From contig CAWGVS010000006.1 of the NCBI GenBank assembly GCA_963826115.1, positions 224,001 to 288,000 on the forward strand: a stretch of 64,000 nt of DNA, read 5' to 3'. A program made the position numbers and the translations under genes. Shown one piece after another: positions 1 through 64,000 of the stretch; the first letter of the stretch is position 1, and each line of letters starts with the position of its first letter. The DNA is from an uncultured Candidatus Rokubacteria bacterium (GTDB taxonomy: Bacteria > Methylomirabilota > Methylomirabilia > Rokubacteriales > DASRDR01). The notes beneath the pieces are model-generated. The model was given only the letters and a program-made list of their open reading frames with translations, had not been told where the DNA came from and searched no databases.

Positions 1-364
1 GCGACTGATCGAGCTCGGGGTCGACCAGGAGCACGGTCGCCCCGGAGTGGTCGACGATGTACCGGATCTCCTCGGCGGTGAGCCGGAAGTTGGCCGGGAC
101 GACGACCCGGTTGAAGCCGCTCACGCCCCAGAAGGCGATCAGGATCCGCGCGGCATTGGGGCTGACGATCGCGACGCGCTCTCCGTCGCCGATGCCCATC
201 CGGTCGAGCGCGAGCGCCATGCCGCGGGCGCGCGCCTCGAACTGAGCGTAGGTGAGTGTGCCCAGCGAGCCGAGCACGTTCGGCTCGTCGACCACCGCCA
301 CGCGGTCGCCGTGAACGTAGGCCGCGCGCGCGAGGAAATCCCAGACGTTCAGGGGCACACGCAT
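1..364 (-). CDS. Acyl-CoA synthetase / AMP-binding enzyme, N-terminal part (runs off window edge)
   Basis: Manual translation from ATG 364: MRVPLNVWDFLARAAYVHGDRVAVVD...TYAQFEARARGMALALDRMGIGDGERVAIVSPN...VVPANFRLTAEEIRYIVDHSGATVLLVD; GGAGG RBS upstream; not in the ORF track. Confidence 0.85.
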   Translation of the reverse strand, partial: MRVPLNVWDFLARAAYVHGDRVAVVDEPNVLGSLGTLTYAQFEARARGMALALDRMGIGDGERVAIVSPNAARILIAFWGVSGFNRVVVPANFRLTAEEIRYIVDHSGATVLLVDPELDQS

Positions 365-672
365 GGACGACCCTCCGTGTCAGGGGCGGGCTTGCGACCA
401 GGGATCCGGGGAGGCACCCCGGGCGCGACGACGTACAGACGATGCCCGATGAGCGTGCGGGGCGTCAAGCGGTTCGCCCCGACAGGCCGGCGGCCCGTCG
501 GCGTCGCCGCGCGCCCGGCCGGAGCGGGCGGACTGGAGCGCCGGCCCCGTCGGCCGGTCACCGGGTCGTGTATGCTCGCTATTCGGGGCCCAGGCGGAGC
601 GCTCCGCGCGAAGGGTGATCTAGCCGGCCCGCGCCCGATGCCGCGGACCGCGGTCGGAAGAGGACGGACGCC

Positions 673-1164
673 ATGCTGAGCAAGGAAGAGGTCGCCAAGA
701 TGTCACGTCCGGAGCGGCTCGAGCGCCTGGGGCACACCGGGCACGAGCTGGACCAGGCGATCGCCGACCGGCCGGAGGGCGTGCTCTGCCGGCGTCCGGA
801 CGAGAAGAACTGGGCGCCCAAGGAGGTGGTCTGCCACCTCCGGGACACCGAGGAGTTCTTCATGATCCGGTTCCAGACGCTGGCGGCGGCCCACGAGCCG
901 CCCCTGGTGCCGGCCGATCCGATGCGATGGGCCGAGGACCGCCAGTACATTCGCAACGACGCCGGGGAGGCCAGCCGCGCGTTCCGCCTGCGGCGGGAGG
1001 AATCCATCGCTCACCTGCGCGGGCTCGCCGACGCCCAGTGGTCGCGCGCCGGCCTCCATCCGACGTACGGGCGCATGACCGTCGAGGACATCGTCAACCT
1101 GATGGTCTGGCACGACGCGAACCACCTCGACCAGCTCCACCGCGCGCTCCGGGGCGAGGCCTAG
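673..1164 (+). CDS. DinB/YfiT-like family protein
   Basis: W-x-x-KEVVCHLRDTE and HDANHLDQ metal-binding His pattern; 163 aa. Confidence 0.8.
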   Translation: MLSKEEVAKMSRPERLERLGHTGHELDQAIADRPEGVLCRRPDEKNWAPKEVVCHLRDTEEFFMIRFQTLAAAHEPPLVPADPMRWAEDRQYIRNDAGEASRAFRLRREESIAHLRGLADAQWSRAGLHPTYGRMTVEDIVNLMVWHDANHLDQLHRALRGEA

Positions 1165-1200
1165 GCTCCGCCCCCATCGAGGTCCCACGAGGGAGGACAG

Positions 1201-2958
1201 ATGTCAGATCGATTCGTTTCCGGGAACCCCGGTCGTGACGTGCAGCGTGTGGGCACTGCGCGCTTCCTGGGGCAGGATCCCCAGAAGATCCACGATCCGG
1301 TCTGGGCGGTCACGGGGAATCTCGGCGACAGCCAGTGCTACCTCGGCGTGACCGACAAGGTCCAGGCCATCCAGGCGGCGCTCGCCGCCCGCATCCGCCA
1401 GGACGACCTGCCCGTGCGACTGATCCCGCCCGCCTACACGCTCGGCGTGTCGGACGGGCAGCTGAACGGGACCGAGCGCATGCGCTACTCGCTGATCGGG
1501 CGAGAGCTCGCGAACGACGCGATCGACGCGCACCTGCACGCGAACGACGTGCAGGGGCTCATCGCGGTCGTCGCGTGCGACAAGCCGCCGGTCGGCACGC
1601 TCGCGGCCGTCCTCGAGCGGGACGTGCCGACGGTCTTCCTCTCCGACGGCTCGATCAAGCCCGGCGCCGATCCCGTGAGTGGCGAGCGCATCGACCTCGT
1701 GACCGCGTTCCAGGCCGCAGGCGACCCCGACCCCGCCCGCCGTACGCAGATCGCGCTGCACGCCTGCCCGGGCCAGGGAAGCTGCGGCGGCATGTTCACG
1801 TACAACACCATGCAGACGTTCATCGCCGTCGTCGGCATGGAGCCGCTCCACATGGTGGCGCCCCCCTCCGACGATCCGCGCCGGCTCGCCGAGTTCCCCG
1901 GAGAGCTCGTCGACTGTCTCGTCACGCTGACCCGGAAGCGGATCACGCCGCGGGCCATCGTGACGCCGAAGGCGCTGCGCAACGCGCTGACGGTCGCCAT
2001 CGCCATGGGCGGCTCGACCAACGTCGCCCTCCACAGCGTCGAGATCGCGCGCGCCGCCGGGCTCGACGTCTGGAAGGACGTGATGAGCCAGGACGAGTTC
2101 AACGCGCTCTCGCACCGTATCCCCGTCCTCATCAACGCCCGGCCGTTCGGGTCCTACTCGATGGTCGACATCGGGGCGAAGGGCGGACTCCAGGTGATCG
2201 TGAAGCAGCTTCTCGACGCGGGCTATCTCGACGGCGGCTGCCTCACGTGCACCGGCGAAACCCTCGCGGAGCAGGTGCGGCGCCTGGCGCCGCCGACGCC
2301 CGACGGCGACGTCATCCATCCGATCGCGTCCCCGTTCAAGAAGACCGGCGGTCTCCGCCTTCTGCGCGGCAACCTGGCCCCCGAGGGCGGGGCCATCCTG
2401 AAGGTTGCCGGCGTCGAGGGCGGGATCAAGGATGGCGTCTTCACCGGCCGCGCGCGCGTCTTCGACAGCGAGCGCGAGCTCATCGCCGCCCTCGAGAACA
2501 CGCCGGACGTCTTCGCAGACCACGACATGGTTGTCATCCGCTACGAGGGCCCGCGCGGCGCGCCCGGCATGCCGGAGCTGCTCGACCCGACGTCGCGCAT
2601 CACGGCCCTCTGCCGTCGCAAGAAGATCACGATCGCGCTCATGACCGACGCCCGCTTCTCGGGCGGGTCCGTCGGCCTGGTGATCGGCCACGTCGCGCCC
2701 GAAGCGTACCTCGGCGGCCCGATCGCGCTGGTCGAGGACGGCGACACGATCGTCGTCGACCTGAGCAAGGACCGCCTGGACTGCCGCGAGCTCGCCGACG
2801 AGGCTGTTCGCGCGCGCCGCGCCGCCGCCTGGCGGACGGCAGCGCAGCAGCACGGTGGCGTGCACCCGGCGGTGAAGCCGGTGACAAACCGCCTCCTGAA
2901 GCGGATGCGCGCCGGGGCGCGTCCCGCGCTCGAGGGCGCGGGGATGGCGACCGACTAG
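1201..2958 (+). CDS. IlvD/Edd family dihydroxy-acid dehydratase
   Basis: VSDG, ACDK, ACPGQGSCGGMFTYNTM, GGSTN, RYEGPRGAPGMPE, TDARFSGG, GHVAPEA motifs; GGGAGG RBS. Confidence 0.9.
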   Translation: MSDRFVSGNPGRDVQRVGTARFLGQDPQKIHDPVWAVTGNLGDSQCYLGVTDKVQAIQAALAARIRQDDLPVRLIPPAYTLGVSDGQLNGTERMRYSLIGRELANDAIDAHLHANDVQGLIAVVACDKPPVGTLAAVLERDVPTVFLSDGSIKPGADPVSGERIDLVTAFQAAGDPDPARRTQIALHACPGQGSCGGMFTYNTMQTFIAVVGMEPLHMVAPPSDDPRRLAEFPGELVDCLVTLTRKRITPRAIVTPKALRNALTVAIAMGGSTNVALHSVEIARAAGLDVWKDVMSQDEFNALSHRIPVLINARPFGSYSMVDIGAKGGLQVIVKQLLDAGYLDGGCLTCTGETLAEQVRRLAPPTPDGDVIHPIASPFKKTGGLRLLRGNLAPEGGAILKVAGVEGGIKDGVFTGRARVFDSERELIAALENTPDVFADHDMVVIRYEGPRGAPGMPELLDPTSRITALCRRKKITIALMTDARFSGGSVGLVIGHVAPEAYLGGPIALVEDGDTIVVDLSKDRLDCRELADEAVRARRAAAWRTAAQQHGGVHPAVKPVTNRLLKRMRAGARPALEGAGMATD

Positions 2959-3008
2959 CGGCCGCCGCGCGTCGGCGCGCGCTCCGGATCGACGAGGGCC
3001 AGGTCCGG

Positions 3009-3800
3009 TCAGACCAGTCCCGCGTACGAGCCGCCGTCGACGAGCACGCTCTCCCCGGTGATGAACCGGGCCTGCTGGGAGCACAGGAACGCGACGACGG
3101 CGCCGAAGTCCTTCGCGTCGCCTATGGTCCGCATGGGATTGCTGGACCGGTGGGAGTCCATCGCCGCCTCGAAGGTGATGCCCTCGCTCGCCGCCCGGCT
3201 GCGCGCGGTCTGCTCCACGCGGTCCGTGGCGTGGGAGCCCGGCAGGGCCGCATTGATGGTCACGCCGGTCTGCGCGATCTCTCGCGCCACCGTCTTCATG
3301 AACCCCGTCAGCCCCGCCCGTGCCGTGTTGGAGAGCAGGATGTGGGGGATCGGCTGCTTCACCGAGACCGACGTGATGTAGACGATCCGGCCCCACTTCT
3401 TCTTGACCATCGCCGGCACGGCCCCGTAGGTGAGCCGGATCGAGCTCATCATCGACAGCTCCACGGCCGGGATGAACTGCTCGAGCTTCGTGCTGGCGAA
3501 GGTCCCGGCGGGCGGCCCGCCGGCGTTGCCCACGACGATGTCGGGGTCGCCGAGCCGCGCGCGCACGTCGGCGAGCAGCCGGTCGATGTCCTCGGCCCTG
3601 GTCATGTCGGCCACGAACGGCGCGACCTCGTGGCCGGTGACGGCCGCGATCTCGCGGGCCACCCGCTCCACGTCGGCGCGCGTCCGGGCGCAGATGGCCA
3701 CGCGGCAGCCTTCCGCCGAGAGGGCCTCCGCGGAGCCCCGCCCCAGACCCTTCGAGGCGGCGGTGACGAGCGCGATCTTTCCCCGAATGCCGAGATCCAT
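3009..3800 (-). CDS. Short-chain dehydrogenase/reductase (SDR)
   Basis: MDLGIRGKIALVTAASKGLG, NAGGPP, LSNTARAG, ITGESVLVDGG. Confidence 0.9.
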   Translation of the reverse strand: MDLGIRGKIALVTAASKGLGRGSAEALSAEGCRVAICARTRADVERVAREIAAVTGHEVAPFVADMTRAEDIDRLLADVRARLGDPDIVVGNAGGPPAGTFASTKLEQFIPAVELSMMSSIRLTYGAVPAMVKKKWGRIVYITSVSVKQPIPHILLSNTARAGLTGFMKTVAREIAQTGVTINAALPGSHATDRVEQTARSRAASEGITFEAAMDSHRSSNPMRTIGDAKDFGAVVAFLCSQQARFITGESVLVDGGSYAGLV

Positions 3801-3830
3801 GCGTGGGTCCTCCGTGACAGGGTGCGAGGC

Positions 3831-4514
3831 TCAGACGGGCCAGGCCTCGAGGCGCCAGGCCATCTCCCAGAAGAGGTACTCGTAGCGGCTCGAGGTCAGG
3901 AAAGCGTCCTCCATCCGCCCGCGGGTCGCGTCGTCGGCGCCGGCGCCGAGCCGGTCCACGAGCTCCCGGCACCAGCCCGCCAGCGCCGCGAACTCGGGGT
4001 CGGCGTACATCGCGACCCACTTCGCGTAGCGGGGCTCGGCGGGCCGGCCGCGCGCGGCGAGCGTCTGCCCGATCTCCGCGAAGCCCCACATGCAGGGGAG
4101 CAGCGCCGCGGCCAGCTCGGCGAAGTCCCCCGTGGCCGCAACGCGCACCAGGAAGTCGGTGTAGGCGCGGGTGGTGGGCGCCATCGGCTCCCGCTCGAGC
4201 GCGGCGGCGTCGATGCCGAACTCCGCGGCGTACGCGCGGTGGAGGTCCATCTCGGTCCGTGCCGTCGCCTGGAGGAGGTCCGCGAAGCGCGCAAGGGTCT
4301 CGAGGTCGGGCGCGCGGGCCGCCGCGAGCCCGAAGAGCCGGCAGTACTCCACGAGGAAGCGGTAGTCCTGCCGCACCCAGTGGCGGAAGCGATCGAGGTC
4401 GAGCGATCCGTCCCCGATGCCGCGCACGAACGGGTGCTGGAGCTGCGCGCGCCACACCGGCTCCGCCACGCGGCGGAGGCGCGCCGAGAAGGGCTCGCCG
4501 CCCGGCCCGTCCAC
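3831..4514 (-). CDS. tenA: Thiaminase II / TenA family protein
   Basis: C-terminal part of ORF 3831..5660: HPFVRGIGDGSL, QDYRFL, LLPCMWGF (catalytic Cys), EYLFWEMAW; GTG start 4514 with GGAG RBS (start inferred). Confidence 0.85.
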   Translation of the reverse strand: MDGPGGEPFSARLRRVAEPVWRAQLQHPFVRGIGDGSLDLDRFRHWVRQDYRFLVEYCRLFGLAAARAPDLETLARFADLLQATARTEMDLHRAYAAEFGIDAAALEREPMAPTTRAYTDFLVRVAATGDFAELAAALLPCMWGFAEIGQTLAARGRPAEPRYAKWVAMYADPEFAALAGWCRELVDRLGAGADDATRGRMEDAFLTSSRYEYLFWEMAWRLEAWPV

Positions 4515-4543
4515 CGGCTCCGTGCGCGGGTCCGACAGCGGGC

Positions 4544-5191
4544 TCAGGAGGGGGGCGGGTCCGCGTCCGGGTGTCCCGTGCCCGTCCATTCCGGCACCAG
4601 CCCGTGCGCGATGCCGAGCCGGTCGAGCACGCGGCCCACCGTGTGGTCGACCAGGTCGCGGATCGTCTTCGGGCGGTGGTAGAACGCCGGGACCGGGGGC
4701 AGGATGATCCCGCCCATCTCCGCCAGCGCGAGCATCTGGCGCAGGTGGCCGACGTGGAGCGGAGTCTCGCGCACGACGACGATCAGCGGCCGGCCCTCCT
4801 TGAGGGTCACGTCGCCCGCGCGCGCGATGAGCGTGTCGGCGTGGGAGGTGGCGAGCGCCGAGAGAGTCTTGATGCTGCACGGCGCGACCACCATCCCGGC
4901 CGTCCGGAAGGAGCCGCTGGCCAGGGCCGCGCCGATGTCGCGGTCGTCGTAGGCACGCGTCGCCAGGGCCTCCACGTCGCGCGCCGTGTACTCGGTCTCC
5001 TCCACGAGCGTGCGCTTGGCGGCCCGGCTCACGATCAGGTGGGTCTCCAGACCGGGCACCTCCCGCAGAGCCTCCAGGAGGCGGATGCCGTAGATCGACC
5101 CGCTTGCGCCGGAGATGCCGACGACGAGGCGCACCGGCGCGCGGCCACCGGTCGCGCCGCTGGGAACACCCGGACGGGTCGACGGCCGCAT
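4544..5191 (-). CDS. ubiX: Flavin prenyltransferase UbiX
   Basis: VVGISGASG, LASGSF, APCSIKTL, RAGDVTLKE, VRETPL, PAFYHRP; true start may be GTG 5134. Confidence 0.92.
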   Translation of the reverse strand: MRPSTRPGVPSGATGGRAPVRLVVGISGASGSIYGIRLLEALREVPGLETHLIVSRAAKRTLVEETEYTARDVEALATRAYDDRDIGAALASGSFRTAGMVVAPCSIKTLSALATSHADTLIARAGDVTLKEGRPLIVVVRETPLHVGHLRQMLALAEMGGIILPPVPAFYHRPKTIRDLVDHTVGRVLDRLGIAHGLVPEWTGTGHPDADPPPS

Positions 5192-5196
5192 CGCGC

Positions 5197-5775
5197 TCAG
5201 TGCCCGGGCGGTGGGGATCCGCCGTCCAGCGCGTGACCCCGCAGCTCCGCGTAGCGGGCGAGCTGCGCCGGGTGGAGCACGGCGCGGGTTGCGAGGTGCG
5301 CGTTGAGGTGCACCGCGCGCAGCTCGCCCCGGAGCGCCGCGATGCGGTCGAGGCGCGGCCGGAGGCTCGTGACGTCGATCGTGCCGCTCCTGAACGCCAG
5401 CGCCAGCTCTCGCTCGCTGTCGAGCACGAGACTGCCCACGCGCCGGGCCTCGAGCTCCATGGCCCGGCCGATGTCTTGGACCTGGGCGACCTGCTCCTTC
5501 GAGAGCGGAAGGGATCCGGCAGTCCAGGCGTCCAGCACGTGCCGGGGACCTGGATAGCCCTGGACATCGGCAACCCGGGCCAGACCCATCCCCCGACCTT
5601 CACGGAGCTCGGCGATCTCGTCCGTGCCGAGACCTGGGATCTCCACGCCCGGAGTGGCATGGTGCGGGGCGCCGGAGGCTCGGGAGGGCATCGGCCCGCT
5701 GTGCTGCGCGCCGGCCGCCAACGGCACGATCAGGCTGAGCGCCAAGAGACCTCCGGTCGCGAGGCGGGTGCGCAT
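5197..5775 (-). CDS. Secreted Spy/CpxP-like (periplasmic chaperone / metal sensor-type) protein
   Basis: Signal peptide ending AAGAQ; G-x-GMGLARVA..GYPGPRHVL, LPLSKEQ and VLHPAQ (LTxxQ-like) motifs. Confidence 0.65.
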   Translation of the reverse strand: MRTRLATGGLLALSLIVPLAAGAQHSGPMPSRASGAPHHATPGVEIPGLGTDEIAELREGRGMGLARVADVQGYPGPRHVLDAWTAGSLPLSKEQVAQVQDIGRAMELEARRVGSLVLDSERELALAFRSGTIDVTSLRPRLDRIAALRGELRAVHLNAHLATRAVLHPAQLARYAELRGHALDGGSPPPGH

Positions 5776-5876
5776 GGGCGGGATCCCTCCGGAGTATCGG
5801 GCCGGGGCTCGCCCGGCCGGGGGTGATCGACGTCGCTAGCCTACCATGGGGGTCGGGGGCGCGGTACGATCGGACC

Positions 5877-6179
5877 ATGACCCCGGGGCGTGGGCTCGTG
5901 CTGGCGCTCCTGATCCTCGGGAGCGTCGCGTGCGGCGCGGGCACGCGCTGGGAGCGGCCGGGCGGGACCGAGGCCGACCGCAAGGGCGACGAGACCGACT
6001 GCGCCGCGCTGGCTAACCGGGACCGGTCGGTGCCGGCCCAGCGTATCGTCACGCGCCCCGGCGGCCGCACCACCGAGGGGGTCGAGCTGGTCACCGTCCG
6101 GGACTTCGACTCCGGCGTGTTCGACGAGTGCATGCGGAGCCGCGGCTACCAGCGGGTTCCGGTCGCCCCGCCGGGCTAG
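5877..6179 (+). CDS. Small lipoprotein of unknown function (paralog 1)
   Basis: Lipobox-like SVAC; WERPG...DETDC...FDECMRSRGY; ATG 5877 lies 6 nt after TACGAT. Confidence 0.7.
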   Translation: MTPGRGLVLALLILGSVACGAGTRWERPGGTEADRKGDETDCAALANRDRSVPAQRIVTRPGGRTTEGVELVTVRDFDSGVFDECMRSRGYQRVPVAPPG

Positions 6180-6236
6180 CCGGGGCCTTCCGGCTCCCGT
6201 CGCCCGCCGGGCTCGAACCGTGCTAGGATGCCGGCC

Positions 6237-6527
6237 ATGCGATATCTAGCCGTGGTCGTGGCCGCCTTGGCCCTGGCGTCCTGCGGGACGGCGGTGAAGT
6301 GGCAGAAGCAGGGTGTGGGCGCGGCGGAGCAGCAGAAGGACGAGACCGCCTGCACCTCCCTCGCGAACCGGGAAGGCACCATCCCGTCGGCGAGTACCGC
6401 CGGGACGACGACCGGGACGCCCGTTGCTTCCCAGCAGACCCGGATCCAGACCTACGACGCGCAGGCCTTCGAGGAGTGCATGCGGACCCGCGGCTACGAG
6501 CGGGTCCCGGCTCGCCCGCCGGCTTAG
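6237..6527 (+). CDS. Small lipoprotein of unknown function (paralog 2)
   Basis: Lipobox LASC; WQKQG...DETAC...FEECMRTRGY; ATG 6237 lies 7 nt after TGcTAGGAT. Confidence 0.75.
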   Translation: MRYLAVVVAALALASCGTAVKWQKQGVGAAEQQKDETACTSLANREGTIPSASTAGTTTGTPVASQQTRIQTYDAQAFEECMRTRGYERVPARPPA

Positions 6528-6979
6528 CTGTCCGACTCGCTCCTCCGGCCGGCCGCGCGCGCCGTCGGAGGTGTGCCCTCTCGCCCGAGGTCTCGTGGCG
6601 CTCGCTGCAGGCTCCTCACGTACTGGACGACTGCCTCGATGTCCTTCTCGCTCAGGACGAAGCCGAAGGACGGCATTCCGGGCTTCCCGAAGGTCGATCC
6701 CCCGTGACGGATCAGGTCCACCAGGTACTGGTCCGCCTGTGACACCATCGCCGGGCTTCCCAGGTCGCCGGGCCGCAGGAAGAGCAGCCGCGCCCGCCAC
6801 GAGTCCCCGCGCCCGGCTCGCCCGTGACAGGTCGCGCAGTGCGCCTGGTACAGCGCGCGGCCGGGCTCCGGGCCGCGCGGCGACGGCGGCACAGGCGCCT
6901 GGATGAGGAGCACGGCCGTCGCGATGAGCGCCGCCGCGGCGACGCCGACGCCGCCCCAGGCCAGGGCGCGCCGGCTCAC
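6524..6979 (-). CDS. Membrane-anchored monoheme cytochrome c
   Basis: N-terminal TM helix, GRALYQAHCATCHG, distal Met in GMPSFG; GTG start 6979 inferred. Confidence 0.85.
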   Translation of the reverse strand: MSRRALAWGGVGVAAAALIATAVLLIQAPVPPSPRGPEPGRALYQAHCATCHGRAGRGDSWRARLLFLRPGDLGSPAMVSQADQYLVDLIRHGGSTFGKPGMPSFGFVLSEKDIEAVVQYVRSLQRAPRDLGREGTPPTARAAGRRSESDS

Positions 6980-7203
6980 CGCGCGACCTTCCGATCGACG
7001 GCATCCCACCCGTCGCCGCGAGCCGGGGCGAGCGTGGTCACCGACATGACGGCGCCGGGCCGAGCGTCGGCACGGTCCTACTCTACCCGAGGCGCCGGCC
7101 CGGGGCGGTGGTGGCCGGGGAGGGGTCAGGGAGAACGCGACGGCGGGGAGCCGCGAGGCTCCCCGCCGTGGGTGCGACGACGGACGGCGCGACCGCCCGT
7201 CCG

Positions 7204-8301
<1,098 letters not shown>

Positions 8302-8451
8302 GCGGCTCTCCCTTTGGATCCTGGCAGGTGATGGTTCCGTGGTTAGGACGGCGGCGTCCAGGAGTCGATCGCCGTCAACCGTGACTGGCCGCTAGAATCG
8401 CTATCGGGGGAGGGCGTGTCAAGGCCCGCCACCGGTCTGCGTGCCGGCGGC

Positions 8452-9486
8452 TCACAGGCCCGGGCGCGCCCGGAGACGCAGGATCCGGTCGCGCGAGGAC
8501 TCGGCGATGTAGAGGTGCCCGTCTCCGTCGAGCGCCAACCCCGCAGGGTCCCTGAGGTTCTGGGCCACGGTCTCCACCGCGCCGTTCGGCCAGACGCGAA
8601 AGACGCGACCCACGTGGAAGCCGCCACTGACGAAGAGGGAGCCGTCCGGGGCGGCGACCATGCTGGTCCGGTTGTACTCGCCCAGGCCCTGGGGTAGCCG
8701 GGTCACGCGCTGGACGGCGCCGCCGGGGAGCAGGCGGAGCAGCGCGCCCGTGGGCTCGAGGAGCGCCACGTCGCCCGCCGGGAGCGGCGCCACCGCGACG
8801 AAGTAGCCCAGGAGCCCTGGGATCCGGCCGGTCCCCAGCCGGGGGAAGAGCGGAATGGCGCGATCGAGCCGGCGCGGGAGCGGGACGCTCGGATCGCGCG
8901 CGAGCCGGAACAGGAGAGGGCCGCGGTATTCGTCCTCACGGAGCGGCTCGAGTCCGCGCGGACCGCCCTCCTCGCCCGGCGCCAGCGTCCGGTCGACGTA
9001 GTCGAGGACCAGGAGCCGCCCGTCCTGGTCCAGGGCCAGCCCGCCGCCCGCGGGCACGCGGTGGAGCCCGGTGGCGTATCGTGCGAGCTCGCCGGCCGGC
9101 TCGAGGCGGTAGACCCGCGTCCCGTTCTCCTCCCCGAGGAACAGCTGGTGGGTCACCGGATCGAGGGCGAGGCTGCCGAAGGTCGCCGAGCGGCCCTCAC
9201 TGAAGGCCAGGCGGTGCGCCGGGCGCACCGCGTCGACGGGCAGGGTCCCGCCGAGGTCGACGTGGTAGAGCTCGCCCGCGGTGTCGCCGCGGGGGCCCGG
9301 CCCGAGCACGACGAGCGTGACGCCGTCGACGGCGAGCTGCGCCGGGCGCGGGATGCCGGTCGCCACCGTCTCGAGGCCGGCAGGCCCGGGGGGCGGGCCC
9401 GGTCCCTGGGAACGCGCGATCGGAGCCGGGCCGAGGATGAGGACGAGCAGGAGCGGGAGCAGAATCCAGCGCGGGAGCCGGCTCAC
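8452..9486 (-). CDS. Secreted beta-propeller-like (NHL/SMP-30-like) hypothetical protein
   Basis: Signal peptide; repeated GLALD-x-DG-x-LY/LL blades (PAGLALDGDGHLYIAES); start GTG 9486 or 9531. Confidence 0.55.
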   Translation of the reverse strand: MSRLPRWILLPLLLVLILGPAPIARSQGPGPPPGPAGLETVATGIPRPAQLAVDGVTLVVLGPGPRGDTAGELYHVDLGGTLPVDAVRPAHRLAFSEGRSATFGSLALDPVTHQLFLGEENGTRVYRLEPAGELARYATGLHRVPAGGGLALDQDGRLLVLDYVDRTLAPGEEGGPRGLEPLREDEYRGPLLFRLARDPSVPLPRRLDRAIPLFPRLGTGRIPGLLGYFVAVAPLPAGDVALLEPTGALLRLLPGGAVQRVTRLPQGLGEYNRTSMVAAPDGSLFVSGGFHVGRVFRVWPNGAVETVAQNLRDPAGLALDGDGHLYIAESSRDRILRLRARPGL

Positions 9487-9543
9487 CGGCCCCGGTCGAC
9501 CGAGTCCGGTCGCCGGCTCCCGCCGCCGCACTGCCGTGGCAGG

Positions 9544-10836
9544 CTACGCGAACTTCGCGTACACCGCCTTGATCTTGTCCTCGGCCCACTTGACGGTGGC
9601 CTCGAGGTCGAGCTTGTCGGTGCAGTACTGCGCGAGGGCATCGACCATGATGAACTGCTGGTACACCTCGTCGGCCGCCGGGTTGAACGGCCCGGGGTAG
9701 CCGATGGTGAAGTGGTAGTCGGCGTCCTGCTCGAGGGGCTTCAGCTTCGGGTCGTCGCTGATGATCGGGAGCGGCGGCTTCGCGAAGGCCTTCAGCATCG
9801 GCATGTTGTAGCCCGTCGACGCCTTCGCCCCCTCGCGGTAGTTGTCGGTCAGGGCCTCCAGGAAGGCCTTGGCCGCGTCCTGGTTCTTGGAGAACCTCGT
9901 GATGCCATAGGCGCGGCAGTTCGCGAAGGAGCGCCGCATCGCCGGACCCTTCGGGGAGAGCGAGACGTAGACCTTCGACGCGAGGTCCTTGTTCTGCCCC
10001 TCGATGCTCCGGTACGCGCTGATCGGATTGTGGATCCAGGAACCCCGGCCGGAGGCGAGGAAGCGGTTGTTGGACGCGTCGTCCCACGCGAGGACCTCGG
10101 GAGTCATCGCATCCTTGTAGAGCGCCCGCATGAACTTGAGCGCGTCGCGCATCTCCTTGGAGTTGTACGTGATCGTCTTGCCGTCCTTGGCGACCTCGGA
10201 GGCGCCGTGCGACCACATGATCGCCCGCCAGGATGCCCGGGAGTCGTCGTGGTGCGCGAGGCCGATGCCGACCGGGAAGCCCTTGGCCTTCAGCTTCGAC
10301 CCGCCCTGGTGGAGCTCCTCCCAGGAGTCCGGGCCGTTCGGCATGCCGACCTCGGTCCACAGATCCTTCCGGTAGAGGCCCGGAAAGTCGATGAAGAAGT
10401 CGGGGATCGTGTGGAACTTCCCACCCTTGGCCTGGGAGTAGTTCTCGGCCAGCGGGGTCCAGCCTCCGTGCTTCTGGCCGATTTTGTCGGCCAGGTCCTG
10501 GACGTTCACCAGCGCCTCGGCCCACTTCTCGGCGCCGGACCCGACCAGCTGGACGATGTCGTGACCGGACTGGGTGGCGACCTCGGCCGCGATCTTCGCC
10601 GGGATCTGGAGGTGCGGAACGTGGTCGATGACAGCCTTGATCCCGCTCTTGTTGCTCCACTCGTCCGTCCACTTGTCGAGCCACTGGTCGTAGGCCGGGA
10701 CGAAGTGGCTCCAGGCGAGGATCCGGATCTCCTTCTGCTGCGCCCACGACGGGCGGACCCAGACGTGGGGGAACGCGCCGGCCGCGGCCGTGCCGGCCGC
10801 GGTGCCCAGGAACTGTCGCCGAGTCAGTTTGGCCAT
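9544..10836 (-). CDS. Sugar ABC transporter substrate-binding protein (Tat-exported)
   Basis: TRRQFLG twin-arginine signal; SBP family 1 motifs YRKDL, PDSWEEL, WDDASNN; GGAGAGG RBS. Confidence 0.9.
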   Translation of the reverse strand: MAKLTRRQFLGTAAGTAAAGAFPHVWVRPSWAQQKEIRILAWSHFVPAYDQWLDKWTDEWSNKSGIKAVIDHVPHLQIPAKIAAEVATQSGHDIVQLVGSGAEKWAEALVNVQDLADKIGQKHGGWTPLAENYSQAKGGKFHTIPDFFIDFPGLYRKDLWTEVGMPNGPDSWEELHQGGSKLKAKGFPVGIGLAHHDDSRASWRAIMWSHGASEVAKDGKTITYNSKEMRDALKFMRALYKDAMTPEVLAWDDASNNRFLASGRGSWIHNPISAYRSIEGQNKDLASKVYVSLSPKGPAMRRSFANCRAYGITRFSKNQDAAKAFLEALTDNYREGAKASTGYNMPMLKAFAKPPLPIISDDPKLKPLEQDADYHFTIGYPGPFNPAADEVYQQFIMVDALAQYCTDKLDLEATVKWAEDKIKAVYAKFA

Positions 10837-10867
10837 GCCTCTCCTCCTTGTTGTTCGGGTCAGGCTT

Positions 10868-11728
10868 TTACTTCAGCGCACCAGCCGTGAGGCCGTGAAT
10901 GAAGTGGTCCAGGCTGAACGCGTAGACGATCGCCACCGGGATCGCGCCGATCAGCGCCCCCGACATGAGGGAGCCCCAGTAGAAGACGTCGCCGCGAATG
11001 AGGTCGGTGGTGACCCCGTAGGCGATCGTCTTGTTCGCGGAGGCCGAGATGAAGGTCAGCGCGTAGATGTACTCCTGGTACGTCAGCGTGAATGCGAAGA
11101 TCCCGGCCGTGATGATGCCGGGCACGATGACCGGAATGATGATCATCCGGAAGGCCTGGAAGCGCGTGCAGCCGTCGATCTGGGCGCTCTCCTCGATCTC
11201 GCGAGGCACGGTGCGGACGAAGCCCATGAGGAGCCAGGTGCAGAAGGGCACCGTGAAGGACGGGTAGACCGCGACGAGGGCCCAGATGGAGTCGGTGAAC
11301 CCGAGCCCGCGCACCAGCTGCGAGAGGGGCAGGAACAGGAGCGCGGGGGGGATGAGGTACGAGAGGAACATGCCGACCGACAGCGACTGGCTCCCCGGGA
11401 ACCGCATGCGCGCCAGCGCGTACGCCGCTGGCAGCCCGAGGAGCAGCGTGATGGCGACGACGCAGACGCCGATGAAGATGCTGTTCTTGAGCCAGGTCAG
11501 GAACAGCGTGTGCTGCAGGAGGAGGTCCAGGTGCGCGAGGGTCGGCGGCTCCTTGAACCAGAAGGGCGCCGTCGTGAGGTTGTAGAGGTCGTTGTCGCGC
11601 TTGAAGGCGGTGATGACCATCCAGTAGAAGGGGAACAGCACCACGAAGAGGTACGGCGACAGGGGCAGGTACGGGCCGTAGTCGCGGACCAGGCGCCGCC
11701 AGACCCGCCGGGAGCGTTCCGTCGACAT
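10868..11728 (-). CDS. Carbohydrate ABC permease (MalG-type)
   Basis: FPFYWM, EIEESAQIDG EAA loop, GLTAGALK C-terminus. Confidence 0.92.
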   Translation of the reverse strand: MSTERSRRVWRRLVRDYGPYLPLSPYLFVVLFPFYWMVITAFKRDNDLYNLTTAPFWFKEPPTLAHLDLLLQHTLFLTWLKNSIFIGVCVVAITLLLGLPAAYALARMRFPGSQSLSVGMFLSYLIPPALLFLPLSQLVRGLGFTDSIWALVAVYPSFTVPFCTWLLMGFVRTVPREIEESAQIDGCTRFQAFRMIIIPVIVPGIITAGIFAFTLTYQEYIYALTFISASANKTIAYGVTTDLIRGDVFYWGSLMSGALIGAIPVAIVYAFSLDHFIHGLTAGALK

Positions 11729-11732
11729 CGCG

Positions 11733-12671
11733 CTACTCCCTCCGCAAGAACCGGAGCATCACGATGACGATGATCGCGAGCAGGGGGAAGATGAACAGCG
11801 TGATCGCCGCCCCCATGCCGATGTCGCCGGCGTTGATGCCGATGTTGTACGCGTACGTGCCGAACACGTGCGTGGTGTTGTACGGCCCGCCCTGCGTGAG
11901 CAGCCAGACCGCCGAGAAGTCCGTGAACGAGAACACGATCGAATACAGGAGGCCGACGAAGAGGATCGGCCGGATGATCGGCACGACCACGTAGTGGAAG
12001 CGGCGGAGCGGCCCCGCCCCGTCGATCTTGGCGGCCTCGATGACCTCCTGGGGGACCGCGGTGAGCCCGGCCAGCAGGATCACCGCCGAGAACGGGAAGC
12101 CGCGCCACACGTTCAGGACGATCACCGCGCACATGGCCAGTCCGGGCTCGCCCAGCCACTGCCACGGGTAGTCGATGAGCCCGGCGTGCATGAGCATCCA
12201 GTTGATGACGCTGTAGAGCGAGTCGAACATCCACTTCCACGCGAGAGCCGACAGCGCGATGGGAATGACGAAGGGGATGAGGATGAGTCCCTGGACGAAT
12301 CGCTTTCCCTTGAACGAGCGGTTCAGGGCGAACGCGAGCGGGAGGCCGATGACGAGACGGATCAGCTCGGAGCCGATGGTGAAGACGAACGAGTTCCGGA
12401 CGGTCTGCCAGAAGGTCGGATCCTGGAACAGCCGCTGGTAGTTGAGGAGGCCGACGAAGTGGTGCTCGGGGCTCCCGACGCGGGCGCTCGACAGAGAGAG
12501 ATAGATCGACATGACGAACGGGTAGGCGATGAAGAAGGCGAGGTAGAGGAACGCCGGCGCGATCCAGAGGAAGCCCTGCACGGACTCCCGGCCCCAGCCG
12601 GCGCGCACCCCGGTGGCGGGGGCCGGGACCGCGAGCGATGACGGGGTGGCGAGCTCCTGGCCGTTGGGCAC
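11733..12671 (-). CDS. Carbohydrate ABC permease (MalF-type)
   Basis: FVGLLNY, EVIEAAKIDGA EAA loop, LTQGGP. Confidence 0.92.
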   Translation of the reverse strand: MPNGQELATPSSLAVPAPATGVRAGWGRESVQGFLWIAPAFLYLAFFIAYPFVMSIYLSLSSARVGSPEHHFVGLLNYQRLFQDPTFWQTVRNSFVFTIGSELIRLVIGLPLAFALNRSFKGKRFVQGLILIPFVIPIALSALAWKWMFDSLYSVINWMLMHAGLIDYPWQWLGEPGLAMCAVIVLNVWRGFPFSAVILLAGLTAVPQEVIEAAKIDGAGPLRRFHYVVVPIIRPILFVGLLYSIVFSFTDFSAVWLLTQGGPYNTTHVFGTYAYNIGINAGDIGMGAAITLFIFPLLAIIVIVMLRFLRRE

Positions 12672-12689
12672 GGAGGGGAGGGGGACCCG

Positions 12690-13571
12690 TCAGCCCTTGA
12701 CGGCGCCGGTCAGGCCGGCCACGTAGTGCTCGACGAAGAACGAGTACATCAAGGCGACCGGGATCGAGCCCAACAGCGCGCCGGCCATGAGCGGCCCCCA
12801 GTAGAAGACGTCGCCTCGAATGAGCTCGGACACGACGCCCACCGGCACGGTCTTCTGCTGTGGGGACGAAAGGAAGACGAGCGCGTAGATGAACTCGTTC
12901 CACGACAGCGTGAACGCGAAGATGCCCGCCGACAGGATGCCGGGCATGGCGATCGGGAAGACGATCTGGACCATGGCCCGGATGCGGCTGGCCCCGTCGA
13001 TGCGCGCGCACTCCTCGAGCTCCTTGGGAATCGTCTTGAAGTAGCCCATGAGGAGCCACGTGCAGAACGGGATGAGGAACGTCGGGTACGTCAGGATCAG
13101 AGACCAGGGGGTGTCGCCCAGCCGGAAGTTCCGGATGATGTTGGCGAGCGGAATGAACAGGAGCGTCGGCGGGACCAGATACGTGACGAAGATGCTCGTG
13201 CCGATACCGCCCGCCAGCGGGAACCGCAGCCGCGCCAGGGCGTATCCGGCCAGCAGTCCGCAGAACACCGAGATCAGCGTCGACACGATCGCGATGAACA
13301 TCGTGTTGTAGAGCCACGTTGCGAACATCGTCTCCCGGAAGAGGTACGTCACGTGCTCCCAGGTGGGATGGGTGGTCCAGAAGGGCGTGTTGTTGACCGC
13401 GCGCCACGGCCGGTACAGCTCGCCGTCGGGCCGGAAGGCGGTGATCAGCATCCAGTAGAAGGGGAACAGCGTCCCGACCACGAACACGGTCAGGGGGATG
13501 TAGAAGTAGACCCACTTCTTCCACCGAACCCCCTCGACCATCCCCGCGCCGGAGCCGCCGCGGCCAGCCAT
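12690..13571 (-). CDS. Carbohydrate ABC permease (MalG-type)
   Basis: C-terminal part of ORF 12690..14417; ATG 13571 overlaps upstream stop; ELEECARIDGA, GLTGAVKG. Confidence 0.9.
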   Translation of the reverse strand: MAGRGGSGAGMVEGVRWKKWVYFYIPLTVFVVGTLFPFYWMLITAFRPDGELYRPWRAVNNTPFWTTHPTWEHVTYLFRETMFATWLYNTMFIAIVSTLISVFCGLLAGYALARLRFPLAGGIGTSIFVTYLVPPTLLFIPLANIIRNFRLGDTPWSLILTYPTFLIPFCTWLLMGYFKTIPKELEECARIDGASRIRAMVQIVFPIAMPGILSAGIFAFTLSWNEFIYALVFLSSPQQKTVPVGVVSELIRGDVFYWGPLMAGALLGSIPVALMYSFFVEHYVAGLTGAVKG

Positions 13572-14557
13572 CACGCGCCCTCCACCCGGCGGATGTACCA
13601 GAGCTGGATGACCACGATGATGAAGAGCAGCGGGAAGATGGCCAGGGACGCGGCGGCGCCCTCGCCGAGGAGCCCCGTGTTGATGCCGATCTGGTACGCG
13701 TAGGTGGCGAAGAGGTGGGTCGCGTTGGCGGGCCCGCCATTGGTGAGCACGTAGACCAGCTGGAAGTCGGCGAACGTCTGGATGACGGAGAAGAGCGTCA
13801 CCACCATCGTCACCGGGAGGAGGAGCGGCCAGGTGATCCGCCAGAAGCGCTGCCAGGCGTTGGCGCCGTCCATGGCCGCCGCTTCGTGGAGCTCCGGGCT
13901 CACCGTCTGAAGCCCGGCCAGAAGCGTGATCGCGTAGAAGGGCATGCCCCGCCAGACGTTCACGATGATGATCGACCCCAGGGCCAGCGTCGGGTCGGTC
14001 AGCCAGCCGATCCGCGTCTGGATGATTCCGGCGTGATAGAGCGTCCAGTTCAGGACGCTGAAGGTCGGGTCGAACATCCACTTCCAGGCGAAGGCCGACA
14101 GCACGGTCGGCACGATGAAGGGGAGCAGCATCGAGGCGCGGACCAGGCGCTTCCCCTTGAAATGGCGATTCAGCAGCAGGGCTAGCCACATTCCGAGCAC
14201 GAGCTTGCCGACAGTGGCGAGCCCCGTGTACACGAACGTGTTGTAGGCGGCTTGCTGGAAGATCGAGTCGTTCCAGATCTTGACAAAGTTCTTGAAGCCC
14301 ACGAAGACGCCGGGAACCCCGACGGTCGCGCTGGTGAGGGAGATCCAGACGCCCTTGACGAAAGGATAGGCGATGAAGAGCGCGAGCAGGAGGATCGTGG
14401 GCGCGAGGAGTATCCACCCGAGGACTCGCTCGTCCTCGAGGAATCGTCCCCTCGCCCCCGCGCGCCGGGCGACCGGGACGATGGCGGGCACGGCGGTAGC
14501 CTGCCCAACCTCGCCCCGGCCGCCGGCGATCGGTCGGATGCGGCGGCCCTTGCTCAT
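13571..14557 (-). CDS. Carbohydrate ABC permease (MalF-type)
   Basis: FVGFKNF, ELHEAAAMDGA, LTNGGP. Confidence 0.92.
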   Translation of the reverse strand: MSKGRRIRPIAGGRGEVGQATAVPAIVPVARRAGARGRFLEDERVLGWILLAPTILLLALFIAYPFVKGVWISLTSATVGVPGVFVGFKNFVKIWNDSIFQQAAYNTFVYTGLATVGKLVLGMWLALLLNRHFKGKRLVRASMLLPFIVPTVLSAFAWKWMFDPTFSVLNWTLYHAGIIQTRIGWLTDPTLALGSIIIVNVWRGMPFYAITLLAGLQTVSPELHEAAAMDGANAWQRFWRITWPLLLPVTMVVTLFSVIQTFADFQLVYVLTNGGPANATHLFATYAYQIGINTGLLGEGAAASLAIFPLLFIIVVIQLWYIRRVEGA

Positions 14558-14582
14558 GACCGGGCCGCCTCCGAGTTCATCT

Positions 14583-15893
14583 CTATGCGCCGTAGACCTT
14601 CTTCAGCTCGGCCTCGGCCCACTTCACCGATTCCTCGGCCGGCATACCCTGGATGGCCTTCGCGTACATGTCCACGATGATGTACTTCGAGTACGCTTCC
14701 GAAGCCTTGGCATTGGCCGGCCCGGCCCAGCCGAAGAGCCGGAGCTTGCTGGCGGCGTCCTTGTAGGGCAGCATCACGGGGTCCTGCTGCCACATGGGGT
14801 GGGACTCCCACACCTTGGTCAGGCCCTGCGCGAAGCCCTTCTGGGCGGTGAACCAGTACTCCATCTGCGGCTTGGCGTACCACCACTTCAGGAAGTCCTT
14901 GGCGAGCTTCTGGTTCTTCGAGTAGCTCATGATGCCGTGGTTGAACGCGGTGTGGATCGCGTAGGCGCCCGCGGGCCCGGGTGGGTGCGCGGCGTGCAGG
15001 ATGTCGGTGTGCATCAGCGCGCCCTTGTCGGTCTTGTACTTCTCCTTGTTCCGGAGCGACTCGATGTAGATCGACGCGCCGTTGACGGTGGCGGAGATGG
15101 TGCCGGAGAGGAAGGCCCGGTTGTTGTTCGAGTCGTCCCAGGCCAGACCGCCCTCGTCGCAGGCGTCCTTCCAGAAGCCCGTGAAGAACTTCACGGACTC
15201 GACGGTTTCCTTCGAATTGATGCCGACCTTCCCGTCGGTCCCGACTTCCTTCCCGCCCCACGCCCACATGGCGGGATACCAGAAGGTGGGGGCGTCGCCG
15301 AACGTGTGGCCAGCCGTCTGGCCGATCGGATAGCCCTTGGCCTTGAGCTTCTTGCCGACGTCGCGGTAGGCGTCCCAGGTCTTCGGGAACTCGTTGGCGC
15401 CGACCTCGGCGAAGAGCGACTTCCGGTAGGCGACCATGCCGCCGACCACGACGTGAGGCGCGGCGCGCCAGACCCCGTTGACCTTCGCCAGGCCCTCGGC
15501 AGCCGGATAGTAGCCGCCCTGCTCCTTCCCGATCAGGTCCACGATGTCACCGACGTCGATCAGGCTCTTTTCGTAGAGATGCGCGAGGTTGTGCTGGAGG
15601 AGGAAGATGTCGGCGCCGCTACCCGACGAGATCGCAGCCGTGATGCGCGGCTGGATGTCGTTCGCGTTGATCGTCTCGACCGTGATCTCCGCGCCCAGCG
15701 CCTTCCCCGCGTCCACCGCCTGCTTCTTGAGCGCCTCATCGGCCGCGGGGACGAAGTCGACCCAGCGGACCATGTGGAGCTTCTGGCCCTGTGCGTACGC
15801 CGGGGCCCGACCCGACGCGAGAATGCCCGCCAACCCGGCGGTAGCGGCACCCGAGGCCTTCAGGAACGACCGGCGATCCAATGTATCCGCCAT
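14583..15893 (-). CDS. Sugar ABC transporter substrate-binding protein (Tat-exported)
   Basis: DRRSFLK twin-arginine signal; YRKSLF, PKTWD, WDDSNNN; AAGGAGG RBS. Confidence 0.9.
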   Translation of the reverse strand: MADTLDRRSFLKASGAATAGLAGILASGRAPAYAQGQKLHMVRWVDFVPAADEALKKQAVDAGKALGAEITVETINANDIQPRITAAISSGSGADIFLLQHNLAHLYEKSLIDVGDIVDLIGKEQGGYYPAAEGLAKVNGVWRAAPHVVVGGMVAYRKSLFAEVGANEFPKTWDAYRDVGKKLKAKGYPIGQTAGHTFGDAPTFWYPAMWAWGGKEVGTDGKVGINSKETVESVKFFTGFWKDACDEGGLAWDDSNNNRAFLSGTISATVNGASIYIESLRNKEKYKTDKGALMHTDILHAAHPPGPAGAYAIHTAFNHGIMSYSKNQKLAKDFLKWWYAKPQMEYWFTAQKGFAQGLTKVWESHPMWQQDPVMLPYKDAASKLRLFGWAGPANAKASEAYSKYIIVDMYAKAIQGMPAEESVKWAEAELKKVYGA

Positions 15894-16211
15894 CAGCGCC
15901 TCCTTGCGCGCGAGCGCGGGAGTCCGACCCGCACCCGTCAGCTGTGAAGCTTCTCGACCTCTCCGTCGGTTATCGAACCACTCGCCGCCGTAGACGCCAT
16001 CGCCGATCCCATGTCTCGGCGGGCAGCCCCGTCCGGCGCCGCACTACCACGGACGTCCGCGTCTCGTCGCTCGGTGGGACACATGGTCGCAGTCTCAAAC
16101 ACGCCGGGATCGGCACCCGCCAGGCGGGTTCCCGCGAACCGTGAGGGGCGACTGCCCTGAGGCTTGTTCACAGGGGGTTCGAGGTAGTTCTGCCGATCAC
16201 AGGGTGGCGAG

Positions 16212-16242
16212 ACTGTACCACACCCCTGCCGGAGGGTGTCAA
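16212..16242 (-). promoter_or_regulatory. Putative sigma70-type promoter for the ABC operon
   Basis: Minus strand TTGACA (16242-16237), 19 nt, TACAGT (16217-16212) with extended TG. Confidence 0.55.
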
Positions 16243-16332
16243 CGGCTGGGCCCTCGGACCGATCTGGCCGGCCCCCCGGCTGGCGTCCAGCGAGGCAAAC
16301 CCACGGCCCCGGCGTCCGGCGAGTTCGGGCGG

Positions 16333-17589
16333 TCAGGCCTCCACGCCCAGCGCGCCGACCCTGGCCGGAGCCTGGAGGGTGAGGGCCACTGCCACCGCGG
16401 CCGCGCCGACGAGCGTGCTGGCAACGTGGAGGCTCCAGTACGAGCCGAGCCGGTCGAACAGCACGCCGCCGCCGTAGGCGCCAAGGCCCATGCCGATGCA
16501 CGAGATGAAGAAGATCCCGCCGAAGACCGTGCCGACCACGCGCTCGCCGAAGAACTCACGGGCGACCAGGGCGTAGAGTGGCATGGCCCCGCCGTAAGCG
16601 ACGCCGAACACGAGGGCGACGGCGAAGAGGGAGACCCCGCCGGCGTACAGGAACGTGGACAGAGCCAGGGTCTGGAGGGCGAGCATGCCGACGAGCGCAG
16701 GCTTGGCGCCGAACCGGTCGGCAGCGAGGCCGCTCGACAGGCGCCCGGCGATGCTGGTCGCTCCGGAGAGGCCTAGCATCGTGGCCGCCGCCATCTTCGC
16801 CACGCCGAGATCCATGGCGTGGGCGACCATGTGGAAGATCGGGCCGGAGTGCGCCGCGCAGCAGCCGAAGTGGACGAGCGCGACGCCCCAGAAGGCCGGG
16901 TGCCGGAGGGCCGCCGCCGGCGTGAGGCCCCGGTCGACCGCCGCCGCGCGGGTCGCTCCAGGGTCGTCCGCCCCGTAGCTGCGCAGACCTCGATCCTCCG
17001 GCCGGTCGGCCAGGTACGGGAGGGCCACGGCCCCCACGAGCCAGGTCAGCGCGCCGAACGCCGCAAACGTCGCGCGCCACCCGAACGCGGTGATGAGTGC
17101 CCGGGCCGTGGGGGGCACCACGAAGATGCCGAGCCCCATCCCGCCGGAGATGATTCCCATGGCCAGGCCGCGGCGCGCGGCGAACCAGCGGGTCGCGGCC
17201 GCCGAGAGCGGGACGTAGAACGCGCTGGCGCCGAGCGCCCCGAACACCCCGAACGCCACGTAGAGCTGGCCGGCCGAGCGGATCAGGGCGGAGACGCCGA
17301 GGGCCGCGCCGAGGACCCCGGCCCCGACCGCGACGACCCGTCGGGCGCCGATCCGGTCGGAGACGACGCCCGCCACGAAGGAGCCCAGGCCGAAGATGAT
17401 CCAGTTGACCAGGGCCACGCCCGAGATCAGGGACCGGCTCCAGCCGAACTCCTCCTCGAGTGGGCGCAGGAAGACGGCGAGGGAGAAGATCGTGCCCGTC
17501 CCGACGGCGATGACGGCGACCGACGCGGCGAGGACGACCCACCCGTAGAACACGCGCGGGCGCTGGCTCGCCGGGACGGGGAAGGTCAC
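16333..17589 (-). CDS. MFS transporter (OFA/MCT-like)
   Basis: FYGWVV, GVVSDRIGARRV, GLAADRFGAK motif A copies; about 12 hydrophobic segments. Confidence 0.9.
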   Translation of the reverse strand: MTFPVPASQRPRVFYGWVVLAASVAVIAVGTGTIFSLAVFLRPLEEEFGWSRSLISGVALVNWIIFGLGSFVAGVVSDRIGARRVVAVGAGVLGAALGVSALIRSAGQLYVAFGVFGALGASAFYVPLSAAATRWFAARRGLAMGIISGGMGLGIFVVPPTARALITAFGWRATFAAFGALTWLVGAVALPYLADRPEDRGLRSYGADDPGATRAAAVDRGLTPAAALRHPAFWGVALVHFGCCAAHSGPIFHMVAHAMDLGVAKMAAATMLGLSGATSIAGRLSSGLAADRFGAKPALVGMLALQTLALSTFLYAGGVSLFAVALVFGVAYGGAMPLYALVAREFFGERVVGTVFGGIFFISCIGMGLGAYGGGVLFDRLGSYWSLHVASTLVGAAAVAVALTLQAPARVGALGVEA

Positions 17590-17741
17590 GCGCCTACACT
17601 ACATGCCGCCGGCGATGTCGGACAGGCCCATCGGCCCGGCGGCGAGCCACGCGGCTCGGCTTTGACGGTCGCGCGCCCGCGTGCCACGATCGGGCCAGGT
17701 CAGGCGCCGACCCGCGCGTCGGGCCGCGAGGGGAGCGAGTC

Positions 17742-18845
17742 ATGGTGACCGTCATTCACGAGGACCGGGAAACGGACGTCGCCGCGGCGCGCGCCGTCGG
17801 GGACGCGCTCTGGCTCTCGACCGCCGACGTCGAGCGGGCGACGGGCTGGACGCTGAAGGCCGAAGGGCTCTGCCGCGAGGACGCGTGCATCCCGGTGCCG
17901 CCCGGCCGTGCGACCGCCTTCGTCCAGGGCGACGCCGTCGACATCGCGGCGCTCTGGCGCCACGCCGGGCACCCGGTCGTGAGCGACGACACCGGCGAGG
18001 CGTGGATCCTGGGGACCGGGGCCGGCGAGCGGGCCCGCGCGCTCCAGTCGCTCGTGGCGCCGGACTTCAGCCTCCCGGACCTCGCGGGGCGGGTCCACCG
18101 GCTGTCCGAGCACCGCGGGCGGAAGGTCTTGCTCGTCACGTGGGCCTCGTGGTGAGGCTGCCGCAATGACCTGCCGGTCTGGCAGGTCCTTCACGAAGAT
18201 CTGAAGGACCACGGCTTCACGGTCGTGGCCGTGGCCATGGACGCGTCGGTCGATGCCGCGCGGTCCTGGATCGAGGCGGCGCGGCCGACCTACCCCTGTC
18301 TGATCGATCGCGACCACCGGGTGGCCGAGCTCTACCACATGGTGAACGTCCCGCAGGCGGTGTGGATCGATGAGCGCGGACGCATCGTGCGGCCGACGGA
18401 GAGCGCGGGCGCCTACGAGGGGTTCCGGTCCATGGACCGCGCGACCCGGAAGGTCCCGGACGAGGTGGCGGCAGTCACCAGCGGGGCCAAGCGGACCTAC
18501 GTCGAGGCCGTCCGCGACTGGGCGCGCCACGGTCCGTCGAGCCGTCACGCCTTCGATTCCGACCGGGCGGCCGCGCACGTCGCGCTGCCGGACGAGGCCG
18601 TGGCGCGGGCGCACGCGCACTTCCGCCTGGGGCAGCATCTCCGGCGCCGCGGTTGCGAGGCGGCGGCCGAGGCCCAGTTCGCGGCGGCGCGGCGCCTCCA
18701 CCCGGACTCGTGGAACATGTGGCGCCAGACGGCCGCGCTCGACGAGCGCGGGCTCGCCGCGGGGCCCGCGTTCTGGGCGCGCGTCGACGCGCTCGGGTCG
18801 CGGCGGTACTACGCGCCCGTGGACATGGAGGGGATGCCCGACTGA
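17742..18845 (+). CDS. Selenocysteine-containing TlpA/ResA-like redoxin (WASWUGC motif), in-frame UGA at 18153-18155
   Basis: ORFs 17742..18155 and 18225..18845 share a frame and join as APDFSLPDLAG...VLLVTWASW-U-GCRNDLPVWQ; SECIS-like hairpin 12 nt after the UGA. Confidence 0.9.
18168..18188 (+). promoter_or_regulatory. Bacterial SECIS element
   Basis: Perfect 8-bp stem GACCTGCC/GGCAGGTC with GGTCT loop (fdhF-like GGUCU) 12 nt downstream of the in-frame TGA. Confidence 0.85.
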
Positions 18846-18897
18846 CGGTGGGTCGTCATCCGGCGCGGCCGCCGGTCTGCGCGCCTGGGGCCCGTGA

Positions 18898-20415
18898 TCA
18901 CGGCCAGAGGTTGGCCTTCGCCGTGAGGTGTCCGACCAGCGGCTCGATCGACAAGGGCGCGCCGGTGGCCCGCTCGACCACCTCCCTCGTGGAGAAGAGG
19001 CTGCCCAGCCGGTGGACCCGGTCGCGCAGGAACGCGCGGAGCGGCTCCGCGTCGCCGGCGGCCAGCGCGTCGTCGAGCCCCGGGGCCTCGGCGTGGAGCC
19101 GCTGCATGAGCTGCGCGGCGATGGCGTTGCCGATCGTGTAGGTCGGGAAGAACCCGATCATGCCCTCGGCCCAGTGCCCGTCCTGGAGGCACCCGGCCCG
19201 ATCGTTGCCGGGGGTGACGCCCAGCACACGGCGGTAGGCGTCGGCCCACGCGCCCGGCAGCTCCGCGGCGACCAGGTCGCCCTCCACGAGCGCGCGCTCG
19301 AGCTCCACGCGGACGCCGATGTGCAGGTCGTAGCTCAGCTCGTCGGCGCTGATCCGGACGGGAGCCCGCCGCGGATGGTTGACCGCCCGCCACACGTCGT
19401 CGGCGCCCACGTCCCCGAACGCCGCGCCGAGGCGCGGCGCCAGGCGCGGCCAGAGATATCGCCAGAACCCCCGCGCCCGGCCGAGGTGGTTCTCCACGAG
19501 CCGCGCCTGGGACTCGTGGAGGCCGAGCGACGGCGCTTCCCCGACCGGCGTCCCGAAGTGCTCGGCCGGCAGGTACTGCTCGTAGAGCCCGTGGCCCAGC
19601 TCGTGGAGCGTGGCGAACAGGCCCGAGGTGAAGGCGTCGGCCCGGAAGCGGGTGATGAGGCGCACGTCCCCCGGCCCGACGCGGATCGTCGACGGGTGCA
19701 TCGCCTCGTCGAGCCGCCCGCAGGCGAAGTCGAAGCCAAGCCACGTGGCGAGCTCGCGCGCCACCTCGGCCTGGAGGCGCACGTCCATCGGCCGCGCGAG
19801 CAGCGCGGGCAGAGGCCCGCTCCGGTCGACCGCCCGGTCGAGGAGCGGGGTGACCGCCGCGCGGAGGCCGGCCAGCATCGGCCCGAGCGCCGCCCAGGTG
19901 AGACCGGGCTCCCACTCGTCCAGCAGCACGTCGTAGCGGCGGCGGCCGCGCGCCAGGCAGTCGGCCTCGGCCTGCTTGAGGGCCACGACGCGGCCGAGCC
20001 AGGGCAGGTAGGCGCGCGCGTCGCGGCGCTCGCGGGCGGAGCGCCACGCCTCGTAGGAGAGGGTCGTGACGCGCGCGAGGTCCTCGACCAGGGACGCGGG
20101 GACCAGGCAGGCCTTCTCGTACTCGTCCCGCAGCTCGCGGAGGTTGACGGCCTCGGGGTGGCCCGGCGCCAGGCGGGGCGAGAGCCGTGCCTCGGCCTCC
20201 GCGAGGAGGTCGCCCAGCCGGGGATCGGTGGCCTGGACGTGCATCAGCCGGGCGAGGAGGGCCTGCTGCTCGGCGCGATGCTCGCCGCCGCCCTCGGGCA
20301 TCGCCACGTCCTCGTCCCACTCGAGGAGGGTCGCGCACGAGCCGAGGAGAGTGTGCTCGCGGGCACGGTGCAGCAGTTCGAGGTACGCCGCGTCGCCGGT
20401 CATCCGGTCCGTCAT
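18898..20415 (-). CDS. M32 family metallocarboxypeptidase (carboxypeptidase Taq-like)
   Basis: LLEWD..MPEGG, LLDEWEPG, GRLD...HP, HELGHGLYEQ, HESQ, RISADE, GCLQDGHW, FPTYTIG; start ATG 20415 or 20403. Confidence 0.92.
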   Translation of the reverse strand: MTDRMTGDAAYLELLHRAREHTLLGSCATLLEWDEDVAMPEGGGEHRAEQQALLARLMHVQATDPRLGDLLAEAEARLSPRLAPGHPEAVNLRELRDEYEKACLVPASLVEDLARVTTLSYEAWRSARERRDARAYLPWLGRVVALKQAEADCLARGRRRYDVLLDEWEPGLTWAALGPMLAGLRAAVTPLLDRAVDRSGPLPALLARPMDVRLQAEVARELATWLGFDFACGRLDEAMHPSTIRVGPGDVRLITRFRADAFTSGLFATLHELGHGLYEQYLPAEHFGTPVGEAPSLGLHESQARLVENHLGRARGFWRYLWPRLAPRLGAAFGDVGADDVWRAVNHPRRAPVRISADELSYDLHIGVRVELERALVEGDLVAAELPGAWADAYRRVLGVTPGNDRAGCLQDGHWAEGMIGFFPTYTIGNAIAAQLMQRLHAEAPGLDDALAAGDAEPLRAFLRDRVHRLGSLFSTREVVERATGAPLSIEPLVGHLTAKANLWP

Positions 20416-20451
20416 GGTACCAAAGCGCCGGGACGGTGCTAGGCTCGTGCC

Positions 20452-21906
20452 GTGCTGACGCCGGTCCGGGAGACGGGGCTGGCCGCGGCCCGGCTCGCCG
20501 CGGGAGTCCAGCAGGCCCTGCACCGCCTCACCGAGGCCGAGCTGCGGGCCCTCCTGGGGGAGATCGACCGCCGCGCGCGCGCCGAGCACCTCGTCTACCT
20601 GCGCGACGACGTCGAGGAGACCATCAAGATCCTCGTGACCCCCATCGTCGCGCTGCCCGACCAGCTCGCCTACGTGCGCGCGGTCGCGCTCGCCCTGCAC
20701 GGCGCCCTGAAGCGGCTGCCGGAGCTCTACCTCACCGACCCGGACGTGCGGGCGCTCCTGGAGCTCCCGCCCCGCGAGGAGGAGTGGCTCCGCCGCTACT
20801 GGACACCCGCGGTGAGCGAGCAGAACACCGTGGTGGGCCGCCACGACGCGGCGATCGACTTCGCCTCGCCGACCTGGAAGGAGAGCCTCCAGTTCCTGGA
20901 GCCGAACCTCGGCGGCATCGGGGGGCTCCACATGGTGCCGACGGCCTCGCGCATCCTCGCCGAGGTCGTGCTGCCGGCCCTGCGCGCCCGGGATCCCCAG
21001 CTCGAGCTGGAGAGCCTCCAGGACATCCGGGCGCTCCTCATGCAGGACCTGCTCGACCACCTCGACGCCACCGGGCGGAGCGGGCGCACCGTGTGCCTCG
21101 TCGAGCCCAAGTACGCCGGGTACGGCCCGGACGAGCAGACGGAGCTGGCCCGCTACGTCCACGAGCACTTCGGGATCGAGGTCTGCCACGCCGACCCCGC
21201 GGAGCTGGCGCTCGACGGCGACGAGGTGACCTACGAGGGCCGGATCGTCGACCTCATCTACCGCGACTACGCCGTGGAGGACCTCCTCGACCTCGAGGCC
21301 GAGGGCGTGGACATCCGCCCCATGCAGCAGGCCTTCGCGACCAACCGGGTCGTGTCCTCGATCGCCGCCGAGCTGGACCAGAAGAGCTGCTGGGAGGTAC
21401 TGGGGGACCCGACGCTCGCGCGCCGTCACTTCGGCAGCGAGGAGCGCGCCTTCTTCCGCCGGCACGTCCCGTGGACGCGTCTGCTGCGGCCCGGGACGAC
21501 CACGCTCCCCGACGGCTCCCGGGGTGACCTCGCCAAGTACGCGGTCCAGGCGCGGGAGGAGCTCGTGCTCAAGCCCAACCGGGGATACGGTGGCTCCGGC
21601 GTCGCCGTGGGGCCGGCCACCGAGCCGGCCGAGTGGGAGAAGCTCGTGGCCGCCGCCGTCGCGCCCGGCGACGAGCGCTGGGTGGCCCAGCGCCTCGTCG
21701 CGCTGCCCGTGTGCCACTTCCCGGTGATGGCCGCCGACGGGACGATCAACGCCGGGCCCTTCTACGTCGTCTTCGGCTTCCTGCCCAGCGCGTACGGGCT
21801 CGCCACCCTGGGGCGCGCGTCCCAGACCCGCGTCGTCAACATCGCCCAGCGCGGCGGCATGTGCGTCCTGGTCGTCGGGCACCCGCCCGGACGGATCGTC
21901 AGCTAG
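20452..21906 (+). CDS. Circularly permuted ATP-grasp (CP_ATPgrasp-like) peptide ligase
   Basis: GRHD, FLEPN, IVDLIYR, DQKS, VPWTRLL, ELVLKPNRGYGGSGV, WVAQRLV, VVNIAQRGG. Confidence 0.75.
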   Translation: MLTPVRETGLAAARLAAGVQQALHRLTEAELRALLGEIDRRARAEHLVYLRDDVEETIKILVTPIVALPDQLAYVRAVALALHGALKRLPELYLTDPDVRALLELPPREEEWLRRYWTPAVSEQNTVVGRHDAAIDFASPTWKESLQFLEPNLGGIGGLHMVPTASRILAEVVLPALRARDPQLELESLQDIRALLMQDLLDHLDATGRSGRTVCLVEPKYAGYGPDEQTELARYVHEHFGIEVCHADPAELALDGDEVTYEGRIVDLIYRDYAVEDLLDLEAEGVDIRPMQQAFATNRVVSSIAAELDQKSCWEVLGDPTLARRHFGSEERAFFRRHVPWTRLLRPGTTTLPDGSRGDLAKYAVQAREELVLKPNRGYGGSGVAVGPATEPAEWEKLVAAAVAPGDERWVAQRLVALPVCHFPVMAADGTINAGPFYVVFGFLPSAYGLATLGRASQTRVVNIAQRGGMCVLVVGHPPGRIVS

Positions 21907-21970
21907 CGGAACGGCGGCGGCGCGGTGGGGCAGGCGCCCCCGGCGAGCCGGGCCGCCGGGGGCGGATCGG

Positions 21971-23326
21971 TCAGAACGAGCGGATCAGGCGCTCGACGCG
22001 CTCGTCGTGCGCCTGGAACGGGTCCTTGCAGAGGATCGTCTCGCGCTCGGGGTCGTTGAGCTTCAGGTAGACCCAGTCCACCCGGTAGTCCTTGCCCTTG
22101 AGGTTCGCCCGGCGGATGAACTCGCCGCGGAGCCGCGCGCGCGTCGTCTGGGGCGGCGTGTGCTTCGCCGTCTCCACCTGCTCGTCGCGCACCATCCGGT
22201 CGACGCGGTCGTTGCGCGCCAGGAGGTAGTAGATGCCCTTGAACGGCCGGATGTCGTGGTACTGGAGGTCGATCAGGGACACCCGCGGGTCGCGCCACGA
22301 CAGGCGGTGGCGGGTCATGTACTCCTCGATCCACTGCCGCTTGATCACCCAGTCGACGTCGCGGTCGCACTGGAGCGGGTCGGCCTCGAGGCGCGTGAGC
22401 ATCCCCGTCCAGCGATCCAGGACGTCGCGCGTGACCGGGTCGGCGTCGACGTGCTGCGCGTACGCGAGGCACGCCTCCAGGTACTCCTTCTGGATCTCGA
22501 GGGCGGTCATCGCGCGCCCGTCCTTGAGCTTCACCGTCTCCCGGAGGCCGGGGTCGTGCGAGATGTCCCGGATCGCCTGGACCGGCGACTGGAGGCTGTA
22601 GTCCCGGTCGAAGTAGCCGTCCTCGATCATGTCGAGGACCACGGCGGTGGTGCCGACCTTCAGGTAGGTCGCGACCTCCGACATGTTCGAGTCACCGACG
22701 ATCACGTGGAGGCGCCGGTACTTCTCGGCGTCGGCGTGCGGCTCGTCGCGCGTGTTGATGATCGAGCGGGACGACGTGGTGGCGCCGGAGATCTCCTGGC
22801 AGATGTGCTGGGCGCGCTGCGAGAGGCAGTAGTGGAAGCCCCGCGGGGTCTGCAGCACCTTGCCGGCGCCTGCGAAGATCTGGCGCGTCACGAAGAACGG
22901 GATGAGCGCTTCGGCCAGCCGCTGGAACGAGACGTCCCGGGACACGAGGTAGTTCTCGTGGCACCCGTACGAGTTGCCGGCCGAGTCCGTGTTGTTCTTG
23001 AAGAGGAGGATGTTCCCGGAGATCCCGTCCTCCCGCAGCCGCTTCTCCGCCTGGTGCAGGAGGTCCTCGACGATGCGCTCGCCGGCCTTGTCGTAGACGA
23101 CGAGGTCCATCACGTCGTCGCACTCCGGCGTCGCGTACTCGGGGTGGAAGCCGGTGTCGAGGTACAGCCGCGCGCCGTTCTCCAGGAACACGTTGGCGTT
23201 CCGCGCCCCGGGAATGACCTTCTCGAACAGGTAACGGGCGACGTTGTCGGGGGAGAGGCGGCGCTGCCCGTTCAGCGTGCAGGTCAGACCGTACTCGTTC
23301 TCGAGCCCGAAGATGCGTCGCTTCAT
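21971..23326 (-). CDS. pafA: Pup--protein ligase
   Basis: [81 protein letters not shown]. Confidence 0.93.
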
Positions 23327-24048
23327 GGCGTCCCCATGGGCCGGCCGCCCTCCGACGGGTCCGGACGCCCCAGGATCGTCCGCAGCTCGCCATTCGCGAC
23401 GCGCCGGAACTTGCGGCGCTCGCGATTCTGGTCGAGCACGGCGACCTCGAGGTCGCGGTCCGTCAGCGTCTTGTTCTGCGTGACCGTCAGGGCACGGATC
23501 CCGAGCCGCACCGCGTCGGCCAGGGGCATTGTCTCCCGGAAGTGCTCCTTGAGGAAGCGGCGAATCTCCTCCGCCTGCCCGCCCATGGCCGCGTAGTTGC
23601 GCTCGTCCTCGATCGAGCCGTCGTAGAGGACGTGGTACATCTCGTTCCGCCCGTTCGAGCCGTCCGCCACCTCGACGACCAGCACCTCGACCTCGAAGGG
23701 CTTGAGGCCCTCGGTGAAGATCTGCCCGAGCGCCTGGGAGTAGGCGTTGGCGAGCGCCTTCGCGGTCACGTCCTCGCGGTGGTAGGAGTAGCCGCGGAGG
23801 TCGGCATGGCGCACGCCGGCGATCCGGAGGTTCTCGAACTCGTTGTACTTGCCGACGCCGGCGAACGCGATGCGGTCGTAGATCTCGGAGATCTTGTGGA
23901 GCAGGGTAGAGGGGTTCTCGGCGACCAGGAGCACGCCGTGCTGGTACTCGAGCGCGACGATGGACCGGCCGCGCGCGATGCCCTTGCGAGCATACTCGGC
24001 CTTGTCCTTCATCATCTGCTCGGGCGACACGTAGTAGGGGAGCGGCAT
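23323..24048 (-). CDS. prcA: 20S proteasome alpha subunit
   Basis: [60 protein letters not shown]. Confidence 0.95.
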
Positions 24049-24050
24049 CG

Positions 24051-24878
24051 TCAGCGTCCCGGTCGCCGCGCGGCCATCACGGCCTCGCACTGGGCCCGCA
24101 CCTCGGTCTCGGGGACGTCCTCGAGCCCGTCGCGGGTGATCACCTTCACCGTCGGAAAGATACCCTTGGCGAAGTCGGGGCCGCCGGTCCCCACGTCCTC
24201 CTCGGCCGCGTCGATGAGCGCCTCGGCCGCCCAGCGGAGCCCGTCGCCGCGCGGGGCACCCGTCCGGAAGAGCTTCTTCAGGGTCGTGCGGGCGTCCTTG
24301 CCGCCGGAGCCGGTCGCCGCGTAGTCGGTCTCCTCGTACCGGCCCCCCGTCACGTCGTAGTTGAAGATCCGCCCCTCGGCGCGGCGCAGGTCGTAGCCCG
24401 CGAAGATGGGCACGACCACCAGGCCCTGCATCGCCATCGGGAGGTTCATGCGGATCATCTGACCGAGCTTGTTCGCCTTGCCCTCGAGCGAAAGGCCGTC
24501 GCCCTCCACTTTCTCGTAGTGCTCGAGCTCGGTCTGGAAGAGGCGCGCCATCTCGATCGCCGGCCCCGCGGCCCCGGCGATCGCGACCGCCGAGTGGTCG
24601 TCGGTCTTGTAGACCTTCTCGATCCGCCGGTGGGCCACCTGGTACCCCTCGGTGGCCTGCCGGTCGCCGGCGACGATGACGCCGTCGGCGTAGCGCACCG
24701 CGAGGATCGTCGTTCCGGTCGGGACGCCCGGGACGTGGGGCTCGGCCGCGGGGATCGCTCCGATCACGCCGGGCCGCGAGACCAGAAGGTCAGGCGCTTC
24801 CAGACGCAGGAAGTCCACGAAGCTCGAGTTGACGTAACGCCCGAAGAGACCTTGCCAGGGCTCGTGCATGTAGGCCAT
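24051..24878 (-). CDS. prcB: 20S proteasome beta subunit (propeptide plus catalytic Thr1)
   Basis: SSFVDFL propeptide, PTG/TTILA cleavage site, [18 protein letters not shown]...TGGPD. Confidence 0.95.
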
Positions 24879-24889
24879 CCGTACGGGGG

Positions 24890-24895
24890 ATTATA
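24890..24895 (-). promoter_or_regulatory. Possible internal -10 box upstream of prcB
   Basis: TATAAT on minus strand, 11 nt before the prcB ATG, in otherwise GC-rich intergenic DNA. Confidence 0.5.
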
Positions 24896-24947
24896 CAACC
24901 GGGCCTCGCCGGGAGCGGCGGGCTTCCGGCGCCCCCGCGGGCCGGCG

Positions 24948-26444
24948 CTAGACGCTGGTCGGCTTGGAGATGTTCTTGAGGAGGTCCCGCGCCGTGGGCG
25001 ACTGGTCGAAGAGGCGGCGCACGAGCGCCTCGGTGCCCCGGAGCGGCTCCAGCATGAAGATCTTCTTGAGCGGCCCCTCCTTGAGGTCGAAGAGGACCGA
25101 GTCCCACGAGGCCGAGACGATGTCCTCCGAGTAGCGCTGGAGGCACATCCCCCGGAAGTACGCGCGGGTGTCGCGCGGCGGGTCGTTGACCGCGCGCGCG
25201 ATCTCCTCGTCGCTCGCGATACGCTCGACCGCGTCGGACTGCTCGAGCCGGTAGTAGAGGCCCTTGCTCGGCCGGATGTCGTGGTACTGGAGGTCGATCA
25301 TCGCCACGCGAGAGTCCGTCCAGCCCACGCCGTGCTTGGCCCGGTAGTTCTCGAGGAGGTCGAGCTTGATCACCCAGTCGAGCTCGCGGCTGAGCGACAT
25401 CGGATCCTCCGCCAGCCCGTCCAGCACGTGCTCCCACCGCACGAGCACGTCCTTCGTCACCGGGTCGAGCTCCCGGTCCCGGTAGTAGCGGTGGGCCGCC
25501 TCGAGGAACTCCCGCTGGAGGTCCACGGCGGTGATGGTGCGCCCGTCCCGCAGGCGGACCGTCGACCGGCACGCGAGGTCCCGTGAGATCTGCCGGAGGG
25601 CCTGCACCGGATTGTCGAGCGCGAGGTCCCGCTCGATGAAGTCGTCCTCGATCATCGAGAGGACGATCGAGGTCGTCCCGGTCTTGAGGTAGTTCGCCAC
25701 CTCCGACATGTTCGCGTCGCCCACGATCACGTGGAGCCGCCGGTACTTCTCGGGGTCGGCGTGGGGCTCGTCCCGCGTGTTGATGATGGGGCGGGAGTGC
25801 ATCGTCTCGAGCCCGACCTCGGTCTCGAGGAAGTCGGCGCGCTGGGTGAGCTGGTACTCGGTGTACTCCAGGTTGTTCTCGGAGCCGACCTTGCCCGCGC
25901 CGGTGAAGATCTGGCGCGTGACGAGGAACGGCATCATGTACTGCACGATCCGCGTGAAGGGGCAGCGGCGGTCCATGAGGTAGTTCTCGTGGGTGCCGTA
26001 GCTGTTGCCCTTGGAGTCGGTGTTGTTCTTGTAGATCAGGATGCGCTGCTCGGGCGGGGAGGCCGCCTCCGCGCGGCGGCGCGCGAGGTCGAGGATCCGC
26101 TCGCCCGCCCGGTCCCACACCACGAGGTCGCGCGGGTTGGTGCACTCGGGCGATGAGTACTCCGGGTGGGCGTGGTCGACGTAGAAGCGGGCCCCGTTCG
26201 GCAGGATCAGGTTGATGAGCCGGGACTCCTCCTTCGAGGGGAGCTCCTTCTCGTCGGCGTACTCGAATCCCCGGGCGTCCCGGAGCGGGCTCTCGGCCTC
26301 GTAGTCCCAGCGGATGCGCGCGGTCCGGTAGGTCTCGTAGGAATTGATGAGGAGCAGCGAGGACAGGATCGGGTTGAAGTCCGCCTGGTTGCGGACGGTG
26401 ATCCCGTACTCGGTCTCGATCCCCATCACCTTCGGGATGGCCAT
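24948..26444 (-). CDS. dop: Depupylase/deamidase Dop
   Basis: KVMGIETEYGI, Dop loop WDYEAESPLRDARGF, NGARFYVDHAHPEYSSPEC, SYGTHENY, ASWDS, LEPLRGT. Confidence 0.93.
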   Translation of the reverse strand: MAIPKVMGIETEYGITVRNQADFNPILSSLLLINSYETYRTARIRWDYEAESPLRDARGFEYADEKELPSKEESRLINLILPNGARFYVDHAHPEYSSPECTNPRDLVVWDRAGERILDLARRRAEAASPPEQRILIYKNNTDSKGNSYGTHENYLMDRRCPFTRIVQYMMPFLVTRQIFTGAGKVGSENNLEYTEYQLTQRADFLETEVGLETMHSRPIINTRDEPHADPEKYRRLHVIVGDANMSEVANYLKTGTTSIVLSMIEDDFIERDLALDNPVQALRQISRDLACRSTVRLRDGRTITAVDLQREFLEAAHRYYRDRELDPVTKDVLVRWEHVLDGLAEDPMSLSRELDWVIKLDLLENYRAKHGVGWTDSRVAMIDLQYHDIRPSKGLYYRLEQSDAVERIASDEEIARAVNDPPRDTRAYFRGMCLQRYSEDIVSASWDSVLFDLKEGPLKKIFMLEPLRGTEALVRRLFDQSPTARDLLKNISKPTSV

Positions 26445-26514
26445 GCCGTCCTCGCGCCGGCCTCGGTCACCCGCGCCGCGGGTGCCATCGGCGACCCCGG
26501 GAGTGACGCGACCG

Positions 26515-26557
26515 ACAGAAAGGGGGTGAGGGGAGCGCCGGTCGCCCCCTCACCCCC
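26515..26557 (-). terminator. Intrinsic terminator-like hairpin after arc
   Basis: 12-bp stem GGGGGTGAGGGG (26522-26533) / CCCCTCACCCCC (26546-26557), followed by TTTCTGT on the minus strand. Confidence 0.65.
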
Positions 26558-26562
26558 GCCAC

Positions 26563-28386
26563 CTACAGGTACTGGCCGGTGGTCTGGCGCTCCACGGGGC
26601 GATGCTTGTCCTTGGTTTCGCCCGTGAGCGGCTTGACGTAGACGATGCGCTCGCCCTTCTTCCCCGCGATCTTCGCCCAGTCGTCGGGGTTGGTCGTGTT
26701 GGGCAGGTCCTCGTTCTCCTTGAACTCCTCGCGCACGGCGGCCATCAGGTCCTCGAGCTTGATGCCCTTCTCGGCGCTCGCGATGTACCGCTTGAGCGCG
26801 AGCTTCTTGGCCCGCCGGACGATCGACTCCATCATCGCGCCCGAGGCGAAGTCCTTGAAGTACAGGACCTCCTTGTCCCCGTTCGCGTACGTGACCTCGA
26901 GGAACCGGTTCTCGTCGCCCGTCGAGTACATCTCCTCGACCGCGGTCTCGATCAGCCGCGCGATCGCCGCCGGGACGTCGCCGCCGTGCGGCGCGACCTC
27001 CTGCTCGTGCATCGGGATGTCGGGCGTGAGGTACTTGGCCATGATGTCGCCCGCCGACCCGCGGTCGGGCCGGTCGATCTTGATCTTCACGTCGAGGCGC
27101 CCGGGCCGCAGGATCGCGGGGTCGATCAGGTCCTGGCGGTTGGACGCGCCGATCACGATGACGTTCTTCAGCCCCTCGACGCCGTCGATCTCCGCCAGGA
27201 GCTGCGGGACGATGGTCGTCTCGACGTCGGACGAGATCCCCGAGCCGCGGGTGCGGAAGAGCGCGTCCATCTCGTCGAAGAACACGACGACGGGCACGTC
27301 CTCGGCCGCCTTTTCCTTGGCCTTCGTGAAGATCTCGCGGATCTTGCGCTCGGTCTCCCCGACGTACTTGTTGAGGAGCTCCGGGCCCTTGATGTTCATG
27401 AAGAAGCCCTTGATCTTCTCCCCGCGCTTCTCCGAGACCTTCTCCGCCAGGTTGTTCGCGACCGCCTTGGCGATCATGGTCTTGCCGCACCCGGGCGGGC
27501 CGTAGAGCAGGACGCCCTTGGGCGGCGCGAGCTTGTGCTCGCGGTAGTAGTCCGCGTAGAGGTATGGCAGTTCCACCGCGTCGCGGATCGCCTCGATCTG
27601 CGACGTCAGCCCGCCGATGTCCTCGTACTGGATGTCCGGCACTTCCTCGAGCGCCAGGTCCTCGACCTCGCTCTTCGGGAGCTTCTCCAGGAGGTAGCCG
27701 GACTTCGCGTCCATCAGGAGGTGGTCGCCGACCTTCAGCTTGATCGGACGGAGCGGGTCGGCGATGACCGCGACCTTCTCCTCGTCCGCGCGCACGGTGA
27801 CCACGGCGCGGGCCTCGTCCAGGGCCTCCTTCATGATCACGACTTCGCCCTGGATCTCGTAGCCCGCCGTCTCGATGACGTTCAGCCCCTCGTTCAGGAC
27901 GAGCTCCTGTCCGGGCTTGATCGACTCCTTCCCGATGGACGGGTGGAGGTTCACCTTCACCTTGCGCCCGCTGGACAGGATGTTGACGGTGCCGTCGTCG
28001 TTCAGCGAGAGGAACACGCCGTAGCTGGACGGGGGCGCGCAGAGCTTGTCGACCTCCTCCTTCAGCGAGGAGATCTGCTCGCGCGCCTCGTAGAGCGTGT
28101 TGACGAGCTTCTCGTTCTGGTTGAAGGCCTGGACCAGCTGGCGGTTCGCCTCCCGCAGCTTGTTCTCCAGGACCACGAAGTCCCTGGGGATCTCCTCGAG
28201 CTTCTTCCGGAGGTGGACGACCTCCGTCTCCATCGCGCGGGCGTGGGTCTGGAGATCCTGGATCTGGATCTCGTACTCGGTCAGCCGGCGGCGATAGGCC
28301 GATTCAGTCATCGGCAGGAACTTCGACAGGCCCTTGACGCCCTCGGGTTCACGGGGGGGATTCGCCTTCTTCTCGAACTCTTTCAT
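26563..28386 (-). CDS. arc: Proteasomal AAA ATPase ARC/Mpa
   Basis: N-terminal coiled coil, PPSSYG, OB domains, [30 protein letters not shown]-terminal GQYL gate-opening motif; start ATG 28386 with GGGAGG RBS. Confidence 0.95.
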
Positions 28387-28475
28387 TGGCCTCCCGTCCC
28401 TCTCGGCGAGCACCGCGACCGCGCCGGGTCGGCCGGGACCGGCGGGGGCAACCACGCCCCACGTCAGCTTGAGCA

Positions 28476-28505
28476 ACTATAGGCGGCGCCGGAAAAAAAA
28501 GTCAA
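28476..28505 (-). promoter_or_regulatory. Sigma70-type promoter of arc
   Basis: Minus strand TTGACT-18 nt-TATAGT. Confidence 0.7.
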
Positions 28506-28670
28506 GTTGTGGGGCCGTTCCGACGCCGGTTCCGGCGCGAGATTGCCCGCTTCGAAGCCTCCTGCACGTCGAAATCGTGCAACGCCGGTGCCACTAGGTG
28601 GCGGACCCCGGCGTCACCTGGACGACGGAGGCGGTTCGGCGGGGCGCGGGGCTCTCTATAATGGACGCCT

Positions 28671-30293
28671 ATGCGTTTCGCCGTCGCTCGACGATCGCGG
28701 TGTGTGTGGCGCGTGGGGCGGTTCGCGCTCCTGGCGGGGCTCGTCGCGATGGTCTGTGTCGGTGGCGTCGCGGTCGCGACGCCCACCGGCGAGCTTCACG
28801 TCGGGGTTCCCCGCCTTCCCGCGACGCTCGATCCCGCGGACGCCACGACGCCCGCCGAGCTGATGGCGATGCGCCTTCTCTACGAGGGCCTCGTCGCGTT
28901 CGGCGAGCGTGGCGACGTCGAGCCCGCGCTCGCCACGGCGTGGGCCGTCTCGCGCGACGGGCTCGTGTGGACGTTCCGCCTCCGCCCGGACGTTCCGCTG
29001 CACGACGGCGCCGCGCTCGGCACCGATGACGTCCTCGCCGCCCTCGCCGCGCGGATCTCCGCGGACGAGCCGCCGGAAGGCGCGCCGGCCTGGGTGCGGC
29101 CGTTCCGCGGCGCGGCGCGCATCGTCCGCGAGGTGCGTCGCGGCGAAGGGGCGTCGATCCAGGTCGTCCTCGGGCAGCCGTACGCGCCGCTGCTCGCGCT
29201 ACTCGCCCACCCGGGTCTCGCGATCGCGGTCGCGCGGCCCGGGGGTCCACGGGTCGGCACGGGGCCCTACCGGGCCGTCGAGCTCACCCCCGACCGTCTC
29301 CTCCTCGAGGCAGCGCCCACCTGGCGCGGCGACCCGCCGCAGAGCGCCCGCCTGGCGCTCCACGCGGTGCCGGACGACGCGGGCGCACTCGCGGGACTCG
29401 GGCCCGGCAGTCCGCTTCACGCCGCGCTGGTCCAGGCGCCGCCCGCGTGGGCCGCGGTAGGCCTCCAGGTCGTGTCGGCGCCCACCTGGCGCGTTGGCTT
29501 GCTGGCGCTCCGCACCGACCGGGGCCTGACCAGCCGCAAGACGGTGCGGCAGGCGGTGGCGCTCGCGCTCGACCCCGCGCTCCTCCGGGCCGCGCTCGGG
29601 TACTGGGCGGCGCCGCACGGCGCGTGGCTCCCGCCCGGCGCGTGGGCTGCGCGCGACCCCGGGCCACTCCTCTTCGATCCCGCGCGCGCGCGGGGGTTGC
29701 TTCTCCAGGTCGGGCCGGTCGATCCAACGTTGACGCTGCTCGCCTCGGACCGCGTGTCGGGCCCGGAGGCGACGGCCCTCGCCGAGGCGATCCGCGTCTC
29801 GCTCGGCGCCGCGGGCTTCAAGGTCCAGGTGCGGCTCGAAGCGCCGGCCGCGGCCGACAGCGCGGCCCGCCAGGGCGCGGCGGAGCTGACGCTCCACGAG
29901 GAGACGCTCGACGTCAACGATCCGGACGTCTTCCTGCGGCGACTGCTGGCGACCGACGGCGCCACGCCCGGGAGCGCCACCAACGTCGCCTTCCTCCGGA
30001 GCCCGCTGGTCGACGGCATGCTCGTGCGCGCGGGTCAGCTCGGGTTTCGGCCCGAGCGCGTCCGCTTGTACCAGCGCCTTCAGGGCGTGCTTGCCGAGGA
30101 ACTGCCCTACGTCCCCCTCTACACCCGACTCCAGTGGATGGTGGCGCGACCCGAAGTGCGGGGCATCCAGCTCGACCCCGGCGGAATCCACCGGCTCGAG
30201 CGGATCCGGGTCGAGCCGTCGCCCACCCCGCCGCCGCCCCGGGCGCCGTTGAATCCGCTCTCCGGTCTGCCGCCCCCCCCGCCGCGGCCGTAG
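28671..30293 (+). CDS. Peptide/nickel ABC substrate-binding protein (family 5)
   Basis: LDPA, LYEGLV, PALATAWAVSRDGLVWTFRLR, GTGPY; signal peptide. Confidence 0.85.
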   Translation: MRFAVARRSRCVWRVGRFALLAGLVAMVCVGGVAVATPTGELHVGVPRLPATLDPADATTPAELMAMRLLYEGLVAFGERGDVEPALATAWAVSRDGLVWTFRLRPDVPLHDGAALGTDDVLAALAARISADEPPEGAPAWVRPFRGAARIVREVRRGEGASIQVVLGQPYAPLLALLAHPGLAIAVARPGGPRVGTGPYRAVELTPDRLLLEAAPTWRGDPPQSARLALHAVPDDAGALAGLGPGSPLHAALVQAPPAWAAVGLQVVSAPTWRVGLLALRTDRGLTSRKTVRQAVALALDPALLRAALGYWAAPHGAWLPPGAWAARDPGPLLFDPARARGLLLQVGPVDPTLTLLASDRVSGPEATALAEAIRVSLGAAGFKVQVRLEAPAAADSAARQGAAELTLHEETLDVNDPDVFLRRLLATDGATPGSATNVAFLRSPLVDGMLVRAGQLGFRPERVRLYQRLQGVLAEELPYVPLYTRLQWMVARPEVRGIQLDPGGIHRLERIRVEPSPTPPPPRAPLNPLSGLPPPPPRP

Positions 30294-30358
30294 CGCCGAC
30301 CGGCGGGGCGGTCGCACACCGACGTCCACGCGCCGCCCGTCCCGGCGAGGCCGCTCGT

Positions 30359-30387
30359 TTGCCGCGGGCCGGGGCGCCGGCTACAAT
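30359..30387 (+). promoter_or_regulatory. Sigma70-type promoter for the thioesterase-yebC-ruv operon
   Basis: TTGCCG-17 nt-TACAAT. Confidence 0.6.
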
Positions 30388-30443
30388 AGCCGCGGCCTCC
30401 CATACGACGGGCCACGCCGGGCCAAACCACGGAGGAGTCGCGG

Positions 30444-31424
30444 GTGCCCACGGTTCGTGAGACCGTCGCCGAGATGGTCCAGTACGTCTTCCCCCAGTAC
30501 GCGGGCGCACCGGGCCAGATCTACGGCGGGCGAATGATGGAGTGGATCGCCACCGCGGGGACCCTGGCCGCGTCGCGCGTCGCGCGGGGGCCGGTCGCGG
30601 TGGGCGCCATGGACGAGATCGACTTCCTCCACCCCGTGCGGGTGGGCGAGATCTCCATCTTGCGCGCCCGCGTGGAGTACGTCGGGCGGACGTCGCTCGA
30701 GGTGGGCGTGCGGGTCTACTCGGAGAACACGGCCACCGGAGAGCGGCACGCGACCCTCTCGTCGCACATGGCGTTCGTCGCGATCGACGAGGAGGCCCAC
30801 CCGCGTCCGATCGGGGCGCGCGTCGTGCCCGCGGATGCGGCCGAGGTGGCGGTCGTCGAAGCGGCGCAGGCGCGCCGCGAGGCCCGCCGGGCGCGTGTCG
30901 CCCTCCGGGCCGACCGGGCGCGCGAGGTGACCGACGAGACGGCGGGCTTCCGCTGGCGGTTCGAGCAGCAGCGGTTCGTGTTCCCGGACGACGCGCTGCA
31001 CGGGACTTTGATGTTCGCGGGGCGGCTCCTCCTCACGGTGGACGAGGTTGCCGCGATCCTCGCGGTCCGGTACGCTCGGGCGCCCCTGGCGACGGCGTCG
31101 ATGGACGCCCTCGAGTTCTACGCGCCGCTCCGCGTGGGGGACATGCTCACCTTCCGCGGCGCGCTGACGCGGGTGGGGACCCGGTCGATGGAGGTGGAGA
31201 TCCAGGTGCTGGCGGAGGCGCCGTTCACCGGCGAGATCCGCCACACCTGCACGGCGTACCTGACGTTCGTGAAGCTGCGCGCGGCGGGGGGGTCGATCCC
31301 GCCCCTCGAGCCGACGACGGCGGCGGAGCAGCGGGAGCGGGAGGCGGCGGACAAGCGCCAGGCGGCCCGCGTGGCGCGCGTGCACGCGCTCAAGGAGAGC
31401 CTGGCGCGCGAGCCCGCCTGGTGA
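30444..31424 (+). CDS. Double hot-dog acyl-CoA thioesterase (YciA/4HBT-like)
   Basis: Two repeats of IYGG/MFAG...F..PVRVG...VG-x-x-S-L/M-EV. Confidence 0.85.
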   Translation: MPTVRETVAEMVQYVFPQYAGAPGQIYGGRMMEWIATAGTLAASRVARGPVAVGAMDEIDFLHPVRVGEISILRARVEYVGRTSLEVGVRVYSENTATGERHATLSSHMAFVAIDEEAHPRPIGARVVPADAAEVAVVEAAQARREARRARVALRADRAREVTDETAGFRWRFEQQRFVFPDDALHGTLMFAGRLLLTVDEVAAILAVRYARAPLATASMDALEFYAPLRVGDMLTFRGALTRVGTRSMEVEIQVLAEAPFTGEIRHTCTAYLTFVKLRAAGGSIPPLEPTTAAEQREREAADKRQAARVARVHALKESLAREPAW

Positions 31425-31493
31425 CCGGCGGCGACGTGCGGCCCGGCGACACGGGGGAGCCGGCTCCCCGGAACAACAGAGAGGGGTGAGGGG

Positions 31494-32243
31494 ATGTCCG
31501 GTCATTCGAAGTGGTCGCAGATCAAGCGCAAGAAGGCCAAGACGGACCAGGCCCGCGGGAAGGTGTTCTCGAAGCTCGTCCGCGAGATCACGACCGCGGC
31601 CCGGACCGGCGGCGACCCGAAGATGAACATGCGCCTCAAGACGGCGATCGAGGAGGCGAAGGCGGTCAACATGCCCGCCGACACCCTCAAGCGCGCCATC
31701 CAGAAGGGCACGGGTGAGCTGCCGGGCGAGACGTACGACGAGATCACCTACGAGGGCTATGGGCCGGGCGGCGTCGCCGTCATGGTCAAGACCCTCACCG
31801 ACAACAAGAACCGCACTGCCCCGGAGATCCGCCACACCTTCACCAAGTTCAGCGGGAACCTGGGCGAGGTCGGCTCCGTCGGCTGGATGTTCGACCGCAA
31901 GGGCATCATCCAGGTCGACACCGGGCGCGTGGACGAGGACGAGCTCCTGGGGGTGGCGCTGGACGCCGGCGCGGCCGACCTCCGGCGGGCGGACCCGGTC
32001 TTCGAGATCACGACCGCGCCGCAGGACCTCGAGGACGTGAAGCGCGCGCTCGAAGGACGCGGCGTGCCGATCCAGTCGGCCGAGGTGACCTACGTGCCGC
32101 AGTCGACGATCCGCCTCGAGGGCAAGGATGCGCAGCAGGTGCTGCGGCTGGTCGAGGGGCTGGAGGAACTCGACGACGTGCAGCACGTCTACGCGAACTT
32201 CGACATCCCCGACGAGGTGCTGGAGGCCCAGGGCGCCGCTTGA
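31494..32243 (+). CDS. yebC: YebC/PmpR (TACO1) family protein
   Basis: MSGHSKW, YEGYGPGGVA, TDNKNRT, DDVQHVYAN. Confidence 0.95.
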   Translation: MSGHSKWSQIKRKKAKTDQARGKVFSKLVREITTAARTGGDPKMNMRLKTAIEEAKAVNMPADTLKRAIQKGTGELPGETYDEITYEGYGPGGVAVMVKTLTDNKNRTAPEIRHTFTKFSGNLGEVGSVGWMFDRKGIIQVDTGRVDEDELLGVALDAGAADLRRADPVFEITTAPQDLEDVKRALEGRGVPIQSAEVTYVPQSTIRLEGKDAQQVLRLVEGLEELDDVQHVYANFDIPDEVLEAQGAA

Positions 32244-32770
32244 GGGGGCTCGACGCGGCCTCCATCCCGCTCCGCGCCGCGCCGCGCGCCGTCGGGTTCG
32301 ATCCGGGCCTGGCCGACACGGGGTACGCGGCGCTCGAGGGCGGGCGCCGGGTGCCCACCGTGCTGGGCACCGGCGTCATCCGGACGAGCGCCCGGGACCC
32401 GCTGGAGGTGCGGCTCGAGGCCCTGTTCGACGGGTGCCGCGAGGTCCTCGAGCGGTTCACGCCCGACGTCGTGATCATCGAGGACGTCTTCAGCGCCCCG
32501 TCGATCCCACGCACCGCCATCCTCATGGGCCATGCGCGGGCGGCGGTGTGCCTCGCGGGCCGGCGGCAGCGGGTCGCGCTCCTGTCGGTGGCGCCGACCG
32601 AGGTCAAGCGCGCGGTCACCGCCTCGGGCGCCGCGCCCAAGGCGCAGGTCGCCCGGGCGATGCAGGTCCTCCTGGCCCTGGCGGCCCTGCCGCGGCCGAG
32701 CCACGTGGCGGACGCGCTTGCTCTCGCCTACACGGGCCTGTCGCGGACTCGGGGGCTCGGCCGCCAGTGA
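32240..32770 (+). CDS. ruvC: Holliday junction resolvase
   Basis: GFDPGLADTGY, IIEDVF, PTEVKRAVT..G.A.K.QV, ADALALA. Confidence 0.9.
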   Translation: MRGLDAASIPLRAAPRAVGFDPGLADTGYAALEGGRRVPTVLGTGVIRTSARDPLEVRLEALFDGCREVLERFTPDVVIIEDVFSAPSIPRTAILMGHARAAVCLAGRRQRVALLSVAPTEVKRAVTASGAAPKAQVARAMQVLLALAALPRPSHVADALALAYTGLSRTRGLGRQ

Positions 32771-33414
32771 TCGCCTCGCTCCGCGGTCGGCTGCGCCGTC
32801 GGCTGGAAGGGCGCGTGATCCTCGAGTCGGCCGGGGTCGGGTACGAGGTCGTGCTCCCGCCCGTCGTCGCCCGCGGGCTCGAGGCCCTCGAGGCGGGCGA
32901 CGGCGCCGGGGCGGCCGAGCTCGAGCTCGTGATCTACTACCACGCCACGCGCGACCAGCCGCGGCCCGTCCTGATCGGCTTCGCGCGCGACCTGGAGCGG
33001 GAGTTCTTCGAGCGGCTCATCACGGTCAAGGACGTGGGCCCGCTCGTCGCCGCGCGCGCGCTGGTCCAGCCCATCGCGGAGATCGCGGACGCGATCGTCC
33101 GGAAGGACGAGCGCTTCCTCCGTCGGCTGCCGGGGATCGGGCCCCAGAAGTGCCGCAACATCGTCGCCCAGCTCGAGGGCAAGGTGGCCAAGTACGCGCT
33201 GCTCCCGCGCGAGGAGGCGGCGCCGACGCCACCGCCGCGCGAGGAGGGCGACGACCTCCGCGTGCTGGTGCGCGACGTGCTGGTCCGGCAGATGGGGCTC
33301 CGGCCCGGTGAGGCGGACCAGGCGATCCGCGACGCCCTGGCGCGCAACCCGGGCATCGACGCGCCCGAGGCGCTCTTCGAGGAGATCTACCGCGCGCGGC
33401 GAGGGTCCACGTGA
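32767..33414 (+). CDS. ruvA: Holliday junction binding protein
   Basis: GTG 32767: IASLRG...GVGYEV, FERLITVKDVGP, LPGIGPQK HhH motifs; position between ruvC and ruvB. Confidence 0.88.
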   Translation: MIASLRGRLRRRLEGRVILESAGVGYEVVLPPVVARGLEALEAGDGAGAAELELVIYYHATRDQPRPVLIGFARDLEREFFERLITVKDVGPLVAARALVQPIAEIADAIVRKDERFLRRLPGIGPQKCRNIVAQLEGKVAKYALLPREEAAPTPPPREEGDDLRVLVRDVLVRQMGLRPGEADQAIRDALARNPGIDAPEALFEEIYRARRGST

Positions 33415-34433
33415 GCGACAACCTCCTGAGCCGGACGGCCCTCGCCGACGAGGCGCCGTTCGAGCGCGCGCTACGTCCCCAGCGGCTCGACGAGTACATC
33501 GGCCAGCAGGCGACGGTTGAGAGCCTGCGCGTCTCGGTGGAGGCCGCCCGGCAGCGCGGGGAGTGCCTCGACCACGTGCTGCTCTACGGGCCGCCGGGGC
33601 TCGGCAAGACGACGCTCGCGATCATCCTCGCCAACGAGATGGCCAGCGGGCTCAAGAGCACGTCGGGCCCGGCGCTCGAGCGCGGCGACGACCTCATGGG
33701 GGTCCTGACGAGCCTCGAGCCGCGGGACGTACTCTTCGTCGACGAGATCCACCGGCTGCCGCGCGTCGTGGAGGAGCTCTTCTACCCGGCGATGGAGGAC
33801 TTCGAGGTCAACTTCGTAATCGAGCGCGGCATGCACGCGCGGACCATGCGGATCCCGCTCAAGCCGTTCACGCTGGTCGGGGCCACCACCCGTCCCGGCA
33901 TGCTGAGCGCGCCCCTCCGGGAGCGGTTCGGGATCTTCCACCACCTCGATTTCTACGCGGACGACGAGCTCGAGCAGATCGTCGGCCGGTCGGCGGGAAT
34001 CCTCGGCCTGCCGATCGAGCCCGGCGGGGCGGCCGAGATCGCGCGCCGGGCGCGCGGGACTCCCCGGATCGCCAACCGCCTTCTCCGCCGCGTGCGGGAC
34101 TTCGCCCAGGTGAAGGGCGATGGCCGGATCGGCGCCGAGGTGGCCGCCGCCGCGCTCACGCTGGAGGGTGTCGACACCCGCGGGCTCGACCGCCTGGACC
34201 GGCGGTTCCTCCAGGCGATCGTCGAGCACTACGGGGGGGGGCCGGTCGGGCTCGACGCGATCGCCGCGACGATCAACGACGACGCCGAGACGCTGGCGGA
34301 GCTGGTGGAGCCATACCTGCTCAAGATCGGCCTGGTGGTCCGCACGCCGAACGGCCGCCGCGCGACGCCCGCGGCCTACCGGCACCTCGGTCTCCGCGGG
34401 GGCGACGGCCCCCGCCAGCTCTCCCTCGAGTAG
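33411..34433 (+). CDS. ruvB: Holliday junction branch migration ATPase
   Basis: LRPQRLDEYIGQ, GPPGLGKTT, DEIHRL, RGTPRIANRLLRRVRD, GGPVG. Confidence 0.96.
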   Translation: MSDNLLSRTALADEAPFERALRPQRLDEYIGQQATVESLRVSVEAARQRGECLDHVLLYGPPGLGKTTLAIILANEMASGLKSTSGPALERGDDLMGVLTSLEPRDVLFVDEIHRLPRVVEELFYPAMEDFEVNFVIERGMHARTMRIPLKPFTLVGATTRPGMLSAPLRERFGIFHHLDFYADDELEQIVGRSAGILGLPIEPGGAAEIARRARGTPRIANRLLRRVRDFAQVKGDGRIGAEVAAAALTLEGVDTRGLDRLDRRFLQAIVEHYGGGPVGLDAIAATINDDAETLAELVEPYLLKIGLVVRTPNGRRATPAAYRHLGLRGGDGPRQLSLE

Positions 34434-34441
34434 GCGCGGCG

Positions 34442-34669
34442 ATGGCGGAAGCGGGCCGCGTGCTGGTGGTCCTGGGGATCGTGCTGGTCGTCGTGGGCGG
34501 ACTCATCTGGCTCGGCGGCGCCATGGGCGCCAAGGTCCCGTTCCTCGGCCGCCTGCCGGGGGACATTCACGTCCAGCGAGGCAACTGGTCCTTCTACTTC
34601 CCCCTCACGACCTCGATCGTTCTGAGCCTCGTGCTCACGCTGGTCCTGGCGCTCCTCTCTCGCCGATGA
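34442..34669 (+). CDS. DUF2905 family membrane protein
   Basis: GRLPGDI...FYFPLTTSIVLS; conserved position after ruvB. Confidence 0.85.
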   Translation: MAEAGRVLVVLGIVLVVVGGLIWLGGAMGAKVPFLGRLPGDIHVQRGNWSFYFPLTTSIVLSLVLTLVLALLSRR

Positions 34670-35835
34670 TCGGCCGCGCGAGAGGGGAGGCGCGCCGCCC
34701 GATCGCGGGGCGGGCGGTCGCGGTCGCCGTGGGGCTCGCCTGCCTGGTCGGCCTCGCCGCGCCGGCGCGCGCGCTGGAGCCCATCCGGCTCGCGCTCGCG
34801 GACGGGGTGCGGCACGTGGAGGTCGGCGTGGCCGACACGGTCACCGTGCTCGACCCGGCGACCGGCCGCGCGCTCTTCAGCCTGTCGGGGCCGCGCATCG
34901 TGCGCGTCGTGCCGTCCGGGGCGGGCCTGGACGTGGTCGGCGCCCGACGAGTCGACCTGCCCCGCCTCCGTGTCGAGGTCCGGCGCGGTCCCCTGCGCGT
35001 GGGGACGCGCGACCACGTGGGCGCGCTCGAGATCTGGCGGCAGGGCGACGGGCTCCTGCTGGTGAACGAGCTTCCCATGGAGGAGTACATCGCGGGGACC
35101 GTGCGGGGTGAGGCCTCCGAGCGCTGGCCCGCCGAGGCCCTCCGCGCGCTCGCGGTGGTCGCACGCACCTACGCCGTTTTCCAGCAGGCGCGCGCCACCG
35201 GCAAGGCCTATCACGTGGTCGCGGGCAACCAGGATCAGAACTTCGCCGGCTGGGCGATGGAGGGCTCGCCCGCGCGGGAAGCGGCGCGCACGACCGCGGG
35301 GCAGGTGCTGACGTGGCAGGGACGGGTCTTCCCCACGTTCTACCACTCGGATTCCGGCGGCTTCACCGAGGCCGCGCAGAGCGTCTTCTCGGGGGACGGC
35401 GTGCCGCCCCTCGAGGGGGTCCGCGACGAGTACTCCATGGAGTCGCCGAACTACACCTGGACGGTGACGCTCCCCCTCACCGTGATCGGGGAGCGGCTCC
35501 GCCGCGGCGGGCTGGAAGTCGGCCAGGTAACCCGCCTGACGGTCCTCGAGCGGAGCCCCTCCTTCCGCGTGGCCCGCCTCGCCGTCGAGCACTCACGGGG
35601 GACCACGACCATCCGGGGGGCCGACTTCCGGCGGCTGATCGGGTACGATGCCTTGAAGAGCACGCTCTTCGTCCCGGTTGCCCAGGACGGCCAGGTGCGG
35701 TTCGAGGGGCGCGGCTGGGGACACGGCGTGGGCCTGTCCCAGTTCGGCGCCAAGGGCATGGCCGACCGCGGTTACACGTATCCGCAGATCCTCGAACACT
35801 ACTATCCGGGCACCGCCCTGACGACCCTGCGCTGA
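34666..35835 (+). CDS. SpoIID/LytB domain peptidoglycan lytic transglycosylase
   Basis: VNELPMEEYIAG, EALRALAVVARTY, YHSDSGG, GWGHGVGLSQFGA, ILEHYYPG. Confidence 0.9.
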   Translation: MIGRARGEARRPIAGRAVAVAVGLACLVGLAAPARALEPIRLALADGVRHVEVGVADTVTVLDPATGRALFSLSGPRIVRVVPSGAGLDVVGARRVDLPRLRVEVRRGPLRVGTRDHVGALEIWRQGDGLLLVNELPMEEYIAGTVRGEASERWPAEALRALAVVARTYAVFQQARATGKAYHVVAGNQDQNFAGWAMEGSPAREAARTTAGQVLTWQGRVFPTFYHSDSGGFTEAAQSVFSGDGVPPLEGVRDEYSMESPNYTWTVTLPLTVIGERLRRGGLEVGQVTRLTVLERSPSFRVARLAVEHSRGTTTIRGADFRRLIGYDALKSTLFVPVAQDGQVRFEGRGWGHGVGLSQFGAKGMADRGYTYPQILEHYYPGTALTTLR

Positions 35836-35868
35836 AGGGGCCGGACGGTCCCGACGAGCCCGAGAGCC

Positions 35869-36204
35869 ATGAGCGAGATCAGCTGGAGCGACTTCGAGCG
35901 GGTGGACATGCGCGTCGGCACCGTCGTGCGGGCCGAGGTGTTTCCGGAGGCGCGGAAGCCGGCGTACAAGCTGTGGATCGACCTGGGCGCCCTCGGAGAG
36001 CGACGCTCGAGCGTCCAGATCACCGATCGCTACCGGCCGGACGAGCTCCTGGGGCGCCAGGTGGTCTGCGTGGTCAACTTCCCGCCGAAGCGGATCGGTC
36101 CCTTCGTCTCCGAGGTGCTCGTGCTCGGCGCGTACGCCGCCGACCACACGGTCGTGCTGCTCCACCCCGACCAGACCGTGGAGCGGGGGAGTCGCATTGG
36201 CTAG
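35869..36204 (+). CDS. csaA: CsaA-like tRNA-binding / secretion chaperone
   Basis: DFERVDMRVGT, ARKPAYKL, SSVQIT, VNFPPKRIG..SEVLVLG. Confidence 0.88.
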   Translation: MSEISWSDFERVDMRVGTVVRAEVFPEARKPAYKLWIDLGALGERRSSVQITDRYRPDELLGRQVVCVVNFPPKRIGPFVSEVLVLGAYAADHTVVLLHPDQTVERGSRIG

Positions 36205-37267
36205 CGTCGTCCAAGCCGCGGGCGAGCTCGCCCAGTACGACTTCGCGCTGCCGCCGGACCGGATCGCGCAGGAGCCGGCCGAGCCCCGCGATGCCGCGCG
36301 GCTGCTCGTGGTGGAGGGGTCGACGCTCGTCGACGCGCGGGTGGCCGACCTCGAGCGCCACCTCCGCCCGGGCGACTGCCTCGTCGTGAACGACACCCGC
36401 GTCCTGCCGGCGCGGCTCCTCGGCCGGATCGACGGGACCGAGCGCGACGTCGAGGTCCTGCTGCTCCACCCGGTCGGAGACGAGTGGGCGGCGCTCCTCC
36501 GGCCGGCGCGGCGCTGTCCGGTCGGGACGCCGATCGTCGTCGCCGACGGCGGGGCGCGGCTGACCGTCACCGCCCGGGAGGAGCTGGGACGAGCGCGCGT
36601 CCGGCTCGACGGCGCGGGCTCCGTCGAGGCCCTGCTCGAGGCCCACGGGCTTCCGCCGCTTCCGCCCTACATCCGCCGCTACCGGAAGCCCGGCGGCGAG
36701 GACTGGGCGCGCTACCAGACCGTCTACGCCGAGCGCCCGGGCGCGGTGGCCGCGCCGACGGCGGGCCTCCACTTCACGCCCGAGCTCCTGGCGGCGCTCG
36801 AGGCCCGGGGGATCGAATGCCACCGGATCACGCTCCACGTCGGACCGGGGACCTTCCGGCCGGTCCGCGCGGACCGCGTGGCCGACCACCGCGTGGAGGC
36901 CGAGCGGTTCGAGGTTCGCGACGCCACGGCCGCGGCCCTCGGACGGGCCCGGCGTGAGGGGCGGCGCGTGGTGGCCGTGGGGACGACGACGGTCCGCGCG
37001 CTCGAGTCGGTCGCCCACCCCGACGGCGGCATCGCGCCCGGCGCGGGCTGGACCGACCTCACGATCGTGCCGGGCCACCGGTTCCGCGCCGTGGACGCGC
37101 TCCTGACCAACTTCCACCTGCCGCGCTCGTCCCTGCTTCTCCTGGTCGCCGCCTTTGCCGGCCGCGCGCGGGTGCTCCGGGCCTACGCGCACGCCGTGGC
37201 GGCGGGCTACCGGTTCTACAGCTACGGGGACGCGATGCTGATCTCGGCCGAGGGTCCGACGTGCTGA
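36197..37267 (+). CDS. queA: SAM:tRNA ribosyltransferase-isomerase
   Basis: IAQEP, NDTRV, PLPPYI, YQTVYA, AAPTAGLHF, TNFHLPRS, YRFYSYGDAM. Confidence 0.96.
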   Translation: MASVVQAAGELAQYDFALPPDRIAQEPAEPRDAARLLVVEGSTLVDARVADLERHLRPGDCLVVNDTRVLPARLLGRIDGTERDVEVLLLHPVGDEWAALLRPARRCPVGTPIVVADGGARLTVTAREELGRARVRLDGAGSVEALLEAHGLPPLPPYIRRYRKPGGEDWARYQTVYAERPGAVAAPTAGLHFTPELLAALEARGIECHRITLHVGPGTFRPVRADRVADHRVEAERFEVRDATAAALGRARREGRRVVAVGTTTVRALESVAHPDGGIAPGAGWTDLTIVPGHRFRAVDALLTNFHLPRSSLLLLVAAFAGRARVLRAYAHAVAAGYRFYSYGDAMLISAEGPTC

Positions 37268-38439
37268 GCCCGGCCTTCGAGGTGCTCGCGCGGGATGGCG
37301 ACGCGCGGCGCGGCCGGCTCACGACGCCGCACGGCGCCGTCGAGACGCCGGCCTTCATGCCCGTGGGGACGCTCGGCACGGTGAAGAGCCTCACCCCCGC
37401 CGACCTCCGGGAGATCGGCGCCGAGATCGTCCTCGCCAACACGTACCACCTCTTCCTGCGTCCCGGCGCCCCGCTGATCCGGGAGCTCGGCGGGCTCCAT
37501 CGCTTCATGGCGTGGGACGGCCCCATCCTCACGGACTCCGGCGGCTACCAGGTGTGGAGCCTCGCCGCGCTCCGGACGATCCGCGAAGAGGGGGTACGCT
37601 TCCGCTCGCACCTCGACGGGGGCGCCGAGCACCTCCTGACGCCGGAGCTCGTCGTCGAGGTGCAACACACCCTCGGCGTCGACGTCCTCCACCCCCTCGA
37701 CGAGTGCCTGCCGCATCCGGCCACGCGGGAGGCCGCGGAGACGTCCCTCGCGCGCACCGTCCGGTGGGCGCGGCGGTCCTGGGCGGCGCACGTGGCCGGA
37801 CGCCGTCCGGGTCAGGCGTGCTTCGGGATCGTGCAGGGCGGGATGTACGGCGACCTCCGGCGGGCGGCGGTGGCCGAGACGTGCGCGCTCGGGTTCGACG
37901 GCTACGCCCTCGGCGGCTTCGCGGTCGGCGAGCCGCGGGGACTCATGCGGGAGCTGGTCGCGCTGACCGCGGCGGCCCTCCCGGCGGACCAGCCCCGGTA
38001 CCTGATGGGGGTCGGGCGCCCCCCCGACCTGGTCGACGCGGTGGCCGGGGGGGTCGACATGTTCGACTGCGTTCTGCCCACCCGCCACGCGCGAACCGGC
38101 CAGGCGTTCACGAGCCGGGGCCTCGTGGTCATCCGCCATTCGGCGCACGCGCGCGCCGCCGAGCCGCTCGACGCGGCGTGCCCCTGCTACGCCTGCCGCA
38201 ACTTCTCGCGGGCCTACCTGCGGCACCTGTTCCTCGCGCGGGAGCTGACCGTCTACCGGCTCCTCACACTCCACAACCTGACTTACTATCTCGGCTTGAT
38301 GGCCGGCGTCCGCGCCGCCGTCTCGACCGGCACCTTCGCCGCGCTCCGGCAGGCGGTGCTGGACGCCTACGGCTCGGACGACGCCGAGCCGGTGACCGCG
38401 CCGGGCGGCGAGCCGCCCGGGCAAGAGGAGGCATCGTGA
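37261..38439 (+). CDS. tgt: tRNA-guanine transglycosylase
   Basis: TPAFMPVGT, NTYHL, TDSGGYQ, GIVQGG, DMFDCVLPTR, CPCYAC zinc site. Confidence 0.96.
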   Translation: MLSPAFEVLARDGDARRGRLTTPHGAVETPAFMPVGTLGTVKSLTPADLREIGAEIVLANTYHLFLRPGAPLIRELGGLHRFMAWDGPILTDSGGYQVWSLAALRTIREEGVRFRSHLDGGAEHLLTPELVVEVQHTLGVDVLHPLDECLPHPATREAAETSLARTVRWARRSWAAHVAGRRPGQACFGIVQGGMYGDLRRAAVAETCALGFDGYALGGFAVGEPRGLMRELVALTAAALPADQPRYLMGVGRPPDLVDAVAGGVDMFDCVLPTRHARTGQAFTSRGLVVIRHSAHARAAEPLDAACPCYACRNFSRAYLRHLFLARELTVYRLLTLHNLTYYLGLMAGVRAAVSTGTFAALRQAVLDAYGSDDAEPVTAPGGEPPGQEEAS

Positions 38440-38774
38440 TCGATCTCGCATACGCCATGGGCGCGCCGCCGCCGGGGGGCAGCGGCCCTGGATCCATGCT
38501 CATCCAGCTCGTGCCGATCGCGCTGGTGCTGGGTATCTTCTTCTTCCTGGTGATCCGTCCCCAGCAGCGCGAGAAACGGCGGCGCGAGGAGATGCTCGCC
38601 GCCATCAAGAAGGGCGACCGGGTCATCACGTCCGGGGGGCTGATCGGCACCGTGGTCGGCGTCACGGAGCGGAGGGTGACCCTGAAGTTCGGGGACTCGG
38701 TCCGTGTGGAGTGCCTCCGGAGCGCCATCACGGGGCTCGAGTCCGACGGCAAGGCCGACGCGGACACGGCCTGA
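38436..38774 (+). CDS. yajC: Preprotein translocase subunit YajC
   Basis: FFFLVIRPQQR, KGDRVITSGGLIG; GAGGAGG RBS before GTG 38436. Confidence 0.92.
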   Translation: MIDLAYAMGAPPPGGSGPGSMLIQLVPIALVLGIFFFLVIRPQQREKRRREEMLAAIKKGDRVITSGGLIGTVVGVTERRVTLKFGDSVRVECLRSAITGLESDGKADADTA

Positions 38775-38786
38775 CGGGAGCCGCAC

Positions 38787-40355
38787 ATGCCTCGCTACCT
38801 CTGGCTTCGCATCGCCGTCGTGCTGGCGGTGATCGTGGGATCCCTCGCCCTGGTCTCACCCCGCGACTGGCGAGGTCAGCCCCGCCAGCCGATCAACCTG
38901 GGCCTGGACCTCCAGGGCGGCATTCACCTCGTCCTCGGCGTCGACCTCGAGAAGGGGATCGAGAACGTGCTCGACCGGATGGCCGTCGACGTCCGCGCGG
39001 CGCTCCAGAAGAAGAGCATCGGCGCCCAGGTCACGCGCCAGGGACGCACCGGCGTCATGGTCCAGCTGTCCTCGCCGACGGCATTCCAGGAGGCGCAGTC
39101 GGCGCTGGCGGCCTTCGTCGAGTTCGACACGCGGACCCAGGACCCCGCGGCGGGGCGCATCGAGCTCGCGCTGAAGGAGAAGGTGATCACCGAGCGCCGG
39201 AACTCCTTCGTGGACCAGGGGCTCAAGGTCATCCGGAACCGCGTCGACCAGTTCGGCGTCGCGGAGCCGACGATCCAGAAGCAGGGCGAGAACCGCATCC
39301 TGGTGCAGCTGCCGGGCGTCCAGGACCCCGCCCGGGCGAAGGCGCTCATCGGGAAGACCGCGGTGCTCGAGTTCAAGCTGGTCGACGACCAGGCCGACGC
39401 GGCCCGGGCCGTCCAGGAAGGGCCGCCGGCGGGGGACGAGCTCCTCTACCAGCGCCGCGTGGACCGGACGACCAAGGCCGAGACGCGGGTCCCCTTCGTG
39501 GTCCGGAAGGAGGTCCTCCTCACCGGCGACGTCATCTCGGACGCCACGGTGCGGGTCTCGGAGGTCGGCGAGCCGTACGTCTCCGTGTCGTTCGACAGCG
39601 TTGGCGCGCGCCTCTTCGGGGAGGCGACGGAGAAGAACGTCGGGAAGGCGCTGGCCATCGTCCTCGACGGCAACATTCACTCCGCGCCGGTCATCCGCGA
39701 GCGCATCCCGTCGGGCCAGGCGCAGATCTCCGGCGGCTTCACCTTCGAGGAGGCCAGCGACCTCGCCATCGTGCTCCGGACGGGCGCCCTGCAGGCGCCG
39801 GTCCAGGTCCTCGAGGAGCGAACGGTCGGGCCCTCGCTCGGCGCGGACTCGATCCGCAAGGGCATCGTCTCCACGGCTGCCGGCGTGCTGGCCGTCTTCG
39901 TGTTCATGCTGATCTACTACCGGCTGTCGGGCCTGATCGCCGACCTGGCGCTCCTGCTCAACCTGGCCATTCTCCTCGCGGCGATGGCGTGGTTCCAGGC
40001 GACGCTCACCCTGCCGGGCATCGCCGGCATCGTCCTCACGATCGGCATGGCGGTGGACACGAACATCCTCATCTTCGAGCGCATCCGGGAGGAGTTCCGG
40101 CTCGGCAAGACCGTCCGGGCGGCGATCGACGCGGGCTTCCAGCGCGCGTTCACGACGGTCATCGACACCCACGTGACGGTCGTGGTGTCCGGCATCATCC
40201 TCTACCAGTTCGGCACGGGTCCGGTGAAGGGCTTCGCGGTCACGCTGATGATCGGCATCGTGGCGAGCCTGTTCACGGCGGTCTTCTTCACGCGCCTCGT
40301 CTTCGACCTGGTCTACAAGGGCCGCCGCCGGCGCCTGCAGACCCTTTCCATCTGA
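38787..40355 (+). CDS. secD: Protein translocase subunit SecD
   Basis: LGLDLQGG, RVDQFGVAEP, TVGPSLG, GMAVDTNILIFERIREE. Confidence 0.96.
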   Translation: MPRYLWLRIAVVLAVIVGSLALVSPRDWRGQPRQPINLGLDLQGGIHLVLGVDLEKGIENVLDRMAVDVRAALQKKSIGAQVTRQGRTGVMVQLSSPTAFQEAQSALAAFVEFDTRTQDPAAGRIELALKEKVITERRNSFVDQGLKVIRNRVDQFGVAEPTIQKQGENRILVQLPGVQDPARAKALIGKTAVLEFKLVDDQADAARAVQEGPPAGDELLYQRRVDRTTKAETRVPFVVRKEVLLTGDVISDATVRVSEVGEPYVSVSFDSVGARLFGEATEKNVGKALAIVLDGNIHSAPVIRERIPSGQAQISGGFTFEEASDLAIVLRTGALQAPVQVLEERTVGPSLGADSIRKGIVSTAAGVLAVFVFMLIYYRLSGLIADLALLLNLAILLAAMAWFQATLTLPGIAGIVLTIGMAVDTNILIFERIREEFRLGKTVRAAIDAGFQRAFTTVIDTHVTVVVSGIILYQFGTGPVKGFAVTLMIGIVASLFTAVFFTRLVFDLVYKGRRRRLQTLSI

Positions 40356-40368
40356 GGGGGCCGACGCG

Positions 40369-41316
40369 ATGCTCCAGATCTTCACCAACGCGAAGTACGA
40401 CTTCATCGGCAAGCGTCGCTGGGCGTACGCGATCTCCCTGATCGTGACCCTCGTCGGGCTGGGCCACATCGCCTGGCAGGGGGGGCTCCGGTACGGCATC
40501 GACTTCTCGGGCGGCACGCTGGTGCAGGTGCGCTTCGAGCAGCCGACGACGGTCGACGCCGTGCGGAGCGCGCTCGACCGGGTCCGCCTCGGGGACAGCG
40601 TCATCCAGCAGTTCGGCGACCCCCAGGAGTACCTGGTCCGCGTTCCCGCCTCGAGCGGCGCCCTCGACGAGACCTCCGAGAAGGTCAAGCTGGGGCTGCG
40701 CGAGGCGAAGCTGCCCAACTTCGAGGTGCGCCGCCTCGAGTTCGTCGGGCCGCAGGTGGGGCGCGACCTCCAGGTGCAGGCGCTCTACGCCGTACTCGCG
40801 GGCATGGTGGGGATCCTCATCTACACCGCGTTCCGCTTCGACTTCCGGGGGGGAGTGGCCGCGATCATCGCGCTCCTGCACGACGTGCTCGTGGCCCTGT
40901 CCGCCCTGTCCATCGCCAACCGCGAGATGTCGCTCCCCGTGCTCGCGGCGCTCCTCACGATCGTCGGCTTCTCGATCAACGACACGATCGTGGTCTTCGA
41001 CCGGATCCGCGAGACGCGCGGCCGGGGGCTCCGCAAGGGCGAGACGCTGGCGGACGTCATCAACGGGGCCATCAACCAGACCCTGTCCCGGACGATCCTC
41101 ACCTCGCTGACGGTGTTCCTGGTCGTGTCCATCCTCTTCGTCGCCGGGGGCGAGGTGCTGCGGGACTTCGCGTTCGCCCTGCTCGTCGGGGTGGTGACGG
41201 GCACCTACTCCTCGGTCTTCGTGGCCGCCCCGATCATCGTGGACTGGGAGGGCTGGAGCCAGTCGCGCCAGCGGGGGGGCAAAAAGGCCGTGGTGAAGGC
41301 CGCCGCCGGGCGGTAG
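40369..41316 (+). CDS. secF: Protein translocase subunit SecF
   Basis: GIDFSGGT, VGPQVG, SINDTIVVFDRIRE, TLSRT, GTYSS. Confidence 0.96.
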   Translation: MLQIFTNAKYDFIGKRRWAYAISLIVTLVGLGHIAWQGGLRYGIDFSGGTLVQVRFEQPTTVDAVRSALDRVRLGDSVIQQFGDPQEYLVRVPASSGALDETSEKVKLGLREAKLPNFEVRRLEFVGPQVGRDLQVQALYAVLAGMVGILIYTAFRFDFRGGVAAIIALLHDVLVALSALSIANREMSLPVLAALLTIVGFSINDTIVVFDRIRETRGRGLRKGETLADVINGAINQTLSRTILTSLTVFLVVSILFVAGGEVLRDFAFALLVGVVTGTYSSVFVAAPIIVDWEGWSQSRQRGGKKAVVKAAAGR

Positions 41317-41412
41317 ACTACTAGGCCACACCCGGCGGCCGTCGGGCCGTCTAGCCGGGCCGGGGCGCGGTGCCCCGGCCAGTGCCCGCGGGGCGCGCCG
41401 GGAAGCGCCACC

Positions 41413-43557
41413 ATGCGGACGCTCAGCGACCTCCTCACCGAGATTCCCCGCTACCAGGCGAGCGGGGACGTCGACGTTGTCCGGCGCGCCTACGAGTTCA
41501 CCGAGGAGGTCCACCGCGGCCAGCGCCGGGTCTCGGGCGAGCCATACCACGTCCACCCGCTGGCGGTCGCCGGCCTCCTGGTCGAGTTCAAGATGGACGC
41601 CACGACCGTTGCCGCCGGCCTCCTCCACGACGTCCTGGAGGACACCGCGACCAGCAAGGACGTCCTCGTCGAGCGCTTCGGCGGCGACATCGCGGAACTC
41701 GTGGACGGGGTCACGAAGATCGGCAAGCTCGCCTTCGCGAGCCGCGAGGAGCGGCAGGCCGAGAACTTCCGCAAGATGCTGGTCGCCATGGCCCGGGACA
41801 TCCGGGTCCTCATGATCAAGCTCGCCGACCGGCTCCACAACATGCGCACGCTGCACTACCTCCCCTCCGACAAGCAGCGCGCCATCGGGCAGGAGACGCT
41901 CGACATCTACGCGCCGCTCGCCCACCGGCTCGGCATGGCGAAGGTCAAGGGCGAGCTGGAGGACCTGGCGCTCAAGGCGCTCCAGCCGGAGGCCTACGAC
42001 GACCTGCAGCGGCGGGTGGCCAAGCGTCGCCTCGAGCGCGAGGCCGAGATCAACCAGGTGATCACGATCCTCTCGGCGAAGCTGTCCGAGGTCGGGATCT
42101 CCGGCCAGATCACGGGCCGGCCGAAGCACTTCTACTCCATCTACAAGAAGATGCAGGCCGGACGCGAGTTCGACGAGATCTACGATCTCACCGCGGTCCG
42201 CATCCTCACGCCGACGGTCCGGGAGTGCTACGGCATCCTGGGGCTCGTCCACTCGCTGTGGAAGCCGGTGCCCGGCCGGTTCAAGGACTTCATCGCGATC
42301 CCGAAGTCGAACATGTACCAGTCGCTCCACACGACCGTGATCGGCCCGAAGGGCGACCCCGTCGAGATCCAGATCCGCACGCCGGACATGCACCGGATCG
42401 CCGAGGAAGGTATCGCCGCGCACTGGCTCTACAAGGAGAAGAAGGATCGGTCCGGGCTCGACCAGGCGTTCGTCTGGCTGCGGCAGCTGCTGGAGTGGCA
42501 GAAGGAGATGAAGGACCCGCGGGAGTTCATGGAGACCGTCAAGGTCGACCTGTTCCCCGACGAGGTCTACGTCTTCACGCCGAAGGGGGACGTCAAGGCG
42601 CTGCCGGAGGGCTCGACGCCCATCGACTTCGCCTACGCGGTCCACACCGAGGTCGGCAACCACTGCGCCGGGGCCCGCGTCAACGGGAAGCTCGTCCCGC
42701 TGCGGCACGTGCTCCGCCAGGGCGACATCGTGGAAGTGGTCACGTCGCCCACCCAGAGGCCCTCGCGCGACTGGCTCAAGACGGTCAAGTCCACGCGGGC
42801 GCGGTCGAAGGTCAAGCAGTGGCTCCGGATCGAGGAGCGGTCCCGCTCGGTCGCGCTGGGCCGCGAGCTCCTCGACCGCGAGGCCCGGAAGTACCGGGTC
42901 GCGCTGGCGACGATCCTCGAGGCGGAGGAGCTCCGGAAGCTCGCCGTCGAGCACGGGTACACCACCGTCGACGACCTCCTCGTGGGGCTCGGCTACGGCA
43001 AGCTGGCGGCCTCGACGGTGGTCGCCCGGTTCGTTCCCGCCGACGCGACCGCCGAGCCGCGCTCCGAGGTGAAGCCCGCGAAGCCGGCGCGCCCCCGGAC
43101 CGACACCGGAGGCGTCACCGTCAAGGGCGTGGACGACGTGCTCATCCGGTTCGCGAAGTGCTGCGGCCCCGTGCCGGGCGACCCCATCGTCGGCTTCATC
43201 ACTCGGGGCCGCGGCATCACCGTGCACGCGTCCGACTGCCCGAATCTCGCGGCCGGCGCGTTCGACAACGAGCGGACCGTGGCGGTCGAGTGGGCGGTGG
43301 CCGACCAGCAGGCGCTGCCCGTGAAGATCGCCGTGCACATCGGCCGGGACCGCCCGGGCCTGCTGGCCGACATCTCCACGGCCATCTCCTCGCGCCACGC
43401 CAACATCGTGAAGGCCGAGGTGACGGTGACCGAGGACCGCAAGGGGCTGAACCACTTCACCGTGGAGGTCAAGGATCTCGACCAGCTCCAGGGCGTCATG
43501 GGGGCGATCTCGGCCGTCAAGGACGTCATCGGGGTCGAGCGGGTCCGCGGCCTCTAG
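41413..43557 (+). CDS. rel: Bifunctional (p)ppGpp synthetase/hydrolase (Rel)
   Basis: R-x-SGEPY, intact HDVLED, KLADRLHNMRT, RFKD, YQSLHT, TGS, CC and ACT domains. Confidence 0.95.
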   Translation: MRTLSDLLTEIPRYQASGDVDVVRRAYEFTEEVHRGQRRVSGEPYHVHPLAVAGLLVEFKMDATTVAAGLLHDVLEDTATSKDVLVERFGGDIAELVDGVTKIGKLAFASREERQAENFRKMLVAMARDIRVLMIKLADRLHNMRTLHYLPSDKQRAIGQETLDIYAPLAHRLGMAKVKGELEDLALKALQPEAYDDLQRRVAKRRLEREAEINQVITILSAKLSEVGISGQITGRPKHFYSIYKKMQAGREFDEIYDLTAVRILTPTVRECYGILGLVHSLWKPVPGRFKDFIAIPKSNMYQSLHTTVIGPKGDPVEIQIRTPDMHRIAEEGIAAHWLYKEKKDRSGLDQAFVWLRQLLEWQKEMKDPREFMETVKVDLFPDEVYVFTPKGDVKALPEGSTPIDFAYAVHTEVGNHCAGARVNGKLVPLRHVLRQGDIVEVVTSPTQRPSRDWLKTVKSTRARSKVKQWLRIEERSRSVALGRELLDREARKYRVALATILEAEELRKLAVEHGYTTVDDLLVGLGYGKLAASTVVARFVPADATAEPRSEVKPAKPARPRTDTGGVTVKGVDDVLIRFAKCCGPVPGDPIVGFITRGRGITVHASDCPNLAAGAFDNERTVAVEWAVADQQALPVKIAVHIGRDRPGLLADISTAISSRHANIVKAEVTVTEDRKGLNHFTVEVKDLDQLQGVMGAISAVKDVIGVERVRGL

Positions 43558-43585
43558 GGCGGGCCGGCTCCCGGCCGTCCGCCGC

Positions 43586-43969
43586 ATGGTCGAGATCAAC
43601 CGCAAGGAGTTCGAGGCCCTCGTGGCCCGCGCGCTCCGCCTCCTCCCGCGGCGCTTCCGCGACCGCCTCCGGAACATCGCCGTCGTCGTCGAGGATTGGG
43701 CGGACGACGACATCCTGGACGAGATGGGCATCGAGCCGCCGGACACGCTCTATGGCCTCTACCGGGGGACCGACCTCACGCGCCGCGACACCAACTACGG
43801 CAACGTGCTGCCGGACGTGATCACGATCTACCAGGGGCCGATCCAGGAAGACTGCGAGACCGTCGAGGAGATGGAGGAGCTCGTCCGGGACACGGTCGTC
43901 CACGAGGTGGGCCACTACTTCGGGCTGGACGACGAGCGGCTCGCCGAGCTGGAGGACGGGCAAGACTAG
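43586..43969 (+). CDS. Zincin-like metallopeptidase family protein (Zincin_1)
   Basis: LYGLYRG, PDVITIYQGPI, VVHEVGHYFG. Confidence 0.85.
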   Translation: MVEINRKEFEALVARALRLLPRRFRDRLRNIAVVVEDWADDDILDEMGIEPPDTLYGLYRGTDLTRRDTNYGNVLPDVITIYQGPIQEDCETVEEMEELVRDTVVHEVGHYFGLDDERLAELEDGQD

Positions 43970-44021
43970 TGTCCCGCCGCCGGATGCCCCGCCGCCGGAT
44001 CCCCGGGTCTCGCCGGGGCCC

Positions 44022-45881
44022 ATGACCGCGTATCCGCTCGCCGTCCGTCAGCGGGCGCTGCTGACGTTCGTCGCGCTCAACGCGGCGGCGGCCGGGCTCC
44101 ACGCGCAGCGCTTCCTCTTCGCGGGGGACGCGATGCCGTCCGGGCTGGGGCTCGAGTTCGCCGCGACGGCGCTCCTGGCCCAGGTCGGTCTCGCGGCGCT
44201 GGTGCTCCACGCGGCGCTCGGGGCGATCGCCTTCCTGGACTCGCGGGCGATCGTCACCCGTGTCCTGGCCGCGCTCGCCTTCACGCTGGTCCACACGTTC
44301 ATCTACGTCGACGCGCGGATCTACGGCTTCTTCCGGTTCCACTTCAACGCCCTCGCGCTGAACGTGCTCCTGACGCCCGGCGGCTTCGAGTCGATGCAGC
44401 TGCCGGAGGGCGACGTGGCCATGGCGGTCGTGGGCATCGCGGTGCTGCTCGGGTTGCAGCTCCTCGGCTATTCGGCGCTCCTCCGCTGGCTCCGGACCGC
44501 GGAGTGGGGGGTCGGGCGGCGCTGGCTCGCGCTGGTCGCCACGGTGCTGGCGCTCGTTCTGGTGGAGCGGGCGACGTATGCCGCGGGGGACCTCCTCGAC
44601 ATCCCGGGCATCGCTCGCCAGACGCGCCTCATCCCGCTCTACGAGCCGCTCCGGCTCCGGGAAGTCCGGCAGCGCCTCCGGCTCCCGAGCGACCCGGCGG
44701 CGCGGGCCCGCGAGCCGGGGGAGAGCGCCCTCGACTATCCGCGCGAGCCCGTCCGGGGCGCGGTGAAGGCCGACCACCGCTGGAATGTCGTGTGGATCAT
44801 GGTCGAGTCCTGGCGCGCCGACACGTTCAGCGCGGAGAACACCCCGAACATCTGGCGCTTCTCCCGGCGCGGACAGGTCTTCCAGCAGCATCTGAGCGGC
44901 GGGCACTCGACCCGCTTCGGGATCTTCTCGGCGCTCTACGGGCTCCACGGCACTTACTGGTGGCCCTTCCTCGCCGAGGGGCGGGAGCCCGTCCTCATCG
45001 CGAAGCTGATCGAGGCCGGCTACCGGTTCCGCATCCTGTCGAGCACCTCGCTCGGCTACCCAGAGTTCCGCCAGACCGCCTTCCACTCCGTGCGGTCTGC
45101 GGTGAGCGACCGCCTGCCCGCCGCGTCGGTGGCGGAGCGGGACGTGCTCCAGGCGCAGGCGTTCGACGAGTTCCTGGAGGCGACTCCCCGGGACCAGGCC
45201 TTCTTCGCGTTCCTCTTCCTGGGGGCGCCCCACTTTCCGTTCCTCTTCACGCCGGAGCATGCGAAGTTCCTCCCCGTTCTCGAGCACCCGACGATCGCCC
45301 AGGCGCAGACCCCCGAGGGCAGCCGCCAGATGTACAACCGCTACCGGAACTCGATCCACTCCGTGGACGCGGTGGTGGGCTCGATCGTGGGCGCGCTGGA
45401 TCGGCGGGGACTCCTGGATCGATCGATCGTGGTCGTGACGGGGGACCACGGCCAGGAGTTCTACGAGCACGGGTTCTTCGGCCACGGCAGCGCCTTCACC
45501 CCGGAGCAGACGCACGTCCCGCTCGTGATGCTCGTGCCCGGGCTGCCGTTCCGCGAGCACGGGCACCTCACCCAGCACCAGGACCTGCCCGCCACGATGC
45601 TGGCGCTCCTCGGGATCGACGATCCCCCCGACCGCTACAGTCTGGGCCGGAATATGCTCGAGGGCCGGGGACGACCCTACGCCGTCGTGTGCGGCTTCCG
45701 GGAGTGCGCGCTGCAGGACGCGGACGGGTGGGTCGTCTTTGGCGTGGAAGGGAAGACCGCGCTCTCCCTCGAGGCGCGGGACCGTGACTACGTTGAGGTC
45801 CCGGACCTGGCGGCGGCGGTGGGCCGGCGCCGCGACCGGCTCCTCGCGACGATGCAGGAGATGCGCACCTTCCTGCGCTGA
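44022..45881 (+). CDS. YejM/PbgA-like (DUF3413 + sulfatase-fold) inner membrane protein
   Basis: About 5 N-terminal TM helices with DARIYGFFRFHFN; NVVWIMVESWRAD, HLSGGHSTRFGIFSALYG, TGDHGQEF. Confidence 0.75.
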   Translation: MTAYPLAVRQRALLTFVALNAAAAGLHAQRFLFAGDAMPSGLGLEFAATALLAQVGLAALVLHAALGAIAFLDSRAIVTRVLAALAFTLVHTFIYVDARIYGFFRFHFNALALNVLLTPGGFESMQLPEGDVAMAVVGIAVLLGLQLLGYSALLRWLRTAEWGVGRRWLALVATVLALVLVERATYAAGDLLDIPGIARQTRLIPLYEPLRLREVRQRLRLPSDPAARAREPGESALDYPREPVRGAVKADHRWNVVWIMVESWRADTFSAENTPNIWRFSRRGQVFQQHLSGGHSTRFGIFSALYGLHGTYWWPFLAEGREPVLIAKLIEAGYRFRILSSTSLGYPEFRQTAFHSVRSAVSDRLPAASVAERDVLQAQAFDEFLEATPRDQAFFAFLFLGAPHFPFLFTPEHAKFLPVLEHPTIAQAQTPEGSRQMYNRYRNSIHSVDAVVGSIVGALDRRGLLDRSIVVVTGDHGQEFYEHGFFGHGSAFTPEQTHVPLVMLVPGLPFREHGHLTQHQDLPATMLALLGIDDPPDRYSLGRNMLEGRGRPYAVVCGFRECALQDADGWVVFGVEGKTALSLEARDRDYVEVPDLAAAVGRRRDRLLATMQEMRTFLR

Positions 45882-45982
45882 GCCGCGGCGGCCCGGGCTG
45901 CCTGCCTCGTTCCACGGGCCGAAGGGCCAGGACATCCTTGCCCGAAGTGTCACTCCGTTGACATGCCTTCCATGTTTTGCTC

Positions 45983-46011
45983 TTGACACAACTTTCAGTG
46001 ACGGATAGGCT
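45983..46011 (+). promoter_or_regulatory. Sigma70-type promoter of the AbiEi-like gene
   Basis: TTGACA (45983-45988), 17 nt, TAGGCT (46006-46011). Confidence 0.75.
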
Positions 46012-46048
46012 TTCAGCGCACGTTGAAAATGACCGGACAAGTGAAAGT
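45991..46048. promoter_or_regulatory. Dyad-symmetric operator with four half-sites
   Basis: TTTCA at 45993 and 46011; TGAAA at 46024 and 46042; 18-bp period; both pairs share one symmetry axis; outer pair ACTTTCA/TGAAAGT. Confidence 0.7.
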
Positions 46049-47101
46049 ATGGTTCGGATTGCAGAATTCAAGAAGGACGCCGCGGAGCGGCTTCGCGCCC
46101 TCTTTCCGCAAGTGGCTGAATGGCAAGAGTCTCTAGATGCGACCGTCGGCGACCAGACGGTGGATGTGCTCGTCCGGTTCCGGATGGGGCCCGGCCAGGA
46201 GACCAAGACACTGATCTGTGAGGCTCGTACCCGGGGTGAGCCCCGGCACCTCCGCGAGGCCGTAACCCGACTTCGAGAGCTCCGGGGCCATGTCCCGGGG
46301 GCCTACCCCCTGGTGGCGGCGCCCTACGTGACCGCCCAGTCCTCGGCCCTCCTGCGCCGGAATGGCTGCGGCTACCTCGACCTGGCCGGCAACTGCTACC
46401 TCGCCTTCGACAACGTCCTCATCCAGAAGGAAGGGCGCCCCAACGCGGGACTGGTCCGCCGTCCCCTCAAGGCCCTGTTCGCGCCGCGGGCGACGCGGAT
46501 CGTCCGCGCCCTCCTGGTGGAGCGGGACCGCGCCTGGCGCCTCGACGAGCTGGGCCGGGCGGTCGGCGTCAGCCTCGGCCACGCCCACAACGTGGTGAAG
46601 CGCCTCGAGGAGCTCGACTGGGTGGAGCGGGGGCGGGACGGGCTCTACCGGCTGCCGCGGCCCGGGGACCTGCTCGACGCCTGGCGCGACGGGTATCGCT
46701 ACCGCGTCAACGGGCTGAGCGCCTTCGTCTCCCCGGCGGGAGACAAGCGCCGGATCATGGAGGCCCTTGCGCGGCACGCGACCGAGCTGGGCGTGACCTA
46801 CGCGTTCACGCTCCACGCGGGCGCGTCCCTCATCGGCCCGCACACGCGTGTCTCCACGGTGCACTGCTACGTGAGCGGCGACACCGAGGCGCTCATCCGG
46901 GCCCTCGGGCTCCAGCCGGTCGAGGGCGAGGGCGCGGTCTACCTGATGGCTCCGTACGACCCGGGCGTGTTCTACGCGCCGGTGGTCAAGGGCGGGTTCC
47001 GGGTGGTCAGTCTCCCGCAGCTCTACGTGGACCTCTACGGCCACGAGCGGCGCGGGCGCGAGCAGGCCGAGAAGCTCCGTCGCGACGCGATGGGGTTCTA
47101 G
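46049..47101 (+). CDS. AbiEi_2 / DUF2186-like transcriptional regulator (type IV TA antitoxin family), no cognate toxin adjacent
   Basis: YLDLAGNC, central wHTH (LDELGRAVGVSLGHAHNVVKRLEE), LLDAW...Y, C-terminal VSLPQLYVDL...RGREQAEKL; start moved to ATG 46049, downstream of the promoter. Confidence 0.75.
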   Translation: MVRIAEFKKDAAERLRALFPQVAEWQESLDATVGDQTVDVLVRFRMGPGQETKTLICEARTRGEPRHLREAVTRLRELRGHVPGAYPLVAAPYVTAQSSALLRRNGCGYLDLAGNCYLAFDNVLIQKEGRPNAGLVRRPLKALFAPRATRIVRALLVERDRAWRLDELGRAVGVSLGHAHNVVKRLEELDWVERGRDGLYRLPRPGDLLDAWRDGYRYRVNGLSAFVSPAGDKRRIMEALARHATELGVTYAFTLHAGASLIGPHTRVSTVHCYVSGDTEALIRALGLQPVEGEGAVYLMAPYDPGVFYAPVVKGGFRVVSLPQLYVDLYGHERRGREQAEKLRRDAMGF

Positions 47102-47134
47102 CCGCGCTCACGCGAGCGGAAGGAGGTGAGCACG

Positions 47135-47170
47135 ATGGCGAAGAAGAAGGCGGCGAAGAAGAAGAAGTAA
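47135..47170 (+). CDS. 11-aa lysine-rich micro-ORF MAKKKAAKKKK (copy 1)
   Basis: AAGGAGGTGA Shine-Dalgarno at 47120-47129; ATG GCG AAG AAG AAG GCG GCG AAG AAG AAG AAG TAA. Confidence 0.75.
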   Translation: MAKKKAAKKKK

Positions 47171-47189
47171 CGTCGTCAGCGGTGTCGCT

Positions 47190-47211
47190 CGAAGGGGGTG
47201 CAGCCCCTTCG
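47190..47211 (+). other. Stem-loop between the micro-ORF copies
   Basis: CGAAGGGG-gtgcag-CCCCTTCG 8-bp stem. Confidence 0.6.
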
Positions 47212-47246
47212 CGGAACCCAGACGTCACGAGGGGAGGTGATGATCG

Positions 47247-47282
47247 ATGGCGAAGAAGAAGGCGGCCAAGAAGAAGAAGTAG
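47247..47282 (+). CDS. 11-aa lysine-rich micro-ORF MAKKKAAKKKK (copy 2)
   Basis: GGAGGTGAT Shine-Dalgarno at 47233-47241; same peptide, differing only by GCC vs GCG and TAG vs TAA. Confidence 0.75.
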   Translation: MAKKKAAKKKK

Positions 47283-47294
47283 GGTGCTGTGACG

Positions 47295-47327
47295 GGGTCA
47301 GGGGACGAGGCCAGCCCTGACCCTTCT
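47295..47327 (+). terminator. Terminator-like hairpin after micro-ORF copy 2
   Basis: GGGTCAGGG (47295-47303) / CCCTGACCC (47315-47323) followed by TTCT; lies between convergent units. Confidence 0.6.
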
Positions 47328-47379
47328 GGTACTGTCAGCGCAGGCCGCCGGGGGCGACTGGCACCCCCGGCGGCCGGTC

Positions 47380-47571
47380 CTAGACGGCCTTGGTGACCTT
47401 GCCGCCCCGCAGGCAGCGTGTGCAGACGCGGACCCGCTTGGCTCGGCCCTTCACGACCGCCCGCATCGATACCAGGTTCGGCAGCCATCGGCGCGAGGAC
47501 ACGTTGTGCGCGTGGCTGATCTGGTTGCCCACGACGGGACCCTTCCCACACACATCACAGCGTTGGGCCAT
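47380..47571 (-). CDS. rpmB: 50S ribosomal protein L28 (zinc-ribbon type)
   Basis: MAQRCDVCGKGPVVGNQISHAHNVSSRRWLPNL...VCTRCLRGGKV, 63 aa. Confidence 0.95.
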   Translation of the reverse strand: MAQRCDVCGKGPVVGNQISHAHNVSSRRWLPNLVSMRAVVKGRAKRVRVCTRCLRGGKVTKAV

Positions 47572-47721
47572 GCCTCTGGACTCCTCGGGAGAGATGACGC
47601 TCCGGCCGGCTTTCCCGGGCCCGGAACGGGCCGGCTTGCCGCCGAGCAAGACACTTCTATACCATGGGGGCCGAGGTGAGACAAGCCTGACACCTCGTCT
47701 GCTCCCGCGGCCGTCTCGCCC

Positions 47722-49815
47722 GTGAACCCGGTCGCCAAGCCGCCCGTCGGCCTGGACACCCCCCTCCAGTACCTGAAGGGTGTGGGACCCCACCGGGCCG
47801 GGCTTCTCGAGCGCCTGGGTCTCCTGACGGTCGGGGACGCCCTGAATCACTTCCCCCGGGACTACCAGGACCGCCGAGCATTCGTGCCCTTCCACAAGCT
47901 CGCCCTCGGGGAGTCGGCCGTGGTGCAGGGGACCGTGTTCGGCGTGGCGCCGCCCCGGCGCGGATCCAAGGGGCCCCTCCTCGTGACCTTCCGGGACCAG
48001 ATGGGGTACTTCTCGGCGATCTGGTTCGGCAAGGGCTTCCTCGTGCACACGTTCAAGCGCGACCAGCGCGTGGTCCTCTACGGGAAGAAGATCGTCGGCA
48101 AGGACCGCAAGGTCGTCCTCGAGAACCCCGACTTCGAGATCGTCGAGGCCGACGATCTGGCGTCGATCCACATGGGTCGCGTGGTGCCCGTCTACCCGCT
48201 CACCGAGGGCGTGCTCCAGCGCTTCTTGCGGGGACTCCTCCACGACGTGGTCGTGGCGCATGCGAGCGAGGCCCCGGACATCCTGCCGGATGATCTCCGT
48301 CGCCGACGGAATCTCCTGCCGGTCTCCGCGGCGTACCGCACCGTGCACTTTCCGGAGCGTCTGGAAGACGTGGAGGAGGCGCGCCGGCGCTTCGCCTTCG
48401 AGGACTTCTTCGTGCTGCAGGTGGGTCTCGCGCTCAAGCGCCGCCGGCAGGCGCGCGAGCACGGCCGGCCGCTCGCCCCCGCGGGCGACCTCGTGGCGCG
48501 GCTCCTCCGCGGGCTGCCGTTCGCGCTGACGGCCGCGCAGGAGCGCGTCTGGTCGGAGATCCGAGGGGATCTCGGGCGCCCGGTGCCCATGAACCGCCTC
48601 CTCCAGGGCGACGTGGGGTCCGGCAAGACGATCGTCGCCGTCATGGGGCTCCTGACGGCGGTGGAGGCCGGGTGCCAGGCCGTCTTGATGGCGCCGACCG
48701 AGATCCTCGCCGAGCAGCACTTCCGGACGGTCCGCGGGCTCGTCGAGCCGCTCGGACTCACGGTGGCGTGGCTTTCCGCCGGCCTGCGGAGCCGGGAGCG
48801 TCAGGCTGCCCTGGAGGCGCTCCGGAGCGGCGCCGCCGCCATCGGGATCGGGACCCATGCCCTGATCCAGGAGGCCGTGGAGCTCCAGCGATTGGGGCTC
48901 GCCGTCGTCGACGAGCAGCACCGCTTCGGCGTGCTCCAGCGCGCGTCGCTCCGCGGCAAGGGCGAGCACCCGCACGTGCTCGTCATGACGGCGACGCCCA
49001 TCCCGCGGACGCTCGCCCTCACGCTCTACGGAGACCTCGACGTGTCCGTGCTCGACGAGCTGCCGCCCGGGCGGACACCCATCGTGACCAGGGTCCGCCG
49101 CGAGCCCGACCGAGAGCGGATCTACGGCTTCATCCGCGACGAGCTCCGCGCGGGCCGCCAGGCCTACGTGGTCTGCCCGCTCGTCGAGGAGACCGAGGCC
49201 AGCGACCTCAAGGCCGCGACCGAGATGGCGGAGCGTCTCACGGCCGGCCCGTTCCGGGACGTCCGGGTGGGCCTGATCCACGGGCGGCTCGGCTTCGACG
49301 CGAAGGAAGCGATCATGCGGGCGTTCAAGGCCCGGGAGATCGACCTCCTGGTGGCGACGACGGTGATCGAGGTCGGGATCGACGTGCCGAACGCGTCGGT
49401 GATGCTGATCGAGCACGCCGAGCGCTTCGGTCTGGCCCAGCTCCACCAGCTGCGCGGCCGCGTCGGCCGCGGGGCCGCCAAGTCCTTCTGCATCCTGCTC
49501 GCGAGCGGCCCCGCGTCCGACGAGGGTCAGCGGCGCCTCGCGGCCATGGAAGCCACGCAGGACGGGTTCCGGCTCTCGGAGGTCGATCTCGAGATCCGGG
49601 GCCCCGGCGAGTTCTTCGGGACCCGCCAGTCGGGTCTGCCCGAGTTCCGCACCGCGAGCCTCGTGACCCACGTGCGGCTCCTCGAGGAGGCGCGCCAGGA
49701 CGCCGCGCAGCTGATCCACAAGGACCCCGGGCTGCGCCTGCCCGAGCACCGGGCGCTCCGCGAGGCTCTCGTCGCCCGCTGGCGCGAGCGTCTCGAGCTG
49801 GCGTCGATCGGATAG
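47722..49815 (+). CDS. recG: ATP-dependent DNA helicase RecG
   Basis: LKGVGP, MNRLLQGDVGSGKT, DEQHRFG, MTATPIPRTL, QLHQLRGRVGRG, RGPGEFFGTRQSG. Confidence 0.96.
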   Translation: MNPVAKPPVGLDTPLQYLKGVGPHRAGLLERLGLLTVGDALNHFPRDYQDRRAFVPFHKLALGESAVVQGTVFGVAPPRRGSKGPLLVTFRDQMGYFSAIWFGKGFLVHTFKRDQRVVLYGKKIVGKDRKVVLENPDFEIVEADDLASIHMGRVVPVYPLTEGVLQRFLRGLLHDVVVAHASEAPDILPDDLRRRRNLLPVSAAYRTVHFPERLEDVEEARRRFAFEDFFVLQVGLALKRRRQAREHGRPLAPAGDLVARLLRGLPFALTAAQERVWSEIRGDLGRPVPMNRLLQGDVGSGKTIVAVMGLLTAVEAGCQAVLMAPTEILAEQHFRTVRGLVEPLGLTVAWLSAGLRSRERQAALEALRSGAAAIGIGTHALIQEAVELQRLGLAVVDEQHRFGVLQRASLRGKGEHPHVLVMTATPIPRTLALTLYGDLDVSVLDELPPGRTPIVTRVRREPDRERIYGFIRDELRAGRQAYVVCPLVEETEASDLKAATEMAERLTAGPFRDVRVGLIHGRLGFDAKEAIMRAFKAREIDLLVATTVIEVGIDVPNASVMLIEHAERFGLAQLHQLRGRVGRGAAKSFCILLASGPASDEGQRRLAAMEATQDGFRLSEVDLEIRGPGEFFGTRQSGLPEFRTASLVTHVRLLEEARQDAAQLIHKDPGLRLPEHRALREALVARWRERLELASIG

Positions 49816-49823
49816 GAGGACGC

Positions 49824-50405
49824 GTGCGCGTCATCGGTGGCCACGACCGAGGCCGGCGCCTCCGGGCGCCGCGAGGGCTCGCGACCCGGCCCACGGCCGA
49901 CCGCGTCCGCGTGACCCTGTTCGATGTCCTCGGGCCCGCGGTGGCCGGCGCGCGCCTCCTCGACCTCTTCGCCGGCACCGGCGCCGTCGGGATCGAGGCC
50001 CTGTCCCGGGGCGCGGCGCGCGCCGTCCTGGTGGAACGGGACCAGTCGGCCCTGCGGGCCCTGCGGGCGAACCTCGCCGCGCTCGACGCGTCACGGGCGG
50101 CGGCGCGCGTCCTGGCGGGCGACGTCCTCCGTCTTCTGCCGGAGATCGGGGCGCAGGAAGGACCGTTCGACCTCGTGTTCCTCGATCCCCCGTATGCGAC
50201 CAGCCTGGCCGTCCGGACGCTGGAGGCGCTCCGCGGCGCGGGCGTCTGTCGCGAGGGGACCGAGGTGGTCGTGCAGCACTCCACGCGGACCGTGCTGCCG
50301 TCCGTGCCGGGCCTCGTCGAGCACCGTCGCACGCGTCGTTTTGGCGACACTGCCTTGACTTTCCTTCGAGCCGAGGGGTACACTCCCGACGGCTCGAGGC
50401 CCTGA
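49824..50405 (+). CDS. rsmD: 16S rRNA m2G966 methyltransferase
   Basis: GTG 49824 after AGGAGG: RVIGG..RGRRL, RPTADRVR, DLFAGTGAVGIEALSRGA, FLDPPY. Confidence 0.93.
   Translation: MRVIGGHDRGRRLRAPRGLATRPTADRVRVTLFDVLGPAVAGARLLDLFAGTGAVGIEALSRGAARAVLVERDQSALRALRANLAALDASRAAARVLAGDVLRLLPEIGAQEGPFDLVFLDPPYATSLAVRTLEALRGAGVCREGTEVVVQHSTRTVLPSVPGLVEHRRTRRFGDTALTFLRAEGYTPDGSRP
50355..50384 (+). promoter_or_regulatory. Putative promoter for coaD inside the rsmD 3' end
   Basis: TTGACT-18 nt-TACACT. Confidence 0.55.
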
Positions 50406-50501
50406 GTGCGCGACTTCGTTGGCGCCGCGCGGCCCGATCAGGAGCTCGACGTGAGCCGCGGCCGCCAGCTCACCTAAGCGCCGACACAGCAGGAGCGATC
50501 C

Positions 50502-50987
50502 GTGGCTGTCCGCGCCGTCTATCCGGGCTCGTTCGACCCGCTGACCAACGGGCACCTCGATCTCATCGAGCGGAGCCTCCGGCTGTTCGACGAGCTGGTG
50601 GTCGCGGTCGTGACGAATCCGGCGAAGACCGCGCTGTTCACGGACGAGGAACGCATCGACATGATCCGCGAGGCGACGCGGCACCTGGGCGAGCTCGAGG
50701 TCGTCGTGTTCGACGGGCTCCTGGTGGATCTCACCGCCCGACTCGGCGCGCGCGCGATCATCCGCGGCCTGCGGGCCGTGTCCGACTTCGAGTACGAGTT
50801 CCAGATGGCCCTGATGAACCGGAAGCTCCGCGAGGAGGTCGAGACGGTCTTCCTGATGCCGCACGAGGCGTACTCGTACATTTCCTCGCGCCTGATCAAG
50901 GAGGTCGCCGGCCACGGAGGCTCCGTCAAGGGCCTGGTCCCGGTCGGCGTCGAGAAGCGGCTCCGGGAGAAGCTGCGCCGCAGCTGA
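50502..50987 (+). CDS. coaD: Phosphopantetheine adenylyltransferase
   Basis: YPGSFDPLTNGH, RGLRAVSDFEYE, ISSRLIKE. Confidence 0.96.
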   Translation: MAVRAVYPGSFDPLTNGHLDLIERSLRLFDELVVAVVTNPAKTALFTDEERIDMIREATRHLGELEVVVFDGLLVDLTARLGARAIIRGLRAVSDFEYEFQMALMNRKLREEVETVFLMPHEAYSYISSRLIKEVAGHGGSVKGLVPVGVEKRLREKLRRS

Positions 50988-51014
50988 TCCCGGCCCGCGA
51001 GACCACCAAGAGGA

Positions 51015-52217
51015 GTGACGCAACCCATGCTGGCCGCGCGCGCCCGTCGCCTGACCCCGTCCCCGACCCTGGCCCTCTCCGCCCGGGCCCGCGCCCTGCG
51101 GGCGCAGGGCATCGACGTCCTGTCCTTCACCGCCGGGGAGCCCGACTTCGACACGCCCGAGCGCGTGAAGGAGGCCGCGATCCGCGCGCTTCGCGAGGGC
51201 AAGACCAAGTACACGGACGCGGGGGGGATCCCCGAGCTCAAGGCGGCCATCTGCGCCAAGTTGAAGCGTGACAACGGGCTTTCGTACGAGCCTGCGGAGG
51301 TCATCGCCTCCGTCGGCGCCAAGCACACGCTCTACAACATCTGCGCGGTCCTGGTCGATCCCGGCGACGAGGTGATCGTGCCGTCGCCGTACTGGGTGAG
51401 CTACACGGAGCAGGTGCGTCTCTTCGACGGCGTGCCCGTGGTGGTGCCTACCGACGAGGCGCGGGGCTTCCAGCTCGACCTGTCCGCGCTCCGCCGCGCG
51501 GTCACGCCGCGGACCAAGCTCCTGCTGCTCAACAGCCCGAACAATCCGACCGGAGCCGTGTATCCGCGGGCCGACCTCGAGCGGGTCGCCGCGCTCGCGC
51601 TGGAGCACGGGTTCCACGTCGTGTCCGACGAGTGCTACGACGCGCTGGCCTACGACGGGCGCGTGCCGAGCATCGCGGAGCTGGGTCCGGAGATCAAGGC
51701 GCGCACGCTCCTCGTCAACACGTGCTCCAAGGCCTACGCGATGACCGGCTGGCGGCTCGGCTTCGCCGCCGGGTCGCGCGAGATCGTGAAGGCGATGGGG
51801 GACTTCCAGGGCCAGTGCACGTCGAACCCGACCTCGATCGCTCAGTGGGCCGCGGTTGAGGCGCTCGGGGGATTGCAGGACGAGGTGGCGAAGATGGCCG
51901 GCGAGTTCGACCAGCGTCGGCGGGTGATCGTCGCGGGCCTGAACCGCATCCCGGGCTGGCGCTGTCCCATGCCACCGGGCGCCTTCTACGCCTTCCCCGA
52001 CGTGTCCGGGCTGTTCGGTCGCCGCTACAAGGGCCAGCCGCTCCGGGGCTCGGCGGACGTGACGGCGTTCCTGCTCGAGGCGGCGCGGGTGGCCGTCGTG
52101 CCGGGCGTCGACTTCGGCTCCGACCGGCACCTCCGTATTTCCTACGCGTGCGGCCTCGAGCAGATCCGCGAGGGTCTCGCGCGGATCGAGATGGCCTGCG
52201 CCGGCCTGGAGGGCTGA
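51015..52217 (+). CDS. PLP-dependent class I/II aminotransferase (aspartate aminotransferase-like)
   Basis: GEPDF, NSPNNPTG, SDECY, SKAYAMTGWRLG, GAFYAFP. Confidence 0.93.
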   Translation: MTQPMLAARARRLTPSPTLALSARARALRAQGIDVLSFTAGEPDFDTPERVKEAAIRALREGKTKYTDAGGIPELKAAICAKLKRDNGLSYEPAEVIASVGAKHTLYNICAVLVDPGDEVIVPSPYWVSYTEQVRLFDGVPVVVPTDEARGFQLDLSALRRAVTPRTKLLLLNSPNNPTGAVYPRADLERVAALALEHGFHVVSDECYDALAYDGRVPSIAELGPEIKARTLLVNTCSKAYAMTGWRLGFAAGSREIVKAMGDFQGQCTSNPTSIAQWAAVEALGGLQDEVAKMAGEFDQRRRVIVAGLNRIPGWRCPMPPGAFYAFPDVSGLFGRRYKGQPLRGSADVTAFLLEAARVAVVPGVDFGSDRHLRISYACGLEQIREGLARIEMACAGLEG

Positions 52218-52236
52218 GCCCCCGGAGGCGCCGCGC

Positions 52237-53274
52237 GTGAGCCCGGACCCGCGGTCGCCGGTCGTCGCCTCGTGGGCGGCGGCACTCGCCGCGGTGCGGG
52301 CAGCGCGAGTCACGCTCCTCCTGGGCGCGAGCGACACCGGCAAGACCAGCCTGGTGGCCTCCCTGGCAACCGCGCTCCTGGAGGCGGGCGACTCCGTCGC
52401 GGTCGTCGACGCGGACCTCGGGCAGTCCGAGATCGGGCCGCCCACCACCGTGGGGCTCGGCCGGCCGCGGGCGGGCTTCGCCTGCCTCGGCGACGCGGAG
52501 GTCGTCGGTCTCTGCTTCGTCGGGGACACCTCACCCCGCGACCACGTCGTCGAGACGGTGCTCGCCACCCACCGCATGACCGCCCGGGCCCGCGCGCTCG
52601 GCGTCGACCGCGTCATCGTGGACACCTCCGGGCTCGTCCAGGGAGAGGGCGGTCGGACCCTCAAGCAGGCGAAGATCGACCTGGTCGCGCCCGACCTGGT
52701 CGTCTGCCTCCAGCGCGCCGGCGAGTGCGAGGCGATCCTGCGGCCCTACGCGGGGAACCGGGCGCCGGCGATTCTCCGGCTGACCCCGGCGCCCGCGGTC
52801 CGGCGGCGGACGCCCGAGGAGCGGCGCCTTCACCGAGAGCACGCGCTCGCCGCCTACTTCGCGGGCGCGCGCGCGGTCACCCTCGATCTCGGCCGGGTCG
52901 CCCTCCGGGCCCCGGCCCTCTACGCGGGCCCGGCCCTGTCGGCGGGCGAGACCGAAGCGCTCGCGGCGCGGCTCGACGATGCCGTGCTGTGGGCGGAGCG
53001 GCGCGGACCGGAGGTCGCGGTCGTGACGCCCGGGCGACTGCGCGAGTCGCAGCTCCAGGCGTTCGCCGCCGCACAGCCGGCGGCGTCGCTCGTCCACTGC
53101 TCGCTCGACGACTTCCAGGACGCGCTCGCGGGGCTCGACGACCGGGAGCGCGAGACGGTGGGGCTCGGCGTCGTGCGCGCGGTCGACTTCGTCAAGCGGA
53201 CCATGGTCGTCGAGACGCCGGTCCCCGAGCCCGCGATCGCCGCCGTCCGGCTGGGCCGGCTCCGGCCCCGCTGA
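52237..53274 (+). CDS. Clp1/Grc3-like polynucleotide 5'-hydroxyl kinase
   Basis: GASDTGKTS Walker A, DADLGQSEIGPPTT, FVGDTSP, IVDTSG, R-x-x-EERR-x-x-R lid. Confidence 0.8.
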   Translation: MSPDPRSPVVASWAAALAAVRAARVTLLLGASDTGKTSLVASLATALLEAGDSVAVVDADLGQSEIGPPTTVGLGRPRAGFACLGDAEVVGLCFVGDTSPRDHVVETVLATHRMTARARALGVDRVIVDTSGLVQGEGGRTLKQAKIDLVAPDLVVCLQRAGECEAILRPYAGNRAPAILRLTPAPAVRRRTPEERRLHREHALAAYFAGARAVTLDLGRVALRAPALYAGPALSAGETEALAARLDDAVLWAERRGPEVAVVTPGRLRESQLQAFAAAQPAASLVHCSLDDFQDALAGLDDRERETVGLGVVRAVDFVKRTMVVETPVPEPAIAAVRLGRLRPR

Positions 53275-53290
53275 CCCGGCGGCGCGCTCG

Positions 53291-54205
53291 ATGAGCAAGG
53301 TCCTGCCGCTCGGGGAGGCCCTGCGGCGCCACGTGCCCGACGGGGCCTCGGTGGCCATGGGCACGGCGCTCGAGTGCCTCATCCCCTTCGCCGCTGCGCA
53401 CGAGCTGATCCGCCAGGGGCGACGCGACCTCACGCTGGTGGGGCCGATCTCGGACATCTGCTTCGAGCAGCTCATCGCCGCCGGCTGCGTGCGGCAGGTC
53501 GTTGCCGCGTGGGTCGGGAACGTGCAGCACGGCGCGGCCTACGCCTTCCGCCGCGCCCTCGAGCAGGGGATCCCGCGTCCGCTCGACATCGAGGACCACT
53601 CGAACTTCTCGATCGCGCTTGCGCTGGAGGCGGCCGCGCAGGGCGTGCCCTACCTGCCGACGCGGAGCCTGCTGGGCTCGGACCTCCTCGTCCGCAATCC
53701 CCGGCTGCGCGTGGCGCCGTGTCCCTTCACGGGCATGCCGCTGGTCCTGGTGCCGGCCCTCGCTCCGGATGTGGCGATCCTCCACGTCCAGCGCGCGGAC
53801 CCGGACGGGAGCTGCCACGCGTGGGGCCCGACCGGTGTCAGCGCCGCGGCCGGCAAGGCCAGCCGGGCGGTCATCCTGCTGACCGAGGAGCTCGTCGAGC
53901 CCGCCGTCATCCGGAGCGACCCGAACCGCACGCTCCTGCCGGGGTTCCTGGTGACCGCCGTCGTCCACCTGCCGCGGGGCGCCCACCCGTCGCCCGTCCA
54001 GGGGCACTACAACCGGGACCACGCGTCTTACGCGGACTGGCACGCGCGCTCGTCGACGGCGGAGGGCGCCGAAGCGTGGCTCGACGAGTGGGTACGGGAT
54101 CCCGGAAGCCACGCCGGCTATCTCGCCAAGCTCGGGTCGGCCCGCCTCGAGCAGCTTCGGCCCCGCGCCGCACAGCTCGCGGCGGCGGTCGACTACGGCT
54201 GCTGA
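53291..54205 (+). CDS. Family I CoA-transferase subunit A (GctA/CatI-like)
   Basis: HELIRQGRRDLTL, AAAQGVPYLPTRSLLGSD, PDVAILHVQRAD, GAHPS..QGHY.RD. Confidence 0.88.
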   Translation: MSKVLPLGEALRRHVPDGASVAMGTALECLIPFAAAHELIRQGRRDLTLVGPISDICFEQLIAAGCVRQVVAAWVGNVQHGAAYAFRRALEQGIPRPLDIEDHSNFSIALALEAAAQGVPYLPTRSLLGSDLLVRNPRLRVAPCPFTGMPLVLVPALAPDVAILHVQRADPDGSCHAWGPTGVSAAAGKASRAVILLTEELVEPAVIRSDPNRTLLPGFLVTAVVHLPRGAHPSPVQGHYNRDHASYADWHARSSTAEGAEAWLDEWVRDPGSHAGYLAKLGSARLEQLRPRAAQLAAAVDYGC

Positions 54206-54215
54206 GGTCCGCCCC

Positions 54216-55001
54216 GTGACCCCCGACTACACGCCGGCCGAGCTGATGGTCGCCGCGGCGGCGCGCGAGATCCAGGACGGCGAGGTCGTCTTCGTGGGCA
54301 TGCGGCTCCCGCTGCTCGCGTTCTGCCTCGCGCGGTCGACCCACGCGCCGACCGCGGTCGGGCTGTTCGAGAACGGCGTCGTGCGGGACTCGGCGGCGCT
54401 CGCGTTCCTGGTGACGATGTCGGACGGTCCCAACGTGACCGGCGCCGTCTGGTGCACCGAGATGCGCGAGGTCATGGGCCTGATGCAGTCGGGCCGGGTG
54501 ACGCTCGGGTTCATCGGTGGCGCCCAGGTGGACCGCTTCGGCAACCTCAACACCACGTACGTCGGCGCGCTGGGCCGGCGCGTCCGCCTGCCGGGGTCCG
54601 GCGGCGCGCCTGACATCGCGTCGCTCGCGCGCCGGCACGTCGTGATCATGGCGCACGAGCGGCGCCGTTTCGTGGAGCGGGTCGATTACGTGACCTCGCC
54701 GGGCCACGGCACCGGCGGGGACTGGCGGGCTCGGACGGGGCTTCCCGGCAGCGGCCCGTCCGCCGTGATCACCACGCTCGGGCTGTTCCGGTTCGACGCC
54801 GCGACCCGCGAGATGGTCCTGGCGAGCGTGCACCCCGGCGCGACGGTCGAGGGGATCCAGGCGGAGACGGGCTGGCCCCTGCGCTTCGCCGATCGCGTGA
54901 CGGAGACGGCGCCGCCGACGGCGGACGAGCTGGCGATGATCCGGCGGTTCGATCCCGAGGGCTTCTGGACCGGCGCCCGGCGCCGAGCCCTCGGCGGATG
55001 A
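54216..55001 (+). CDS. Family I CoA-transferase subunit B (GctB/CatJ-like)
   Basis: VFVGMRLP, FENG (catalytic Glu position), AQVDRFGNLNTT, RLPGSGGA, VDYVTSPG. Confidence 0.88.
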   Translation: MTPDYTPAELMVAAAAREIQDGEVVFVGMRLPLLAFCLARSTHAPTAVGLFENGVVRDSAALAFLVTMSDGPNVTGAVWCTEMREVMGLMQSGRVTLGFIGGAQVDRFGNLNTTYVGALGRRVRLPGSGGAPDIASLARRHVVIMAHERRRFVERVDYVTSPGHGTGGDWRARTGLPGSGPSAVITTLGLFRFDAATREMVLASVHPGATVEGIQAETGWPLRFADRVTETAPPTADELAMIRRFDPEGFWTGARRRALGG

Positions 55002-56248
55002 GCGACGGGAGGGACCGGATGGTTCGAGACACGGACGTGGTGGTGATCGGATCGGGCGGCCTCGGGGCGGCCACCGCCTACTTCCTGATGCGCCGCGGCG
55101 GCCGGCGCGTGGCGCTGCTCGACCGCCACGACCTCGCGTCGCAGACCTCGCCGCGCGCCGCGGGGAACGCCGCGCTGCTCCGCTCGACGGACGTGATGTG
55201 CCGGCTCGCGGGCCGCGCGGTGGACTGGCTCCTCCGGTTCACCGAGGACACGGGCGAGCCGCTCGACATCGTCCGGTCGGGGAGCCTGAAGGCCGCGCGG
55301 ACCGACGCGGACGCCGCCATCCTCGCGAAGGAGGCGGCGCGGGGACAGGCCCTCGGGCTCGGCACCACCCTCGTCTCGCCCGAGTCGGCCCACCGGATGC
55401 ATCCCTTCTTCCACCCGGGCGGCGTGCGGTCCGTCGTGCACACCCCGGGCGACGTCTACTTCGAGCCGTCCCACGTCGCGGCCGGCTACGCGGCGGCGGC
55501 CGGCAAGCTGGGCGCGACGCTCCTGCCGCGCACGACGGTGACCGGCGTCCACGTGCGGGCCGGCGTGGTCGAGGGCGTCGAGACGGACCGGGGCCGCATC
55601 GACAGTCCGGTCGTGGTCGATGCGGCCGGGGCGTGGGCGCGCCAGGTCGCGGCGGGGGCGGGCATCCACGTGCCGATGATCCCCACGCGCCACCAGGTCC
55701 TGATCACCGAGCCGGTCGAAGGCGTGCGGCCGGAGCTGCCGATCGTCCGGATCATGGACGCCGCGGTGTACGTCCGGCCCTGCTGGGGCGGGTTCCTCGC
55801 GGGCGGCTACGAGACGACGCCCACGCAGTTCGACATGGACGCGCTCCCGCGGGGGTTCTCGATCGCGGACACGCCGCTGGACCTCGCGGTGCTCCGCCGG
55901 CTGATGGACGGGGTGCGGGAGCAGTTGCCGGTGCTGTCGACCGCGCCGCTCCGCCTCCACCGCGGCGGCATCCCCACGATGACGCCCGACGGCCAGCACA
56001 TCGTCGGCCCGGTGCCGGGCGCGGCCGGCTTCTTCGTCGCGAGCGGCTGCAACGTCGCGGGCCTGTCGATCTCGCCCGCGATCGGCGAGGAGCTGGCCCG
56101 GTGGATCGTGGACGGGCGCTCCTCCGAGGACCTCAGCGACATGTCGATCGCGCGCTTCGGGCCCGAGTGGCGCGACGAGGCGCGCCTCCGGCGGGCCGCG
56201 GCCTGGGAGTACTGGCACTTCTACTCCTACGACGCCCCGCACGCCTGA
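54998..56248 (+). CDS. FAD-dependent amine oxidoreductase (DAO / sarcosine oxidase-like)
   Basis: VVVIGSGGLG, TSPRAAG, VDAAGAW, TPDGQHIVGP. Confidence 0.85.
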   Translation: MSDGRDRMVRDTDVVVIGSGGLGAATAYFLMRRGGRRVALLDRHDLASQTSPRAAGNAALLRSTDVMCRLAGRAVDWLLRFTEDTGEPLDIVRSGSLKAARTDADAAILAKEAARGQALGLGTTLVSPESAHRMHPFFHPGGVRSVVHTPGDVYFEPSHVAAGYAAAAGKLGATLLPRTTVTGVHVRAGVVEGVETDRGRIDSPVVVDAAGAWARQVAAGAGIHVPMIPTRHQVLITEPVEGVRPELPIVRIMDAAVYVRPCWGGFLAGGYETTPTQFDMDALPRGFSIADTPLDLAVLRRLMDGVREQLPVLSTAPLRLHRGGIPTMTPDGQHIVGPVPGAAGFFVASGCNVAGLSISPAIGEELARWIVDGRSSEDLSDMSIARFGPEWRDEARLRRAAAWEYWHFYSYDAPHA

Positions 56249-56266
56249 GCGAGGCGGACGGCCCGG

Positions 56267-56628
56267 ATGGTCTCGATCACGAACCTGGCCCAGGCCCCGG
56301 GACCCCGATGCGAGACCGGGGCGAGCAGATGCTGCTCATCAACCCAGACATGGGCGCGCGGTCCCTGGACGTTCACGTCAGCATCCTGCGACCGTCCGGC
56401 CCCGACGGGCGGTACCACTTCCATCCGGACAGCGAGAACGTGTACATCGTCCTGAGCGGCACCGGTCGCTTTCGTCGCGGAGGGCGCCGAGTACGCGCTC
56501 ACGAAGGACGATGGGGTCCTTCCCGCGGAGGTGAAGCACTCGCTCGCCGCGCGGGGCGCCGAAGACCTCGTCATCGTCGAGATCTACACGCCGGCCCGGC
56601 GCAGTTCGTCCCGGTCGAGTCGTCCTGA
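56267..56628 (+). pseudogene. Frameshifted cupin-domain gene
   Basis: Pieces MVSITNLAQAPG / MRDRGEQ...YHFHPDSENVYIVLSGTG / FVAEGAEYALTKDDGVLPAEVKH...EIYTP / QFVPVESS* alternate between two frames (shifts near 56303, 56470, 56597). Confidence 0.7.
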
Positions 56629-56714
56629 CGACGCGCCGGACCTCGTCCTAGTGACGGGTCCGTCCCGCCGCGGCCCGGGGGGCCAGATCGGTCTGGGGAG
56701 GCGCCCGACGAGGG

Positions 56715-56770
56715 TTGACAGTCGGCGCCAGTATTCAGTATGTATTAACTAGATTTCATCCACTCTGAAT
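56715..56770 (+). promoter_or_regulatory. AT-rich promoter/operator region of the hcr-box operon
   Basis: TTGACA at 56715-56720; AT-rich patch bracketed by inverted ATTCAG (56733-56738) / CTGAAT (56765-56770). Confidence 0.5.
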
Positions 56771-56792
56771 GTCGGCATCCGGGGGGCGCGCC

Positions 56793-57284
56793 ATGCGGAG
56801 CCTCATGTCCCTCAGCGTGAACGGGGAGCGCCGGGAGGTGGCCGTTCCGGTCCACCGGACGCTCCTCGAGGTGCTGCGCGAGGACCTCGGCCTGCCGGGG
56901 ACCAAGCACGGCTGCGAGCTCGGCGAGTGCGGGACGTGCACGGTGCTCCTGGACGGCCAGCCCGTCCTCTCCTGCCTGGCGCTGGCCGTGGAATGCCAGA
57001 CGGCCGCCATTCTGACCGTGGAGGGCCTGGCGCGAGGTAGCCAGCTGGACCCGCTCCAGCAGGCCTTCGCGGAGCTCGGCGCCGCGCAGTGCGGGTACTG
57101 CACGCCCGGGATCCTGCTCACCGCCCGGGCGCTGCTCGACGCGACGCCCCGGCCCGACCGCGACGAGATCCGTGCCGCGCTCGCCGGGAACCTCTGCCGC
57201 TGCACGGGGTACACGAAGATCCTCGACGCGGTCGAGCTGGCCGCCGACCGGACCGCGGGTCAGGCCGCGGGGAGCCGGCCATGA
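56793..57284 (+). CDS. hcrC: 4-hydroxybenzoyl-CoA reductase-like 2x[2Fe-2S] subunit
   Basis: GTKHGCELGECGTC, QCGYC, GNLCRCTGY. Confidence 0.75.
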   Translation: MRSLMSLSVNGERREVAVPVHRTLLEVLREDLGLPGTKHGCELGECGTCTVLLDGQPVLSCLALAVECQTAAILTVEGLARGSQLDPLQQAFAELGAAQCGYCTPGILLTARALLDATPRPDRDEIRAALAGNLCRCTGYTKILDAVELAADRTAGQAAGSRP

Positions 57285-59716
57285 GCGGGCGCCGCGAGCG
57301 GCCCTGGTCCGTCATCGGGCAGCGGCTCCCGAAGGTCGACGCCTGGGCGAAGGTCACCGGCGAGACGCGCTTCGCCGACGACCTGGTCCTCCCGCGCATG
57401 GCGTACGCGAAGCTCCTCCGGGCCCAGCACCCGCACGCCCTGATCAAGCGGATCGACACCACGCGCGCGGTGGCGCTCCCGGGCGTGTACGCGGTCATCA
57501 CCGGGCGCGACTTTCCGCCGGTCCGGTTCGGGATCATGCCGGTGAGCCAGGACGAGGAGCCGCTCTGCGTCGAGAAGGTGCGGTTCGTGGGCGACCCCGT
57601 GGCGGCGGTGGCCGCCGTCGACGAGGAGACCGCCGAGGCGGCCGCGCGGATGATCGCCGTCGAGTACGAGCCGCTCGACTCGCTGATGTCCATCGACGCG
57701 GCGCTCCGCGAGGGCACGCACCGGATCCACGAGTACGGCGACGGGCACAACATCCACAAGCTGGTGTCGCTCGAGTTCGGGGACGTCGAGGAGGGGTTCC
57801 GCGAGGCGGACCTCGTGCGCGAGGACGTCTTCTTCTTCGAGGGCAACACGCACCTGCCGATGGAGCAGCACGCCGCCGTCGCCCAGTGGACCCCGGACGG
57901 GAAGCTCACGCTCTGGTCGTCGACCCAGACCCCGCACTACGTCCACCGGGCGCTCGGCAAGGTGCTCGCGCTGCCGATGAGCCACGTCCGGGTGATCGCC
58001 ACGCCGAACGGCGGGGGCTTCGGCGGGAAGTCCGATCCCTTCAGCCACGAGATGGCCGTGGCGCGGCTGGCGCAGCTCACCGGCCGCCCGGTGAAGACGA
58101 CCCTCACGCGCGAGGAGGTGTTCTACACGCACCGTGGCCGCCACCCCGTCCTCATGTGGGTGCGCTCGGGCGTGCGGAAGGACGGCGAGATCCTGGCGCT
58201 CCACTTCCGGACCTGGCTCGACGGCGGCGCGTACGGCTCGTACGGGGTCGCGTCCACCTTCTACACGGGCGCGCTCCAGACGGTGACGTACCGGATCGCC
58301 CGGTACAAGTTCGAGGGCTGCCGGGTCTTCACGAACAAGCCGCCCTGCGGCCCCAAGCGCGGCCACGGGACGCCCCAGCCTCGGTTCGCCCTCGAGGTCC
58401 ACCTCGACCGGATCGCGGAGGAGCTGGGCCTCGATCCCGCCGACATGCGCCGCCGCACCGTCGTGCCCGAGCATCAGAAGACGGTCAACCACCTGACCGT
58501 GACGACGTGCGGTCTCCCCGAGTGTCTCGACCGGGTCGTGGAGGCGTCGGGGTGGCGGGAGAAGTTCGGAAAGCTGCCGCCGGGCCGCGGCATCGGTATC
58601 GCCGCGTCGTCGTACCTCACCGGCGCGGGCCTGCCCATCTACTGGAACGACATGCCCCATTCCGGCGCGATGGTGAAGGTCGACCGCGGCGGCGGCGTGA
58701 CGGTGTTCTGCGGCTCCATCGATATCGGGCAGGGCTCGGACTCCGTGCTCGCCTACGTCGTCGCCGAGGTGCTGGGAATCCGGCCGGAGGACGTGCGCGT
58801 GGTCACCGCCGACACGGATCTCACGCCGGTGGACCTCGGCTCGTACTCTTCGCGGGTGACGCTCATGACCGGCAACGCGGCCCGCGAGGCGGCCGAGAAG
58901 GTCCGGCTGGCGATCCTCGCCGCGGCCGCGCGGAAGCTCGGGGTGGCGCCCGACGAGCTCGAGGCCCGGGACCGGCGGGTCTTCCGGCGGGACGACCCGG
59001 CGCGCGGGCTCGCCTTCGACGAGGCGGTGCGGCTGGCGGAGGCGGCCGGCGGGACGCTGGTCGCCGCGGGTTCCTACACGCCGCCCCGGCGGGCCGCCAA
59101 GTTCAAGGGCTCGGGGGTCGGCCCGACGCCCGCGTACTCCTACTCGGCCTGCGTGGTCGAGCTCGAGGTCGACCCGGAGACCGGCGACATCCGCGTCGAT
59201 CACGTGTGGATCGCCCACGACGGGGGGACGGCGATCAACCCGCTCCTGGTCGAGGGCCAGGTCGAGGGCTCGATCTACATGGGGCTCGGCGAGGCCCTGA
59301 TGGAGGAGTCGGCCTTCCGGCCCCACGGCCTCCACAAGATCCCGTCGCTCCTCGAGTACAAGAGCCCGACGACGCTCGAGACGCCGGAGATCACGACGCT
59401 CCTGGTCGAGACCCACGACGCCGAGGGGCCGTTCGGCGCGAAGGAGGCGGGGCAGGGCCCGCTCCTCCCGGTGATCCCGGCGGTCGCCAACGCCGTCTAC
59501 AACGCGGTCGGCGTCCGGATCGACGAGGTGCCGATCACTCCCGAGAAGATCTTGAAGGCGCTCGATCTCAAGGCCCAGGGGAAGACGCCGCGCGTTGGCC
59601 CCGAGCGCCTGCCGCACGTGACGTTCCCGGAGCCGACCCGCGTGCCGCCGCCCTGGATCGACCCGGAGGGCCGCCCGATCGACGCGGCGGCCGGGGCGGT
59701 GGGGTCCCGCACATGA
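57281..59716 (+). CDS. hcrA: 4-hydroxybenzoyl-CoA reductase-like molybdopterin subunit (xanthine dehydrogenase family)
   Basis: AKVTG, TQTPHY, GGGFGGK, RGHGTPQ, DIGQGS, DLGSYSSRVT, GPFGAKEAG. Confidence 0.75.
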   Translation: MSGRRERPWSVIGQRLPKVDAWAKVTGETRFADDLVLPRMAYAKLLRAQHPHALIKRIDTTRAVALPGVYAVITGRDFPPVRFGIMPVSQDEEPLCVEKVRFVGDPVAAVAAVDEETAEAAARMIAVEYEPLDSLMSIDAALREGTHRIHEYGDGHNIHKLVSLEFGDVEEGFREADLVREDVFFFEGNTHLPMEQHAAVAQWTPDGKLTLWSSTQTPHYVHRALGKVLALPMSHVRVIATPNGGGFGGKSDPFSHEMAVARLAQLTGRPVKTTLTREEVFYTHRGRHPVLMWVRSGVRKDGEILALHFRTWLDGGAYGSYGVASTFYTGALQTVTYRIARYKFEGCRVFTNKPPCGPKRGHGTPQPRFALEVHLDRIAEELGLDPADMRRRTVVPEHQKTVNHLTVTTCGLPECLDRVVEASGWREKFGKLPPGRGIGIAASSYLTGAGLPIYWNDMPHSGAMVKVDRGGGVTVFCGSIDIGQGSDSVLAYVVAEVLGIRPEDVRVVTADTDLTPVDLGSYSSRVTLMTGNAAREAAEKVRLAILAAAARKLGVAPDELEARDRRVFRRDDPARGLAFDEAVRLAEAAGGTLVAAGSYTPPRRAAKFKGSGVGPTPAYSYSACVVELEVDPETGDIRVDHVWIAHDGGTAINPLLVEGQVEGSIYMGLGEALMEESAFRPHGLHKIPSLLEYKSPTTLETPEITTLLVETHDAEGPFGAKEAGQGPLLPVIPAVANAVYNAVGVRIDEVPITPEKILKALDLKAQGKTPRVGPERLPHVTFPEPTRVPPPWIDPEGRPIDAAAGAVGSRT

Positions 59717-60750
59717 TGCGGTTGCCGCCGTTCCGGTACTTCGCCCCGGCGAGCGTGGCCGAGGCGGTGGGTCTTCTGGCCGAGCACGGGGGCGCGGCCA
59801 CGGTCGTCGCCGGCGGCACCGACCTCTACCCCAACATGAAGCGCCTCCAGATGGAGCCGCGCGTGCTGGTCGGCCTCCGCGGGATCCGCGAGCTGGGCGG
59901 GATCCACGGGAGCGCCCGCAGCGGTCTGGTCGTGGGGGCGGGCGCCACGCTCACCCGGGTCTCGGAGCATCCCGAGATCGCCGCCCACTATCCGGCGCTC
60001 GCGCGCGCGGCCGGCGTGGTCTCGACGCCGCAGCTCCGCAACATGGGGACGCTCGGCGGCAACGTCTGCGTGGACACCCGCTGCAACTACTACAACCAGT
60101 CGTACGAGTGGCGCCGCGCGATCGGCTTCTGCATGAAGAAGGACGGCGACATCTGCCTGGTCGCCCCCGGGAGTCGGCGTTGCTGGGCCGTGTCCTCGTC
60201 GGACACCGCGCCGGTCCTGTGGGCGCTCGGCGCCGAGGTCACCCTGGTCGGCCCGGCGGGGGAGCGGCGGATCCCGGTCTCGGGCCTGTTCCGGGACGAC
60301 GGCATCGAGTACCTCGGCAAGGCGCCCGGGGAGATCCTCACCGCGCTCCACCTGCCGCCGGTCGACGGGTGGCGCGCCACGTACTGGAAGCTCCGGCGGC
60401 GGGGCGCGTTCGACTTTCCGGTGCTGGGCGTGGCGGCGGCGGTGCGGCTCGAGGATGGGGTGTGCCGCGACGCGCGGATCGTGCTGGGCGCCGTGGCCTC
60501 GATGCCGCGCGAAGCGCCCGAGGCGGCGCGCACGCTGGTCGGTCAGCCGTTCGGCGCCGAGGCGATCGCGCGCGCCGCGGAGGCCGCGGCCCGACCGGCC
60601 AAGCCGCTCGACAACACGGATCTCGTCTATCACTATCGAAAGCGGATGACGCGGGTCTACGTCGCCCGCGCGCTCCGGGAGCTGGCCGGATTGCCGATAG
60701 TTGGGCTCTGGCCGTCCGGCATGGCGGCGCGGGCCGTCGAGGAGAACTGA
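59713..60750 (+). CDS. hcrB: 4-hydroxybenzoyl-CoA reductase-like FAD/[4Fe-4S] subunit
   Basis: AGGTDL, RNMGTLGGN, HcrB-type Cys insertion RCNYYNQSYEWR...FCMKKDGDICLVAPGSRRCW. Confidence 0.8.
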   Translation: MMRLPPFRYFAPASVAEAVGLLAEHGGAATVVAGGTDLYPNMKRLQMEPRVLVGLRGIRELGGIHGSARSGLVVGAGATLTRVSEHPEIAAHYPALARAAGVVSTPQLRNMGTLGGNVCVDTRCNYYNQSYEWRRAIGFCMKKDGDICLVAPGSRRCWAVSSSDTAPVLWALGAEVTLVGPAGERRIPVSGLFRDDGIEYLGKAPGEILTALHLPPVDGWRATYWKLRRRGAFDFPVLGVAAAVRLEDGVCRDARIVLGAVASMPREAPEAARTLVGQPFGAEAIARAAEAAARPAKPLDNTDLVYHYRKRMTRVYVARALRELAGLPIVGLWPSGMAARAVEEN

Positions 60751-60757
60751 GGCGCGC

Positions 60758-61222
60758 ATGGGGTCGATGTCGGTCGTCGGGACGTGGCGGCTCGTGTCGT
60801 CGGAGGGGCGGAGCTCGAGCGGCGACGTATCCCGGCCCTACGGCGACGCGCCGACGGGACTCCTGATCTACGGCGCCGACGGTCACATGTCGGCCACGCT
60901 GATGCGGCCCGACCGCCCGCCCTTCACGAGCGGCGACCGGCTCCGCGGCACGACCGAGGAGGTGCGCGTGGCCAGCGAGGGGTTCCTCGCCTACTGCGGC
61001 ACCTACCACCTGGACGAAGCGGGCGGGGTCATCGTGCACCACGTGACCACGGCGGACTTTCCCAACATCGTCGGCACCGACCTCGTCCGGCGCTTCGCGA
61101 TGGAGAACGGGCATCTCGTGCTCGAGACCCAGCCCGTCCTGCGGGCCGGCAAGACGTGGGTGTTCCGGCTCACCTGGGCGCCGGCGCCGCCGGTCCGGGC
61201 CGCCGCTCGGGGGACCGCATGA
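60758..61222 (+). CDS. Lipocalin-like domain protein
   Basis: VGTWRLVS, GLLIYGADGHMS, LAYCGTY, LTW. Confidence 0.8.
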   Translation: MGSMSVVGTWRLVSSEGRSSSGDVSRPYGDAPTGLLIYGADGHMSATLMRPDRPPFTSGDRLRGTTEEVRVASEGFLAYCGTYHLDEAGGVIVHHVTTADFPNIVGTDLVRRFAMENGHLVLETQPVLRAGKTWVFRLTWAPAPPVRAAARGTA

Positions 61223-62901
61223 CGGAGCGCGCCCCGGGCGACGCCGCGCTTCCCGTCGACTTCCGGACGGAGCCGTCCCGCTATCGGCACTGGAAGCTCA
61301 CGGTGGACGGCCGCGTGGCCACGCTCGCGATGGACGTCCGCGAGGACGGGGGCCTCCGGCCCGGCTACGAGCTCAAGCTCAACTCGTACGACCTCGGCGT
61401 CGACATCGAACTCGCCGACGCGATCCAGCGCCTCCGGTTCGAGCACCCCGAGGTGCGCGCGGTGGTGCTCACCTCGCTCAAGGAGCGGGTGTTCTGCGCC
61501 GGTGCCAACATTCGCATGCTGAGCCAGTCCGGCCACGGCTGGAAGGTGAACTTCTGCAAGTTCACGAACGAGACGCGGAACGCGATGGAGGAGGCGAGCG
61601 CGGTGTCCGGCCAGCGCTATCTCGCCGTCGTGAACGGACCCTGCGCGGGCGGCGGCTACGAGCTCGCCCTGGCGACCGACTGGATCCTGATGGCGGACGA
61701 CGGCAACACGGCGGTGTCTCTCCCCGAGGTGCCGCTCCTCGCGGTGCTCCCGGGGACCGGCGGTCTGACGCGCCTGGTCGACAAGCGCCACGTCCGGCGG
61801 GACCGGGCGGACGTCTTCTGCACGCTGGAGGAGGGCGTCAAGGGGCAGCGCGCGGTCGAGTGGGGCCTGGTCGACGAGGTCGTCCCGCGCTCCCAGCTCG
61901 CGGAGGCCGCGCGGTCGCGGGCCGCCCAGCTCGCGGAGCGGAGTGACCGGCCGGCGGCCGCCGAGGGCCTCGCGCTGCCCCCGCTCGCCCGCACCGTCGA
62001 CGGCGACCGGATCGCCTACGGCCACGTCGCGTGCGCGATCGACCGGGAGCGGGGAGTGGCCGAGATCCGCGTCACGGGGCCGACCGCGCCGCCGCCCGCC
62101 GATCTGGCCGGCCTCCGCGCCCAGGGCGCCGCGTTCTGGTCGCTCGCGGTCGCGCGCGAGCTGGACGACCTGGTCCTGTACCTCCGGACCAACGAGCAGG
62201 AGGCGGGCGTCTGGGTGTTCCGCACGGAGGGGACGGCGGACCTCGTGACCGCCCACGACCAGCTCCTCGCCGCCCACCAGGCGGACTGGCTCGTCCGCGA
62301 GATCCGGCTCTTCTGGAAGCGCGTGCTCAAGCGCCTCGACGTATCCTCCCGGTCCGTGTTCGCGCTGGTCGAGTCCGGCTCGTGCTTCGCGGGGAGCCTC
62401 CTCGAGCTCGTGCTCGCCGCCGACCGCTCCTACATGCTCGACGGCACGCGCGAGGGCGACGCCGACGCGCCGCCCTCGATCCGGCTGGGGGAGCCGAGCT
62501 TCGGCGCCTGCCCGATGGTGAACGGGCTCACGCGCCTCGAGAGCCGCTTCCTCGGCGAGCCGCACCGCGTCGACGAGCTGAAGCGGCGGATCGGCGAGGA
62601 TCTCGACGCGCGCGCCGCGGCGACGGCGGGCCTGGTGACGTTCACCCCCGACGACATCGACTGGGACGACGAGGTGCGGATTGCCATCGAGGAGCGGGCC
62701 GCGTTCTCGCCGGACGCCCTCACGGGCATGGAGGCCTCGCTCCGCTTCGGCGGGCCGGAGACGGTCGAGAGCAAGATCTTCGCGCGGCTCTCGGCGTGGC
62801 AGAACTGGATCTTCCAGCGCGAGAACGCGGTCGGCGAGCGGGGTGCGCTCCGCGTCTACGGAACGGGCCAGCGTCCGGAGTTCGATCGGAGGAGAGTCTG
62901 A
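61219..62901 (+). CDS. boxC: 2,3-epoxybenzoyl-CoA dihydrolase
   Basis: YELKLNSYDLGVDIEL, WKVNFCKFTNETRN, LPEVPLLAVLPGTGG, SPDALTGMEA, RLSAWQNWIFQR. Confidence 0.93.
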   Translation: MTERAPGDAALPVDFRTEPSRYRHWKLTVDGRVATLAMDVREDGGLRPGYELKLNSYDLGVDIELADAIQRLRFEHPEVRAVVLTSLKERVFCAGANIRMLSQSGHGWKVNFCKFTNETRNAMEEASAVSGQRYLAVVNGPCAGGGYELALATDWILMADDGNTAVSLPEVPLLAVLPGTGGLTRLVDKRHVRRDRADVFCTLEEGVKGQRAVEWGLVDEVVPRSQLAEAARSRAAQLAERSDRPAAAEGLALPPLARTVDGDRIAYGHVACAIDRERGVAEIRVTGPTAPPPADLAGLRAQGAAFWSLAVARELDDLVLYLRTNEQEAGVWVFRTEGTADLVTAHDQLLAAHQADWLVREIRLFWKRVLKRLDVSSRSVFALVESGSCFAGSLLELVLAADRSYMLDGTREGDADAPPSIRLGEPSFGACPMVNGLTRLESRFLGEPHRVDELKRRIGEDLDARAAATAGLVTFTPDDIDWDDEVRIAIEERAAFSPDALTGMEASLRFGGPETVESKIFARLSAWQNWIFQRENAVGERGALRVYGTGQRPEFDRRRV

Positions 62902-64000
62902 TGGCGATCGACTACCAGGAGCGCATTCCGAACAACGTCGGCCTGCGCGAGAACCGCCGCCTCCTCCGGGCCCTGGAGGAGTGGCAGCCGCGCTTCCTCC
63001 AGTGGTGGCAGGACATGGGGCCGGAGGGGTTCCAGGCCCGCGACGTCTACCTCCGCACGGCCGTCAGCGTGGACGCCCAGGGGTGGGCGCACTTCGACTA
63101 CGTCCGGATGCCCGAGTACCGCTGGGGCATCTTCCTCGCCGAGCCGGACCCCGGCCGCACGATCGGCTTCGGCGCCCACCGCGGCCATCCGGCCTGGCAG
63201 GACGTGCCGGGTGAGCACCGCGGCACGCTCCGGCGCCTGATCGTGACCCAGGGCGACACCGAGCCCGCCTCGGTCGAGCAGCAGCGCCAGCTGGGACGGA
63301 CGTGCCCGTCGCTCTACGACCTCCGCAACCTCTTCCAGGTGAACGTCGAGGAGGGCCGGCATCTCTGGGCGATGGTGTACCTCCTGCACGCCCACTTCGG
63401 GCGCGACGGCCGCGAGGAGGCCGAGGCGCTCCTGCAGCGCCATTCCGGGGACCGGGACCGACCGCGCATCCTCGGAGCGTTCAACGAGCGAACGCCGGAT
63501 TGGCTCTCGTTCTTCATGTTCACCTACTTTACCGACCGCGACGGCAAGTACCAGCTGGCGAGTCTGGCCGAGAGCGGCTTCGACCCTTTGTCGCGCACCT
63601 GTCGCTTCATGCTGACCGAGGAAGCGCACCACATGTTCGTGGGCGAGGCGGGGCTGGGCCGGGTCGTCCAGCGCACCTGCGAGGTGATGCGGGAGCACCG
63701 GACCGACGACGTCCGGAAGCACGGGGTCATCGACCTCGCGACGATCCAGCGCTACCTGAACTTCCATTTCTCCGTCTCGATCGATCTCTTCGGCGGCGAG
63801 ATCTCGACCAATGCCGCCAACTTCTACACGGCGGGGCTGAAGGGGCGGTTCGAGGAGGGCAAGAAGGCCGACGACCACGTGCTTGCGGGCGCGACGTACC
63901 CGGTGAGCCAGCTCGACGGCGATCGCATCGTTACGCGGGACGAGGCCGCCCTGCCGGCGCTCAACGAGCGGCTCCGGGACGACTACATCGCGGACTGCCA
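62901..64000 (+). CDS. boxB: Benzoyl-CoA 2,3-epoxidase subunit B (partial, runs off window edge)
   Basis: Manual translation from ATG 62901: MAIDYQERIPNNV...WWQDMGPEGFQ...YLRTAVSV...TQGDTEPASVEQQ...NVEEGRHLWAM...TEEAHHMFVG (diiron ExxH motifs). Confidence 0.93.
   Translation, partial: MAIDYQERIPNNVGLRENRRLLRALEEWQPRFLQWWQDMGPEGFQARDVYLRTAVSVDAQGWAHFDYVRMPEYRWGIFLAEPDPGRTIGFGAHRGHPAWQDVPGEHRGTLRRLIVTQGDTEPASVEQQRQLGRTCPSLYDLRNLFQVNVEEGRHLWAMVYLLHAHFGRDGREEAEALLQRHSGDRDRPRILGAFNERTPDWLSFFMFTYFTDRDGKYQLASLAESGFDPLSRTCRFMLTEEAHHMFVGEAGLGRVVQRTCEVMREHRTDDVRKHGVIDLATIQRYLNFHFSVSIDLFGGEISTNAANFYTAGLKGRFEEGKKADDHVLAGATYPVSQLDGDRIVTRDEAALPALNERLRDDYIADC

Follow-up and report, generated by a model that had tools for sequence, protein, structure and literature searches.

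An AbiEi-like gene followed by conserved lysine-rich micro-genes in place of a toxin gene in Rokubacteria

An AbiEi-like gene without an AbiEii toxin partner is followed, throughout an order of uncultured bacteria, by very short genes for lysine-rich peptides. We suggest that this locus is an autoregulated operon supplying abundant oligolysine micro-proteins under an AbiEi-like regulator that lost its toxin partner, an explanation we favor with modest confidence. The studied DNA is a window of 64,000 nt (the whole stretch that was analyzed) from an uncultured Candidatus Rokubacteria bacterium of soil (GCA_963826115.1, contig CAWGVS010000006.1, positions 224,001-288,000 of the forward strand), and the host assembly has 6.24 Mb and is 99.09% complete. 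Read directly from the sequence, the module spans 45983-47323 and consists of a promoter with nested dyads, a 350-aa gene, two micro-ORFs and two hairpins (Table 1). The original prediction had listed a promoter, a dyad, a 350-aa ORF, a ribosome-binding site 18 nt past its stop and a hairpin, and all of these elements were recovered in place. A synonymous change in one Ala codon and a different stop codon are all that separates the two micro-ORFs. Rfam covariance models gave no match at E<=1 within 45800-47700.

Table 1. Features of the module and of its convergent neighbor, with positions in the window.
Feature	Position	Strand	Remarks
Promoter	45983..46011	+	-35 TTGACA 45983-45988; 17-nt spacer; -10 TAGGCT 46006-46011; T-rich stretch before
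Nested dyads, candidate operator	45991..46048	.	Overlap the -10 hexamer and the 5' UTR
Outer dyad arms	45991-45997 / 46042-46048		ACTTTCA / TGAAAGT
Inner dyad arms	46011-46015 / 46024-46028		TTTCA / TGAAA
Orphan AbiEi-family gene, 350 codons	46049..47101	+	ATG without a Shine-Dalgarno site in front
Shine-Dalgarno site of micro-ORF 1	47120..47129	+	AAGGAGGTGA; begins 18 nt past the AbiEi-like stop
Micro-ORF 1	47135..47170	+	MAKKKAAKKKK, stop TAA; kept in orthologous loci
GC-rich hairpin 3' of micro-ORF 1	47190..47211	+	CGAAGGGGG / CCCCTTCG; in the minimum-energy fold; without a T run
Shine-Dalgarno site of micro-ORF 2	47233..47240	+	GGAGGTGA
Micro-ORF 2	47247..47282	+	MAKKKAAKKKK, stop TAG
GC-rich hairpin 3' of micro-ORF 2, operon end	47295..47323	+	GGGTCAGGG / CCCTGACCC; in the minimum-energy fold
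Hairpin behind convergent rpmB	47344..47374	-	GCCGCCGGGGG / CCCCCGGCGGC; putative role, from its position
rpmB, ribosomal protein L28, convergent neighbor	47380..47571	-	Pfam Ribosomal_L28, E 2.4e-21

Two matches to the 36-nt micro-ORF pattern lie in the window, compared to 0.00 expected from 100 shuffles. Among orthologs of the AbiEi-like gene with 52-90% identity, basic micro-ORFs lie between the gene and rpmB in 80 of 80 loci, as a single copy in 7 loci, as a pair in 71 and as a triplet in 2. The predicted placement of the micro-ORFs in the toxin slot is hence kept in every ortholog locus. The gaps between gene and rpmB contain 155 matches in 23.9 kb versus a single match in the other 1.26 Mb of these loci, and a control with the reversed pattern found no match anywhere in the 251 genomes searched. 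Phylum-wide, 169 distinct units all keep the start codon, the spacing of the Shine-Dalgarno site and the stop codon. These units consist of 61% K and 21% A, with one Glu and no Asp, in a set chosen by K+R content, which puts a mild bias on this count. Lysine is mostly encoded by AAG (1374 codons, with 141 AAA), and AGG (40), AGA (17) and CGN codons are tolerated, while the purine-preserving codons GAG (1) and GAA (0) are almost absent. Codon use hence shows selection on the charge of the peptide and not on the RNA.

The predicted peptides form a family of Lys/Ala polycations of 10-25 residues kept free of acidic residues. A search of the window's own phylum places such peptides in most of its families and throughout this order without exception, usually with one to six pattern matches per genome and with three genes in this genome. 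A hairpin follows the micro-ORFs in all 75 distinct orthologous tails listed, with differing sequences. This order-wide layout points to what may be, as judged from sequence, a so far undescribed family of tiny proteins with a high charge. The literature searched contained no report of Lys-rich micro-ORFs from this phylum or next to an AbiEi or HEPN gene, and further searches brought up papers on AbiE alone. A 3-codon 'MAK' ORF with the same Shine-Dalgarno site at C12:788708 proved unrelated. A phage origin was considered and rejected, as none of the five viral contigs matched resembles the module; four of them share one basic ORF of 15 codons with unrelated surroundings, and the fifth has a membrane-anchored 38-aa ORF. 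Polyamine replacement by the peptides finds no support, with domains of spermidine synthase and AdoMet decarboxylase both encoded in the genome.

The 350-aa protein is assigned to the long AbiEi family. It combines a PD-(D/E)xK-like N-terminal domain (residues ~1-125), a wHTH domain (~140-205) and a predicted C-terminal AbiEi_2 domain of the NTase fold (~205-345). The AF2 model (pLDDT 78.6) matches the PD-(D/E)xK fold of 1y88 over residues 3-132 (Z 11.2, rmsd 2.8, 108 aligned), wHTH folds at residues ~136-217 (Z 8-9) and the NTase fold of 4xje over residues 230-338 (Z 8.8, rmsd 3.2, 109 aligned). Pfam HTH_IclR is detected in the window protein itself at residues 155-194 (E 8.2e-6). Orthologs have not retained the Lys of the nuclease-like E-x-K motif. 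The window protein itself gave no reported match to Pfam AbiEi_2 (PF09952) at a threshold of E<=10, and a six-frame search of the genome reported none either. Nevertheless, the original call of an AbiEi_2 and wHTH family is supported by relatives: AbiEi_2 is matched over the full model by 20 of the 21 aligned orthologs (Pfam, E<=10), and six of seven singly scanned relatives exceed the curated cut-off of 21 bits, including a 90%-identical one at 27.9 bits. Annotated AbiEi proteins also align with the window protein over its full length, and among the 117 plasmid records that tblastn retrieved (30-36% identity), 104 cover at least 80% of the query. NCBIfam has no family for the 350-aa protein, the ortholog profile found nothing at E<=1 among sequences of solved structures, and PADLOC gave weak matches alone (PDC-M05A, E 0.0027, and Csa3, E 0.016). 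The long form found here is probably that of the COG4861-COG4849 pairing, which is described in PMC3985639.

No AbiEii or DUF1814 gene adjoins the AbiEi-like gene, and PF08843, which matched the control genomes, found nothing in this genome (99.09% complete). The designation as an orphan thus stands. The downstream slot holds the two 11-codon ORFs and is then closed by the convergent rpmB. Gaps between gene and rpmB of ~300 nt each leave no room for an AbiEii in any of the 80 ortholog loci. AbiEii-type genes follow distant homologs at 27-41% identity, on plasmids and in sister orders; six of six opened annotated plasmid loci have an overlapping downstream ORF of ~289 aa, named AbiEii in four. 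Routine carriage of AbiEii by close homologs would have spoken against the original prediction, and in the neighborhood survey orthologs carried micro-ORFs and never AbiEii. The ortholog is present in 20/20 genomes of family f1, 152/159 of f2 and 3/3 of f3-f5, mostly once per genome. It occupies one place in the order, in a syntenic neighborhood with relA and a zincin gene on one side and rpmB and recG on the other, in agreement with the housekeeping setting initially proposed. The AbiEi-like gene is a core, vertically inherited gene rather than a patchy, mobile or defense-island module. Overall synteny is strongly conserved, so the conserved adjacency within the order is by itself weak evidence of a functional link between regulator and micro-genes.

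All 27 aligned upstream regions of orthologs retain the -35 hexamer and the TAnnnT motif, whereas their flanks are not conserved. All four dyad half-sites are also kept in these 27 regions, across orthologs of 52-90% identity, and TTTCA-N5-11-TGAAA has just two occurrences in the whole 6.24-Mb genome. A strict consensus scan called no promoter at 45983-46011, where the -10 hexamer is weak; the promoter label hence rests on conservation. Autorepression of AbiEi through inverted repeats is described in PMC3985639 and PMC7319586. The AbiEi-like protein would bind the dyads and repress its own promoter. A single-copy core gene of the order with conserved and genome-wide almost unique dyads fits the domesticated autoregulator originally proposed, with autoregulation as its putative component and induction by stress or phage as a conjecture.

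Only 56 start codons in the genome are preceded by GGAGGTGA, among them those of ORFs that read from their N-termini as ribosomal proteins S20 and S6. The gap between the AbiEi-like stop and the Shine-Dalgarno site is 6-20 nt in several orthologs (minimum 6 nt), which leaves no room for a promoter and makes co-transcription hard to avoid. A promoter embedded in the 3' end of the AbiEi-like gene was rejected, since third-codon positions there vary freely across orthologs and no such element is conserved. RNA-library contigs bridge the junctions at 46932-47147, 47038-47211, 47056-47160 and 47182-47274 with 0-2 differences; DNA carry-over is possible in such contigs, and a single transcript, strand or level is not readable from them. 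Co-transcription of the AbiEi-like gene and the micro-ORFs is likely. A length variant of micro-ORF 2 with an additional GAA (one extra Lys) occurs among the contigs of all four runs. Slippage in AAG repeats generates such in-frame changes anyway, hence they add no coding evidence. Summed contig depth peaks over the micro-ORFs in 4/4 runs, a depth that cannot rank genes and that includes K-rich contigs of other organisms. The contigs have no cover at 45500-46115, a gap proving nothing. The terminator-like hairpin originally described holds as a GC-rich hairpin in the minimum-energy fold and not as a called terminator, as both hairpins are without a T run and a terminator consensus scan called none. 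The fold of the micro-ORF region is otherwise ordinary (z -1.61), with simple hairpins alone and no alternative partner for the purine run.

The AbiEi-like ortholog is absent from the sister orders, where tandem micro-ORFs follow a core pair of a wHTH-MNT protein and a HEPN protein. K-rich micro-ORFs are located 47-138 nt behind the HEPN gene in 30 of 30 sister-order loci, at another genomic location where rpmB, recG and relA are not nearby. The 149-aa HEPN protein is found in families f7 (19/21), f8 (15/15), f10 (6/6) and f13 (14/20), and in none of the genomes of f1 (0/20) and f2 (0/159). The pair is a near-universal single-copy set of the sister orders and absent from this genome; the AbiEi-like and the wHTH-MNT/HEPN upstream sets are mutually exclusive across families. 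The wHTH of the MNT partner is related to the AbiEi wHTH (hhalign, 79% probability, E 1.6e-5, with signal over the wHTH only), and the AbiEi profile was not significant against single sister-order wHTH and HEPN sequences. The MNT partner has an NTase remnant and its own promoter dyad. Among 11 MNT-like domains, 1-2 still match NTase models, and the HEPN proteins do not conserve the histidine of their Rx4H motif. The same micro-genes are thus found behind a different domesticated toxin-antitoxin pair, and we argue that the link between regulator and micro-genes is therefore functional and not an accident of synteny.

The third micro-gene of this genome, MAKKKATKKKK, lies outside the window (G000:C5:1098947-1098982). 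It has its own conserved promoter, Shine-Dalgarno site and terminator, with no regulator beside it and none of the dyads. The AbiEi-like regulator hence cannot control all peptide production. The stand-alone copy is upstream of an EamA-family transporter gene in two families, and at locus L114 the gene downstream is an adenylate cyclase and not EamA.

We suggest that the three cistrons of the window form an operon, in which a strong promoter overlapped by two nested dyads would drive a poorly translated 350-aa protein. Upon loss of its AbiEii partner, this AbiEi-like protein may have been retained as a core, single-copy gene in the order (Rokubacteria, going by source names). The two 11-codon genes behind the regulator would use the strongest Shine-Dalgarno site in use in the genome, each closed by a GC-rich hairpin, and the peptides would be the products that matter. 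Autorepression through the dyads could keep the output of peptide from the locus at a fixed level. As small polycations present in abundance, the peptides might target nucleic acids or ribosomes, a guess from charge alone. A wider reading, possible although doubtful, is that bacteria of the phylum encode oligolysine in mini-genes and produce it in bulk as free polycations of 10-25 residues, with its level sensed and set by toxin-antitoxin-derived regulators (AbiEi in one order, wHTH-MNT/HEPN in others), whose NTase-fold and HEPN domains, released from toxin partners, may sense the peptide or the polyanion bound by it. Small effectors of a previously unknown kind would then be produced by ribosomes, and antitoxins would have gained a new fate.

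The micro-genes could alternatively be independent housekeeping genes, for example for a ribosome- or nucleoid-associated micro-protein, next to an AbiEi-like gene with an unrelated role in a frozen gene order. The stand-alone copy shows a micro-gene working as its own unit, and the entire neighborhood is syntenic with rpmB directly beside. However, the short stop-to-Shine-Dalgarno gaps of several orthologs lack promoter room, the tandem pair stands again behind a wHTH-NTase-type set in all 30 sister-order loci at a different genomic place, and the two upstream gene sets exclude each other across families, which makes the absence of a functional link rather unlikely. The locus might also be a toxin-antitoxin-like or abortive-infection module, as the original prediction had considered, with the AbiEi-like repressor as the off-switch and with triggered massive expression stopping growth, either through polycations on nucleic acids or ribosomes or through a Lys-codon load on tRNA-Lys. 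Short minigenes are said to tie up tRNA in the lambda bar minigene literature. The micro-ORFs fill the exact AbiEii slot, a strong promoter is combined with a perfect Shine-Dalgarno site and a repressor-type candidate operator, and the sister-order micro-ORFs follow a HEPN/MNT-type pair, which is another toxin-antitoxin family. As a precedent, PMC13096801 describes the VapC4 toxin as depleting one tRNA and stalling ribosomes at Cys codons in ORFs. This proposal is nonetheless weakened by the third copy, which would be lethal if its product were toxic, given its own conserved strong promoter, Shine-Dalgarno site and terminator with no regulator beside it. The module is also vertically inherited as a single-copy core of the order and is neither mobile nor patchy, the catalytic His of HEPN is not conserved, few of the MNT-like domains still match NTase models, and the PADLOC matches are weak. 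A toxin-like role of the peptides is thus less likely, and we consider such a module as a whole quite unlikely.

Leader peptides rich in the amino acid that is sensed are a classical mechanism, and a lysine leader-peptide case has reportedly been found in Thermus. The micro-ORFs might hence act in cis with the peptide as a by-product, either as a Lys-sensing leader or attenuator, or as ribosome-loading pads with hairpins stabilizing the 3' end of the operon RNA. A hairpin behind each micro-ORF and the stand-alone copy upstream of an EamA-family transporter in two families would be compatible with such a role. Yet the micro-ORFs are the last cistrons and face convergent rpmB, so there is nothing downstream to regulate. 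The purine run has no alternative pairing partner in an ordinary fold, the scarcity of GAG and GAA next to tolerated AGG, AGA and CGN indicates selection on charge, and the stand-alone copy at L114 precedes adenylate cyclase; cis action is very improbable. Untranslated chance ORFs in a purine-rich spacer, without any real feature, would be consistent with ORFs too short for gene callers. This is close to untenable given the start, Shine-Dalgarno spacing and stop kept in 169 distinct sequences across the phylum, the reversed-pattern control unmatched in 251 genomes and a background of one match per 1.26 Mb.

If the locus is indeed an autoregulated operon for oligolysine micro-proteins, a phylum of abundant soil and groundwater bacteria would have conserved micro-proteins of 10-25 residues that are invisible to standard annotation, encoded by micro-genes among the most strongly signaled genes of the genome. 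The locus would also be a clear case of an antitoxin kept after toxin loss in hundreds of species to regulate a new cargo, with a second, non-orthologous toxin-antitoxin pair reaching the same outcome in sister lineages. The role of orphan antitoxins would become directly testable with one promoter, one protein and one 11-residue peptide as parts.

The module resembles AbiE type IV systems in the family of its first gene (predicted AbiEi_2 domain, wHTH; 30-36% identity over the full length to annotated AbiEi), in the position of this gene at the start of a short operon and in the inverted repeats of the promoter. Unlike in AbiE systems, the genome has no AbiEii, the second slot contains two 11-codon Lys-rich genes, and the regulator is a core, syntenic, single-copy gene outside mobile or defense-island modules. 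HEPN-MNT pairs are similar in that the sister-order micro-genes follow a wHTH-MNT and a HEPN gene, with a related wHTH and an NTase-fold domain in both regulators. The sister-order HEPN protein differs by the missing conserved Rx4H His, the MNT motif is degenerate in most members, and the pair is near-universal and single-copy in the sister orders while absent from this genome. Very small basic ribosomal proteins include eL41, bTHX, bS22 and bL37. The peptides share with them the size class, extreme basic charge, very strong translation signals and several gene copies, as well as a ribosomal-protein gene as a neighbor in this order, though none in the sister orders. The peptides are however low-complexity Lys/Ala sequences without the Arg, Trp and Tyr positions of these proteins, and 11 residues are too short for a homology comparison. 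Small ORFs dominated by one codon beside toxin-antitoxin-type genes are described in PMC13096801 (VapC4, Cys codons) and PMC12121999 (the topAI-yjhQ uORF). As described there, those ORFs are located upstream of the genes they control, whereas the micro-ORFs here are last cistrons with a peptide under selection. Leader-peptide attenuators likewise have an ORF upstream of its target and alternative pairings, in contrast to the last cistrons and simple hairpins of the module.

The + strand of 45940-47380 was read for the order of the whole element (Table). The promoter, dyad, 350-aa protein, ribosome-binding site 18 nt after its stop and hairpin past the second micro-ORF, all named in the original prediction, were found in the sequence. 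No Shine-Dalgarno (SD) site is present ahead of the AbiEi-like ATG at 46049. Predicted translation signals are very strong on the micro-ORFs and missing on the regulator.

Table. Elements of the AbiEi-like operon
Feature	Position	Strand	Remarks
Promoter, T-rich stretch then -35 TTGACA	45983-45988	+	read from sequence
Promoter, TAGGCT hexamer	46006-46011	+	17 nt beyond TTGACA
Outer inverted repeat	45991-45997 with 46042-46048		TTTCA/TGAAA half-sites
Inner inverted repeat	46011-46015 with 46024-46028		TTTCA/TGAAA half-sites; nested in outer repeat
AbiEi-like ORF, 350 codons	ATG 46049, end 47101	+	read from sequence
SD of micro-ORF 1, AAGGAGGTGA	18 nt past end of AbiEi-like ORF	+	
Micro-ORF 1	47135-47170	+	ATG GCG AAG AAG AAG GCG GCG AAG AAG AAG AAG TAA
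GC-rich hairpin	47190-47211	+	3' of micro-ORF 1
SD of micro-ORF 2, GGAGGTGA	ahead of micro-ORF 2	+	
Micro-ORF 2	47247-47282	+	codons of micro-ORF 1 save one synonymous change; stop TAG
Second hairpin	47295-47323	+	3' of micro-ORF 2
Third hairpin, then convergent rpmB	beyond 47323		rpmB is Pfam Ribosomal_L28

The stop-to-SD gap behind the AbiEi gene is as short as 6 nt in orthologs. Third positions in the last 50 codons vary freely across orthologs, leaving no conserved embedded promoter. RNA contigs with 0-2 differences, assembled from four soil and sediment libraries of four studies, bridge the gene end into micro-ORF 1 (46932-47147, 47038-47211, 47056-47160) and hairpin 1 into micro-ORF 2 (47182-47274). 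Such contigs cannot establish a single RNA, strand or level, and give no more than a hint of expression and continuity across the region. Contigs of all four runs include a version with an extra GAA/AAG unit (one more Lys codon) in micro-ORF 2 at 47251; the length of the Lys run thus varies naturally from strain to strain. Among 27 aligned upstream regions, a conserved block (T-run, CTTGACA, CTTTCA, TAnnnT, TTTCAGC, GCTGAAA, AAGTGAAA, ATG) lies between unalignable flanks. The putative operator TTTCA-N5-11-TGAAA is almost unique, with two sites in the whole genome, one of them at this promoter. The regulator therefore probably has just this one target.

The window contains two matches to the 36-nt micro-ORF pattern, where 0.00 are expected. 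A strict micro-ORF pattern matches 168 of 251 genomes of the phylum and a reversed-pattern control none of the 251. An origin as chance ORFs is hardly credible. All genome comparisons of the micro-ORFs were made within the phylum, and 169 distinct nucleotide versions encode 114 peptides of 10-25 residues. Start codons are ATG (131), GTG (30) or TTG (8), and stop codons TAG (106), TAA (62) or TGA (1). The approximately 2460 residues comprise 61% K, 21% A, 5.7% R, 4.5% G and 3.8% T, with one Glu and no Asp. One-transition neighbors of AAG include the synonymous AAA (141) and the charge-keeping AGG (40), and further Arg codons are AGA (17) and CGN (84). GAG, which keeps the purines but reverses the charge, is seen a single time, and GAA is absent. 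This near-absence fits a peptide held to positive charge, whereas a purine-run RNA element would allow both codons. A cis-acting role of the micro-ORFs is very unlikely, and codon usage reveals selection that acts on peptide charge. In this genome of 72% G+C, only three Lys-run micro-ORFs have an SD. The octamer GGAGGTGA with a start codon directly after it has only 56 occurrences genome-wide, among them ORFs for an RNA-binding protein and for what look like S20 and S6 of the ribosome (judged from N-termini). Since the full SD is common to S20- and S6-like ORFs, the micro-ORF signals are of the kind seen on genes with high expression. Beyond the window, a further small basic protein may be encoded by an Arg/Lys-rich ORF of 34 codons (MMPATKRAPRRRK..., G000:C12:419255-419359) with GAGAGGAGG ahead. 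A 29-codon Cys-rich ORF (MAHQYRCEKCGH..., G000:C10:136997) with the same perfect SD may encode a small zinc-ribbon protein.

With each species represented by one genome, 80 loci were found to have an AbiEi-like ortholog of 52-90% identity. The gene order of nearly all is relA, zincin-like peptidase, AbiEi-like gene, micro-ORFs, rpmB (convergent) and recG, in agreement with the predicted housekeeping setting; in a few, a sulfatase intervenes before the AbiEi-like gene. The window has a 619-aa sulfatase/DUF3413 membrane protein (44022-45881) between the zincin-like and AbiEi-like genes. The occurrence of this gene in only three of the 80 loci (L029, L031, L035) indicates a variable insertion within an otherwise fixed gene order. 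Of these 80 loci, 77 have Lys-rich micro-ORFs by the strict pattern. Under a looser rule (a motif resembling an SD, a length of 6-40 codons, K+R of 45% or more, a KK pair), all 80 orthologs have them (one in 7, two in 71, three in 2; locus L060 stops 140 nt past the AbiEi-like gene). The homolog survey proposed with the original prediction thus recovered micro-ORFs at the orthologs, and it recovered AbiEii-like genes behind distant homologs. The looser rule gives 155 matches within 23.9 kb of AbiEi-to-rpmB gaps and a single match in the other 1.26 Mb of these loci, both strands counted. By family, the strict pattern matches 20/20 genomes in f1 and 140/159 in f2, and the AbiEi ortholog, usually single-copy, occurs in 20/20 (f1), 152/159 (f2) and 3/3 (f3-f5). 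Five of the genomes counted across the phylum are unpublished (G038, G074, G084, G113, G244), and the conclusions do not depend on them. In f2, a hairpin ~15-45 nt past the last micro-ORF (L045-L107; GGTGGGGGG TGGCGG CCTCCCACC) is nearly invariant over dozens of species, loop and all, and its conservation exceeds the needs of a plain terminator.

A third match of the 36-nt pattern, at G000:C5:1098947-1098982, encodes MAKKKATKKKK. A separate TTGACA/TAGCAT promoter and an identical SD precede it, and a hairpin with a short tail containing T follows. Two families share this stand-alone mini-gene, built of a T-run, TTGACA, 17-18 nt, a TAGCAT-like hexamer, a variable 5' UTR, SD, 11-13 codons, hairpin GGAGGCCCCGC / GCGGGGCCTCC and the short tail with T, and usually followed by an EamA-family transporter. 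This copy marks the micro-gene as a unit apparently able to work on its own, in the absence of the regulator. A motif CAACCNGTAGGGGGC ~60 nt upstream of its -35 hexamer is conserved within the genus (L016, L018, L019, L021-L024, L026). In f1, a B12-binding radical SAM gene is divergent from the stand-alone micro-gene and EamA transporter, with a phosphoribosyltransferase instead in f2 (neighbor-gene loci in f1/f2: L112, 2534-4729, - strand; L115, 4581-6515, + strand). Four related phage contigs (L154, L155, L157, L158) share a 15-codon ORF, MAKKKCKKKKKKRRR, which comes after the end of a Lys-rich gene and overlaps the next gene's start; it was rejected as a counterpart, its context being unrelated to the module.

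Other orders of the class lack the AbiEi ortholog or have a canonical pair, and the strict pattern still matches a few of their genomes. There, a parallel module places tandem micro-ORFs behind two genes, encoding a wHTH/NTase-remnant protein (mostly 186-189 aa; HVO_A0114-type wHTH in 11/11, NTP_transf_2 in 1/11, Polbeta in 2/11) and a 149-aa HEPN protein. The wHTH is related to that of the AbiEi family (hhalign probability 79%, E 1.6e-5, 79 columns). The HEPN protein occurs in f7 (19/21), f8 (15/15), f10 (6/6), f11 (1/2), f12 (1/1) and f13 (14/20) and is absent from f1 (0/20) and f2 (0/159), the mirror image of the AbiEi ortholog. Its Rx4H motif does not keep the His. K-rich micro-ORFs, usually two, start 47-138 nt past the HEPN gene in 30/30 loci (28/28 with two loci of unpublished genomes omitted). 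A conserved promoter of its own precedes the operon, and a dyad spans the -10 hexamer (TTGATG..CATCAA or CGTTG..CAACG). No rpmB, recG or relA lies near these loci, so the micro-ORF association is not borne by the same synteny block, and it is unlikely that AbiEi-like gene and micro-ORFs are mere neighbors. A toxin-like module is quite unlikely because the third copy, which has no TTTCA-N5-11-TGAAA dyad, is unregulated and because the locus has core-gene status.

The AbiEi_2/DUF2186-like wHTH assignment is supported in HMM and structure searches by AbiEi_2 matches of orthologs, the wHTH and a predicted NTase fold. Pfam gives a wHTH alone for the window's protein (HTH_IclR, E 8.2e-6). AbiEi_2 (PF09952) is matched by 20 of 21 members of the ortholog alignment at E<=10, and the full 143-position model scores above the curated cut-off in six of seven relatives scanned singly, including a 90%-identical one (27.9 bits). 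One of the names given to close relatives at their source is 'type IV toxin-antitoxin system AbiEi family antitoxin'. An AlphaFold model from the ortholog alignment (mean pLDDT 78.6, pTM 0.55) has three domains. Residues 3-132 resemble PD-(D/E)xK nucleases (AF1548, 1y88: Z 11.2, rmsd 2.8, 108 aligned; NucS, 2vld: Z 9.9; by Foldseek, EndoMS with E 1.2e-4), the middle domain wHTH regulators, and residues 230-338 the nucleotidyltransferase ANT(2'') (4xje: Z 8.8, rmsd 3.2, 109 aligned; by Foldseek, tm1012 and MenT1 with E ~1e-2). In the nuclease-like E-x-K motif, the window protein has Arg in place of Lys, and orthologs vary at this residue. The family is large (5123 cluster representatives at E<=0.001, many ~350 aa), and with the 350-aa protein it gains a new branch, orphan and domesticated.

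The model builds on the observed anatomy, its conservation and the toxin loss. We consider it somewhat probable that the AbiEi-like protein binds the nested dyads and represses its promoter, and that peptide output is high and acts on polyanions. A weakly translated regulator and very strongly translated micro-ORFs on one RNA would give steady, high output from this locus. The peptides (net charge ~+8 in 11 residues, no hydrophobic face) would act on RNA, DNA or ribosomes. The regulator's nuclease-like and NTase-fold domains may receive a signal. In main texts, at incomplete coverage, we found no paper on the micro-ORF family or its repeated pairing with toxin-antitoxin-derived regulators.

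Canonical relatives carry a toxin gene at the place of the micro-ORFs. A tblastn search of plasmids returned 117 records. Identity is 30-36%, and 104 of the alignments extend over at least 80% of the query. Seven were examined, one lacking annotation at that place. In all six annotated loci, an overlapping ORF of 289-292 aa follows the AbiEi gene; four records call it AbiEii/AbiGii nucleotidyltransferase, the other two 'hypothetical protein'. Sister orders of the phylum have sporadic homologs (27-41% identity), with a next ORF of 250-295 aa in six loci that matches Pfam AbiEii above cut-off at L159 and L160, AbiEii or NTP_transf_8 below cut-off at L161, L162 and L164, and no Pfam family at L163. 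PF08843 has zero matches in the window's 99.09%-complete genome while control genomes do match, and the AbiEi-like gene is therefore an orphan, as predicted. PMC3985639 and PMC7319586 describe a bicistronic operon with AbiEi upstream of AbiEii, where AbiEi represses its own promoter via inverted repeats; here, the downstream slot holds the micro-ORFs.

Follow-up and report, generated by a model that had tools for sequence, protein, structure and literature searches.

Two 11-codon open reading frames (sORF1 and sORF2), each with a Shine-Dalgarno (SD) sequence in front and a hairpin behind, lie in tandem between the gene HTH374 and the ribosomal protein gene rpmB in a 64,000-nucleotide stretch of Candidatus Rokubacteria DNA, the whole of which is referred to here as the window. 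Both encode the peptide MAKKKAAKKKK, and the locus raises the question of whether frames so short are genes, and what their product might do. We hold with middling confidence that they are real protein-coding micro-genes of an unannotated oligolysine family, the product of which would be an abundant polycation that binds ribosomes or polyanions.

Two tandem cassettes between HTH374 and rpmB

sORF1 (47135..47170, + strand; ATG...TAA, ATGGCGAAGAAGAAGGCGGCGAAGAAGAAGAAGTAA) and sORF2 (47247..47282, + strand; ATG...TAG, ATGGCGAAGAAGAAGGCGGCCAAGAAGAAGAAGTAG) are spaced at a period of 112 nt, and the ribosome binding motif GGAGGTGA precedes both. The SD sequence of sORF1 (AAGGAGGTGA; 47120..47129, + strand) has its GGAGG core 8 nt before the ATG, and that of sORF2 (GGGGAGGTGA) occupies 47231..47240 on the same strand. 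Hairpin 1 (47190..47211, + strand; CGAAGGGG-GTGCAG-CCCCTTCG), with an 8-bp stem and the loop GTGCAG, begins 19 nt past the sORF1 stop, and hairpin 2 (47295..47323, + strand; GGGTCAGGG...CCCTGACCC), with an 11-nt loop, lies 3′ of sORF2. Hairpin 3 (47343..47375, not assigned to a strand) has a 12-bp G+C stem, separates the sORF unit from the stop codon of rpmB, and is likely a shared or bidirectional terminator. The gene rpmB itself (ribosomal protein L28, 63 aa; 47380..47571, - strand; Pfam Ribosomal_L28, 2.4e-21) is convergent with the sORFs and is therefore not co-transcribed with them. The two coding parts differ only at GCG/GCC and TAA/TAG, and their flanks are poorly alignable. An earlier note, made from the letters alone, had described just this arrangement – two cassettes for one peptide, each an SD sequence, a frame and a hairpin, separated by silent differences only – and all of it is borne out, with both frames inside the interval that it had marked.

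The same note had drawn attention to the Lys codons, and its count is accurate, with AAG at 14/14 positions in the two frames; as a signal it carries no weight, because the codon bias of the host genome (71.9% G+C; AAG 19774 and AAA 500 in 1915 long proxy ORFs) accounts for it. The frames themselves are far less ordinary. Of the 1127 ORFs in the genome that have 5-25 codons and lie behind GGAGG or GGGGG, just three reach 40% Lys: sORF1, sORF2 and a third copy, which is on a different contig. No match to the sORF sequence was found in 100 dinucleotide-preserving shuffles of the window, even with up to two mismatches allowed.

A promoter and terminator scan of 46800-47800 found neither, the hairpins being missed by the simple terminator scan because they are without a T-tract. 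The cores of hairpins 1, 2 and 3 each occur once in the genome, which rules out that they are genome-wide repeats. A sigma-70-like promoter (TTGACA-N17/18-TAnnnT) is present upstream of the tandem sORFs in 0/27 loci, and these are probably transcribed together with HTH374 or from another, unseen start.

Conservation and variation across the order

Thirty-four syntenic loci in different genomes of two families, found through the neighbouring genes, are alike in slot and orientation, and in all of them a winged-helix (wHTH) gene is followed by the sORFs, convergent rpmB and then recG in the direction of the sORFs; synteny with the upstream regulator and rpmB is what the earlier note had suggested should be looked for. 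Thirty of these loci have two intact Lys-rich sORFs, one has three, and three have one. The tandem pair is ancient, with two or three copies at 31 of the 34 loci, spread over two families; its occurrence in as many independent assemblies, as well as on metagenome contigs, contradicts an assembly duplication. The spacers have diverged, and the SD sequence, start codon, Lys/Ala composition and stop codon are kept, in agreement with the proposal that selection acts on the peptide or its frame and that the duplication is not recent.

A strict sequence pattern for the peptide gene, which itself requires Lys and Ala codons and thus gives an ascertainment bias to the copies found through it, is present in 134/182 other genomes of the order, and the binding site and frame are kept at homologous loci. 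Phylum-wide it is found in 135/251 genomes, all from this one order (19/20 in family f1, 114/159 in f2, 1/1 in f3), with 0/68 positive in sister orders and a reversed-pattern control that scored 0 in every group; outside the phylum none was found in 301 genomes of one outgroup phylum and 121 of another. Five same-order genomes negative for the strict pattern all have variants at the locus (5/5; e.g. MAKKKKAKKKK and MKKKATKKKKK), and together with the 34 loci they form the synteny-based, unbiased part of the data.

Alignment of 11 loci from the same genus shows invariant SD sequences and ORFs (the SD sequence of sORF1 in 11/11), variable spacers and covarying hairpin stems: the stem of hairpin 1 covaries around an invariant loop, hairpin 2 has compensatory changes, and hairpin 3 is invariant across the genus. 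The wider set of 90 copies from 56 loci has ATG (69) or GTG (21) starts and TAG (53) or TAA (37) stops with no TGA, the stop codon that predominates in the proxy ORFs of the genome (TGA 1279, TAG 578, TAA 58); the same exclusion holds in 94 metagenomic copies (TAA 49, TAG 45, TGA 0). Codon variants in the 90 copies are mostly synonymous (AAA 43; GCC 62, GCA 9, GCT 3), the non-synonymous residues are Thr (27), Gly (11), Arg (10) and Ser (2), and none of the copies has an acidic, aromatic or large hydrophobic residue. The family consensus is M-(A)-K3-4-[A/G]-[A/T/G/S/K]-K3-7, with an occasional R or G. Peptide length is 10-14 residues, with two outliers of up to 15, and since slippage in AAG repeats alone yields 3-nt indels, this in-frame length variation is weak evidence for coding. 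The pattern of variation as a whole is the one predicted for a translated, charge-selected peptide, and at the level of sequence the comparison shows that throughout the order selection keeps the frame, start, stop and cationic composition.

The same observations bear on whether the locus is a non-coding RNA, a product of chance or an assembly artefact in which the ORF is incidental. The purine-rich AAG repeats and the conserved loops GTGCAG and GCCAGCC could be features of an RNA. The exchanges of ATG for GTG and of TAA for TAG nevertheless preserve function, AAA is found in place of AAG despite the G+C bias, the SD sequence is invariant, and Rfam covariance models returned nothing relevant at E <= 10 for 46000-48500 of the window and nothing at the sORFs of six related loci; with the shuffling result and the independent assemblies, these make such an origin very improbable. 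A sub-threshold sodF-sRNA match in one related locus (E 0.34, opposite strand) was set aside.

That the peptide is nearly unchanged across an entire order of uncultured soil bacteria argues instead for a real, unannotated micro-protein, and one that is probably abundant. It is absent from the protein databases searched, and its peptide strings had no match in the literature searched; ORFs of 11 codons are invisible to gene callers, and families of this kind are consequently missing from such databases. Here the family is under tight purifying selection, in several copies at fixed core-genome positions of a large, uncultured and soil-dominant order. RecG has a 59% match in a Methylomirabilia MAG, and with G+C content and genome size this makes the order probably Rokubacteriales of the Methylomirabilota. 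There are also hints of the gene in further lineages: it recurs on metagenome contigs that are lower in G+C and on which the neighbouring genes are unrelated. Proteins on these contigs provide vague leads only, an LpxC resembling those of Pseudomonadota or Acidobacteriota and an SLH-SPOR-NAGPA protein resembling those of Synergistota or 'Sysuimicrobiota'.

HTH374 (350 aa; 46049..47101, + strand, with the start inferred from orthologues and the longest ORF beginning at 45977) is directly 5′ of the tandem sORFs in 34/34 syntenic loci, at a gap of ~35 nt. It has PD-(D/E)xK nuclease-like, winged-helix and NTase-like/AbiEi_2-like C-terminal domains, with a Pfam match to HTH_IclR (9.6e-6). Its AF2 model (pLDDT 84.9) matched EndoMS (5gke, 1.8e-4), MspJI, IclR-type regulators and the NTase-like 2ewr and 5uvd in Foldseek, and the HTH374 profile had no match among PDB sequences. 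In the Pfam scan HTH374 itself is below the AbiEi_2 threshold; a homologue in a sister order (36% identical) matches AbiEi_2 at 1.5e-7, with a weak AbiEii-like nucleotidyltransferase behind it in place of sORFs, and in another sister order the genes in front of the tandem sORFs encode a wHTH-nucleotidyltransferase and a HEPN-like protein (judged by eye). These relationships, together with RNA-library contigs that bridge HTH374 and sORF1, could indicate a toxin/antitoxin-like or effector pair in which the peptide is the controlled effector or else assists the DNA-binding protein as a cofactor. We consider this quite improbable, as the locus is at a fixed core-genome position throughout the order and is neither mobile nor patchy, viral contigs were found to be without the peptide gene pattern, no toxin gene lies 3′ of HTH374 in the order, and solo copies and further metagenomic contexts are without such a partner. 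The paired toxin and patchy, mobile distribution of type IV (AbiE) and HEPN-MNT modules are thus not seen at the HTH374-sORF locus.

A solo copy beside a radical SAM gene

The three copies in the genome are the tandem pair and a solo copy elsewhere. Upstream of solo-type loci the promoter TTGACA-N17/18-TAnnnT is present in 26/26 genomic and 24/24 metagenomic cases – the exact sequence TTGACA-N17-TAGCAT has four occurrences in the genome, with 0.03 expected from composition – and a T-tract hairpin (an intrinsic terminator) lies 3′ of the ORF. With a consensus promoter and a terminator of its own, the solo copy reads as an independent gene and not as a leader peptide. Its neighbourhood is one of housekeeping genes (glyA, nrdR, a phosphoribosyltransferase, tsaB). 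The gene that follows is often convergent (the nrdR side in other genera), and co-oriented EamA transporter genes behind it are confined to family f1 and one further genus.

Divergently upstream of the solo copy is a gene for a B12-binding radical SAM protein, present at 24/26 genomic loci (14/16 loci plus 10/10 further f1 loci, nine of the same genus and one of another f1 genus). Between two families this protein (rSAM_X) keeps 75-97% identity, while the gene 3′ of the sORF changes; the genus of the window has a 25%-identical B12-radical SAM paralogue at the same place, and 24/80 metagenomic loci are of this radical-SAM-adjacent type. So conserved a neighbour counts against the polycation reading and fits modification of the peptide, which could be a minimal RiPP-like precursor that is exported in some lineages by the EamA-type transporter. 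There is precedent for a precursor gene this small in mccA, whose product has seven residues (PMC4231749), and the statement in the earlier note that no described family is this short was accordingly too strong.

The gene mccA, the 7-codon microcin C precursor gene, combines a tiny ORF with a terminator to give a short, very abundant, ribosome-stabilised RNA (PMC4231749). The peptide genes resemble it as stand-alone ORFs far under gene-caller limits, and its intrinsic terminator directly 3′ is similar in layout to an sORF with its hairpin. However, mccA is plasmid-borne, heads a modification and export operon, and has a product ending in adenylated Asn, whereas the peptide genes are chromosomal and core, have housekeeping surroundings, encode a polycation, and have a candidate modifying enzyme near the solo copy only, and divergent. 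Modification and export are unlikely on several further grounds. The tandem copies, in every genome of the order examined, are without such an enzyme nearby (none in 34 syntenic loci), 11 residues are too short to hold a leader, and the peptidase, recognition-element protein and ABC exporter of a RiPP cluster were not found, the EamA transporter being present in some lineages only. The radical SAM protein falls below every cut-off of the curated NCBIfam models and is assigned to no subfamily, and its adjacency may be merely inherited gene order.

The earlier note had also offered a tRNA-Lys sensor or sink. In a fuller form of this idea, translation of the Lys-rich sORF is itself the function and reports on charged tRNA-Lys or ribosome availability, or attenuates, with the hairpins as terminator or antiterminator. 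Lys makes up 7-8 of the 11 codons, much as in amino-acid leader peptides, and attenuator leaders of the trpL, hisL and pheL type share the short ORF, the runs of one codon class, the strong SD sequence and the hairpins close behind. The co-oriented EamA gene 3′ of the solo copy in family f1 is in keeping with such a role, and in the predicted fold of the solo RNA a CCACCUC stretch past the stop is able to pair with the SD sequence. An attenuator leader must, however, precede its operon, and the gene after all of the tandem sORFs and many of the solo ones is convergent: none of the 34 tandem loci has the sORFs upstream of and co-oriented with a gene to be regulated, and the same is true on the nrdR side in other genera. 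Single stable hairpins begin 15-20 nt past the stop, the minimum-energy folds (z-scores -2.3 and -1.2) offer no obvious alternative, and no competing antiterminator fold was found among them; moreover, two to three copies and the conserved non-Lys residues are left unexplained. The proposal gained nothing from the comparison, most copies being without a co-oriented downstream gene, and we regard it as rather unlikely.

Candidate roles for an encoded polycation

Our best guess remains an abundant cytoplasmic polycation with ribosomes or nucleic acids as its binding partners. In each unit a near-perfect ribosome binding site leads into a frame that opens with ATG or GTG and closes with TAA or TAG, and 15-20 nt further on there is a hairpin that may end or protect the RNA. 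That the peptide is abundant is suggested by the number of copies, by the expression signals and by a layout of tiny ORF plus hairpin like that of mccA. Removal of the initiator Met, as expected before Ala, would leave a free cytoplasmic polycation of charge +8 to +10, which might then bind polyanions, rRNA or ribosomes most likely and otherwise the DNA of the nucleoid, RNA or polyphosphate. A more specific version, which we put forward tentatively, is a genetically encoded oligolysine in which two to three micro-genes supply a free 10-residue polycation, (M)AKKKA[A/T]KKKK, in bulk, either as the smallest ribosomal protein or as a counter-ion that condenses RNA, DNA or polyphosphate. We know of no described bacterial counterpart to a ribosomally made molecule of this polyamine- or protamine-like kind.

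The nearest parallels are the tiny basic ribosomal proteins, which have about 24-33 residues. These include bL37 and bS22 of Actinobacteria, Thx of Thermus, and eL41 of eukaryotes and archaea, and they were overlooked by annotation until cryo-EM maps were made (PMC10085706). Like the peptide they are very short, extremely basic, lineage-restricted, and missed or labelled 'hypothetical', and the tandem copies adjoin a ribosomal protein gene, rpmB, the convergent orientation of which counts against the link. Binding to the ribosome may proceed as for these proteins, which attach to rRNA phosphate backbones and neutralise their charge; a ribosome association of the peptide is putative. It differs in being less than half as long and almost purely Lys and Ala, in having a variable length and no Arg-rich or aromatic anchors, and in being encoded by two to three gene copies. 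Because its length and middle residues vary, bulk charge fits better than a fixed rRNA pocket. Lys/Ala-rich histone-H1-like tails, such as those of chlamydial Hc1, the mycobacterial HupB C-terminus and AlgP, offer a second parallel, with a similar AKKA/AAKK-type composition and presumed charge-neutralising binding of nucleic acids, but they are repeats inside proteins of at least 100 residues, whereas here one unit is the whole product.

Two gaps that the peptide might fill were considered and set aside: genes for the basic ribosomal protein S21 are present twice in the genome, and a spermidine synthase homologue is encoded as a polyamine source. As a ribosome component the peptide would lower the known size limit of ribosomal proteins and mark a lineage-specific feature of the ribosome; as a bulk polycation it would represent a new way for cells to manage the charge of nucleic acids or polyphosphate. 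Either way the family is a clean case of small-protein discovery: it occurs in three gene contexts, its promoter and terminator are defined, and synthesis of the peptide is trivial.

Both lineage-wide presence and the signals of highly expressed genes (consensus SD sequence, solo promoter, no TGA) were found, and from these signals and from RNA-library contigs over the sORF1 junction we infer high expression of the peptide genes. Nineteen RNA runs from 14 studies contain 10-24% of the words of a 1-kb stretch, and in 4/4 runs compared contigs cover the 3′ end of HTH374 and sORF1 (e.g. 47056-47160 and 46932-47147), with the qualification that such contigs may contain DNA and that strand and level are not readable from them. 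The RNA contigs of two studies both start at 47056, a weak hint of a 5′ end at this position.

Tandem lysine-rich micro-genes and their conservation

Two short open reading frames lie in tandem in the window, sORF1 (47135-47170, forward strand, ATG to TAA) and sORF2 (47247-47282, forward strand, ATG to TAG), both located by pattern search with a spacing of 112 nt, and both encoding the peptide MAKKKAAKKKK. Each follows a Shine-Dalgarno (SD) sequence of the GGAGGTGA type (47120-47129 and 47231-47240, forward strand) and has a G+C-rich hairpin downstream (47190-47211 and 47295-47323). Directly next to the stop codon of the convergent rpmB gene (47380-47571, reverse strand; Pfam L28, 2.4e-21) is a third hairpin (47343-47375). 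The tandem layout described in the earlier note is thus borne out, and 100 dinucleotide-preserving shuffles of the window gave no match to the pattern. The coding parts differ solely at GCG/GCC and TAA/TAG, and the flanks are barely alignable. The genome has 71.9% G+C and 1127 short ORFs behind a strong SD, of which just three are rich in Lys: sORF1, sORF2, and a third, solo copy on contig C5 encoding MAKKKATKKKK. Codon bias accounts for the exclusive use of AAG that the same note had singled out: in 1915 long proxy ORFs, 19774 of the 20274 Lys codons are AAG.

A strict pattern – start, GCN, three Lys codons, G[C/G]N, one free codon, four Lys codons, and a stop no more than 6 nt further on – was present in 135 of the 251 genomes examined from the phylum (counts that take in the unpublished genomes G038, G113 and G244), with every match inside the window's order. 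By family (f1-f5), matches were found in 19/20, 114/159, 1/1, 0/1 and 0/1 genomes respectively. None of 68 genomes of the phylum's other orders matched, and a reversed-pattern control gave zero in every group scanned. Because the strict pattern itself requires Lys and Ala codons, the homologous intergenic region was also sought, pattern-free, via the neighbouring proteins. This survey covered 34 different genomes (locus L002, which duplicates L001, was omitted; L107 is from unpublished G113). Two Lys-rich sORFs are present at 30 of the loci, three at one locus and a single one at three; the 31 loci with two or three support the proposal of selection on the peptide or its frame rather than a recent duplication. 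Peptide variants at these loci include MKKKAAKKKKK, MAKKKKAGKKKK, MAKKKAKKKGKKR and MKKKAKKKKK, and variants occupied the same slot in all five same-order genomes checked that the strict pattern had missed. Tandem pairs occur at syntenic loci of two families, between which the flanking winged-helix protein is ~50% and L28 ~75% identical, so that the duplication is at least as old as their common ancestor. Paired sORFs at syntenic loci of other genomes exclude an assembly duplication as the origin of the pair.

Genomic contexts and range

In every case a three-domain gene, HTH374, precedes the tandem units by ~35 nt and rpmB faces them, recG lying beyond it, in agreement with the synteny anticipated for the upstream regulator and rpmB. 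No sigma-70-like promoter was found before the tandem units at any of 27 loci. HTH374 (46049-47101, forward strand) encodes 350 aa with its most likely start at 46049. Its AlphaFold model (pLDDT 84.9) resembles PD-(D/E)xK nucleases at the N-terminus (EndoMS 5gke, E 1.8e-4; MspJI), IclR-type winged helices in the middle, and small nucleotidyltransferase-like proteins (2ewr, 5uvd) at the C-terminus. A sister-order homologue (36% identical) matches Pfam AbiEi_2 (1.5e-7) and has a weak AbiEii-like gene behind it in place of sORFs. HTH374 looks like a domesticated toxin-antitoxin regulator, and it is possible that the sORFs – in the tandem copies only – are tied to this AbiEi-like protein. Its position beside rpmB-recG is fixed throughout the order. 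The best named match to RecG (59%) is from a Methylomirabilia MAG, and together with G+C content and genome size this makes the organism a probable member of Rokubacteriales. Upstream of HTH374, a gene with DUF3413 and sulfatase domains (44022-45881, forward strand; Pfam 1.4e-32) encodes a predicted membrane phosphotransferase/sulfatase-type enzyme.

The layout marks the solo copy as an independent promoter-terminator unit, with predicted elements in the order promoter, 36-82-nt leader, GGGAGGTGA, ORF, and hairpin with T-tract. The motif TTGACA-N17/18-TAnnnT (mostly TAGCAT) lies upstream of solo-type copies at all 26 genomic and all 24 metagenomic loci, with a T-rich stretch immediately 5′, and its exact form TTGACA-N17-TAGCAT occurs four times in the window's genome versus 0.03 expected from composition. 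A divergent B12-binding radical SAM gene adjoins the solo copy at 24 of the 26 genomic loci. One such gene, rSAM_X (L125 2-1270, reverse strand; L164 6581-8512 and L163 6891-8705, forward strand), has a product of 605-644 aa that is 75-97% identical between two families and falls below every curated NCBIfam cut-off (BchE/HpnJ/PhpK-like). In the window's genus rSAM_X is missing (best match 31-34%), and a paralogue of 25% identity takes its place. This conserved adjacency is what suggests that the peptide may be a radical-SAM-modified, RiPP-like precursor, although the existence of tandem copies argues against this, as does the housekeeping character of the wider solo neighbourhood (glyA, nrdR, a phosphoribosyltransferase, tsaB). 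An EamA transporter gene lies downstream in some lineages only. A role as leader peptide or attenuator is unlikely, because a co-oriented downstream gene is usually absent.

Beyond the order, a looser pattern recovered a tandem pair in two of 15 sister-order genomes, both of one genus (L142, and L143 from unpublished G084); these pairs are more divergent, with MAKKKAKGKKKK plus MAKKKKAKKARPKKK or MAKKTAKKARPKKK, and come immediately after a wHTH-nucleotidyltransferase gene and another gene that by eye looks HEPN-like. Here again, as a second instance, the micro-genes follow a toxin-antitoxin-like module. The strict pattern was absent from 301 genomes sampled in an Acidobacteria MAG's phylum, 121 in that of a Chloroflexota MAG, and ten single genomes of other phyla; the looser one gave a single in-frame match when 151 genomes from a Nitrospirota MAG's phylum were scanned. 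The viral contigs searched had no match, and metagenome contigs had at least 120. Among 80 metagenome loci, 36 have HTH374 and/or rpmB nearby, 24 a radical-SAM gene, one EamA only, and 19 none of these; some of the 19 are on contigs of lower G+C (0.57-0.63) or sit beside unrelated genes (LpxC and a BNR protein; DUF58 and HerA; an SLH-SPOR-NAGPA protein). In such settings L175, L178, L189, L191, L200, L205, L244, L179 and L220 carry this peptide gene together with its SD and terminator. In the L175/L189 group it comes after a small gene with a C-terminus that looks HARE-HTH-like by eye.

Signature of translation, hairpins and RNA

Codon usage was surveyed in 90 copies from 56 loci, requiring an SD and at least 50% Lys and leaving out L002 and L119 (duplicates) and L134 and L135 (sister-order loci without sORFs). 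Starts are ATG (69) or GTG (21) and stops TAG (53) or TAA (37), with no TGA, compared with 1279 TGA, 578 TAG and 58 TAA in proxy ORFs of the window's genome. Metagenomic copies have the same bias (49 TAA, 45 TAG, no TGA), so that TGA ends none of 184 sORFs pooled versus about two thirds of long ORFs, and the TAA share rises from ~3% to ~45%. Efficient termination, RF1 preference or read-through avoidance may account for this. Variant codons comprise AAA (43), GCC/GCA/GCT (74), Thr (27), Gly (11), Arg (10) and Ser (2), and acidic, amide, aromatic and large hydrophobic residues are absent from the 90 copies. AAA, the commonest Lys-codon change, runs against the mutational/compositional bias of the genome. 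SD and ORF do not change across 11 aligned loci of the window's genus, in contrast to the variable spacers. Because slippage in AAG repeats alone gives 3-nt indels, the 10-14-residue length range is weak evidence by itself; the strong part of the sequence evidence for translation is the behaviour of starts, stops and SD. At the sequence level, these comparisons demonstrate selection on an initiating, terminating, Lys/Ala-only frame of 10-14 codons (two outliers reach 15), and they speak against a purely non-coding RNA or an artefact. One to three or more copies occur, in fixed, core positions.

At the same 11 loci the hairpin stems vary by compensatory pairs, and the loops GTGCAG and GCCAGCC are constant. 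The hairpin cores are single-copy in the genome and are therefore not dispersed repeats. Since loop conservation exceeds what a terminator needs, the loops may serve to contact a protein or the ribosome, or may mark a processing site. In the loops after the sORFs (at 47198-47203 and 47305-47314 in the window) the conserved sequence is GTGCAG for family f1 and GGTGGGGGGTGGCGGCCTCCCACC for family f2, and the 5′ arms of the hairpins resemble an SD (GGGGGTG). At the solo locus (L003 1535-1560), the minimum-energy fold (z-score only -1.2) pairs CCACCUC, just past the stop, with the region of the SD, so that the ribosome-binding site could be self-occluded.

Nineteen RNA runs from 14 studies, mostly of soil, hold 10-24% of sampled words of the 1-kb stretch around the locus. 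Contigs span the HTH374 end through sORF1 in the four runs examined, from four studies (47056-47160 in X2 and X6, 46932-47147 in X4, 46970-47158 in X7), and end within the AAG repeat; rpmB is covered too. The locus is present in RNA libraries and HTH374 and sORF1 can share one assembled molecule, the contigs being silent on strand, level and translation. In two studies contigs (three records in X2, two in X6) start at 47056, which is 45 nt upstream of the stop codon of HTH374. This hints weakly at a transcript 5′ end or a processing site, and the sequence before it shows no promoter-like motif.

Possible function and relation to known genes

The initiator Met is cleaved when Ala follows, and its loss would leave a decapeptide of charge +8 to +10, which most likely binds polyanions. 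Binding to the ribosome or rRNA is ranked first, by analogy with bL37 and bS22 and from the proximity of the tandem copies to rpmB; extracts of PMC10085706 report that these tiny basic ribosomal proteins were unannotated until cryo-EM. A bulk counter-ion for nucleic acid or polyphosphate, ranked about equal to ribosome binding, would fit the variable length and middle residues well. Checks that could have tipped the balance between these readings were negative: S21, a basic ribosomal protein, is present twice in the genome (C12:343459-343617 and C6:692721-692879) and, for polyamines, there is a spermidine synthase homologue. From the consensus SD and promoter, TGA avoidance, several copies and a layout like that of mccA, we infer high output; in mccA, according to PMC4231749, ribosome binding and a nearby terminator yield a very abundant short RNA.

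The peptide strings were absent from the literature searched, and general searches found nothing on such genes. Among the closest described, tiny basic ribosomal proteins are longer than these peptides, and the mccA mini-gene differs in context and composition. The sORFs belong among bacterial micro-protein genes, and there is a fair chance that the family is categorically new – a genetically encoded oligolysine.
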